Source: Anaerolineales bacterium (GTDB lineage: Bacteria; Chloroflexota; Anaerolineae; Anaerolineales; UBA4823). From it: a stretch of DNA of 38,970 nt. Under the pieces are notes generated by a model that did not search any database, was not told the origin of the DNA, and saw only the letters and a program-made list of their open reading frames with translations. Positions 1 to 38,970 of the stretch are shown piece by piece. The stretch spans positions 1 to 38,970 of the forward strand of contig JBFFIU010000003.1 of assembly GCA_041556275.1 (NCBI GenBank), written 5' to 3'. The stretch's first letter is position 1. Each line of letters starts with the position of its first letter. A program made the translations under genes and the position numbers.

Positions 1-1
1 A

Positions 2-259
2 GGTCGCTGGTTATGGCTGCGCACGATTTCTTCGACAATTGTTGGTCAAGGCGCTGATTCAGCGGTTTTCATCACCATCGCGTTTTGGGGGATTTTTCCC
101 ACATCTGCACTCGCTCAGGCGATCTTATCCCAATGGTTTTTTAAGGTTGTCTTTGAAATGCTTGCGACACCATTTACGTACCTGGTGGTGAATGCATTGA
201 AGCGTTCGGAGGGGGTGGATTACTATGATAAAGAGACCGACTTCTCAATTATTAGTTGA
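2..259 (+). CDS. Queuosine precursor transporter (VUT/YhhQ family), 5'-truncated by the window edge
   Basis: Frame 2 reads GRWLWLRTISSTIVGQGADSAVFITIAFWG...KVVFEMLATPFTYLVVNALKRSEGVDYYD, ending at TGA 257-259. LWLRT-SST-VGQ-DS is the typical VUT C-terminal motif. Not in the ORF track because it is partial. Confidence 0.85.
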   Translation, partial: GRWLWLRTISSTIVGQGADSAVFITIAFWGIFPTSALAQAILSQWFFKVVFEMLATPFTYLVVNALKRSEGVDYYDKETDFSIIS

Positions 260-361
260 AATTTCCACCCGGGTTGCCCGGTCCAGTTGTTATCCATGTC
301 AAATCTTGTATTACAATTGCAATTTGAATGCAAATCAGAACCCCCAATAGGAGGATAAATT

Positions 362-805
362 ATGGCAAGACGCAGAGGTGTCAGACGAACTGCACGCCGC
401 ACTACCCGCCGAACTGTCCGCCGTACACGGCGCAGGGTAAGGCGAAGAACAGTTATGTTAGGTGGTTTTGTATTACTTGCTGCGGGTGGAACCTACGCGG
501 CAGTTAAACTTAGCCAGAAAGATGCACAGCGTATCGAGGAACATACAGGATTGCCTCCGGATCAACTTGAAGATCAAGATCTGGAACAGGCGATGGGAGA
601 GCTCAACATCCAATCCCAGCCATTAACAGACGAAGAACAGGCTGCTTTGGGACAAGAGCCAGGAGCCTCACCCTCATCAGAACCTGCACCTGCTGGTGAA
701 GAATCTTACCTGGAGGAATTGGAGAAGTTAGCTGACTTGCGTGATAAGGGCATTGTCACCAATGAAGAGTTTGAAGCGAAGAAGAAGGAACTGCTTGGCC
801 TTTAG
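362..805 (+). CDS. Arg-rich N-terminus / single TM / acidic domain / C-terminal SHOCT protein (paralog 1)
   Basis: AGGAGG SD; 17 Arg in the first 29 aa; hydrophobic VMLGGFVLLAAGGTYAAV; C-terminal ELEKLADLRDKGIVTNEEFEAKKKELL matches the SHOCT pattern. Confidence 0.9.
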   Translation: MARRRGVRRTARRTTRRTVRRTRRRVRRRTVMLGGFVLLAAGGTYAAVKLSQKDAQRIEEHTGLPPDQLEDQDLEQAMGELNIQSQPLTDEEQAALGQEPGASPSSEPAPAGEESYLEELEKLADLRDKGIVTNEEFEAKKKELLGL

Positions 806-862
806 GGAAGTAACTCCTGATAATATTGCACTAAGTTGCAGCATAGCCCAGACCTGATATCT

Positions 863-899
863 AAAAAAAATGCCTTCAGTTTTTTTTGCTGAAGGCATT
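863..899. terminator. Intrinsic terminator hairpin (U-tract on minus strand; may also end the SHOCT gene transcript)
   Basis: 11-bp stem AATGCCTTCAG (869-879)/CTGAAGGCATT (889-899), with an A8 run at 863-870. Confidence 0.7.
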
Positions 900-1198
900 G
901 ATCATAAAATTATTAAATAATGATCACCCATTCTTTAATCTATCCCAATGTCTTCAGAATCAACTTGCATTAGCTTCTTTGATTATATTCTTGAAGATAT
1001 TCAATGTTTTGTTCATATCTTCCTTGATCAATGCAAAATATAAGAATCAGGGTTCTCGATCGCCTGCGACTGAGTGTACATCCCGCTCGCTCAATCTCAT
1101 ACTGATATTTTCATATGGTCTATAAATTCAGGATCAATTTCGGGCCAAGAGTTAGTGCAGAATTTTGATGTGTAAATGAAAATTATGGAGGTGGCTGG

Positions 1199-2053
1199 AT
1201 GTCGTTCTTCGGAATTTATATTGATCCACTTTATCTATTCATTTTTTTCATAACTCTGGCTATATCCATCGCAGCCCAGGTTTTCATGAGTTCAACTTTC
1301 AAGAAGTGGAACCAGATTCGCAATGGTCCTGATTTAAGCGGCACCGAAGCAGGTTACGCTATTGTCAACCGCACAGGATTAGGTGGAGGTAAACCAGTGG
1401 CAGTTTCCATTATTGAGACACCTGAACTCAGAAAGCTGGCTGAACTTAGGGATAAAGGAGCGATTACTGAGGGAGAGTACCAGGCAAAGAGAGGGCAAAT
1501 CAAACCGCCAAAGATTCAGGATACTTCTATAAACACCTCCGAGATCGAATTTCAACATGTCTCGGGCAACCTTACCGATCATTATGATCCTCGTACTCAA
1601 ACCGTCCGTCTCTCTGATGGTGTTGCCAAGAGACATTCAGTTGCTGCAATGGCAATAGTCGCCCATGAATTGGGTCATGCTCAGCAGCATGAGGAAAATT
1701 CCGCCCTCATTTCAATGCGGAATTTCTTAGTACCAGCTGTATCAGTCAGTCCTCAGATAGCTTATTTGTTAATCATTATTGGTTTGATTTTTAATCTTGC
1801 CGGTGCATTCTGGCTGGGTGTTATCTTTTATGGCCTCATGGTTCTATTTTCGATTGTCACTTTACCTGTGGAGTTCGATGCCAGCCGCCGAGGGCGTAAC
1901 CTGCTACGAGAAGCCGGGTTGATGAAGACCGATCAGGATAAAGCAGGATCACAGCGGGTCCTGATGGCGGCCGCCTCAACGTATATTGCCGCCGCAATAA
2001 CAGCCATCCTCCAATTGTTTTATTACATAAGCATTGGGAGACGTCGTTCTTGA
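1199..2053 (+). CDS. YugP-type neutral zinc metallopeptidase (Zn_peptidase_2) with inserted SHOCT domain
   Basis: GGAGG SD; motifs LTDHYDP, VAHELGHAQQ (HExxH), TLPVEFDASRR, VLMAAASTY; a ~52-aa insertion containing a SHOCT motif. Confidence 0.9.
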   Translation: MSFFGIYIDPLYLFIFFITLAISIAAQVFMSSTFKKWNQIRNGPDLSGTEAGYAIVNRTGLGGGKPVAVSIIETPELRKLAELRDKGAITEGEYQAKRGQIKPPKIQDTSINTSEIEFQHVSGNLTDHYDPRTQTVRLSDGVAKRHSVAAMAIVAHELGHAQQHEENSALISMRNFLVPAVSVSPQIAYLLIIIGLIFNLAGAFWLGVIFYGLMVLFSIVTLPVEFDASRRGRNLLREAGLMKTDQDKAGSQRVLMAAASTYIAAAITAILQLFYYISIGRRRS

Positions 2054-2116
2054 GATTTTTTGGGTATCCACTATTGCCTATCCAAATTAAGGATCAGCAT
2101 AAACCTTGAGGTGCCA

Positions 2117-3799
2117 TTGTCCACCATCACATCCAGAATGAAATACAATCCAAAAAACCTGTCTGCTGATATCCCTGCTGGGATAACTACTGCCCTGGTC
2201 ACCATTCCAGATGGCTTAGCTTCTGCCATATTAGCGGGTGTGAATCCTGTTCATGGTCTTTATGCACTCATGTTTGGCACGCCAATTGCCGCGCTAACAT
2301 TAAGTTCCCAGTACATGTACGTGGCAAATACAGGTGCTCTGGCAGTAGCAGTTGGAGACGCCTTGGGGGAATACCAGGGAACTGTGCAGTTGACCGTCGC
2401 CTTGGTTACCCTGACCGTTATGGTTGGCTTGTTCCAGCTGCTCTTGGGTGTACTCAAATTAGGCTGGATCACGCGCTACGTTTCCAATGCCGTTCTGGTG
2501 GGTTTCATGACTGGCATTGCTGCCTTGATCATTCTTGGACAGATCCCCAATCTGACCGGATTCGAAAGCCAATTCAGTAACAAGCTGATGGCTTCCATCG
2601 ATACCTTTTTGCATCCTCGCAGTTGGGATTGGCCTACTGTGCTGGTTAGCGTGGTCACCTTTGCATTAATTTATTTACTTGGCCGTACAAGATTGGCAAA
2701 ATTCAATATGATTTTTGCTCTTCTTGGTGCCACTGTGTTGGTAGGATTCTTGAAAATGAATTCTGTAGATCTGATTGGGGATATTGCAGAAATTCCAGAA
2801 GGGTTTCCTTTACCTAAGTTGCCTGATCCGAATCTAATACTATCCTTGATAGCCCCTGCTTTGGCGATCGGTTTGGTCGGACTAATTCAAGGTGCAGGAG
2901 TCAGCAAGAGTGTGCCCAACGCGGATGGCAATTATCCTGATGTTTCGCGCGATTTTACTGGACAGGGTTTAGCTAACACCGCCTCAGGAATTTTCCAGGG
3001 TCTCCCAATTGGCGGTACTATGTCAGAGACTGCTGTCAATATCAGTTCGGGTGCCAAAACGCGCCTGGCGAATTTATTCTCTGGATTATTAATTGTCCTT
3101 CTTGTACTCCTAGTGGGTGATCTGATCGAACTGGTGGCAATGCCAGCTGTTGGTGTATTGTTGGTTGTGGCAGGATATGGTTCTATAAAATTCCCAGAGA
3201 TTGAAGATGTACGTGATACTGGGGCAGGTCCCCGTTATGTGATGGTATTCACTTTTTTGGCGACACTATTTCTCCAAATCCAATATGCGGTTCTAATGGG
3301 GGTGATCCTTTCTATACTCATTTACCTCTACCGCTCATCAACCGATATCCGTCTCGTCGAGCTTATCCCTGAAGAAGATGGCGCGATCTTAGAACGCGAG
3401 GCTCCAACAAATCTGCGCGAGAATGATGTCACCATACTGCGTATATATGGGAGCCTGCATTTCTCTGGTGCAGCTATGCTGGAAGAGACACTCCCGCCAG
3501 CCCAGGATTCCAACCGGGCTGTTGTCATCCTGCAATTGCGAGGCTTGGATAATGTTGGCAGTACCTTTATCAGAGTTGTTGAACGTTACGCGCAACTCTT
3601 ATTGGCGAATGGAGGCAAACTTTACCTGACCGGTGTTCATCCGCATGTTTTCAAACAGTTGGAATTGACCGAAACAACCGATACTATTCTTGAAGAGGAT
3701 ATTTATCTTGAAGAGGAGATGTTAGGCAGCTCCACCAGGAAAGCAATCCATTCAGCGCGGACCTGGCTCACTGATTCGGAGCAGGAAGTAGAAAGATGA
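2117..3799 (+). CDS. SulP family inorganic anion transporter with C-terminal STAS domain
   Basis: ADIPAGITTALVTIPDGLASAILAGVNPVHGLYA, SNAVLVGFMTG, GAKTRLANLFSG; STAS-like IYGSLHFSGA. Start is probably TTG 2117 (GAGGTG SD) or ATG 2138, not 2060. Confidence 0.92.
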   Translation: MSTITSRMKYNPKNLSADIPAGITTALVTIPDGLASAILAGVNPVHGLYALMFGTPIAALTLSSQYMYVANTGALAVAVGDALGEYQGTVQLTVALVTLTVMVGLFQLLLGVLKLGWITRYVSNAVLVGFMTGIAALIILGQIPNLTGFESQFSNKLMASIDTFLHPRSWDWPTVLVSVVTFALIYLLGRTRLAKFNMIFALLGATVLVGFLKMNSVDLIGDIAEIPEGFPLPKLPDPNLILSLIAPALAIGLVGLIQGAGVSKSVPNADGNYPDVSRDFTGQGLANTASGIFQGLPIGGTMSETAVNISSGAKTRLANLFSGLLIVLLVLLVGDLIELVAMPAVGVLLVVAGYGSIKFPEIEDVRDTGAGPRYVMVFTFLATLFLQIQYAVLMGVILSILIYLYRSSTDIRLVELIPEEDGAILEREAPTNLRENDVTILRIYGSLHFSGAAMLEETLPPAQDSNRAVVILQLRGLDNVGSTFIRVVERYAQLLLANGGKLYLTGVHPHVFKQLELTETTDTILEEDIYLEEEMLGSSTRKAIHSARTWLTDSEQEVER

Positions 3800-3951
3800 T
3801 TTGCTATTCAAATTTTATCCACGCAATCGGCGCTCATACAAAAACTGAGTTTATTCGTAATCATCAGTCATATATGTTAAACTTGTATTCGCTTTTATTC
3901 AAATATAGGTAAAAATGCTAAACAGATTCCAATAATCAAGGAGGTTATTAT

Positions 3952-4365
3952 ATGAGAAGAGGTCGAGCGATGCGCACGACTCGACGGCGAACAAGACGCC
4001 GGGTTCGCCGTCGTCATCGTAGACGAAGACGAAGAAGGATTTTAGTTGGAGGCGCGATCCTCTTGGGAGGTGGGGCACTAATCTACAAATTAACTAGGCA
4101 AGACACCGAGAGAATCGAAGAACATACCGGACAATCAGCTGAAGATTTATCTGATCAGGAACTTCAACAAGCGATGAGAGATTTGAATATCCAATCACAG
4201 GACCTCACCGATGAAGATCGCGCGACTCTTGGACAAGATGAAGGTGATGCCGCAAGCGAAACCTCCTATCTGGATGAACTGGAAAGATTAGGTCAGCTGC
4301 GTGATCAGGGGATCATTACTGATGATGAATTCGAAGCAAAGAAGAAAGAGCTGCTGGGTTTATAG
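3952..4365 (+). CDS. Arg-rich N-terminus / single TM / acidic domain / SHOCT protein (paralog 2)
   Basis: AAGGAGG SD; 20 Arg in the first 29 aa; TM ILVGGAILLGGGALIY; shares RIEEHTG, LNIQSQ and FEAKKKELLGL with 362-805. Confidence 0.9.
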   Translation: MRRGRAMRTTRRRTRRRVRRRHRRRRRRRILVGGAILLGGGALIYKLTRQDTERIEEHTGQSAEDLSDQELQQAMRDLNIQSQDLTDEDRATLGQDEGDAASETSYLDELERLGQLRDQGIITDDEFEAKKKELLGL

Positions 4366-4401
4366 CAGCTGAAATACAAATTTATTTTCAAGGAGAAAAG
4401 A

Positions 4402-4890
4402 ATGTCCAATTTGATCGTATTCACTTTTGATAACGAGACTGAAGCCGAGCGCATGCGCGATGCTTTGGTGAGCATGGAAAAGCAGAAGCTCATTTCCCTC
4501 GAAGATGCTGCTGTGGTTGTTCGCCGCCAGGACGGCAAGGTCAAAGTCAAGCAAGCACAAAGTCTGGTTGGTGCTGGTGCGCTTGGCGGATCTTTCTGGG
4601 GGCTGCTGATTGGATTGCTATTTTGGGCACCCTGGTTAGGATTGGCAATCGGGGCAGCAACAGGCGCTATTGCTGGTGGTCTCACCGATGTTGGCGTGGA
4701 TGATAAGTTCATAAAAGAAGTTGGCGATAAAATCGAGCCTGGTCACTCTGCTCTATTCTTGCTGGTGATCGATGCCACCCCAGATAAAGTAATGGAAGGA
4801 TTGCAGGGTTTCAGTCCATCCGTTTACCAGACTTCACTTTCCGATGAAGACGATGCTAAACTACGTGCTGCCTTTGGTGAGGAAGACTAA
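4402..4890 (+). CDS. DUF1269 family membrane protein
   Basis: LEDAAVVVRRQDGKVKVKQ, GALGGSFWGLLIGLLF, DVGVDDKFIKEVG, PGHSALFLLV, TSLSDEDDAKLRAA; AAGGAG SD. Confidence 0.9.
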   Translation: MSNLIVFTFDNETEAERMRDALVSMEKQKLISLEDAAVVVRRQDGKVKVKQAQSLVGAGALGGSFWGLLIGLLFWAPWLGLAIGAATGAIAGGLTDVGVDDKFIKEVGDKIEPGHSALFLLVIDATPDKVMEGLQGFSPSVYQTSLSDEDDAKLRAAFGEED

Positions 4891-4928
4891 CTTATCTGAG
4901 TAAATCCTTCAGATCATATATTCTGACC

Positions 4929-4967
4929 AGAAACCGGGTTTTCTCATAATCCCGGTTTCTATTTTTT
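4929..4967 (+). terminator. Rho-independent terminator
   Basis: AGAAACCGGG/CCCGGTTTCT 10-bp stem followed by ATTTTTT, lying between convergent genes. Confidence 0.8.
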
Positions 4968-5071
4968 AAGAATATGTGTATTTTAGATTAAAATCTCCCC
5001 TCTCCCTATTCAGTAGTATGCAAATGATAATCGGTATATATTGAAATTATCTGCGCTGAAGATCTGACAAT

Positions 5072-6733
5072 TTAAACGGTCTTCAAGTATTGATGGATCA
5101 ACTTCACGGCCATTGCTCCCTCGCCGACTGCAGTGGCCACCCTCTTGACTGACCCATGACGAACATCACCGGCGGCGAAGATTCCTGGAACGCTGGTCTC
5201 AAGGTAAAACGGGTCGCGTTTCGGTTTCCAACCTTGCGGCCGTTTTCCATCTTCAAGCAGATCCTGGCCGGTAAGAATGAACCCAACCCGGTCTCGCTCA
5301 ACGACATCCGCAATCAGGTCTGATCTCGGAATTGCTCCAATGAAAATGAACAGGGCTGCCGCAGATCGGGTCTCCTTTTCACCGGTGTTGCGATTACCGA
5401 ATGTGATCGACTCAAGTACCTCTGATCCTGCGACACTGATCACTTCTGTATCGTCGAGTACTTCGATGTTTTCGATTGCAGCGATCTGCTTGACCAGATA
5501 GGCAGACATGCTTCTCGAGAGTGAACTGCTGCGCGAGAGCATGGTGACTTTTCGGGCGTAGCGGGAGAAGAAAACCGCCGCCTGTCCAGCGGAATTCGCT
5601 CCACCTGCAATGAATACGTCCTGGTCTTTATAAGCGATAGCTTCGGCCAGGGATGCACCGTAATACACACCTGCACCATATAGTTTCTCGATTCCGGGCT
5701 CGGTGAGCTGACGCGTATTGACCCCAGTCGTGAGGAGCAGCGCAAGGCAGCTGAGCTCGCTCCCATCGCTCAATACCAAATAACGGTATGGATCCTCAAG
5801 GCGAACTTTTTCAACGCTCTGTGCCATGAGTATCTCTACATCGAAACGCTTGGCTTGCGTTGCAGCTCTTCGAGCCAATTCCGCGCCGCTGATTCCCTGG
5901 GGAAATCCCAGGTAGTTCTCAATTTTTGAGCTGGTTCCAGCTTGCCCACCGACTGCTTCCTTCTCGATCATCAGGGTTTTTAATCCTTCGGAACCACCAT
6001 AAACAGCAGCACCCAATCCTGCGGGTCCTCCTCCGACAATGATCAGGTCGTAAAATGGATGCACTGCCTCGGTCTGTAAGCCGACTTTTTCAGCCAGCTC
6101 CTTTGTATCCGGTTCGACGAGAATGCTTCCATCAGGGAAGAAAATTACCGGTAAGCGATCTTGTTTTCCACCAATAGTATCAATCAAGGATTTGGCTTCG
6201 TGATCTTTTTCGATATCTAACCATTGATATGGAATCTGATTGCGTGTCAAGAAATCTTTTACCGTGTGACTGCTGGTAGACCAAAGTGTGCCTGCCACTC
6301 GAATGCCGTGATATGGAACTCGCCGCGCGGCATACCAATCACTCAGCAGTTCATCCAGTAGGGGGTATAGTTTTTCCTCCGGAGGATCCCAGGGTTTCAG
6401 CAAGTAGAAGTCCAATCCTATTGAATTAATACTCTCTATGGCTGCTTCTGTATCTGAGTAAGCGGTAAGCAGTACTTTACGCGCCTCTGGGTAAAATTTG
6501 GTTGCCCTAGCTAAGAATTCCGTGCCGCTCATATCCGGCATTCGTTGATCGACTAAGAATAACGCGATTTGAGTGTTCCGTTGTTTCAGTCTCAATACAA
6601 TATCGAGTGCTTCACTACCTGATCCAGCCTCGATGATCTGGTAATCTCTCTGGTATCGTGCATGTAGATCACGCCCTACCGCTTTGAGAACAACCGGCTC
6701 ATCATCCACTGACATGATTACGGGTTTATCCAT
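5072..6733 (-). CDS. Response-regulator receiver + glutaredoxin-like + thioredoxin-reductase-like FAD oxidoreductase fusion
   Basis: REC motifs VDDE, VDQRMP, LLTAYSD, KPW; FAD motifs IVGGGPAGL and PGIFAAGDVR; NAD(P) motif AGGANSAGQ; AAGGAG SD. Confidence 0.92.
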   Translation of the reverse strand: MDKPVIMSVDDEPVVLKAVGRDLHARYQRDYQIIEAGSGSEALDIVLRLKQRNTQIALFLVDQRMPDMSGTEFLARATKFYPEARKVLLTAYSDTEAAIESINSIGLDFYLLKPWDPPEEKLYPLLDELLSDWYAARRVPYHGIRVAGTLWSTSSHTVKDFLTRNQIPYQWLDIEKDHEAKSLIDTIGGKQDRLPVIFFPDGSILVEPDTKELAEKVGLQTEAVHPFYDLIIVGGGPAGLGAAVYGGSEGLKTLMIEKEAVGGQAGTSSKIENYLGFPQGISGAELARRAATQAKRFDVEILMAQSVEKVRLEDPYRYLVLSDGSELSCLALLLTTGVNTRQLTEPGIEKLYGAGVYYGASLAEAIAYKDQDVFIAGGANSAGQAAVFFSRYARKVTMLSRSSSLSRSMSAYLVKQIAAIENIEVLDDTEVISVAGSEVLESITFGNRNTGEKETRSAAALFIFIGAIPRSDLIADVVERDRVGFILTGQDLLEDGKRPQGWKPKRDPFYLETSVPGIFAAGDVRHGSVKRVATAVGEGAMAVKLIHQYLKTV

Positions 6734-7029
6734 CTCAATTCTCCTTTAGTTATATGATCATCTGATCGCTATTAAAAAACCGCTGTCGCGCGGCCGTCGG
6801 AATTTTCAGATTGAAGATATATCATTTTCCCACCTTCACAAGGATCGTTTCCACACAATATCTACCTAAATGATTATTTATAACTTATACCTTTAAAGTC
6901 AATTTTGTTCAAGATCACGCTTCTTCAGAGAAAATATCGCTATATTATTCAACATTCAGGATGGTAGAATTCTATTTCATTAGAATTATTATCTGCTGGA
7001 ATTCTTACGAAGATTTGTCGAGATATGCT

Positions 7030-8022
7030 TTGGAAAAACAAATAAAGGAAAGATTCAACAACCTGATCTTGATGAAGGTTATCCAATCTTATGGCGTAAG
7101 AAATGATGACATCCAACTATTAGATGGATTCGAGAGCTTCATTTATGAATTTGACCGGGATGGAAAGAGTTACATCCTGCGCATCGGTCACGACCTCCGC
7201 CGTAGTGAAAACCTCATTCGCGGGGAGGTTGATTGGATCAACTACCTCCATCGTGGAGGGGCATCGGTATCGAAAGCCATCTTGACCATACATGGAGACC
7301 TTGTCGTGGCGGTCCCAGATGATCGGGGTGGACATTTTTTAGCAACCGCATTTGAAAAAGCCAAAGGTAAACCGGCCACGAAAGAAGTATGGAGCAAAGT
7401 GCTTTATGAGCGTTATGGGCGCCTGATCGGGAAGATGCATTCTTTAACCAAGGATTACTCTCCCTCCGATCCCTCCTGGATTCGTCCGCAATGGGATGGA
7501 CCTGAAATGTTGGATATCATTGGTTGGTTGCCGGATTCTGAGTCTTTGGTGCTCCAGAAGTATCTCGATTTAAAATCCCACATTGATAAACTACCAAAGA
7601 ATAAGGATATATTCGGGCTTATCCACCAGGATGCTCATGCGGGAAATTTCTATGTGGATGAGAAGGGAGAGATCACACTGTTTGATTTTGACGATTGTAC
7701 TTATAGTTGGTTTATCAACGATATCGCTATCGTTTTATTTTACATCGTCATGGGACAGAAAGATCAATCCTCCTTCACAAGGGAGTTTATGACCTACTTC
7801 CTAAAGGGATACTGCCAAGAAAATCAAATTGAGACGGAATGGCTGATTGATATCCCCTTATTCTTGAAACTGCGCGAGATTGACCTGTACGCTGTGATCC
7901 ATCGCAGTTTCGATGTTGAAAACATCGACCACCCTTGGGTTGCGATGTATATGGAAAACCGCAAGGAACGGATCGAGAACGAAGTGCCTTTTGTCGAGTT
8001 CGATTTTTCGTCTTTATATTGA
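7030..8022 (+). CDS. APH/choline-kinase-like phosphotransferase (YerI/AmiN-like)
   Basis: Brenner motif IHQDAHAGNF and LFDFDD; YILRI; WFINDIAI. Start more likely TTG 7030 than ATG 6961. Confidence 0.85.
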   Translation: MEKQIKERFNNLILMKVIQSYGVRNDDIQLLDGFESFIYEFDRDGKSYILRIGHDLRRSENLIRGEVDWINYLHRGGASVSKAILTIHGDLVVAVPDDRGGHFLATAFEKAKGKPATKEVWSKVLYERYGRLIGKMHSLTKDYSPSDPSWIRPQWDGPEMLDIIGWLPDSESLVLQKYLDLKSHIDKLPKNKDIFGLIHQDAHAGNFYVDEKGEITLFDFDDCTYSWFINDIAIVLFYIVMGQKDQSSFTREFMTYFLKGYCQENQIETEWLIDIPLFLKLREIDLYAVIHRSFDVENIDHPWVAMYMENRKERIENEVPFVEFDFSSLY

Positions 8023-8081
8023 AATTTATTGGTTAATGAAGAATTGTAAGGGACTCTACGAAAATTTATCTGGGGGAATCC

Positions 8082-8513
8082 CTAACGTCCAATAATATAT
8101 TTTTCGAGCTGATCGATGACAAACTCTTGCTCAGAGATAATATCCTTAACCACATCTCCGATAGAGATCACACCGACGAGTTGTTCACCATCAAACACTG
8201 GTAGGTGTCGAATGCGCTTTTCTGTCATTATCGCCATGCACTCGTTAACTGGAGTACGAATATTAACACATATCACTTTAGCGGTCATGATCTCGCGCAC
8301 CAACGTGTCCTTGGAGGCTTTCCCTTTCAGGATGATCTTCCTGGCGTAATCCCGTTCGGAAATGACGCCCACCAATTCATCATTTTCCATCACTAGCAAG
8401 GCGCCAGCCTCTTTATCTGCCATCATTACAAGCGCATCGTAAACCGATGCATCAGGATGAACTGACCAAATCTCGTGGCCCTTCGACTTTAAGAGACTCT
8501 CTGCTGTATCCAA
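8082..8513 (-). CDS. Tandem CBS domain protein
   Basis: LVGVISERDYARK, VREIMT, RIRHLPV, LVGVISIGDVVK; TTG start with GGGAGAG SD. Confidence 0.93.
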   Translation of the reverse strand: MDTAESLLKSKGHEIWSVHPDASVYDALVMMADKEAGALLVMENDELVGVISERDYARKIILKGKASKDTLVREIMTAKVICVNIRTPVNECMAIMTEKRIRHLPVFDGEQLVGVISIGDVVKDIISEQEFVIDQLEKYIIGR

Positions 8514-8682
8514 TGCTCACTCTCCCTTCATATGTTTAAATTTCCCCAGAAAATCCCATGGAGATATTCCTTCAAGAAATGTTATCAGACAATTTTACTC
8601 TATAAAATGGATTTAATAAGTCCTCGTTGACAACTAACCTACATAATTTTCCTTTAAAGCTATTCTGGAATTGATTGAACAG

Positions 8683-9303
8683 TTATTTTGATTTCCTCTG
8701 GTAGTGCCGTTGTGCTTTGGCGCGGTTGCCGCAGTTTTCCATACTGCACCAGCGGCGGCTGTGGTTTCGGCTGGTATCATAGAACAAATAGCCACAACCA
8801 CGTTCGTCCGCGCATTCTCCTACCCTGCTTATTTCCTTCGAAGTGAGAAGGTTTGCCGTTTCCTGTATGATCGGCCAGAGGGTTCTGTCAAATGAAATAT
8901 CATTTGTTTGCCACGTCCACACGAAACCTTTTGGAGTATAGGAGATGGCTGATTTCTTTAGTGTATTCCCCAGTGCACGGTTAAACTTTGATAGATCTTG
9001 GGTCTTTGGTTCTTCCCTAGCTGCGATAGCCGAAAATATGCGATAAATGATCTCCCGCATCTCAATCGCTCTCCTGAATGCCTTGGAGGCCTCTCGCTGA
9101 TGATGTTTTGCTTTGACTAGTAAACTCTTAGTTTCAGCTTCGGAGAGGAGACCGGCTTCTTGAGACCAGGCGACCAGGTCCGAATAGTTCTCCAAGTGAT
9201 CATCCGGAAGGACACTTGCATGCCATTCAACCGTATTGGCAAAGTCCAGCGGCAGCTTGCCCGCATCGAAATCCCATTTCTTGTCGATATTTGTTGCATT
9301 CAT
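8683..9303 (-). CDS. ABATE / CGNR zinc-finger putative transcriptional regulator
   Basis: LDFANT near the N-terminus; C-terminal CADERGCGYLFYDTSRNHSRRWCSMENCGNRAK. Confidence 0.93.
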   Translation of the reverse strand: MNATNIDKKWDFDAGKLPLDFANTVEWHASVLPDDHLENYSDLVAWSQEAGLLSEAETKSLLVKAKHHQREASKAFRRAIEMREIIYRIFSAIAAREEPKTQDLSKFNRALGNTLKKSAISYTPKGFVWTWQTNDISFDRTLWPIIQETANLLTSKEISRVGECADERGCGYLFYDTSRNHSRRWCSMENCGNRAKAQRHYQRKSK

Positions 9304-9329
9304 TGTAAGTTCCGTCTTCAGAATACACG

Positions 9330-9365
9330 TTTATAACCTACTAAATCGTCTTGACAGGTTATAAA
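9330..9365. promoter_or_regulatory. Palindromic operator 1 (TAACC-N18-GGTTA)
   Basis: 10-bp inverted repeat TTTATAACCT (9330-9339)/AGGTTATAAA (9356-9365) enclosing the -35 hexamer. Confidence 0.7.
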
Positions 9366-9379
9366 ACTCGTGTTATTAT
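9351..9379 (+). promoter_or_regulatory. Sigma-70-type promoter for the small protein/EamA operon
   Basis: TTGACA (9351-9356), 17 nt, TATTAT (9374-9379). Confidence 0.75.
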
Positions 9380-9409
9380 CTAACCGGTGTAAATATTATA
9401 GTAGGTTAG
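9380..9409. promoter_or_regulatory. Palindromic operator 2 (CTAACC-N18-GGTTAG)
   Basis: CTAACC (9380-9385) and GGTTAG (9404-9409); same 18-nt spacing as operator 1; covers the predicted +1. Confidence 0.7.
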
Positions 9410-9440
9410 GTTGTCGTTGTCAAGCAACAGGAGGATGCAG

Positions 9441-9701
9441 GTGATTATCCACGAAAATCTGATTTATCTCCGACATGAGCAGATGCTAGCAGAAGCAGAG
9501 CGAATTCACTTGGCTGCTCGAGCAGATCGGCGCCCAATACGAATTAATCAATTCTATGGTCCAATACTTAATCGACTGGGTAGCCTTTTATCCAGATGGG
9601 GCGGTAACCTCCAAGATCGCTTTGGTGACCCGGATATTGTCAATCCGTCTCAGTCGATGGATAGGGGAATCCATGTATTATCCGATTGTTACTTTAGTTG
9701 A
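9441..9701 (+). CDS. Small hypothetical protein (~86 aa)
   Basis: AGGAGG (9429-9434) 6 nt before GTG 9441; RHEQMLAEAERIHLA...LGSLLSRWGGNLQDRFG; lies directly upstream of EamA. Confidence 0.65.
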   Translation: MIIHENLIYLRHEQMLAEAERIHLAARADRRPIRINQFYGPILNRLGSLLSRWGGNLQDRFGDPDIVNPSQSMDRGIHVLSDCYFS

Positions 9702-9724
9702 GCTATTTGCAGAAAGGATCCGAA

Positions 9725-10642
9725 ATGTATAACGCTTTTCTTTATTTGGTCACCGTACTCATCTGGGGCTCAACCTGGTTGGCCATAAAGTTCCAGCTGG
9801 GGGTTGTCGCTCCTGAGCTTTCGATAGCTTATCGTTTTGGATTGGCGGCCTCCATATTGCTCATCTTTAGTGTGCTGCGCCGATTACCTCTACGATTTGA
9901 TCTGAAATCCCACGGATACTTCGCCCTGCAAGGACTCTTATTGTTTTCATTAAACTACATCTTGGTTTACCTGGCGGAAGGTTACCTCACCAGTGGTCTA
10001 GTAGCCATTATCTTCTCGCTGATCATCATCATGAACATCATCTTTGGCGCAATCTTGCTCGGTAATCCCATCAGGTTGCGTGTAGTAGTCGGTGGTCTGA
10101 TCGGATTACTTGGCTTAACGCTCGTATTTTGGCCCGAACTCATATCTTTTGATCTCTCCAGCGGGAGAGCGTTAGGAATCTTGTTGGCGGTAATCGCGAC
10201 AGTGTCAGCTTCACTGGGTAATGTTGTTTCAGCCCGAAATCAACGCAATAAACTACCTGTCATCCAGACCAACGCCTACGGCATGCTTTACGGTGCGATT
10301 TTTATGTTCGTCTTGGCTTTATTTAGAGGCGCACAGCTACAAATTGATCTGAGCCCGGATTATGTTTTATCCTTGCTGTACCTGGCCATCTTCGGTTCGG
10401 TGATCGCTTTCGGCAGCTACCTGACATTGTTGGGTCGCATCGGGCTTGACCGGGCAGCATATGTCACCGTTCTCTTTCCCATTATTGCTCTTCTGCTTTC
10501 AACATTGTTTGAGGATCTGGCATGGGGTATCCCCCAGCTATTTGGTGTTTTGCTGGTATTGCTGGGTAATGCAATGGTGTTGAATAAATCTACCAGGCTT
10601 AAATTGCCGGAGAAGGCTAAACAGGAATCGCCTCTAAGTTAA
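9725..10642 (+). CDS. EamA/DMT family transporter
   Basis: LIWGSTWLAIK, YLAIFGSVIAFGSYLTL, about 10 TM segments; AAAGGA SD before ATG 9725. Confidence 0.93.
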   Translation: MYNAFLYLVTVLIWGSTWLAIKFQLGVVAPELSIAYRFGLAASILLIFSVLRRLPLRFDLKSHGYFALQGLLLFSLNYILVYLAEGYLTSGLVAIIFSLIIIMNIIFGAILLGNPIRLRVVVGGLIGLLGLTLVFWPELISFDLSSGRALGILLAVIATVSASLGNVVSARNQRNKLPVIQTNAYGMLYGAIFMFVLALFRGAQLQIDLSPDYVLSLLYLAIFGSVIAFGSYLTLLGRIGLDRAAYVTVLFPIIALLLSTLFEDLAWGIPQLFGVLLVLLGNAMVLNKSTRLKLPEKAKQESPLS

Positions 10643-10686
10643 TACTTCTCTGAGTATAGATCCACAATTAGACGTAAATTAATCAG

Positions 10687-10724
10687 AAAAGCTACTCGTT
10701 TGAGTGAATACCGAGTAGCTTTTT
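10687..10724. terminator. Bidirectional intrinsic terminator
   Basis: AAAAGCTACTCG/CGAGTAGCTTTT inverted repeat between the convergent EamA and DUF1684 genes. Confidence 0.85.
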
Positions 10725-10748
10725 ATCAATCACAATCATGCTTTGTGT

Positions 10749-11288
10749 TTATTCAGGATGAAAAGCTTCCAATTTTGCCCATTCTCCGGTCGGAAGCTTC
10801 TCGCCAGCCTTAATAGGCACTTTGAGACGATTTTCCCAGGGGGTTAACGGGCAGGAATATAGATCGTTGTATGCGCAGTATGGGTTATAAGCGTGATTGA
10901 AATCTACCAGCACTTTTCCGCCCAAGAGCGCTTGTGGCTCTAAATAACGACCAGCGCCGTAGGTTTCTTTGCCCGCTAAAGAGTCAACAAATGGGAGGAA
11001 ATATCCATGCGGGTCTTTGTAAAGGGTCAGCTCTACCTCCTGGTTGTCAACCTTGAAATGGATCTTTCCAAAACGAGTGTGATTCTGCACATCTCCCGTT
11101 GAGGTCTGCATCTGGATGACCTCTTTCTCCGCAAATTCTTCGACTTCTAATTCCAGTCTCAAGTCCGGATTCTCAGGGAAATATTCCAAACGATCAAATT
11201 GCCTCTTTTGTGCTGGAGTTAACGGGCTGTGATGATCGTGAGCGATAAATTCATCCTTGGATTTTCTGAATTGGGTCAATTCACTCAT
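10749..11288 (-). CDS. DUF1684 family protein
   Basis: ETYGAGRYL, VDFNHAYNPYCAYN..SCPL..ENRL...IKAGEK; AAGGAG SD. Confidence 0.92.
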   Translation of the reverse strand: MSELTQFRKSKDEFIAHDHHSPLTPAQKRQFDRLEYFPENPDLRLELEVEEFAEKEVIQMQTSTGDVQNHTRFGKIHFKVDNQEVELTLYKDPHGYFLPFVDSLAGKETYGAGRYLEPQALLGGKVLVDFNHAYNPYCAYNDLYSCPLTPWENRLKVPIKAGEKLPTGEWAKLEAFHPE

Positions 11289-11500
11289 GTTTCTCTCCTT
11301 AAATAATATGTTGACAAATCGCGGGTAAACAAGCCAATGCTTAAGCTAATTTCACTCGTGAGATCTCTATAATGGACGAACATAACTGCCAAAATCTTAC
11401 GCACAAATAACGAGTATAAAAGAGAGTGCTGCGAATTCCAACCAAAATTATAGACTATTTCAGTCTATTTTGCCAGTTATTACTTTTTTGTCATGAAAGC

Positions 11501-11529
11501 TTGACATTTGATCGAAAAATTGGTATTCT
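11501..11529 (+). promoter_or_regulatory. Sigma-70 promoter of the rbs operon
   Basis: TTGACA (11501-11506), 17 nt, extended TGg then TATTCT (11524-11529). Confidence 0.75.
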
Positions 11530-11538
11530 AAGCAAGCG

Positions 11539-11568
11539 TGCGCAATCGTTTGCGCAATCGTTTGCAAG
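11539..11568. promoter_or_regulatory. Two overlapping LacI-family (RbsR) operators
   Basis: TGCGCAATCGTT repeated with a 12-nt period, giving two CG-centred palindromes GCAATCGTTTGC just downstream of the -10 element. Confidence 0.8.
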
Positions 11569-11590
11569 CAACATCACGCGGAGGTGCAGC

Positions 11591-12616
11591 ATCGTCACCA
11601 TGCGCGATGTGGCAGAAAGGGCTGGTGTTTCTGTCACCACTGTCTCGCACGTTATCAACAACACTCGCAATGTTAGTCCCTCAACTCGCCAGAGAGTCGA
11701 GGAAGCTATGCACAAATTGGGATACCAGCCCAATGTGTTAGCACGCAGTTTGCGCAAGGGGGAAACTCATACGATCGGTATTATTCTTCCTGACAGCACG
11801 AATCCATATTTCGCCGAAGTTGTACGCGGCATTGAAGATTCTAGCTTTTTTCAAGGATATAGCGTCATACTCTGTAATTCAGATAATGATTTGGAGAAAG
11901 AGCGTCTTTATACCAATGTTTTGCTTGAAAAACAAGTCGATGGCATTATTATGGTGGCTGCAGGTTCAAGTGGTGAAATTGTTCATTATTTACAAGATCG
12001 GGATGTGCCCCTGGTACTGGTTGATCGTCGCTTGGCAAACATTGAAGCGGACTATGTCCTCGCTAATAACTTACAGGGAGGTATTCTCGCCACCAATCAT
12101 CTGATCGATCTTGGGCATCGAGCCATCGCTTGCATCGCTGGACCCGTCGATGTCGAGCTAAGCCGTGAACGTGTCGCCGGATATCACCAGGCTCTAGAAA
12201 CAGCGGGCATCAACATATATGAAAGATGGATTGTGGAAGGAGATTTCCAATACCAGAGTGGTTACAATGCTGCCCGAGAATTGTTTGAAGGTGAACCACT
12301 ACCCACAGCAATATTTGCATGTAACGATTTGATGGCTATCGGTGCATACCGGTATGCTCATGAGAAAGACTATCAGATTCCAAAACAGCTCTCCATCGTC
12401 GGTTTTGATGATGTGAGCTTGGCTGCCTATACAAATCCACCACTTACCACAGTTAGACAGTTCAAGCATAAGATGGGAGCTTTAGCTGCGAGACTACTTC
12501 TTGAACGCATGAATCAGCGGGATTTAGCACCTCGTCTCGAGGTACTAGACACGGAGTTTGTTGTTCGTGATTCGACAACAAGATCTCCGCAGATGGAAAG
12601 AGAATTGAAGGTATGA
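11591..12616 (+). CDS. rbsR: LacI-family ribose operon repressor
   Basis: HTH TMRDVAERAGVSVTTVSHVIN, hinge LARSL, sugar-binding domain, SIVGFDD; first gene of the rbs operon. Start is either ATC 11591 (best SD spacing) or ATG 11600. Confidence 0.88.
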   Translation: MVTMRDVAERAGVSVTTVSHVINNTRNVSPSTRQRVEEAMHKLGYQPNVLARSLRKGETHTIGIILPDSTNPYFAEVVRGIEDSSFFQGYSVILCNSDNDLEKERLYTNVLLEKQVDGIIMVAAGSSGEIVHYLQDRDVPLVLVDRRLANIEADYVLANNLQGGILATNHLIDLGHRAIACIAGPVDVELSRERVAGYHQALETAGINIYERWIVEGDFQYQSGYNAARELFEGEPLPTAIFACNDLMAIGAYRYAHEKDYQIPKQLSIVGFDDVSLAAYTNPPLTTVRQFKHKMGALAARLLLERMNQRDLAPRLEVLDTEFVVRDSTTRSPQMERELKV

Positions 12617-13560
12617 GCGCCAGAATTGTTGTAGTTGGCAGCCTGAATATGGATCTGGTGATTCGTGCTGCGCATATTCCCAAACCTGGTGAGACAATCC
12701 TGGGGAGTGAATTCCAAATCATACCCGGGGGTAAAGGTGCCAACCAAGCTGTTGCTGCTGCCAGGTTGGGCAGTCAAGTCAGTATGGTGGGACGGGTGGG
12801 CGAAGATTCTTTTGGTGATGAACTTTTACATAATCTTGAGATGGTCGGTGTCGACGGGAAGCACATCCGCCAAGATCCAGATGCAGCCAGCGGTGTTGCC
12901 CTGATCGTCGTTGATGACCAAGGTGAAAATAGCATCGTTGTCGCTTCTGGCTCGAATATGCAGCTTACTGAAGAGGATGTTGAAGCTGCCGAAGGAGTAA
13001 TATCCGGGGCGGAGGTATTGATCATGCAGTTAGAAGTACCTTTGCAAATCGTGAGAAGAGCGGCGCAAATCGCACATGACAATCAAGTTCTTGTGATCCT
13101 CAACCCGGCTCCGGCCATGCCTTTACCTGGCGATCTGTTCGGTATGGTGGATTTGTTAATCCCTAATGAAAGCGAAACAGCTATACTGACCGGGTTACCT
13201 GCTGAAAGTCAGATTGAAATGGAAACGGCTGCTTCATTTCTGTTAGATTTAGGGATAAAGACGGTTGTTATAACACTAGGAAATCGGGGCGCGTTAATGG
13301 CCAATAAAAATGAGGTAAAAATGTTCTCCGCGTATAATGTTCAACCTGTTGATACCACTGCTGCTGGAGATGCCTTTGTTGCCGGTTTGGCAGTCGCCCT
13401 AGGCATGGGGAAGTCTCTTCCTGATGCGATTTGTTGGGGTAATGCCGCTGGAGCTCTGGCAACCTTACGCTTCGGCGCCCAAACATCCTTGCCAACCCAT
13501 CATGAAGTTTCTCGATTGCTCGCTGGAGAGAGTCCAGTGGATATTATCCGGAGAGAGTGA
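12613..13560 (+). CDS. rbsK: Ribokinase
   Basis: VVGSLNMDLV, PGGKGANQAVAAARLG, PNESE, DTTAAGDAF. Confidence 0.96.
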   Translation: MSARIVVVGSLNMDLVIRAAHIPKPGETILGSEFQIIPGGKGANQAVAAARLGSQVSMVGRVGEDSFGDELLHNLEMVGVDGKHIRQDPDAASGVALIVVDDQGENSIVVASGSNMQLTEEDVEAAEGVISGAEVLIMQLEVPLQIVRRAAQIAHDNQVLVILNPAPAMPLPGDLFGMVDLLIPNESETAILTGLPAESQIEMETAASFLLDLGIKTVVITLGNRGALMANKNEVKMFSAYNVQPVDTTAAGDAFVAGLAVALGMGKSLPDAICWGNAAGALATLRFGAQTSLPTHHEVSRLLAGESPVDIIRRE

Positions 13561-13955
13561 TGAAAAAGATCGGCACCCTCAACCAACCGCTGTCAAGTGT
13601 AATATCTGGTCTCGGTCATCTGGATACAATCGTTGTCGCCGATGCAGGCTTACCGATTCCCGCTGAAACCCAACGGATCGATTTGGCTTTAACAAAAGAT
13701 GTTCCCGGTTTCATTGAGACTGTTGGGGTGATTTTGGAAGAAGTACAAGTTGAGCGGGCAATCGTGGCTGAAGAATTGCTCACAAAAAGCCCCCAGGTTT
13801 ATCAACAATTGCAGGAACTTATAATGGAAATCCCAATTGACACAATTCCACACATCGAATTCAAGCAACGTACTGGCTCAGCATGTGCGGTCGTGCGTAC
13901 TGGCGAGTTCACACCATACGCCAATGTCATCCTGGTATCCGGTGTGGTATTTTAA
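13560..13955 (+). CDS. rbsD: D-ribose pyranase
   Basis: GHLDTIVVADAGLPIP, RIDLAL, HIEFK, RTGEFTPYANVIL. Confidence 0.96.
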   Translation: MKKIGTLNQPLSSVISGLGHLDTIVVADAGLPIPAETQRIDLALTKDVPGFIETVGVILEEVQVERAIVAEELLTKSPQVYQQLQELIMEIPIDTIPHIEFKQRTGSACAVVRTGEFTPYANVILVSGVVF

Positions 13956-13973
13956 TTTCTGGAGCACCCCTGC

Positions 13974-14906
13974 GTGACTACAACCAGCTTACGAGAATTC
14001 CTACAGCGCTATGGATTGGCAATCTCTTTCCTGATCCTGTGCATCGTACTCAGCTTGCTTTCCGATCGTTTTCTGACCATTGGGAATCTAACAAATGTCT
14101 TGCGCCAGTCCACCATTAACCTGATCATCGCAATCGGCATGACCTATGTGATCCTGACCGCGGGAATCGACCTATCCGTCGGGGCGGTATTGGCGCTTTC
14201 AACCGTGGTAACCGCGGATCTGCTTCAGCGTGGCGTACCAGTAATACCAACTGTCCTGATTGGTCTGCTGTTGGGAGGCGTTCTGGGATTATCGAATGGG
14301 CTGCTGATTTCCAGAATTAAAGTTCCGCCATTTGTGGCTACATTGGGAATGATGACGGTGGCGCGCGGACTTGCACTAACCTATACTCAGGGGCGGCCGA
14401 TCACTGGATTACCTGATCTTTTCCGTTCCATTGGCACAGGTTACTTAGGTCCAATTCCTATGCCGATCATCATCGCCGGAATCACCTTCCTGGGAGGCTA
14501 TATATTACTCACGCGGACCCGTATGGGTGTCTACATCTACGCATTAGGCAACAATCCTGTGGCGGCCCATTACACCGGCATCGCAACGAGCAACTATCTC
14601 ACTTTTGTGTACGTCTTGGCCGGGTCCTTGGCTGCATTGGCAGGCATGATCCTGGTTGCCAGATTGGATTCAGCTCAACCGACGGCGGGTATCAGTTTCG
14701 AGTTTGATGCTATTGCCGCGGTTGTTGTTGGCGGCACCAGCTTCGCGGGAGGAGAAGGGAGTCTGATCGGAACCTTGTTAGGTGTATTGGTTATTTCGGT
14801 ACTCAACAACGGGCTGAATTTACTAAATGTCTCATCATTCTATCAGCCGGTGGTTACCGGTGTGGTCATTGCCTTGGCTTTGTTGCTCTATAAAGCCATA
14901 CGTTGA
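13974..14906 (+). CDS. rbsC: Ribose ABC transporter permease
   Basis: GMTYVILTAGIDLSVG, PPFVATLG, EFDAIAAVVVGGTSFAGGEG. Confidence 0.92.
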   Translation: MTTTSLREFLQRYGLAISFLILCIVLSLLSDRFLTIGNLTNVLRQSTINLIIAIGMTYVILTAGIDLSVGAVLALSTVVTADLLQRGVPVIPTVLIGLLLGGVLGLSNGLLISRIKVPPFVATLGMMTVARGLALTYTQGRPITGLPDLFRSIGTGYLGPIPMPIIIAGITFLGGYILLTRTRMGVYIYALGNNPVAAHYTGIATSNYLTFVYVLAGSLAALAGMILVARLDSAQPTAGISFEFDAIAAVVVGGTSFAGGEGSLIGTLLGVLVISVLNNGLNLLNVSSFYQPVVTGVVIALALLLYKAIR

Positions 14907-15007
14907 GCGATGGGGAAGGAATTCTTTCAACCTTGATTGAAGGTGAATGGATTTGAAATGATGTGAAAACGGATAATGGAACCTATCTTATTAACCAGAT
15001 CGAATTC

Positions 15008-15030
15008 TGGAAGGAGGTAACAATAGAAAA
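15008..15030 (+). promoter_or_regulatory. Orphan extended SD element (STAB-SD-like) in the rbsB 5' region
   Basis: TGGAAGGAGGTAA...TAGAAAA with no canonical start codon at SD distance; the identical 13-mer occurs at 23977-23989 on the minus strand. Confidence 0.5.
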
Positions 15031-15093
15031 AAGACTGGTCTAAGATGCAAGTAGCGAATTACAAATATCCATAATTAATCAGGAGGAGTAATA

Positions 15094-17877
15094 ATGTATC
15101 AAGATGAACAAGTAAGTCCAGAAGAACAGGTTCCTATGGAGACAGCTCCAGAACCTGCACCCCCTGAAGGGACAGAGCCCCCAGTAGAAACGCCTCCGGA
15201 AGAGACACCTCCCGAGGAAGGTGGCAGCCGGACCTGGATGTGGATTGCATTAGCAGTGATTGCTGTCTTGATCGTCATCCTTGGTTACCTGGCATTGCGA
15301 CCGCAGGGTGAACCAAGCTACAAAATCGGTTTATCGCTGTCCACCCTGAACAATCCATTCTTTGTCACACTGCGTGATGGTGCGCAGGCAGCTGCTGATC
15401 AGGCTGGCGTTGAATTAGTGGTTGTGGATGCACAGGATGACCCTGCTAGGGAAGCAACCAACATGGAAGATCTTATCCAGCAAGGTGTGGATGCTATCCT
15501 AGTCAATCCGACAGATGCCGATGCGGTTGTGCCCTCGATACAGAAGGCAAACGAAGCTGGCATCCCCGTATTCACCATTGATCGAGCTGCTAGTGGAGGG
15601 ACGATCGTCTCCCATATCGCTTCGGATAACGTTGCCGGTGGTGGTGTCGCTGGTGAGTTCTTGTGCGAAGCCCTCGGCGGCCAGGGTAAAGTTGTCGAGC
15701 TGGAAGGCATACCTGGATCTTCAGCTGCGCGTGATAGGGGACAGGGATTCAATACCTACGTGAGCAGCCAATGTTCAGGCTTAGAAATTGTTGCCCGCCA
15801 GACGGCTAACTTCGACCGGGCAGAAGGTTTAAGCGTTTTTGAGGACATCCTGCAGGCCCAGCCAGAGATAGACGGGACATTTGCTCACAACGACGAGATG
15901 ATCTTGGGTGCGATCCAAGCTGCTGAGGCGGCTGGTCGTGCAGCTGAAATCACCTTTGTCGGGTTTGATGCTACTGATGATGCAGTGGCTGCCGTCAGTG
16001 CCGGAAGGTTAGCGGCGACAATCGCACAACAGCCGGCTGAGATGGGGCGGCTAGGTGTCGAAGAAGCCGTGAAATATCTCAACGAAGAGAGTGTTGAGCA
16101 GTACATCCCGGTGGAACTATCACTGGTTGCCGGCGATGTGCAACCTGAAGAGACAGAAGCCCCTCCAGAACCGACAGAGGTGACATTGGGGCTCTCTCTT
16201 TCGACGCTGAACAATCCGTTCTTTGTCACTCTGCGCGATGGTGCCCAGGCAGCTGCTGACGCGGCCGGTGCAAATCTAACGGTCGTTGATGCTCAGGATG
16301 ATCCGGCCAGGGAAGCCACCAACATAGAAGACCTGATCCAGCAGGGAGTGAGCGCTTTATTGATCAACCCGACAGATGCCGATGCGGTAGTGCCTTCAGT
16401 GCAGAAGGCAAACGAAGCTGGTATTCCAGTTTTCACCATCGACAGGGCAGCCAGCGGCGGTGTCATCGTGTCCCACATTGCCTCTGATAACGTCGCCGGG
16501 GGCGCCGTGGCAGGTAAATTCCTTTGCGATGCGCTGGGCGGTCAGGGTAAAGTTGTCGAGTTGGAGGGCATCGCTGGATCATCAGCTGCGCGCGATCGAG
16601 GCCAGGGCTTCAATACGTACATGAGCAACGAGTGCTCTGGCGTTGAAATCGTCGCCCGTCAGACTGCTAACTTCGACCGGGCAGAGGGTTTGAGCGTTTA
16701 TGAGGACATCCTGCAAGCCCAACCGGTGGTCAACGGAACATTCGCCCACAATGATGAAATGGTACTTGGTGCCATCCAGGCCGCAGAGGCGGCTGGACGA
16801 TCAGCAGAGATCATATTTGTTGGATTCGATGCCACTGATGACGCGGTAAATGCCGTGAATGAGGGCAAACTGGCAGCAACCGTCGCGCAGCAGCCAGCTC
16901 TAATGGGGCAGCTGGGAGTGGAAGTTGCCATGCGTTCACTTGGCGGGGAGCAAGTGGATTCTTATATCCCAGTTGATCTATCTTTGGTCTCAGGTACAAT
17001 TCCCGAGGCTCCAGAGCCGACCGAACCGCCACCTCCAGAGGCAGCATTCACCTTGGGTCTTTCACTTTCCACGCTGAACAATCCCTTCTTCGTCACCCTG
17101 CGTGATGGCGCTCAAGCAGCTGCCAATGAGGCTGGTGTCGAACTGGTGGTGGTGGATGCCCAGGATGATCCGGCCCAGGAAGCGACAAACATCGAGGATC
17201 TCATCTCGCGCGGTGTGTCTGCTTTGTTGATCAATCCTACTGACGCAGACGCCATCATCCCTTCGGTGCAGAAAGCCAATGATGCTGGCATCCCCGTCTT
17301 TACTGTTGATCGGGCAGCCAACGGTGGAACCATTGTCTCCCACATCGCCTCGGATAATGTAGCGGGTGGCGCAATGGCAGGTATGTTCCTTTGCGAAGCG
17401 CTGCAAGAAGCTGGCAAGGTGGTCGAGTTGGAAGGCATCGCTGGGTCATCTGCAGCTCGCGACCGTGGTCAAGGCTTCAATGACTACATGAGCGATGAGT
17501 GCTCTGGGGTGGAGATCGTCGCTAAACAGACCGCGAACTTCGACCGGGCGGAGGGGTTGACCGTATTTGAAGATGTCCTACAGGCGCAGCCGGAAATCGA
17601 CGGCACCTTTGCCCATAATGACGAGATGATCCTGGGCGCTATCCAGGCTGCGGAAGCAGCAGGGCGCGCTGAAGCGATCATCTTTGTCGGTTTCGATGCA
17701 ACAGATGACGCCGTCCAGGCAGTTAGAGATGGGAAATTAGCAGCTACTATCGCTCAACAACCAGCACTAATGGGAGAGTTGGGTGTTGAGTTTGCTGTGA
17801 GACATTTGAACGGTGAACAGGTGGAGGTTTACATCCCAGTAGATCTTTCCTTGGTTACTACTGAAACTGTTCAATAA
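15094..17877 (+). CDS. rbsB: Membrane-anchored ribose-binding protein with three tandem RbsB domains
   Basis: Acidic/Pro N-tail, TM WMWIALAVIAVLIVILGYLAL, then three repeats each with LSLSTLNNPFF, [IV]DR, ARDRG, NFDR, HNDEM, GFDA and AQQP. Confidence 0.92.
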   Translation: MYQDEQVSPEEQVPMETAPEPAPPEGTEPPVETPPEETPPEEGGSRTWMWIALAVIAVLIVILGYLALRPQGEPSYKIGLSLSTLNNPFFVTLRDGAQAAADQAGVELVVVDAQDDPAREATNMEDLIQQGVDAILVNPTDADAVVPSIQKANEAGIPVFTIDRAASGGTIVSHIASDNVAGGGVAGEFLCEALGGQGKVVELEGIPGSSAARDRGQGFNTYVSSQCSGLEIVARQTANFDRAEGLSVFEDILQAQPEIDGTFAHNDEMILGAIQAAEAAGRAAEITFVGFDATDDAVAAVSAGRLAATIAQQPAEMGRLGVEEAVKYLNEESVEQYIPVELSLVAGDVQPEETEAPPEPTEVTLGLSLSTLNNPFFVTLRDGAQAAADAAGANLTVVDAQDDPAREATNIEDLIQQGVSALLINPTDADAVVPSVQKANEAGIPVFTIDRAASGGVIVSHIASDNVAGGAVAGKFLCDALGGQGKVVELEGIAGSSAARDRGQGFNTYMSNECSGVEIVARQTANFDRAEGLSVYEDILQAQPVVNGTFAHNDEMVLGAIQAAEAAGRSAEIIFVGFDATDDAVNAVNEGKLAATVAQQPALMGQLGVEVAMRSLGGEQVDSYIPVDLSLVSGTIPEAPEPTEPPPPEAAFTLGLSLSTLNNPFFVTLRDGAQAAANEAGVELVVVDAQDDPAQEATNIEDLISRGVSALLINPTDADAIIPSVQKANDAGIPVFTVDRAANGGTIVSHIASDNVAGGAMAGMFLCEALQEAGKVVELEGIAGSSAARDRGQGFNDYMSDECSGVEIVAKQTANFDRAEGLTVFEDVLQAQPEIDGTFAHNDEMILGAIQAAEAAGRAEAIIFVGFDATDDAVQAVRDGKLAATIAQQPALMGELGVEFAVRHLNGEQVEVYIPVDLSLVTTETVQ
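15319..17859 (+). repeat. Three diverged intragenic direct repeats (~861-867 nt period)
   Basis: CTGAACAATCC at 15346, 16207 and 17074; the protein repeats are separated by Pro/Glu linkers. Confidence 0.9.
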
Positions 17878-17887
17878 TCACATTCAC

Positions 17888-17930
17888 TGGATATCAGGTG
17901 GGAGTATTCCTGCCTGATATCCAATTTTTT
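17888..17930 (+). terminator. Intra-operon hairpin/partial terminator after rbsB
   Basis: TGGATATCAGGTGGGA/TCCTGCCTGATATCCA 16-bp stem (with G-U pairs) followed by ATTTTTT. Confidence 0.8.
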
Positions 17931-17948
17931 GATTTGATTGTGGAATTA

Positions 17949-19475
17949 ATGTCCGATAATCAGATTTATCTTCACATGCAGGGTATCAGCAAATCCTTCC
18001 CTGGGGTGCAGGCTCTGAATTCAGTCGATTTTTCAGTCTCTGAGGGGGAGATTCATGCCTTGGTGGGAGAGAATGGTGCTGGAAAGAGCACCTTGATGAA
18101 AATCCTCACCGGCGCTTTGCTTTGCGATCAAGGTCAGATAAGTCTCAAAGATCAAATCGTTGAGATCGAGGATCCAGGTGATGCTCAGGCGCTCGGCATC
18201 AGCATGATCCACCAGGAATTATCCCTCATCCCTTATCTTACCGTGGGGCAGAATATCTATCTTGGCCGTGAGCCACGCGCCCGCCTGGGTGCATTCATCG
18301 ATTGGCCCGAGTTGTATGACCAAACGCAGGTTTTACTTGATCGCTTGCAGGTCAAAGTGGATTCCCGGGCTAGCGTCCAGGATCTAAGCATCGCCCAGCG
18401 CCAGATGGTTGAGGTTGCCAAAGCACTCTCATTCAACGCCAATTTGATCGCTATGGACGAACCCACTTCCTCACTCACCGACCGTGAGACTGAGATCTTG
18501 TTCCAGGTCATGCGCTCTTTCAGAGACCAGGGTATCTCCATCATCTTCATCTCTCATCGCTTGGAGGAGGTCTTTGAGATCGCCGATCGTGTCACTGTGC
18601 TCCGTGATGGGGAAACCATTGGTACCGCACCGGTAGCTGACTTGGATGTTGATCAGGTGGTCAGGATGATGGTCGGGCGGGATTTAGGAGAACTCTATCC
18701 CAAGGAAGAAGTTGAACAGGGGGAAGTCGTCCTTGAAGCTGTAAATTTGGAGGATGGTCGTGAGCTGCATTCGGTCAGCATCACCCTTAAAGCTGGCGAG
18801 ATACTTGGCATTGCTGGACTAGCCGGAGCAGGTCGCACAGGATTGGCTGAGACTCTTTTCGGTGTCCGTCCAGCCAGTAAAGGACAGATAAAGATTGGTG
18901 GAAGGAATGTGCCTGTCAAAAACCCAGGTAAGGCGATTCAGCTCGGAATGGGTTTTGTTCCCGAAGATCGCAAATTGCAGGGGTTATTCCTCAACATGGC
19001 CGTACGTGAAAATGTGGTTATCAGTTCCTTATCCGAGGTGAGTCGCTTCTCTTTCGTAAATTTCCCACAAGCGGACAAATTAGCTAGGGAATTTATTGAG
19101 AAGCTAAAAATCCGCACGCCCAGTGTGAAGCAGCTCGTGCGAAACCTATCTGGTGGCAACCAGCAAAAAGTGATCATCGCCCGCTGGTTGACACTAAATC
19201 CTCGTATCCTGATCCTGGATGAGCCAACTCGAGGGATTGATGTTGCCACGAAAGCAGAGATCCATGCGCTCATGAACCAGCTTGCATTGGATGGCGTGGC
19301 GGTAATGGTGGTATCGTCTGATTTGCCGGAAGTCTTGGGCGTCAGTGATCGCATCCTGGTCATGCGCGCCGGACGTGTTGTGGCAGAATTTACTCGCCAG
19401 GAAGCAACCCAGGACGATATCATGCACGCCGCTACCGGTGGAAAGGAAAACAATGCGCAGCAGCGCGCTCAGTAA
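17949..19475 (+). CDS. rbsA: Ribose ABC transporter ATP-binding protein (two ABC domains)
   Basis: GENGAGKS, MDEPT, LSGGNQQKV, LDEPTRGID; ATG 17949 preferred because 17898 lies inside the hairpin. Confidence 0.93.
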   Translation: MSDNQIYLHMQGISKSFPGVQALNSVDFSVSEGEIHALVGENGAGKSTLMKILTGALLCDQGQISLKDQIVEIEDPGDAQALGISMIHQELSLIPYLTVGQNIYLGREPRARLGAFIDWPELYDQTQVLLDRLQVKVDSRASVQDLSIAQRQMVEVAKALSFNANLIAMDEPTSSLTDRETEILFQVMRSFRDQGISIIFISHRLEEVFEIADRVTVLRDGETIGTAPVADLDVDQVVRMMVGRDLGELYPKEEVEQGEVVLEAVNLEDGRELHSVSITLKAGEILGIAGLAGAGRTGLAETLFGVRPASKGQIKIGGRNVPVKNPGKAIQLGMGFVPEDRKLQGLFLNMAVRENVVISSLSEVSRFSFVNFPQADKLAREFIEKLKIRTPSVKQLVRNLSGGNQQKVIIARWLTLNPRILILDEPTRGIDVATKAEIHALMNQLALDGVAVMVVSSDLPEVLGVSDRILVMRAGRVVAEFTRQEATQDDIMHAATGGKENNAQQRAQ

Positions 19476-20406
19476 ACCCGCAGAATCTCTGCGCCGGATA
19501 AGCGTACTTGGCATCCTGCTCTTGATTTGCGTCGTTTTCGCTCTTGGTTCCAGCGAATTCCTGACCACGTCCAATTTGCTCAATGTCGCATTGCAAACGT
19601 CGATCATTGCCATAGTCGCCATCGGGATGAGCTTCGTGATCTTCACCGCAGGCATCGATCTCTCAGTGGGTTCAATGATGGCTTTGGCTGGGGCAATCGC
19701 GGCAGGTATGGCTGTCAGGCAGGGTTTTGATACCTATGTTAGCATCACCATCGGACTCGGGATCGGATTGATCCTTGGTGCTGTAAATGGTCTGATGATC
19801 GTGAAAGGTGGTATTCCACCCTTTGTAGCAACCTTATCAATGCTGGCCATTGCACGCGGATTAACCCTGGTCTATACGGATGGTCGACCGATTGCCGGAT
19901 TGGATGAGCAATTCATTTTTTGGGGCACAGGTCAGGTATGGGGGATTCCATTGCCGGTGATCATCATGGCAGTTATTGCTGTCGTCGCTCATATCATCAC
20001 GCGCTACACACCATTTGGTCTGCATGTTTACTCTACAGGGGGCAACGAGGAGACTACTCGTCTGGCAGGGGTCTCCCCCGATCGGATCAAACTTGCTGTA
20101 TATATGATCAGCGGATTCCTGGCTGCATTGGGCGGTATTCTGCTCACCGCCCGTCTCTGGTCTGCCCAACCGAACGCAGCTGTGGGCTGGGAGCTGGATG
20201 CCATCGCAGCTCCTGTATTAGGTGGCACCAGTCTGTTTGGGGGGGTTGGCAGTATCGGCGGAACCGTAATTGGGGCATTCATTATCGGTGTGCTATCTAA
20301 TGGGCTGAACCTGATGGGTGTGCCTTCCTATTACCAGCAAGTCATCAAGGGGTTGGTATTTATCCTGGCGGTCACCGTCGACCTGATCAACAAGCGTAGG
20401 CGATAA
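19453..20406 (+). CDS. rbsC: Second ribose ABC permease
   Basis: GMSFVIFTAGIDLSVG, PPFVATL, ELDAIAAPVLGGTSLFGG; AAAGGA SD before ATG 19453. Confidence 0.88.
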   Translation: MRSSALSKPAESLRRISVLGILLLICVVFALGSSEFLTTSNLLNVALQTSIIAIVAIGMSFVIFTAGIDLSVGSMMALAGAIAAGMAVRQGFDTYVSITIGLGIGLILGAVNGLMIVKGGIPPFVATLSMLAIARGLTLVYTDGRPIAGLDEQFIFWGTGQVWGIPLPVIIMAVIAVVAHIITRYTPFGLHVYSTGGNEETTRLAGVSPDRIKLAVYMISGFLAALGGILLTARLWSAQPNAAVGWELDAIAAPVLGGTSLFGGVGSIGGTVIGAFIIGVLSNGLNLMGVPSYYQQVIKGLVFILAVTVDLINKRRR

Positions 20407-20408
20407 AT

Positions 20409-20525
20409 GGGGAGTTATTCACACAGAATACCCCGTAGATTGCTACGTGGGTTCCGAGCATTACCAAAATCTGTACCCATAGGGACAATAATCCGAAATA
20501 CTCCGTCTGCTTGCGGCGGAGACAG
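20409..20525. repeat. Cluster of REP-like short palindromes
   Basis: AATACCCCGTAGATTGCTACGTGG (20427) and AATACTCCGTCTGCTTGCGGCGGAG (20497) share AATACYCCGT plus a hairpin; TGTACCCATAGGGACA lies between them. Confidence 0.5.
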
Positions 20526-20629
20526 GAATTTTGAAGATTTTGCCGTTTTATTTTCTGTGAAATTTTATAAATGATCCTGCTTGAATAGGGGTGATATACT
20601 CAGATAACTTCCTTCTATGGAACGAGAAA

Positions 20630-22105
20630 ATGAATGTAAAGAATCGGCGCTATCCTTCTCTATACCAGATCAATACCCGCGTCTGGTTGCAATCCTTGTC
20701 CATACAAGCTGGTCAACAGATCACTCTTAGTGAGGTTCCAGATGAAGAGCTCGATCACCTTGCCAGCCTGGATTTTGAGTGGGTTTGGTTGATGGGTGTA
20801 TGGCGTACTGGGGATATTGGGCGGCAAATCGCGTGCGAACTTCCTGAATTACGCCAGGAATACTTAACAATTCTTCCGGATATAAAAGAAGATGATATCT
20901 GCAGCTCACCTTTCGCCATTACTGCATACTCAGTGAGTCCAGATTTGGGGGGTGATCATGGTCTAGCTATCCTGCGCGAAAGGCTTCAGGCACGCGGATT
21001 AAGGTTGCTACTCGATTTTATTCCCAACCATACTGCGCGCGATCACCCATGGCTCACATTGCATCCAAATTACTATGTTCAGGGAAGCATAGACCAGCTA
21101 ATAAGCGAGCCGTTTAACTTTGATCGCGCTCCTCAAGGAGATAAAATTTTCGCTTTTGGTCGTGATCCATACTTTCCAGGATGGACTGATACTTTCCAGT
21201 TGAACTATGGCAATCCCCAACTGCAAACTGCCATGCGAGAAGAGCTATCAAAAGTTGCCACTTTATGCGATGGTGTGCGCTGTGATATGGCCATGTTGAT
21301 CCTGCCAGAGGTCTTTAAAGACACATGGGGGATTGAAATGCAGCCATTTTGGCCAGAGACTATTCAGAGCATACGTGCTAGATGGCCAGAATTCACTTTC
21401 ATCGCTGAAGTCTATTGGGATTTGGAGTGGACACTCCAAGAGCAGGGCTTCAATTACACGTATGACAAACGTCTTTATGACCGTTTGCTTCATCAAGAAG
21501 CCCGACCGGTGCGCGAACATCTCATGGCCAGTTTGGATTTCCAACAGAGAGCAGCCCGCTTTTTGGAAAACCACGATGAACCTCGAGCAGCGGCGTCATT
21601 TCCTCTCCAGGTGCATCGAGCTGCTGCACTAATTACTTATTTGACGCCGGGATTGAAATTTTTTCACCAGGGACAGCTAATGGGGTACAAGAAACGAATC
21701 CCCGTGCAGCTTTGCCGAGCACCAAAAGCACTCCAGGATCATCAAATAACGGCGTTTTATGTTCAATTACTTGAATTCCTACAGTTGTCCATTTTGCAGA
21801 TGGGAAGCTGGCAGCTACTCGAATGTCTCCCGGCCTGGCAAAGCAATTGGACCTGGGATAACTTTGTGGCTTTCTCCTGGCACGACGATGACGAGTGTTT
21901 ACTGGTCGTAATTAACTATTCTCCTCATCCTAGCCAGTGTTATGTGCGCTTACCTTGGGGTGATCTGGCAGATAAACAAGTCCAATTCTTGGATAAGTTG
22001 AGTGAAGCTGAATATGTCCGCAGCGGTGATGATTTAGAACAAATTGGTCTTTACCTGGATATGTCAGCCTGGAATGCGCATATCTTCGAGGTTAGTAAGG
22101 TATGA
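20630..22105 (+). CDS. Alpha-amylase family glycoside hydrolase (GH13)
   Basis: LDFIPNH, DGVRCDMA (nucleophile), FIAEVYW (acid/base), FLENHDE. Confidence 0.92.
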   Translation: MNVKNRRYPSLYQINTRVWLQSLSIQAGQQITLSEVPDEELDHLASLDFEWVWLMGVWRTGDIGRQIACELPELRQEYLTILPDIKEDDICSSPFAITAYSVSPDLGGDHGLAILRERLQARGLRLLLDFIPNHTARDHPWLTLHPNYYVQGSIDQLISEPFNFDRAPQGDKIFAFGRDPYFPGWTDTFQLNYGNPQLQTAMREELSKVATLCDGVRCDMAMLILPEVFKDTWGIEMQPFWPETIQSIRARWPEFTFIAEVYWDLEWTLQEQGFNYTYDKRLYDRLLHQEARPVREHLMASLDFQQRAARFLENHDEPRAAASFPLQVHRAAALITYLTPGLKFFHQGQLMGYKKRIPVQLCRAPKALQDHQITAFYVQLLEFLQLSILQMGSWQLLECLPAWQSNWTWDNFVAFSWHDDDECLLVVINYSPHPSQCYVRLPWGDLADKQVQFLDKLSEAEYVRSGDDLEQIGLYLDMSAWNAHIFEVSKV

Positions 22106-22326
22106 GCTCCGCTAACAGTAGCATCAAAATCGCTTATATCGTCAGTTCGATGATTTAAATAATATCCCTAGAATTGAAGTGATGAGGTGGCAGCTTGATC
22201 GTAAGCGCACCCAACTTGATCCCACGGAGTCAGATATAGAAGTGGTGAAAACGGAAGAGAGCCGGATAAGAAAAAACATGAAAATTTAATATCAGCAATT
22301 TGAATCTGGGTAATCCTAAGAATACC

Positions 22327-22364
22327 AAAAGTGCTTTGAGCAAATCTAAAACTCAAAGCACTTT
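22327..22364. terminator. Intrinsic terminator for the convergent CmpX-like/GH13 genes
   Basis: AAAGTGCTTTGAG/CTCAAAGCACTTT 13-bp stem. Confidence 0.8.
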
Positions 22365-22392
22365 CACTATGAAGAATTATCTGAAGTTCAGA

Positions 22393-23886
22393 TCAATCTT
22401 CACCTTCTGGTGTACGCATCTTGGTCAAGAAGCTGTCCAACTCGCGTTCGGCGATCCTTTGTGTTCCTAAACCGAAGGCCAGTGCGACGGCCAGACCAAT
22501 GGCTGCGAGTAATATGCCGAAAGCCAGGTTGACGATCTCATTCGCTACACCGATTTCGCGGAGAGCGATTGCGGCTGCAAAAATGACGATCGCGATTTGT
22601 GCCATTCTGCCGATGAAATTCGCCTGGTTTATCCCAGCTTTCATGACTGCATTGTAAGCCAGGTTGGCAAAATACAAACCTATGCCGAAGATCACTATCG
22701 CTAACACGACTTTCCAGAAGAAGGCGATGAACACATTCATGATCTCGGTTAGGGCATCCGAGCCCAATAACTCGGTCGCAGATACAACTGCGAACAGCAT
22801 TATCGCGACTAGGATCAGGTATCCAACCCATTGGGAGAGAGTCGTTGTTCCACTCCAGGTGATGCCAAGTTTTTCTGGCACAGTGTCGAGTCCGAGTCCA
22901 GATAACAAGTCAGTCACCAGATTTGCGACCAGACGGGCGATGTAGTAGGCGATGACTAAAACCAGTGCGGCACCGATCAGGTTAGGAATAACATTGATGA
23001 TGGTGCTCAACATCTGGGTGGTTGGGACGGTGATGGCCGCGATAGCAAGCGCATCCAGAGCTGCGATAAAAGCAACCAGGAAGATGAAGATATAAAGGAT
23101 CAAACCAACGATCTCTGACAAAGAACGTTCTTCAGAGAGACCAACTCGTTGCCCTGCCGTATCTGTTCCAATCGCCTTCAGCAGGTTTTCTACGACCTGG
23201 CGAACCACCCGTGCGATGAACCAACCGACGAGAAGGATGAGTCCCGCGCCGAGTATGTTGGGTATATAGGCGAAGATGTCATTAAAGACAGTTTGGATGG
23301 GAATTGCAATTGCATCAATTCCGAGGGCGGCTAATACAGATGGCAAGAAGAGAAGCAATGTGAACCAATACACCGCTGTTGCAAGGGATTCGGTAAAGGT
23401 CACCTGTTCTTCCTCTTTGAGTGCAGCATAATTGCTCAATCGCTCATCAACCTTAAGAAGCGAGCCTCCTTTTCGTACTAAAAATCGGAGTGCTGTAGCA
23501 ACTAACCAAGCTATAAAAAGAAGAACGCCAGCACCAATGAGTCTGGGAAGGAATTCTGCTGTCAGCCGTTGAAGAAATAGAGATAGTGGTTCGGCTATCC
23601 CGGTTAGATTCAATCGATCGAAAAATGCTACCAGGACGAAAAGCATAGCCAACCAGAAGACAACACTGCCGATAATACTCTCAACATTGAATTGTCTGGG
23701 TTCATCGGGTTCGCTTAGGGAATCAGCTAATCGATTGTCGAGATCAGTGCGATTGAGTAGTCGCCTGGTGATACTGCCAAGGATACGTGCGACAATATAT
23801 CCGATGATCAAGATCAGCAAGGCGATAAGCAAATTGCCGATGCTGATCCCAAGTGGTCCAAAGAAATCTTGTAATGCTTGAATCAT
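22393..23886 (-). CDS. CmpX-like / mechanosensitive-channel TM-helix repeat membrane protein
   Basis: Repeated units such as PNILGAGLILLVGWFIAR; C-terminal EIVNLAFGILLAAIGLAVALAFGLG; AGGAGG SD. Confidence 0.85.
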   Translation of the reverse strand: MIQALQDFFGPLGISIGNLLIALLILIIGYIVARILGSITRRLLNRTDLDNRLADSLSEPDEPRQFNVESIIGSVVFWLAMLFVLVAFFDRLNLTGIAEPLSLFLQRLTAEFLPRLIGAGVLLFIAWLVATALRFLVRKGGSLLKVDERLSNYAALKEEEQVTFTESLATAVYWFTLLLFLPSVLAALGIDAIAIPIQTVFNDIFAYIPNILGAGLILLVGWFIARVVRQVVENLLKAIGTDTAGQRVGLSEERSLSEIVGLILYIFIFLVAFIAALDALAIAAITVPTTQMLSTIINVIPNLIGAALVLVIAYYIARLVANLVTDLLSGLGLDTVPEKLGITWSGTTTLSQWVGYLILVAIMLFAVVSATELLGSDALTEIMNVFIAFFWKVVLAIVIFGIGLYFANLAYNAVMKAGINQANFIGRMAQIAIVIFAAAIALREIGVANEIVNLAFGILLAAIGLAVALAFGLGTQRIAERELDSFLTKMRTPEGED

Positions 23887-23965
23887 TAAAATCCTCCTGC
23901 AAAAGATATTAAAATAAATTGAATTAAGTAGTGAATGATGGGTAGCTTCATATATGCATCAATTA

Positions 23966-23989
23966 TTTTCTAAATATTACCTCCTTCCA
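23966..23989 (-). promoter_or_regulatory. Orphan extended SD element (STAB-SD-like) in the CmpX-like gene 5' UTR
   Basis: Minus strand reads TGGAAGGAGGTAA-TATT-TAGAAAA, 90 nt before the start codon, with no canonical start at SD distance. Confidence 0.5.
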
Positions 23990-24385
23990 ATGTCCAAAGG
24001 TATCATTTGATCTTTTCCGAAAAATTGAACTCACAATTATCTAACGAAGAAAACCGTGATTGAGCAATAAATGAGAAAAATCTTTCTTGTAAAAAAATTC
24101 AATCCATTCGGCTAAATATGAACTTCGAGATGATACGATTGACTCTTTGAATTATTGAATTCCTATTTCTCGTAAATACGAGTACACATATTTTACAAGA
24201 TATTTTGAATTTTGTTAATCAAATATTAGAATTGGCATGCATTATTCAACTCACATCAGATCAAACTGCGATGTTCCAAGTTTATTTGAGCATGTTCATT
24301 ACTAATCATAACAGTGATTATGATTAGCTGTCCAATAATTCCAAAATTCAGTAGAAGAAGTTATAATATCGAAAAAGGAGTGTTT

Positions 24386-24664
24386 ATGTCCGAGAAATCC
24401 ACTGATAAAGAATGCATACATCTGGATCAAATTCAGGATGTGATCCCCAGCGGGAAGGGGTGTTTGGAGTGTATAGAACTGGGAGACACCTGGGTCCATC
24501 TTCGTTTATGTTTGATATGCGGCAATGTTGGTTGTTGTGATAATTCAAAGAACAAGCACGCCACGAAACATTTTCATTCGACAGGACATCCCATCATTAA
24601 ATCTTTCGAACCTGGTGAAGATTGGAAGTGGTGTTACGTTGATAGGAAATTTGTTAATGATTAA
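24386..24664 (+). CDS. UBP-type zinc finger protein
   Basis: GCLECIELGDTWVHLRLCLICGNVGCCDNSKNKHATKHFHSTGHP, WKWCYVD; AAGGAG SD before ATG 24386. Confidence 0.93.
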   Translation: MSEKSTDKECIHLDQIQDVIPSGKGCLECIELGDTWVHLRLCLICGNVGCCDNSKNKHATKHFHSTGHPIIKSFEPGEDWKWCYVDRKFVND

Positions 24665-24674
24665 AAATCAGTAG

Positions 24675-27600
24675 ATGGATTTTGATCAAATAGGTGGTAG
24701 TTCCTCGATACGTCGTAGCTTGGCGGGTGAGCGACGTGTCGTAACAATCCTCTTTTCTGACGTAAAAGGATCCACTGCAATGGCTGAAGGACTCGACCCT
24801 GAGGATTGGGCCGAGATAATGAATTCTGCCTTCGATTTCTTAACGACACCAATCGTTCGTTATGGCGGGACAGTTGCCAGGTTAATGGGGGATGCAGTTC
24901 TGGCATTTTTTGGGGCACCATCTGCACATGAAGATGACCCATTAAGGGCCGTCCTGGCGGGATTGGATATAGTAGATGGCATTAAATCCTTTAGGCAACA
25001 AGTTTCTGCTGAATATGATCTGGATTTCAACGTGCGGGTGGGGGTAAATACAGGAATAGTCGTAGTTGGTGAGATGGGAACAGCATTGGCTGGTGAATAT
25101 ACTGCTATGGGTGATGCTGTAAACTTAGCTGCTCGTATGGAACAGACTGCCCAACCAGGAACGATCCAAATAACAGATGAGACATATCGCCTTGTAGCGC
25201 CTTGGATCGAAGCTGAAATGCTAGGGGGGATTAATATAAAAGGAAAAAAGGAACCCATTACAACTTATCGGGTAATTGGACGGAAGGCTCAACCCAGTCG
25301 AGCACGTGGAATTGCAGGTTTAAGTTCGTCTCTTGTGGGAAGAGCTAAGGAATTCGAGAAATTAAGAACTGTACTCGAGGATTTAATGGAAGGCCATGGT
25401 CAGATTCTGGCTTTGATAGGAGAAGCTGGCCTCGGAAAAACTCGCCTGATCGAAGAGTTGCATGCAAATCTAGAGGGTAGTTCTAAATCATCGATTCAGT
25501 GGATTGAAGCGAGGGGCATATCTTATGAATCAACACGACCGTATGGTCTTTTCATACAAGCTCTGCGGCAAGTATGCAATATAAAAGAAAATGATTCTGT
25601 GGAAGTTGTGCGGAGAAAAGTGGCAGAAAGTTTCAGCAATCTGAATTTTGATCAAGAATCAGGCATTACACGAACGATTGAGCTGCTTTTGTCAATCCAC
25701 AAATCACCAGCAAGAGAAGATCTACCCCTGGAGGGAGAAGCTCTTAAGCAGGAGATCTTTGAAAGTATGCTGAATATCTGGCTTGATTTGGCGAGTCAAA
25801 ATCCATTAATCCTAGTTTTTGATGATCTGCAGTGGGCAGACCCCGCTTCGGTTGAGTTGTTGGTGCATTTATTCGAGCTTATTGACCAAGTCCCAATCCT
25901 TTTTTTATGTGCGTTTCGGCCATACCTTGCTTCGGAAGCCTGGCAAATGAAAACATCTGCTGAGACATCTTATCCTCATCATTTTGTTAAGTTTCATTTG
26001 ACACCTCTGGATGAAAATCAAAGTGGTCAGTTGGTGGATAATTTGTTGGCTATTTCTGATCTGCCACCAGAACTGCGTGTGACAATCTTACGCAAATCAG
26101 AGGGCAATCCATTTTTCCTGGAAGAGGTTGTCCGCAGCTTGATCGATAATGGTGTGATTCGAAGTGATGGAGACGGTTTGTACTTGCAAGCCAATTCGAA
26201 TTTTGAACAAATTGAGATTCCTGATAATCTGCAAACCTTATTGCTCGCCCGAATTGATGCCTTGGAAAGTGATGCTCGCCGAGCTCTCCAGCTGGCCTCA
26301 GTTATTGGGCGTTCCTTCTTGTACCGTGTTTTAAAGGCGATTGCAGATATGGTCACTGATATCGATGAACAATTGGTCATCTTACAGCAAATGGAATTGA
26401 TCATGGTGACTGCGAGCTACCCAGAAGTGGAATATATTTTTCGGAATGAGTTAACCCGTGATGCTGCGTATCAATCAATTCTGCGACGACAAAAGCGTGA
26501 ATATCACCGCAAAGTCGCAGAAGCAATTGAGACACTTTTCCCAGAAAGAACTGTTGAAGAGGCTCATCGTCTTGCATATCACTACCATGAGGCACGCGAT
26601 TTACCTCGTGCGCTCAAGTACTATCAAATCGCTGGAGACCAATCATTCAATCTCTACGCAAATCAAGAAGCAAGTGAACACTATGGAAAAGCGATCGAGA
26701 TCGCATTACGTATGAATGTGCCCAGTGTGCAATTGTCAAATCTATATACGAATCGTGGTCGGGCATTTGAATTGCTAAGCCAATTTGACAAAGCATTGGA
26801 AAATTATGAAGATTTGGAAGAGCTAGGTCATGTTCGAAATGATCGCTCGCTTGAACTGGCTGCTTTAGTGCCCCAATCTACAATTTATTCAACCCCTACG
26901 GTGAAATTCAATCCTGATGTAGGCAGTGAGTTATCTCGGCGAGCACTGGAATTGGCGATCGATCTAGGTGATTCACAAGCTGAAGCAAAGGCATTATGGA
27001 GCTTGATGTTAATCGAGACTATGTCAACCGGTGATTTGAAGAAGGCTATTTTTTATGGCGAACAAGGATTAAGGATCGCTCGAGAAAACAATTTATCAGA
27101 AGTTTACACATATATTCAACATGATATTGCCCGGCCGTATTTGCGCACTGGGCGCATAAAAGAAGCCTGGAATTCATATCAGAGTTCGCAGGAATTCTGG
27201 CGAGAGACCAATAATTTACCTATGCTGGCAGACAATTTGGCCAGCATGGCGGAGGCTTTGTATACAATTGGGCTGTTCGATCAGGCGATGGAATACGCGC
27301 AAGAGGGTCTTCAGATCAGCCGCCAGATCAACAGCGCTTGGGGTCAGGCATACAATATGATGAATATTGGTCCAATCTTGCTCGAATTGGGTGATATTGG
27401 TGGAAGCCTGGATGCGTTAGAAGAGGCATATCAACTTTCCATACAAGCCAATTTTGCTGCTGGCGTTGTAGCGAGTCAGATTATCAAAGCTTGGTTATTT
27501 GCAATGTTGGGTGATCTAAAAACTGCAAATCAGATCCAGATCGTCATTCAAGAATTTGTTGAAAAATACGAAACATTCAAACCTTTGCTTTACCTGGTAC

Positions 27601-28112
27601 AAGCACTACAAAAGCTGTATGAAGGCAACCATCAAAAGGCTTTGCAGATCCTGGAAAATGTTGATCGAGAGTATATTGCCGATAGCGAGAGAATATTCAA
27701 TCCTTATGTATTCAATTTACAAGTTGAAATTTACTTGGCTGATCAGAATTATGTAATGGCACTAGAGACAGCAAATAATTTTCTTCAGACATTGAAGAAT
27801 CAGGAAATCCAACTTATGGTGCCTGATTTGATCAACCAGAAAGCAAGAGCACTGATTGGATTGAATCGTCGGGAAGAAGCCTACCAAGAATTACTTGCAG
27901 CTCGGGATATGGCTGAGGAACAAAAATGTCGGCGAATTCTTTGGGCGATCCTCATTGATCTAGCCGAAATTGAGGTAAATGAAGCCCTAGCAGAAAGATA
28001 TAAGCAAGAAGCTATGGAGATCATTCAATTCATCAGTGACAAAATTTCAGATGAGAAACTTAGAGAATCTTTCCATGCCCTGCCAAAAGTACAAAAAGTC
28101 TGGCAACCATAG
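24675..28112 (+). CDS. Class III adenylate/guanylate cyclase - STAND (AAA) ATPase - TPR protein
   Basis: LFSDVKGST, MGDAVLAFFG, TAMGDAVNLAARM; Walker A GEAGLGKT; LVFDDLQWAD; SEGNPFFLEE; helical TPR-like C-terminus. Confidence 0.92.
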   Translation: MDFDQIGGSSSIRRSLAGERRVVTILFSDVKGSTAMAEGLDPEDWAEIMNSAFDFLTTPIVRYGGTVARLMGDAVLAFFGAPSAHEDDPLRAVLAGLDIVDGIKSFRQQVSAEYDLDFNVRVGVNTGIVVVGEMGTALAGEYTAMGDAVNLAARMEQTAQPGTIQITDETYRLVAPWIEAEMLGGINIKGKKEPITTYRVIGRKAQPSRARGIAGLSSSLVGRAKEFEKLRTVLEDLMEGHGQILALIGEAGLGKTRLIEELHANLEGSSKSSIQWIEARGISYESTRPYGLFIQALRQVCNIKENDSVEVVRRKVAESFSNLNFDQESGITRTIELLLSIHKSPAREDLPLEGEALKQEIFESMLNIWLDLASQNPLILVFDDLQWADPASVELLVHLFELIDQVPILFLCAFRPYLASEAWQMKTSAETSYPHHFVKFHLTPLDENQSGQLVDNLLAISDLPPELRVTILRKSEGNPFFLEEVVRSLIDNGVIRSDGDGLYLQANSNFEQIEIPDNLQTLLLARIDALESDARRALQLASVIGRSFLYRVLKAIADMVTDIDEQLVILQQMELIMVTASYPEVEYIFRNELTRDAAYQSILRRQKREYHRKVAEAIETLFPERTVEEAHRLAYHYHEARDLPRALKYYQIAGDQSFNLYANQEASEHYGKAIEIALRMNVPSVQLSNLYTNRGRAFELLSQFDKALENYEDLEELGHVRNDRSLELAALVPQSTIYSTPTVKFNPDVGSELSRRALELAIDLGDSQAEAKALWSLMLIETMSTGDLKKAIFYGEQGLRIARENNLSEVYTYIQHDIARPYLRTGRIKEAWNSYQSSQEFWRETNNLPMLADNLASMAEALYTIGLFDQAMEYAQEGLQISRQINSAWGQAYNMMNIGPILLELGDIGGSLDALEEAYQLSIQANFAAGVVASQIIKAWLFAMLGDLKTANQIQIVIQEFVEKYETFKPLLYLVQALQKLYEGNHQKALQILENVDREYIADSERIFNPYVFNLQVEIYLADQNYVMALETANNFLQTLKNQEIQLMVPDLINQKARALIGLNRREEAYQELLAARDMAEEQKCRRILWAILIDLAEIEVNEALAERYKQEAMEIIQFISDKISDEKLRESFHALPKVQKVWQP

Positions 28113-28363
28113 TGTATTTAGTTAATCCAAGATTATCCACTGGGGCATTGATTATTCCTTTGTAAGACCAATAATATTCGTTAGTAGACCAGGAAAAGTA
28201 ATATCTCAACCCTTCTGAGTGAATAAAAGTATAAATCAGCAGACATCATCCCTATTTTAGAATTTGATGGGTGCATTGATCGCATTTAGGTAGAACATGG
28301 GGGGATTGCTCGGTATCAAGGGAGCTGGAGATATGGAAACTTGGTTCCTGATTGCGAGGCGAA

Positions 28364-29254
28364 TCAAGGACCTGGCGGAAAATAAAAGGATAGCGGCAGA
28401 AAGGTAAATCTTGGCAAAATCGTGTAATCGAAACCATCACTGGATAGCATAATTGTCCCTGCGAAATCAGTTCGCCAGATATTGATCTCACTTGAGGTGA
28501 GGCGTGCTAAAGTCTCGGGTGCGGGATGACCATATGCATTTACTCCGACTGAGATGACCGCTTCTTTGGGTTGGATGTTATCAAGGAAGATCTGTGAAGA
28601 GCTGTACTTGCTTCCGTGGTGAGCTACTTTAAGGATATCGGGTTGGAGTGTGGACACACGGGTAAGAAGCTGGTTTTCCACGGTCGAGTCAATATCAGCT
28701 GGTAGAAGAATCGAAATTTGGGCATAATCGAGTAATAAAACGACTGAGGCTTTATTCTGTTCGGGATCAATCAAGTCATCTAATGGATTTAGAACTTGAA
28801 TGGAGATCGCACCCCAAGAATGAATCTGAGGGTATTGGGTTGGGACCAGGATTAAACCTTCGTCCTCTACAGCATTGACAAAGTCTGCCCACAATTCGGT
28901 GGTTCCAGGATATCCGTTGTATAGGACATTCTTGATTTGAATATCATCCGATTCTAACAATGGAATAAATCCGCCGATATGATCGCGATCGGCATGTGTC
29001 GCGATGATTACTTCTAAATCATCAACGCCAACCTGGTGAAGATATGCGAGCAGGTCCTCTCCTGAGGATTTCTTACCTCCATCAACCAGTACATCGAAGC
29101 CAGCTCCGTCTCTAATAAGCGTTGCATCACCCTGACCGATATCTATGAAGGCAACCGATATGACCTGGGGATTCGATAAATCGGAATTGGGTGTAAAGCT
29201 TAACGTGAAAAGGAGCAGGATCAATAGGCTAATGAAACGCCTTGCTGAGATCAA
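28364..29254 (-). CDS. Secreted ComEC/Rec2-type MBL-fold metallo-hydrolase
   Basis: Signal peptide; FIDIGQGDATL, VDGG, THADRDHIGG, LKVAHHGS, YGHP, WRTD; no ComEC membrane domain. Confidence 0.9.
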   Translation of the reverse strand: MISARRFISLLILLLFTLSFTPNSDLSNPQVISVAFIDIGQGDATLIRDGAGFDVLVDGGKKSSGEDLLAYLHQVGVDDLEVIIATHADRDHIGGFIPLLESDDIQIKNVLYNGYPGTTELWADFVNAVEDEGLILVPTQYPQIHSWGAISIQVLNPLDDLIDPEQNKASVVLLLDYAQISILLPADIDSTVENQLLTRVSTLQPDILKVAHHGSKYSSSQIFLDNIQPKEAVISVGVNAYGHPAPETLARLTSSEINIWRTDFAGTIMLSSDGFDYTILPRFTFLPLSFYFPPGP

Positions 29255-29550
29255 TAGAGAAAACCTGATACGATATCGGCTAATTTTCCTAAATCAGCCT
29301 GGCGAAGATCCTCGAGAACTATAGCCCGGTCCGCATCTGAAGAGAAAGTATATCCTTCACTTCCATCAACACCTTCGAAAAAAATTGTGGATGCTTGATC
29401 ATATGTCATCGGCAATTTGGGGTATGCTTGATTCCATAAATCATGGAGATCCGGAAGATTGTAATAAATGCAAGCGAATCCTAACTTCGAGAGAGCTTTT
29501 TTCTTCTTTGTGTCGTTAAGCAGATGATCGAATTCCATATTATTTTCCAT
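29251..29550 (-). CDS. Hypothetical protein (~99 aa)
   Basis: Open frame whose stop overlaps the start of the MBL gene (TTGA); no recognised motif; start uncertain. Confidence 0.55.
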   Translation of the reverse strand: MENNMEFDHLLNDTKKKKALSKLGFACIYYNLPDLHDLWNQAYPKLPMTYDQASTIFFEGVDGSEGYTFSSDADRAIVLEDLRQADLGKLADIVSGFLY

Positions 29551-29765
29551 AAAATAAATTGATCCATGCACCACACACTACCAGTATGATACGTAGAAGT
29601 ATTGGTGTCAAGCTGTTTTTATCAATCAGGGATCTGATCTAGATTTGTAGTAAAAGAGTGAATTTCATAAAAGCGTACATTGTTGGAGGATCTCAGAAAT
29701 TTGGATATTATCTGCGTTAACTCCTTCTGCACTGTTAAGGATCACTGCTCGATCATCACAAATAG

Positions 29766-29798
29766 AAAAAAACCGCAGACCATCTTCTGGTTCTGCGG
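29766..29798 (-). terminator. Rho-independent terminator
   Basis: CCGCAGAACCA/TGGTCTGCGG stem followed by T7 on the minus strand. Confidence 0.8.
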
Positions 29799-29890
29799 GG
29801 ATTTTTGGGTCCCTCCTTATTTCGAAAAGGTTAGGAGGGACTTGGGGGGTGTTGGGTGGGAAGTGAGGATTTCTTATCTCCTTCTCTCAA
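29766..29890 (-). ncRNA. Candidate C-rich small RNA (RNA-D) or structured 3' UTR
   Basis: Minus-strand TTGATA-17-TATTTT promoter (29924-29896), two hairpins flanking CCCACCCAACACCCCCC, and terminator CCGCAGA..TCTGCGG-T7. Confidence 0.45.
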
Positions 29891-29950
29891 CATATAAAAT
29901 AGCCCATTTTGACGTCAATATCAATAGTGATTTTGTACTAATATAATCAC

Positions 29951-31573
29951 TCAATAAGTAAGCATAATCGGCAATTGCTTCGCGGAATCTATCCAGGATG
30001 AAACTTCATCCTGTGAAGGTAGGCGTCTAACCAGGTTCTTTTCGATATTAATTTCTACTAATGAATTGTGTAGATTTTCTGGATTGCGTTGCTTGAGTTC
30101 ATTGACCGTATCTACACCTGCCTGTTCAAGTAGATCGCTGAACTCTTCACCAACGCCGGGAACGCGCATTAGATCTGCCCGGTTTGCCCACTCCAAGATC
30201 AATTTTGGTGAGATCCCTGAATTTTCTGCCAGATCCTTCCGGCCTTTTCGGTCTGCAGCTGTGATGAGGAATTGGTCAATTTTTTCGATTCCGACTGCAG
30301 CCAGTTTTTCCGAATATGTTGGACCAATGCCCTCAATCTCGCTCATTGGTTTTGATGCCAATTTAGACATTGCTTCTTGGGCGAGTTCCTCGTCAAATGA
30401 ATCAATTTCTAGTTCAGGTTCAAGATCCTTTATAAGTACTTCTTCAGCCTCAACGATTTCCTCGTCAGGAGTTGTATATTCATCGTACATTACGACGGGG
30501 GGGACCACAGATTCAGTTTGAACTAAATCTGAAACGTCATGATATAAGGCAAGAACCCCAATCTGTTTACCCCATAGTACAACCGGAATGCCATACACTT
30601 CGACTTCTACTTGTGTGCCATCTTTTCGCTGTCGATTGGATACCTGATGGATTACATCACCTTCTAAAACCGATTCAGTAAGAGCATGCGTTTCATCTAT
30701 CAAACCTTCTGGAGTTATGAGTTGATCCAAATCATGACCGACCACTTCTTGTTGACTGTATCCGAAGATACGCTCAAATGCCGGGTTGCAGGCAACGATT
30801 CGCTGGTCGAGACTCAGGGTGACGATTGCAAATGGGCTGTTTTGCACCAGTGCTTCGTAAAACTCCTTCTGCCGCGAGAGATCTAACGAGGCCCGCTTAT
30901 GGTCAGTGATATTTCGTACCAGGTAAATCGTTGCTGCGCGCTCTTCATCAAGTTTTGTGGCACTGCTTGAAATCTCATACCAACCTTCAAGCATGGGAAA
31001 ACGCATTTCTGTCTTTTGTGCAGGGAGGCGTTGACTGCTTTCAACATCTTCCCCAAAAAATAGATTATCAATCGGTTGGCCGATAATGTTTTCGAATTTT
31101 GTCCGAAAAGCGTGACTTGTGGCGCGGTTGCAGCGCAAGATATTTCCACTGACATCGGTGATAATGATCATATCTTCGACTGCATCAAAAGTGGTCTCCC
31201 AATCGCGCTTACCGCGCCCGATGACTTCATCGAGCTCATGATGCGCCTCATCCTGCTTCGCCAAAACAGAATTCAGATGGCGAATCTCCGCATCCCTTTG
31301 GTGTATTGCTTTCCCAAGTTGGTAGCGAGTTCTAACAAGTACATTTTGTCTTCCCCCAATAATTCCCATCAAGAATGCAGCCAGGAATGGTACGCTATCT
31401 ATCAACCAGAACAAAGGCTGAAAAAAATGAAGTTGGTAAATGTTTTCGAGTGTAACATCTTCTCCAAGGCCAAATAAAGCGATCAATGTTGCTAAGGCGA
31501 CAAAGAGAAGACCAAGAACAAATCCGAGAATTCCAAACCAGAATATATAATGAGGTCTCGGTTCCTTATTCAT
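29951..31573 (-). CDS. 2TM - coiled coil - PAS - PAS - DUF4332 (HhH) protein
   Basis: WETTFDAVEDMIIITD..G.ILRCN; NPAFERIFGYSQQEVVG; RKDGT; C-terminal IEGIGPTY..KL, WANRADLMRVPGVGEEFSDLLEQAGVDTVNELKQRNPENL. Confidence 0.88.
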   Translation of the reverse strand: MNKEPRPHYIFWFGILGFVLGLLFVALATLIALFGLGEDVTLENIYQLHFFQPLFWLIDSVPFLAAFLMGIIGGRQNVLVRTRYQLGKAIHQRDAEIRHLNSVLAKQDEAHHELDEVIGRGKRDWETTFDAVEDMIIITDVSGNILRCNRATSHAFRTKFENIIGQPIDNLFFGEDVESSQRLPAQKTEMRFPMLEGWYEISSSATKLDEERAATIYLVRNITDHKRASLDLSRQKEFYEALVQNSPFAIVTLSLDQRIVACNPAFERIFGYSQQEVVGHDLDQLITPEGLIDETHALTESVLEGDVIHQVSNRQRKDGTQVEVEVYGIPVVLWGKQIGVLALYHDVSDLVQTESVVPPVVMYDEYTTPDEEIVEAEEVLIKDLEPELEIDSFDEELAQEAMSKLASKPMSEIEGIGPTYSEKLAAVGIEKIDQFLITAADRKGRKDLAENSGISPKLILEWANRADLMRVPGVGEEFSDLLEQAGVDTVNELKQRNPENLHNSLVEINIEKNLVRRLPSQDEVSSWIDSAKQLPIMLTY

Positions 31574-31848
31574 AAGTGGGATCCTCCTGCAATTTAGTTG
31601 AGAATCAGATATGATCGATCAATTGTACTGATATATATGGCGATAATTTCGCTTGGCTTTATGCAATTAGTTTAGCACAAAATTCATCCAATGGAAGGAT
31701 TTATTGTGAAATTTCTTTTCATATGAAGAAAGCTGTTTTTATCATAAGAATTATGATTATCAGTGCCCCTTGAATTCTGGACATTGAGAGAGAAAAAGAA
31801 AAACCAGGAACTAAGTATAAGAACAGATTATTCCGTTCAGGTACATGT

Positions 31849-32199
31849 TCAGCAGGTTAGATGCAGTGCAGCTGCATACTTACCTTCTCGAGATAAGCGG
31901 TTATACTCCTGACACGCCTCGGAGGTTGGTAAAACGATTAATTCTATCCCCTCAATTTTCAACGTGGCTTTCAGCTGATTCGGAACTTGCATACGACTGT
32001 ACGCCCCTTGGCCGACAATTAGTCCGTGTGGTTTTTCTGCCAACACGTCTTCTAAGTCATTAATGGATAAAAGATGTCCTTCATTTCTCCACCAATTTGC
32101 GATAACCCGATCGGGAAGAAGAATTACATCTTTTGTGTGAGATTGTCCATCGATTACAATATTTCCGAACTGATAAGAATCAATATGTGGAATTGACAT
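31849..32199 (-). CDS. Mth938-like (DUF498) protein
   Basis: IDSYQFGNIVIDG, WWRNEGH, IVGQG, EACQEYN, AALHLTC. Confidence 0.9.
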   Translation of the reverse strand: MSIPHIDSYQFGNIVIDGQSHTKDVILLPDRVIANWWRNEGHLLSINDLEDVLAEKPHGLIVGQGAYSRMQVPNQLKATLKIEGIELIVLPTSEACQEYNRLSREGKYAAALHLTC

Positions 32200-32297
32200 G
32201 GAATTATTCCAACAAGGATACGGATGATCAGATGATTGGATTATAACCAAATCTCACATAAACGGGAAAATGATTAGTACTTTATTGATCAAATTGG

Positions 32298-32326
32298 TGT
32301 AACATGATCAGGCATTAATTCGTTAT
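32298..32326 (+). promoter_or_regulatory. ECF-sigma-like promoter (TGTAAC-N17-CGTTAT)
   Basis: TGTAAC 32298-32303 and CGTTAT 32321-32326, upstream of the GHMP kinase; the motif recurs at 33774, 34041 and 37949. Confidence 0.6.
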
Positions 32327-32410
32327 GAATGGTGGGTGTGGGAAAAATGCACAAAAATTCTAATTTGTCCTCATACCAATTTTAGTTTGTATTCTTTCGG
32401 AGGTTTTTGT

Positions 32411-33409
32411 TTGATAATATCTCGTACTCCTTTGCGGATCAGTTTTGCTGGTGGGGGCAGTGATTTGGTTGCTTTCTACCAGCAAGAAACTGGAGCGGTT
32501 CTCAGCACTTCTATAAACAAATATATATATATCACTGTAAATAGGAAATTTGATGAAAAAATAAGAGCTAGCTATTCCATAACTGAGATTGTTAATGGTG
32601 TAGATGAACTTAAACATGAATTGATCCGAGAAGCTCTAAAGATTGTACTTCCACCATGTGGAATTGAGATCACATCAATTTCTGACATCCCTTCTCAGGG
32701 TACTGGATTAGGCTCATCAAGCACCTATACAGTGGGCTTGTTAAATTCGTTGTACGCACATGTCGGGCAACATGTAGGAGCAGAGCGGTTGGCTAAAGAA
32801 GCTTGTGAGATAGAGATCGAACGTTGCCAGAAACCAATTGGCAAGCAAGATCAATATATCGCTGCATACGGAGGCTTGCAGTACATCCGCTTCAATCCCG
32901 ATGAAAGTGTGTATGTGGATCCAGTTATTTGCAATCCTGAAACAAAACTACGTTTACAACAAAGTTTACTTATGCTTTATACAGGACTGACGCGGTCAGC
33001 AGATGGTATTCTTCATGAACAAAGCGTTAATACCCAGAATGATGGTGAAAAGCGTGAAAGCCTGCGGCGAATGACCCACATGGCTGAAGAATTAAGAGAT
33101 GCGCTTGTACTCAACGATTTGGATGGTTTTGGTGAGATTTTGCACCAAGGTTGGATGGAGAAGAAAAAATTAGCATCTGGGATCAGCAATCAACAAATTG
33201 ACCAATGGTACGAGACTTCCAGGCAGAACGGTGCAATCGGTGGGAAAGTCCTTGGTGCAGGGGGTGGTGGATTCTTACTTTTGTATGCTCCCCCCGACAG
33301 ATTCCCAGAGATCATGCATGCCTTGCCTGAATTGCAACCAGTGACATTTAAATTTGAACCACAGGGGAGTAAGATTATATACGTTGAAGAAAATGGAGAA
33401 TGTTATTAG
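32411..33409 (+). CDS. GHMP kinase, HddA-like (D-glycero-D-manno-heptose-7-phosphate kinase family)
   Basis: SRTPLRISFAGGGSD, GTGLGSSS, GKQDQYIAAYGG, GGKVLGAGGGGF; GGAGG SD before TTG 32411. Confidence 0.88.
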   Translation: MIISRTPLRISFAGGGSDLVAFYQQETGAVLSTSINKYIYITVNRKFDEKIRASYSITEIVNGVDELKHELIREALKIVLPPCGIEITSISDIPSQGTGLGSSSTYTVGLLNSLYAHVGQHVGAERLAKEACEIEIERCQKPIGKQDQYIAAYGGLQYIRFNPDESVYVDPVICNPETKLRLQQSLLMLYTGLTRSADGILHEQSVNTQNDGEKRESLRRMTHMAEELRDALVLNDLDGFGEILHQGWMEKKKLASGISNQQIDQWYETSRQNGAIGGKVLGAGGGGFLLLYAPPDRFPEIMHALPELQPVTFKFEPQGSKIIYVEENGECY

Positions 33410-33449
33410 CATATACAGTTACATTGATGTGGACACCGATAAATAAAAT

Positions 33450-33485
33450 GAGACCTCTAGCTCAATCGCCTGCTGGGGGTCTCTT
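33450..33485 (+). terminator. Hairpin downstream of the GHMP kinase
   Basis: GAGACCTCTAGC/GCTGGGGGTCTC 12-bp stem with two G-U pairs on the plus strand; weak U-tract. Confidence 0.5.
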
Positions 33486-33622
33486 GGGTTTATGAATGAT
33501 TTCCTGCAGTGGAAATTAATAATCAAAAAAATAATTTGAAGGATATTATCATTAGACCTATTGTGAAAGAACTTGGTTACAAATTTACCAGGTTGGCGTT
33601 TTGGTAAATCATTAAAAATGCC

Positions 33623-33651
33623 TTGCATTTTTATTAAATTAGTGCGATAAT
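33623..33651 (+). promoter_or_regulatory. Sigma-70 promoter with extended -10 (for RNA-A)
   Basis: TTGCAT, 17 nt, TGc then GATAAT; no ORF downstream. Confidence 0.6.
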
Positions 33652-33652
33652 A

Positions 33653-33715
33653 GGCCTGCCCCACTAGGCCCCCTCTGTCCTGGTTGCCCCCCCCAACCAG
33701 ACAGAGGGGTTATTT
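33653..33715 (+). ncRNA. Candidate sRNA RNA-A (C-rich loops)
   Basis: Hairpin GGCCT-GCCCCACT-AGGCC, then a 16-bp hairpin CCCCTCTGTC.TGGTTG/CAACCA.GACAGAGGGG with a poly-C loop, then TTATTT. Confidence 0.55.
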
Positions 33716-33773
33716 GGTTAATCTATTCTGGATTTCAGAGATGTAAAAGAAATCAATTTTGAACACCAAGGAG

Positions 33774-33801
33774 TGTAACAAATTTAAATCAACGGCGTTA
33801 T
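33774..33801 (+). promoter_or_regulatory. ECF-sigma-like promoter (TGTAAC-N16-CGTTAT) for RNA-B
   Basis: TGTAAC 33774-33779 and CGTTAT 33796-33801. Confidence 0.65.
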
Positions 33802-33809
33802 TATATTTA

Positions 33810-33965
33810 GCCCACGAGAGCGGGGGTTTAGCGGAAGACTTTGAAGCATCATTATTGGGTCTCGGGGGCCAGTGGGGTGTGAGGTGAAAATCAACCATCT
33901 CACTCGGGTAGGGGGGTGCATATGTCCAGGCGCTTCCAGCGTGGAGGAAGCGCCTGGACATTTTT
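33810..33965 (+). ncRNA. Candidate sRNA RNA-B (G-rich single-stranded segments)
   Basis: P1 GCCCACGAGA/TCTCGGGGGC, P2 GTGAGGTG/CATCTCAC, perfect 16-bp terminator ATGTCCAGGCGCTTCC/GGAAGCGCCTGGACAT plus T run; has its own promoter. Confidence 0.6.
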
Positions 33966-34040
33966 AAAAGACTATATTTTACAAATTATTTTAAAACATG
34001 GTCAGCTTGCATACTTGAAAGGTCATTTAGACCTATTTTG

Positions 34041-34068
34041 TGTAACAATTCGTATAAGAAATCGTTAT
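34041..34068 (+). promoter_or_regulatory. ECF-sigma-like promoter (TGTAAC-N16-CGTTAT) for RNA-C
   Basis: TGTAAC 34041-34046 and CGTTAT 34063-34068; hexamers and spacing identical to 33774. Confidence 0.65.
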
Positions 34069-34073
34069 TTCTG

Positions 34074-34243
34074 ATGGATACGGGTGATACGGTAAGAAGT
34101 AAGGACAGGTATATTGCAAGTTTTATCGGTAAAAATTTAGTATCACCCCTCCAGTAAATATATACCTGGCTCCTTCATTCCTACTTCTCCCTCCTGCACG
34201 CCGCCGCCTGGGTTTCTCTCCTTTACCAGGCGGTTGGCGTTTA
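34074..34243 (+). ncRNA. Candidate sRNA RNA-C (crossing helices, CUCC anti-SD motifs)
   Basis: GGGTGATAC/GTATCACCC and CAGGTATAT/ATATACCTG crossing helices; terminal hairpin ACGCCGCCGCCTGG/CCAGGCGGTTGGCGT. Confidence 0.6.
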
Positions 34244-34261
34244 ATCAGGATAAAGTAGAAA

Positions 34262-34292
34262 GTAAACAGGCTGGGAAAAACTCCCAGCCTGA
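34262..34292 (-). terminator. Intrinsic terminator for minus-strand genes
   Basis: CAGGCTGGGA/TCCCAGCCTG stem followed by TTTACTTT on the minus strand. Confidence 0.7.
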
Positions 34293-34316
34293 TAAGTTAT
34301 AAAGGAATTTCTCAAT

Positions 34317-34645
34317 TTAATTCAATCGGCATCCAAGGTTATTGTAGAAATCCAAATTCCTCTTAGGAGAAAGCATTGCACCGCGTGACTTCGTCAAAGC
34401 TGAATCAACGCTGACGATTATTCGTGCGCTGTTTAAGGGGTAACCCCATAGGGGAGAGCTGCATTCTTTATTGCAGCTGTGGCATGGCGAAGCAGGATGC
34501 GTGCAGCTCCTATCTTGTAAGGCCCTCCTTTGAATTTTAGAGCCTGTAAAAGTGGCTTGTTGTCTAGATAAGTGCACTGATCTGGCACATCAAATACTTC
34601 AGCAACGGTTTGGGCCATACTATAACCGGTAGCAGCTCAGGCAAA
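34317..34645 (-). pseudogene. Degraded C-terminal domain of a secreted protein (LLRxAxAA.LNA...YP...LDxxNNLGCxLN type)
   Basis: One frame reads FA*AATGYSMAQTVAEVFDVP...LLQALKFKGG...GAARILLRHATAAIKNAA; a shifted frame continues GYPLNSARIIVSVDSALTKSRGAML...LDFYNNLGCRLN*. One internal stop and one frameshift. Confidence 0.6.
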
Positions 34646-34696
34646 TGATACCCATAAATTCAATTATGCCAATGGATCAGTCACCAGATAAAAGCT

Positions 34697-35362
34697 TTAA
34701 TGAGTACCAGGGAACAAAAACTGCAAGATGTTGAAAGTACTGTAACAAAAACTATCTACTAGATCGCCATCTTTATCTCGTAGGTATGCACAGTCGCTAA
34801 AATCGTTCCAAACAGGTTCATTTCTTCCCCAGTACAGATTCTCCGTATCTATCACCCCGTCTTTGGTCCAAATTTTGACGCTAGCCCAGTCGACCAGTGT
34901 ATAGCGAGGGAATGTGTAAATATTTTGCTTCTCATCCCGCAAAGTCCACCCATCCAAGGAGATAAATTTTCCAAATTGATTGCGTATAGTAACATATTCA
35001 TCCAATGGGTTTCCTTGGGGTGCATATTCGATATCTAAGATAAAAACACCTGGTACCAGGGTTGGCGTAGGAGTAATTGTTCGTGTTGGGGTTGAAGTGG
35101 GTAGTGTTCCTGTCACAGTTGGAGTTGAAGTGGGGAGCGTTCCTGTCACTGTTGGAGTGATTGTGATAGTACCGGTTACAGTGGGTGTCAAAGTTTGAGT
35201 CGGCGTGGGGGTTTTTGTTAGATCTTGCCTGGCAACGTAGGGAAGGTAATTCAAAGATTGAAATGCAGCCTGGACAACTATCACGCTTCCAACGATTAAA
35301 ATGATTACAAACAGCCATTTCACTGTTGGAAATAAACTAGGTTGTTTAGATGGTTCATTCAT
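34697..35362 (-). CDS. Secreted lamin-tail-domain (LTD) protein with Thr/Pro linker
   Basis: Signal/TM segment, NYLPYVARQ, TPT repeats, DEYVTIRN..ISLDGWTLRDE..YTFP, LYWGR..PVWND..D.AYLRD.DG. Start probably ATG 35362. Confidence 0.85.
   Translation of the reverse strand: MNEPSKQPSLFPTVKWLFVIILIVGSVIVVQAAFQSLNYLPYVARQDLTKTPTPTQTLTPTVTGTITITPTVTGTLPTSTPTVTGTLPTSTPTRTITPTPTLVPGVFILDIEYAPQGNPLDEYVTIRNQFGKFISLDGWTLRDEKQNIYTFPRYTLVDWASVKIWTKDGVIDTENLYWGRNEPVWNDFSDCAYLRDKDGDLVDSFCYSTFNILQFLFPGTH
35085..35160 (-). repeat. 33-nt tandem repeat encoding TPTVTGTLPTS
   Basis: GTTGG(G/A)GTTGAAGTGGG...GTTCCTGTCAC units at 35085 and 35118, partial unit at 35151. Confidence 0.8.
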
Positions 35363-35517
35363 AATTGCCGACCAAGTGAATCGTTTATGTCCTTGGGATA
35401 CTCTATTATATGCAAATATTCCTGACTGCGAAGAAACCAATTATTTGATGACTAATCTAGCTCCTATAAGTCTCTACCACCTATTTAATTGAGTATTTGA
35501 TATCGTTAATAGTTAAT

Positions 35518-35551
35518 ACACTTCAGCCGCCTTTTTGGGCGGCTGAAGTGT
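35518..35551. terminator. Hairpin between the two LTD genes
   Basis: ACACTTCAGCCGCC/GGCGGCTGAAGTGT perfect 14-bp stem. Confidence 0.75.
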
Positions 35552-35580
35552 TTGAAAACAGTGCTGATCGGGATATTATC

Positions 35581-36093
35581 CTACTGAGTTGGTTCAAAGA
35601 ATAATCCATTTACCCCGTAACAAACACCATCAACAGTTTTACCTTCATCAGGATTCTTTATGTATGCACAATCTTTGTTATCCTTCCAGAACTCTGTCGG
35701 CCAGTTCATGTAAATGTTGGTGGAATTGTTGGTTCCATTTTTTGTCCACACTTTAACAGTAGCACCTTTTGCCAGGGTGAAATCAAACGTGATATCGTAT
35801 TTGTTCCCGGTATCACTGGAAATCCGCCAATCTTCCATATCGACCGACGAACTTAAATTTTTGATCCTGATAACTTCCTCGTCAATCCCTCCTTTGTAAT
35901 CCAAATCCGTGATGCACACTCCAGAGGTCTTTCCGCTGAGGCATTGTGTCTTGGGTGTTGGAGTCGGGGTGGGTAGCTGTCTGTAAACCAGGGGCAGATA
36001 ATAGTTTTGGAGTACTGTGGCCTGGGCAACAAACGCAACGCTCAATACGATCAGAATTGCCAGACCCCATTTGAGCCTTTTAGACATTTCCAT
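35581..36093 (-). CDS. Secreted lamin-tail-domain protein (paralog)
   Basis: AAAGGAG SD; signal peptide ending AQA; YYLPLVYRQ; EVIRIKN..VDMEDWRISSD, VKVWTK.G, FWKDNKDCAYIK. Confidence 0.85.
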   Translation of the reverse strand: MEMSKRLKWGLAILIVLSVAFVAQATVLQNYYLPLVYRQLPTPTPTPKTQCLSGKTSGVCITDLDYKGGIDEEVIRIKNLSSSVDMEDWRISSDTGNKYDITFDFTLAKGATVKVWTKNGTNNSTNIYMNWPTEFWKDNKDCAYIKNPDEGKTVDGVCYGVNGLFFEPTQ

Positions 36094-36206
36094 TCTCCTT
36101 TCAGCATCCTACTGGGGAAAACCCGATCACCTTAGCTTAATTTGATTATACACCTGATTGAACGCCAAGAAGGTTAATGCCTCACGATCAACGTCTTTTC
36201 TTTCCA

Positions 36207-36235
36207 TTGACACTGGGCATTGCCTACGGTAAAAT
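36207..36235 (+). promoter_or_regulatory. Sigma-70 promoter of the LuxR-type gene
   Basis: TTGACA (36207-36212), 17 nt, TAAAAT (36230-36235). Confidence 0.8.
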
Positions 36236-36246
36236 CACCATAATAT

Positions 36247-36260
36247 AGAACAAATGTTCT
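36247..36260. promoter_or_regulatory. LexA (SOS) box
   Basis: AGAAC-AAAT-GTTCT, a perfect GAAC-N4-GTTC palindrome of the Bacillota/Actinomycetota/Chloroflexota type, just downstream of the predicted +1. Confidence 0.8.
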
Positions 36261-36287
36261 TTACGGGAATGGGAAACCTGTTTCAAT

Positions 36288-36770
36288 ATGAAAATACGTC
36301 CGGTTATATTGACTCGTCTGCGACGGGCCTTGCGCTCATTGATCTTTGCCAACCGGATTATGCGTCCGGAAAATGATATCGGCCGCGCTTTACAGGATTT
36401 AGCGGCGCGAGAAATGCGTTCCGAGGACGAAATTGCCACTGACCTGTTGTCCGTTGCCATCGCCCGGCGCCAGACGGCTGAGTCCAATCTGCTCCGCTGG
36501 AAAGAGCTCACCCAGCGTGAGCAGCAAGTGAGCGCCTTGACGTGCATGAACCTGACCAATATAGAGATCGCCGAACAACTGATGATCTCGCCTGAGACTG
36601 TCAAAACACATATTCGCAATGTGCTCGCTAAGTTCAACCTGCACAGCAAGGGTGAGCTGCGCCAGTTTATGGGGGATTGGGATTTCAGCGCCTGGGTGGA
36701 AGCGAATGTGACTGCAAAAAGGCTTGCTGGATCGGATGAACGGAAATATCCTCCAGGCTCGAAAAAATGA
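36288..36770 (+). CDS. LuxR-type HTH transcriptional regulator (no receiver domain)
   Basis: LTQREQQVSAL...TNIEIAEQLMISPETVKTHIRNVLAKF; start codon uncertain. Confidence 0.85.
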   Translation: MKIRPVILTRLRRALRSLIFANRIMRPENDIGRALQDLAAREMRSEDEIATDLLSVAIARRQTAESNLLRWKELTQREQQVSALTCMNLTNIEIAEQLMISPETVKTHIRNVLAKFNLHSKGELRQFMGDWDFSAWVEANVTAKRLAGSDERKYPPGSKK

Positions 36771-36843
36771 TCCAAGGGAACGATAGAGTGAGTTCCGTCG
36801 TCTGATAAGTATGGATCGAATGGGGTGATCTGCAGGAGGTGTT

Positions 36844-37122
36844 ATGGCAAGTACTGTGCTGGGTTGGTGCTTAATCATATTAGGTATCGTGGCGCTGTTA
36901 GTTGGTTTGGTGGCTTTTGTTCAGGTGCAGTTTTTTGAACTTAATCGCGGAGCTTCACTACAATTCATGAACGTTGAGCTGCAGGTGATTGCAGAGATCT
37001 TGGATAAAATCGCTCGCATCTTAGAGAGCTTCGCTATATTAAGTAATCCGGTTCAGTGGGCGATTATCGGTTTGATTTGTATCGGACTAGGGACTTACCT
37101 GCTGGGGAGTAAACCCTTCTAG
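36844..37122 (+). CDS. Small two-TM hypothetical membrane protein
   Basis: AGGAGGT SD; two hydrophobic helices. Confidence 0.7.
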   Translation: MASTVLGWCLIILGIVALLVGLVAFVQVQFFELNRGASLQFMNVELQVIAEILDKIARILESFAILSNPVQWAIIGLICIGLGTYLLGSKPF

Positions 37123-37246
37123 CATAGAATTTATGAAGGGCAATTGTTGTTATTGATACATATCAATCGCATATTGTTGCCGCATTTTATAACAGCGAAT
37201 ATAATTTCTCAAGATTATAAAAGGATGAAAGGAAAATGTAGGGATA

Positions 37247-37933
37247 GTGGCAAAACCTGAAGAATCGGAGATCTTGGGGATCATCCCGGCTTACAATGAA
37301 TCAAAAAGAATATCACCCATTGTGATTGGAACTTTGAATCATCTCTCAGTTTTGGTCGTTGACGATGGCTCAAGTGATGGGACTGCCCAGGTGGCGGAGA
37401 AGAGTGGTGCGCAGGTCTTGCGTTTATCGCCAAATCAGGGCAAAGGGGCCGCCCTACAATCTGGATTTCAACATGCGATTAATGAAGGTTTTGAGGCTGT
37501 ATTAACCTTGGATGCAGATGGTCAGCATGATCCAGATGATATCCCGGGGTTTGTTAACACCTACAGACGTAGTAATCCTGATTTAATCATCGGGGAGCGC
37601 GATTTCAGTCAGATTCCCCCCATACGCCGTCTGGCAAACACAATCGGTCGCTGGAGTTTCTCCTGGGCAGTCGGTAAACCAATTAGAGACAATCAATCTG
37701 GATACCGATTGATTAGCAAACGGATGATGGAAGGGATGCTTGGAAGCGGTGAAACTGGTTTTGAATTCGAGGTTGAGATGATCGTGATTTGCATCCATAA
37801 AGGTTTTAGCATGGAGTGGGTTCCGATTCGAACAATTTACACCGGTGAGAGCAGCCATATTAATCCTGCTAAACATATCATAGAATTTTCAAGGATGGTG
37901 CTGCAGACCAGAAAGAGGATGAGATCTCGTTAG
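37247..37933 (+). CDS. Glycosyltransferase family 2 (DPM1/GtrB-like)
   Basis: IIPAYNE, VVDDGSSDGT, NQGKGAAL, LDADGQH, DNQSGYR, FEFEVEM. Confidence 0.93.
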   Translation: MAKPEESEILGIIPAYNESKRISPIVIGTLNHLSVLVVDDGSSDGTAQVAEKSGAQVLRLSPNQGKGAALQSGFQHAINEGFEAVLTLDADGQHDPDDIPGFVNTYRRSNPDLIIGERDFSQIPPIRRLANTIGRWSFSWAVGKPIRDNQSGYRLISKRMMEGMLGSGETGFEFEVEMIVICIHKGFSMEWVPIRTIYTGESSHINPAKHIIEFSRMVLQTRKRMRSR

Positions 37934-37948
37934 AACGAATCCTTTTAG

Positions 37949-37976
37949 TGTAACATGGGGGCTTGAAATACGTTTA
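37949..37976 (+). promoter_or_regulatory. ECF-sigma-like promoter (TGTAAC-N16-CGTTTA)
   Basis: TGTAAC 37949-37954 and CGTTTA 37971-37976, ending 27 nt before ATG 38004. Confidence 0.6.
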
Positions 37977-38003
37977 TTTAATTGAACCTGACACCCAAAA
38001 AAC

Positions 38004-38759
38004 ATGAAAATACCAATTTTCTTCGTAATTATCGCAACGCTGGCCGTGCCTGTAATTTTAGTCCCTACTTCGGGCTCAACGATTCATGAATATGGCGATT
38101 TGACCCAAAATGGCTCTTTTTGGTTGGATAGCGTGGATCAGGTATGGGATATTACCCTCTGTGATTTAGAACTGTCCTATACTGTGGACATGTCCCGATA
38201 TATACCCCTTAAACAACAAACTGAATGGACAAATGTTGGTATTGGAAGCGGTGTTTGGGCATGGATGTCCTCAGGAGCCCCGAAAGCTGCACAGACAGAT
38301 CCAAATCAGTACGATCTTGACGATAAACTCCATCTTGGAGGCTTTCCGAACAAGATGGATGAATTGTCTTATGATGCGCTTGATCCCCAAAAAATAATTG
38401 AAGCGCCTGTCGGCGATCCTTGGGCTAATTATGGAATCTGGTTTGATCGCGACGGTGTTTCCAGCGGCCAATCGAAGCTGTGGGGCATGATCAATACTTT
38501 CACCTATAATACCGGGGGCAAGTACCGGGTTTCATTAAGATTTCATGCCATAACGGATGAATTAGGCACAGTATTTGCCACTGTCAACGGTGTGCAAACT
38601 GGTTTCTATGATGTATGGAGGAATGGGCAACCCGATTATTATCCGATCGGGGAGAGCATTGACGGTGATTTAACTCGAGCAAGAGTATTCGCATCTGTAT
38701 GGGGGGAAAACGTTAGATTAACCAATATTGTTACAAGCGGCTGTCAACCGGTTCCATAA
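38004..38759 (+). CDS. Secreted hypothetical protein
   Basis: N-terminal signal peptide MKIPIFFVIIATLAVPVIL; aromatic/Gly-rich, probably beta-rich; no family recognised. Confidence 0.75.
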   Translation: MKIPIFFVIIATLAVPVILVPTSGSTIHEYGDLTQNGSFWLDSVDQVWDITLCDLELSYTVDMSRYIPLKQQTEWTNVGIGSGVWAWMSSGAPKAAQTDPNQYDLDDKLHLGGFPNKMDELSYDALDPQKIIEAPVGDPWANYGIWFDRDGVSSGQSKLWGMINTFTYNTGGKYRVSLRFHAITDELGTVFATVNGVQTGFYDVWRNGQPDYYPIGESIDGDLTRARVFASVWGENVRLTNIVTSGCQPVP

Positions 38760-38970
38760 ATAAATTCCCTGATTAGCAGAATAATATTCACAGGTTGAAC
38801 GGGAGATAAAATTCACCTGCTGATAAACAATATGCAATATAAGATCACTAAATGCGTGTAGTCGTTTCGACTTGAAGGCGGGCATCGATTCTCTTTCCCA
38901 ATATTCTGTTCTGCACTTGGATTAAATAAATTAAGTGAGATAATTTATTCTGGCTTCGAATTACCTAATG

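Follow-up and report, generated by a model that had tools for sequence, protein, structure and literature searches.

Within the window, the 38,970-nt stretch of DNA analyzed here, positions 33410-34696 form a gap in which no open reading frame reaches 100 amino acids; the longest, of 81-86 aa, lie on the minus strand. The initial annotation had placed three structured islands in this gap and seen no credible coding sequence. Both observations hold, with the islands falling where it put them to within a few bases. Between 33623 and 34244 on the plus strand, we find three separate units, each consisting of a promoter, a predicted RNA and a hairpin. We refer to the predicted RNAs as RNA1, RNA2 and RNA3. 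Their respective C-rich, G-rich and CU-rich (anti-Shine-Dalgarno-like) characters, also proposed earlier, are borne out. Compared with dinucleotide-shuffled sequence, the plus strands of the islands fold with z scores of -4.08, -3.79 and -4.01, and in each island none of 200 shuffles folded as well. The minus strands likewise fold well (z scores of -2.52, -5.38 and -3.14), so the strand is not fixed by folding alone. The islands had been described as unlike any recognizable RNA class, and an Rfam 15 search of the whole window agrees, returning no match at the gathering score. With permissive filters and E-values up to 10, the region 33300-34750 gave ten matches, every one sub-gathering; the best-scoring of them, isrP, reached 27.9 bits against a threshold of 45 and lies downstream of the third island (34263-34353, minus strand). 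At related loci that carry the trio, or the convergent pair described below, Rfam recognized only c-di-GMP-I and a tRNA, both located elsewhere.

Generic scans for regulatory signals performed at chance level here. They yielded five promoter-like sites where 3.3 ± 2.0 were expected and two terminator-like sites where 1.4 ± 1.3 were expected, and the promoter of RNA1 was not picked up at all. It is comparison between genomes, then, that makes the case for one promoter per spacer: among relatives, the promoters are conserved while the flanks cannot be aligned. The proposal that each spacer holds a promoter is thus upheld by conservation, though not by the generic scan. In eight loci (genera g1, g37 and g45), comprising the six complete trio loci of the genus plus those of genomes G047 and G062, no plus-strand ORF follows any of the units, and the genes that stand between RNA2 and RNA3 in G047 and G062 are all on the minus strand. 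None of the three RNAs occupies the 5' UTR of a same-strand gene, as a riboswitch or leader would. Rather, each unit has its own promoter and its own 3' hairpin and no co-transcribed gene, which is the arrangement of stand-alone sRNAs. The view of the gap as three stand-alone, structured, promoter-bearing non-coding units without an Rfam match is confirmed, and we consider RNA1, RNA2 and RNA3 to be new predicted sRNA families of an already known kind.

RNA1 is preceded by a sigma-70-type promoter at 33623-33651, with TTGCAT at 33623-33628, a 17-nt spacer and TGC-GATAAT at 33643-33651. This TTGCAT-N17-TGCGATAAT arrangement is conserved in all six genomes of the genus, in which the sequence upstream of it cannot be aligned, and the same layout, CTTGC/CTTGA-N17-(TG)nGATAAT/CATAAT, is also found ahead of family members that belong to other genera and families. 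The match to the R1 model extends from 33652 to 33719 and scores 95.8 bits; within it, the predicted transcript of about 60 nt would run from about 33657 to 33716, beginning about 240 nt past the upstream gene. Positions 33657-33715 are identical in the six genomes of the genus. The predicted RNA opens with a C-rich 5' extension, TGCCCCACTAGGCCCCCTCTG (33657-33677), which is the predicted pairing site for RNA2 and is identical in all nine long-form copies from four genera. It continues into a hairpin at 33670-33709 with a stem of 15-16 pairs interrupted by one bulge, two perfect 10-nt outer arms and a loop of seven to eight C at about 33687-33694. RNA1 thus presents C-rich motifs in unpaired regions both in its loop and in its 5' end (CCCCAC...GGCCCCC).

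The stem of RNA1 covaries strongly across its family. In a 34-sequence alignment, which was fitted to the model and so favors the structure, 97.4% of cells pair, and sliding the 3' partner by one to three columns lowers this to 30-51%. In 12 of the 16 pairs, both partners change (117 cells), a level that none of 500 shuffles reached. Throughout these changes, the apical loop G-(C/U)CCCCC(C/U)-C stays constant. These properties define a previously undescribed, predicted single-hairpin family with a nearly invariant C-rich loop. The family is not peculiar to this locus but, judged from model matches, is spread across the order: R1 matches occur in 64/137 genomes of the bacterial family (E≤0.01) and in 19/151 sampled genomes of the order, representing 5/18 families (E≤0.001), with two to five copies of the C-loop hairpin per genome. 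All 33 further copies that we inspected have the C-rich-loop hairpin, and most show the layout of promoter, hairpin and U tract. The long form of RNA1 (at least 78 bits) is found in nine genomes.

RNA2 has an ECF-type promoter at 33774-33801, with TGTAAC (33774-33779) and CGTTAT (33796-33801) separated by 16 nt. TGTAAC-N16-CGTT is invariant at all nine RNA2 loci. The R2 model matches 33808-33968, and the predicted RNA, G-rich and about 155 nt long, would span about 33808-33966. In the consensus fold, five tracts of four to six G are unpaired or weakly paired. One G-rich site, CGGGGGCCAGTGGGGTG (33863-33879, inverted repeat I7), is complementary to the 5' extension of RNA1; it is mostly unpaired in a first consensus fold and partly paired with the 5' end of RNA2 in a second. 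The 5' GCCCAC of RNA2 is able to pair with GTGGGG of this site, which suggests a switch. The terminator (33922-33966, inverted repeat I3) has perfect 16-bp arms and an 8-nt loop at 33922-33961, followed by TTTTT. Among the nine sequences, 11/16 of its pairs change on both sides, and the loop keeps a GCGTGGA core of which CGTGGA is invariant in every copy.

RNA3 also has an ECF-type promoter, at 34041-34068 (TGTAAC 34041-34046, 16-nt spacer, CGTTAT 34063-34068). It is aligned and conserved at nine of the ten RNA3 loci, with an AGTAAC variant in G047; at the tenth, in G062, it was misplaced by the aligner, and GTAAC-N16-CGTT is legible by eye, so that (T/A)GTAAC-N16-CGTT can be read at every locus. 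The R3 model matches 34071-34248, and the predicted RNA, of about 170 nt, would extend from about 34072 to 34244. It consists of a variable 5' domain and a near-invariant 3' domain. In the former, a stem formed by 34082-34089 and 34141-34148 encloses an inner hairpin and shows compensatory changes. The latter contains an unpaired CU-rich stretch (34169-34197) with the anti-Shine-Dalgarno-like motifs CTCCTT and CCCTCCT and ends in a hairpin (34198-34244), whose 14 pairs span 34198-34240 and close a 14-nt CU-rich loop, GTTTCTCTCCTTTA. RNA3 thus carries three CU-rich motifs, of which the single-stranded stretch holds two and the terminator loop the third. One pair of the 3' hairpin alternates between G-C, A-U and G-U, and a 1-nt insertion in the loop in G047 and G062 argues against coding. 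From CTACTTC onward, the 3' part of RNA3 is invariant in all ten genomes.

Taken across the three units, the most conserved parts are those predicted to be unpaired (the 5' extension of RNA1 and the CU stretch of RNA3) or in loops, with the stems less so. Within the genus, 34163-34247 is 95-96% identical, whereas identity over the entire RNA1-RNA2 stretch is 77-80%. That the RNAs are more conserved than the surrounding DNA points to selection on the RNAs, not on the DNA around them. The initial annotation had let its reading depend on covariation, and paired changes are present in the RNA1 family, the RNA2 terminator and the RNA3 stems. Its description of a T-rich tail behind each hairpin fits RNA2, which has a clean TTTTT, whereas TTATTT behind RNA1 and TTTAA behind RNA3 are both weak tails for an intrinsic terminator.

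ECF promoters are described as marked by AAC in the -35 element, CGT in the -10 element and autoregulation of the sigma factor (PMC5758882). TGTAAC-N16-CGTTA occurs seven times in the genome, compared with zero or one occurrence at spacings of 14, 15, 17, 18 or 20 nt, and 7, 7, 9 and 4 times in four relatives, in which the reversed pattern is found 2, 1, 0 and 0 times. The motif lies 14-16 nt upstream of the ATG of an ECF sigma factor gene in all five orthologous loci, and a CGTTCA variant lies upstream of a paralogous sigma gene in four of four loci. As it precedes the genes of two paralogous ECF sigma factors, we read it as an ECF promoter. The promoters of RNA2 and RNA3 have the AAC and CGT, the fixed spacing and the likeness to the sigma factor's own promoter, and from this motif we infer that both RNAs depend on the ECF sigma factor. 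Two further ECF-type promoters lie in the window outside the RNAs: one with a 17-nt spacer (32298-32326, plus strand) before a gene assigned by Pfam to the GHMP kinases, and one, TGTAAC-N16-CGTTTA (37949-37976, plus strand), 28 nt upstream of an ORF at 38004-38759 for which no Pfam family was found. Among the members of the regulon defined by the motif are genes for glycosyltransferases, polysaccharide deacetylases and secreted proteins rich in proline and threonine, as well as a protease preceded by c-di-GMP riboswitches; a tandem c-di-GMP-I riboswitch elsewhere in the regulon is recognized by Rfam.

The three RNAs occur together. RNA2 is present in 9/137 genomes, the identical set to that carrying long-form RNA1, and RNA3 in 10/137, namely those nine and G004, whose contig is cut just upstream. 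Three of the ten genomes of the genus are without any of the trio (G005, G007 and G009, which are 58, 85 and 86% complete). The trio had been proposed to be a set, and the shared distribution over the same nine to ten genomes supports this. It had also been taken for a co-regulated tandem array, and neither co-regulation as one array nor a fixed tandem order is borne out: RNA1 has a sigma-70-type promoter and RNA2 and RNA3 have ECF-type promoters; one or two minus-strand genes (1.7-5.5 kb) split RNA2 from RNA3 in five of the nine genomes that hold both; and in G081 the three RNAs are on different contigs. Co-occurrence is thus independent of adjacency.

RNA1 and RNA2 are specifically complementary. 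In the window copy, the predicted duplex between RNA1 33657-33677 and RNA2 33863-33879 has an energy of -34.6 kcal/mol, and across all nine genomes the same RNA2 site is used with -30.0 to -34.6 kcal/mol. Shuffled RNA2 did as well in 2, 2, 3, 4, 2, 12, 2, 41 and 23 of 500 cases in the nine genomes, so that the native sequence is better in most of them, the weak ones being G062 (41/500) and G047 (23/500). The variable positions of RNA2 within the pairing site merely shift a 1-nt bulge, and because the pairing region of RNA1 never varies, there is no compensatory change to support the interaction. In its predicted fold, RNA2 leaves G-rich stretches unpaired that are complementary to C-rich parts of its partner, as is the case in sponge RNAs of the RosA/RsaI type. 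Energies for the whole molecules are no better than those of shuffles in seven of nine genomes (102, 61, 82, 55, 10, 66, 2, 43 and 63 of 200 as good); since about -56 to -59 kcal/mol already follows from G/C composition, these energies are not evidence. Nor does the C loop of RNA1 pair with the G tracts of RNA2 better than with shuffles (22 to 291 of 500 as good). We also considered RNA2 as a sponge for RNA3 and dropped the idea, as shuffles pair equally well with the CU stretch or terminator loop of RNA3 (50 to 209 of 300). Of the mutual regulation suggested for the three RNAs, the RNA1-RNA2 part therefore has specific complementarity in its favor, whereas pairing between RNA3 and RNA2 is no better than composition predicts.

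A second pairing of this kind is found in relatives, where a short C-loop sRNA is convergent with a hairpin RNA driven by TGTAAC-N16-CGTTAT. The latter, which we call the G-loop RNA, was detected by BLAST in 8/137 genomes and adjoins an R1 match in eight of nine places, the ninth being cut by a contig end. A hand alignment matches its 16-nt loop to the C loop and 3' arm of the sRNA through nine perfect pairs plus four; one uncompensated change is seen in G076. Duplexes of the whole hairpins are no better than shuffles, so the case for this pair rests on the hand-read complementarity of the loops. The two genes do not overlap and are separated by a gap of 37-83 nt, so antisense transcription does not account for their complementarity. 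No conserved ORF was found at the convergent pair, and we rejected a type I toxin-antitoxin reading of it.

The targets of RNA3 were sought by complementarity. Outside its own gene, the genome has 39 perfect complements of at least 11 nt to the CU stretch, against about 43 expected by chance on our own estimate. Several complements of the RNA3 loop lie on ribosome-binding sites (AAGGAGAGAAAC-ATG), as they would for any Shine-Dalgarno complement. When 2,823 crudely defined start regions, called by a simple ORF rule instead of a gene finder, were scanned for duplexes, many top matches fell at doubtful starts and no coherent target set emerged. Two particular targets were rejected: the start region of the sigma factor gene itself, which ranks 1,345/2,823, and that of the divergent PAS-GGDEF gene, which has no consistent site in five genomes in which the choice of start codon is uncertain. 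RNA3 may regulate ribosome-binding sites, as its CU-rich motifs suggest. Twelve runs recorded as RNA, from three studies, contain the stretch. In four RNA libraries, which together represent three studies, contigs span all 5 kb, including the flanking genes, at a flat depth of about 2-9, a cover that carries no starts, ends, strand or level and may include DNA carry-over. Among possible chaperones, neither Hfq nor CsrA was found in the genome, which is 89% complete, and this fits the mode described for the C-rich sRNAs RoxS, FsrA and RsaE. The genome encodes a KhpA-like protein of 82 aa and a KhpB-like one of 275 aa.

We propose that the three independent sRNA genes form one regulatory set, in which a C-rich sRNA is made constitutively and an ECF sigma factor induces both its sponge-like partner and an anti-Shine-Dalgarno sRNA, a reading to which we assign a probability of roughly 55%. 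In this model, RNA1 would be transcribed constitutively from its housekeeping-type promoter, and RNA2 and RNA3 from promoters that an autoregulated ECF sigma factor recognizes, so that they would appear upon release of the sigma factor, presumably in response to a cell-envelope or surface signal. RNA2 would then pair through its fixed 16-17-nt site with the 5' extension of RNA1 and titrate or redirect it, and RNA3 may cover purine-rich ribosome-binding sites with its three unpaired CU-rich motifs and so repress translation. The convergent pair allows a broader picture, which is possible and which we offer tentatively: the C-loop sRNA could be a riboregulatory hub in this order, with the ECF sigma factor acting on it through dedicated, neighbor-encoded, G-rich anti-sRNAs, as opposed to an mRNA repressor, and with these anti-sRNAs that would have arisen at least twice, in tandem and in convergent orientation, and with RNA3 as a parallel anti-Shine-Dalgarno arm.

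The data on complementarity and co-occurrence are symmetric and would fit equally well if the direction were reversed, with RNA2 and the G-loop RNA as stress-induced effectors that act on C-rich mRNA sites, or through a G-quadruplex-like fold, and the C-loop RNA as a buffer that sets their threshold. The five unpaired or weakly paired G tracts of RNA2, and the switch suggested by its GCCCAC/GTGGGG pairing, suit such an effector. We nevertheless regard this as on balance unlikely, as the C-loop family is found in 64/137 genomes and its G-rich partners in 9 and 8, which implies that the C loop has a function where they are missing. Another reading is that the C loop binds a protein. The loop is conserved across the order while the stem varies freely, as in a protein-recognition loop, no mRNA target was found, and a genome with KhpA-like and KhpB-like genes but neither Hfq nor CsrA found offers a candidate in a KH-domain protein of that kind, with RNA2 and RNA3 binding other proteins. 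A conserved seed loop is, however, equally typical of base-pairing sRNAs, and protein decoys would have no need of G-rich neighbors that are complementary to them in two separate arrangements. That all three are decoys instead of base-pairing regulators is accordingly quite unlikely in our estimation.

The terminator-like hairpin at the end of each unit raises the question of whether the units are remains of cis-acting elements, either terminators of neighboring genes or leaders and attenuators that kept their positions after downstream genes were lost. The RNA2 terminator directly adjoins the 3' end of a convergent PAS-GGDEF gene in three relatives, where it could also serve that gene as a terminator on the other strand, and in this genome the paralogue C180 sits just upstream of an ORF. 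Such an origin is highly improbable given that all three units have conserved promoters of their own, that no plus-strand gene lies downstream in the loci examined, that RNA1 starts about 240 nt beyond the upstream gene and that conservation peaks in unpaired parts or loops, not in terminator stems. Hardly credible is the notion that the islands are small protein-coding genes or non-transcribed DNA elements such as repeats or protein-binding sites. Small ORFs do run over the islands, namely one of 83 aa at 33710-33961 (minus strand) and others of 31-52 aa (plus strand), and the C-loop hairpin recurs two to five times per genome. The 83-aa ORF is not preserved in relatives, however, and 1-nt indels in otherwise invariant sequence break the frames (RNA2 alignment columns 87 and 107, and the RNA3 loop); indels and missing conservation together led us to discard the small-ORF readings. 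Sequence changes also occur as compensating pairs, and in most of the inspected C-loop copies the spacing between promoter and hairpin is fixed, which is not the pattern of REP-type repeats.

With the regulatory set of three sRNAs as the preferred reading, the locus now provides three RNA families, each with its model, coordinates and promoter, together with a wiring diagram that can be tested, and RNA1, RNA2 and RNA3 would be of use as annotation markers for these uncultured lineages. Among the papers listed by a full-text search, none gave an earlier account of RNA regulators or of a riboregulatory circuit in Chloroflexota. If the pairing is true, control by an sRNA and its sponge, linked to an envelope-stress sigma factor, would reach well beyond Firmicutes and Proteobacteria. 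If the hub reading is true as well, a surface-stress signal would pass through RNA-RNA antagonism.

Several known systems resemble parts of the proposed circuit. Kissing-loop antisense pairs include the RNAs that control plasmid copy number. The convergent pair of the relatives similarly has complementary loops encoded side by side, but it is non-overlapping and chromosomal and involves no coding gene. The LhrC family of Listeria and other sRNAs that repeat UCCC or CU-rich motifs are induced by envelope stress and use these motifs, unpaired in loops and linkers, to pair with Shine-Dalgarno regions. RNA3 resembles them in having several unpaired CU-rich motifs and differs in being single-copy and about 170 nt long, in having a variable 5' domain and in showing no homology. 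Among sigma-factor-dependent sRNAs, MicA, RybB and MicL of enterobacteria depend on sigma-E and form the repressing arm of the envelope-stress regulon. In Fusobacterium, FoxJ is described as an ECF-dependent sRNA (PMC11005410). Like these, RNA2 and RNA3 share the promoter motif of the sigma factor itself, which is also found at envelope and secreted-protein genes; unlike them, they occur in a Chloroflexota host in which Hfq was not found, and they show no homology. In a further departure from the sigma-E sRNAs, one of the ECF-type RNAs, RNA2, is predicted to be aimed at another sRNA. The closest parallel in logic is offered by the C-rich sRNAs RoxS, FsrA and RsaE, which pair through C-rich regions, and by RosA, a stand-alone RNA of Bacillus subtilis whose unpaired G-rich regions bind RoxS and lower its activity; in the RoxS/RsaE systems, as described there, sponge and sRNA are under different transcriptional control (PMC8216469). 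RoxS/RsaE and FsrA with RosA and RsaI, in Bacillus and Staphylococcus, thus show the same logic as RNA1 and RNA2, a C-rich RNA set against a G-rich one under different promoters. The likeness of RNA1, a single hairpin of about 60 nt, to RsaE/RoxS is functional only: there is no homology in sequence or structure, and Rfam gave no RsaE match even at E≤10. Further distinctions are that the promoter of RNA2 is of the ECF type, compared with CcpA control of the known sponge as that source describes it, and that the genes of the RNA1 and RNA2 kind are neighbors, in tandem here and convergent in relatives.

The gap between the GHMP-kinase gene (32336-33409, plus strand) and the lamin-tail-domain gene (34697-35440, minus strand) holds no ORF reaching 100 aa (33410-34696). 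Searching the entire window with Rfam 15, as the initial annotation had proposed, returned no match at gathering score. At E<=10 the region 33300-34750 gave ten matches, every one below gathering, the highest being a minus-strand match to isrP (27.9 versus 45 bits) at 34263-34353, downstream of the RNA3 island. The plus strands of the three islands fold better than shuffled sequence (z of -4.08, -3.79 and -4.01, with 0/200 shuffles as good for each). Since the minus strands likewise fold well and a generic promoter and terminator scan performed at chance level, the sequence alone is indecisive, and comparison with relatives has to decide.

In a BLAST search of the gap against 40 relatives, pieces were matched in six of nine same-genus genomes, along with a single short match from a different genus. 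When six loci (seven in the case of RNA3) were aligned, three conserved plus-strand blocks with sharp edges emerged, and the sequence upstream of each promoter could not be aligned. Block 1 consists of TTGCAT-N17-TGCGATAAT, a few variable bases and then 59 nt (33657-33715, the C-rich RNA1) that are identical in all six genomes. In block 2, TGTAAC-N16-CGTTAT is followed by approximately 155 nt ending in a 16-bp hairpin (the G-rich RNA2, about 33808-33966). Block 3 has the same promoter, a variable 5' domain and then 80 nt (within the CU-rich, anti-SD-like RNA3, about 34072-34244) that are 95-96% identical, compared with 77-80% for the RNA1-RNA2 stretch. With three conserved blocks, their promoters and no Rfam match, the structured, promoter-bearing islands initially described are confirmed. 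A minus-strand gene of 482-548 aa separates RNA2 from RNA3 in three of the six genomes, and a minus-strand gene follows RNA3 in all six, so none of the RNAs is the leader of a plus-strand gene. RNA1 and RNA2 adjoin the kinase gene in 2 of 32 loci scanned (of 80 from the closest MAGs, chosen for Chloroflexota-type labels).

The intervening gene in G002, a genome of the genus, encodes a PAS-GGDEF diguanylate cyclase by Pfam and is divergent from RNA3 (L009:2617-4263); PAS-type genes are absent from this position in the window and in two genomes of the genus. Between RNA3 and the lamin-tail-domain gene, about 400 nt (34296-34700) have no match in the nine other genomes of the genus and look like a lineage-specific insertion. 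Their 61- and 86-aa minus-strand ORFs match no Pfam family, and a hairpin with a T-rich tail in minus-strand orientation lies at 34267-34291.

The three RNAs travel together. The long form of RNA1, with its 5' extension UGCCCCACUAGGCCCCCUCUG (at least 78 bits), occurs in only nine genomes: six of the genus and one from each of three other genera (G047, G062 and G081). Covariance-model matches to RNA2 fall in exactly these 9 of the 137 genomes of the family, and those to RNA3 in the same nine plus G004, whose contig begins just before RNA3. In G047 and G062, RNA1 adjoins RNA2, with RNA3 some 5.5 kb further downstream, on the same strand but beyond two minus-strand genes (PAS-GAF-HD and PAS-GGDEF by Pfam in G047, L067:8371-9987 and 4852-8364; ORFs of similar size in G062). 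In G081 each RNA is on a separate contig. Because the carriers are kin, this co-occurrence represents one or a few evolutionary events rather than nine independent ones.

RNA1 itself belongs to a much wider family. Its model matches 64/137 genomes of the family (E<=0.01) and 19/151 sampled genomes of the order, in 5 of 18 families (E<=0.001), with one to five copies per genome. All 33 further copies that we inspected share a hairpin whose upper stem and loop read YGG(U/G)UG-(C/U)CCCCC(C/U)-CA(A/C)CCR. Most have a 3' U tract, and most have a sigma-70-type promoter a few bases upstream (CTTGC or CTTGA, 17 nt, (TG)nGATAAT or CATAAT). Across 34 sequences, 97.4% of stem cells are paired and 12 of 16 pairs show both-sided change (117 cells), while the C loop and its two closing pairs are invariant. 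No shuffle of 500 reached the observed pairing and sliding the partner left 30-51% paired; the alignment was fitted to the model, which favors the structure, though the margin is large. Members of the C-loop family are thus RNAs of ~50 nt, each a single hairpin behind a promoter, whose C-rich loop stays constant. The second copy in the window's genome, on contig C180 (6716-6774; L075:1517-1575), immediately follows a tRNA gene, and an ORF that has a purine-rich ribosome-binding site comes about 20 nt beyond it; this copy, in contrast to RNA1, could act in cis.

Homolog collection, also proposed initially, thus yielded covarying or compensatory pairs in the RNA1 family, and did so in the RNA2 terminator and the RNA3 5' stem as well. 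The RNA2 terminator shows both-sided change in 11 of 16 pairs among nine sequences. An eight-pair hairpin (GUGAGGUG/CAUCUCAC) is retained through three one-sided, pairing-preserving changes, and the remaining helices are invariant and hence uninformative on covariation. RNA3 begins with a stem, GGGUGAU/AUCACCC, that carries compensatory changes and encloses a small variable hairpin, followed by an unpaired CU-rich stretch and a 14-pair hairpin with a 14-nt loop, also CU-rich. Conserved reading frames in RNA2 and RNA3 are excluded by a 1-nt insertion in the RNA3 loop, present in G047 and G062, and by single-nucleotide gaps in the alignment of RNA2.

In ECF promoters the -35 element carries AAC and the -10 element CGT, and the sigma genes are usually autoregulated (PMC5758882). 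The putative promoter of RNA2 and RNA3 is of this type. TGTAAC-N16-CGTTA occurs seven times in the window's genome at spacing 16 versus 0-1 times at five other spacings, and 7, 7, 9 and 4 times in four relatives versus 2, 1, 0 and 0 for the reversed pattern. The other sites in the genome lie ahead of an operon with glycosyltransferase and polysaccharide-deacetylase genes, an S8 protease gene whose leader is long, a gene for an ABC substrate-binding protein and two genes for proline/threonine-rich secreted proteins. In the window, the GHMP kinase gene (N17) and the ORF at 38004-38759 each have a further variant of the motif upstream. Among 13 sigma-70-family genes, one of ECF size on contig C43 (Sigma70_r2, r4 and Sigma70_ECF domains) has AGTAAC-N16-CGTTAA 15 nt before its ATG. 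This motif is kept in 5/5 orthologous loci, and a paralogous sigma gene has TGTAAC-N16-CGTTCA in 4/4. Judged by the motif, RNA2 and RNA3 would depend on the C43 sigma factor. The next gene encodes a DUF5667 protein, likely the anti-sigma factor.

At C43 (L163:539-2378; orthologues L164-L167), the 189-aa sigma factor is followed by this 414-aa protein, part of which is proline/threonine-rich. The sigma gene and its ~60% identical paralogue (L168-L171) are each preceded, 14-16 nt ahead of the ATG, by a GTAAC-N16-CGTT promoter of their own, which would leave a very short leader. In G008, an ECF-type promoter and the gene downstream of it, for a subtilisin-like S8 protease, are separated by two c-di-GMP-I riboswitches in tandem (L159:2736-2923), each scoring 69.9 bits. 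The window's genome has the same layout (C178 near 5734), and sigma-factor and c-di-GMP control appear to be stacked on this gene. Between ECF-type promoters and genes for secreted proteins rich in proline and threonine lies a conserved leader, some 70-100 nt long, with the core GGTCGCTTAYCTATCC...GGATAG...AGGTCATTGGGGAGCGAA (C401 near 1166-1430 and 2446-2650; L160:123-370 and 3856-4070 in G008); one copy has a terminator-like hairpin directly after it. Having no match in Rfam, it is a candidate unknown cis-regulatory RNA. Several ECF-type transcripts are predicted to start with a similar G-rich word, GTGAATGTGGG in relatives' RNA3 and on C208 near 3760 and GAATGGTGGGTGTGGG before the kinase gene; the window positions concerned are 32327-32345 for the kinase gene and 34069-34090 for RNA3. 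The word could belong to the promoter itself or form a 5' element common to these transcripts.

A repeat finder detected complementarity between 33659-33672 and 33864-33877, in RNA1 and RNA2. The 5' extension of RNA1 alone finds its best duplex at the homologous RNA2 site in 9/9 genomes (-30.0 to -34.6 kcal/mol, versus means of -23.7 to -25.6 for shuffled RNA2), with 2, 2, 3, 4, 2, 12, 2, 41 and 23 of 500 shuffles as good per genome. Two central positions of the RNA2 site are variable, each variant retaining 15-16 pairs with a single bulge; because the RNA1 region is invariant, this is not true compensatory evidence. The initial proposal that C-rich, G-rich and anti-SD members may regulate one another is partly supported, by the predicted pairing of RNA1 with RNA2. 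RNA3-RNA2 contacts, like whole-molecule RNA1-RNA2 and C loop-G tract contacts, are accounted for by composition alone.

A second arrangement of C-rich and G-rich partners exists in relatives. Three RNA1-type matches lie 105-111 nt from a convergent TGTAAC-N16-CGTTAT that precedes a short predicted RNA made of a hairpin and a U tract. In a hand alignment, the 16-nt loop of this G-loop RNA, GGCUAGUUGGGUGGGA, matches UCCCCCCCAACUAGGC, which spans the C loop and 3' arm of the facing sRNA, through nine perfect pairs, one mismatch and four more pairs. BLAST places the G-loop RNA in 8/137 genomes of the family and not in the window's own assembly; it adjoins an RNA1-type match in eight of nine places, the ninth ending at a contig end (L072:1453-1612 in G006, L073, L074, L181, L184, L186, L187 and L029 hold the pair). 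The two genes do not overlap, so antisense transcription does not account for their complementarity. Variation is almost absent on either side, and the only variant pair (G076) is uncompensated. The RNA1 extension CCCCACUAGGC is similar to the C-loop region of the short form, CCCCAACUAGGC, as is the RNA2 site to the G loop, so the convergent pair may have given rise to the tandem one.

Taken together, these observations suggest a four-part scheme. A constitutive C-rich RNA1 would act through its C loop and, at this locus, its 5' extension; the ECF sigma factor, once released, would switch on envelope and secreted-protein genes along with RNA2 and RNA3; RNA2 would bind RNA1 through the predicted pairing; and RNA3 would mask purine-rich ribosome-binding sites. 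No mRNA targets were found by a genome-wide complement search and a start-region duplex scan. Neither Hfq nor CsrA was found in the 89%-complete genome, and KhpA/KhpB-like genes are present. Contigs from RNA libraries of three studies have a flat depth of about 2-9 over genes and gap alike. One library yielded a second contig with A for G at 34212, in the RNA3 terminator loop (depth 13.5 of 19.3), the variant carried by the other species of the genus, so relatives' RNA3 sequences are present in the same sample.

A limited literature search found no account of riboregulation in Chloroflexota. RNA1-3 represent new families within known types of RNA, predicted to be base-pairing sRNAs, a sponge-like partner and ECF-dependent sRNAs. 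The closest characterized parallel is the sponge RosA of B. subtilis with its partners RoxS and FsrA, together with RsaI of S. aureus; in these systems, C-rich regions of the sRNAs are bound by G-rich stretches of a separate, stand-alone RNA (PMC8216469).
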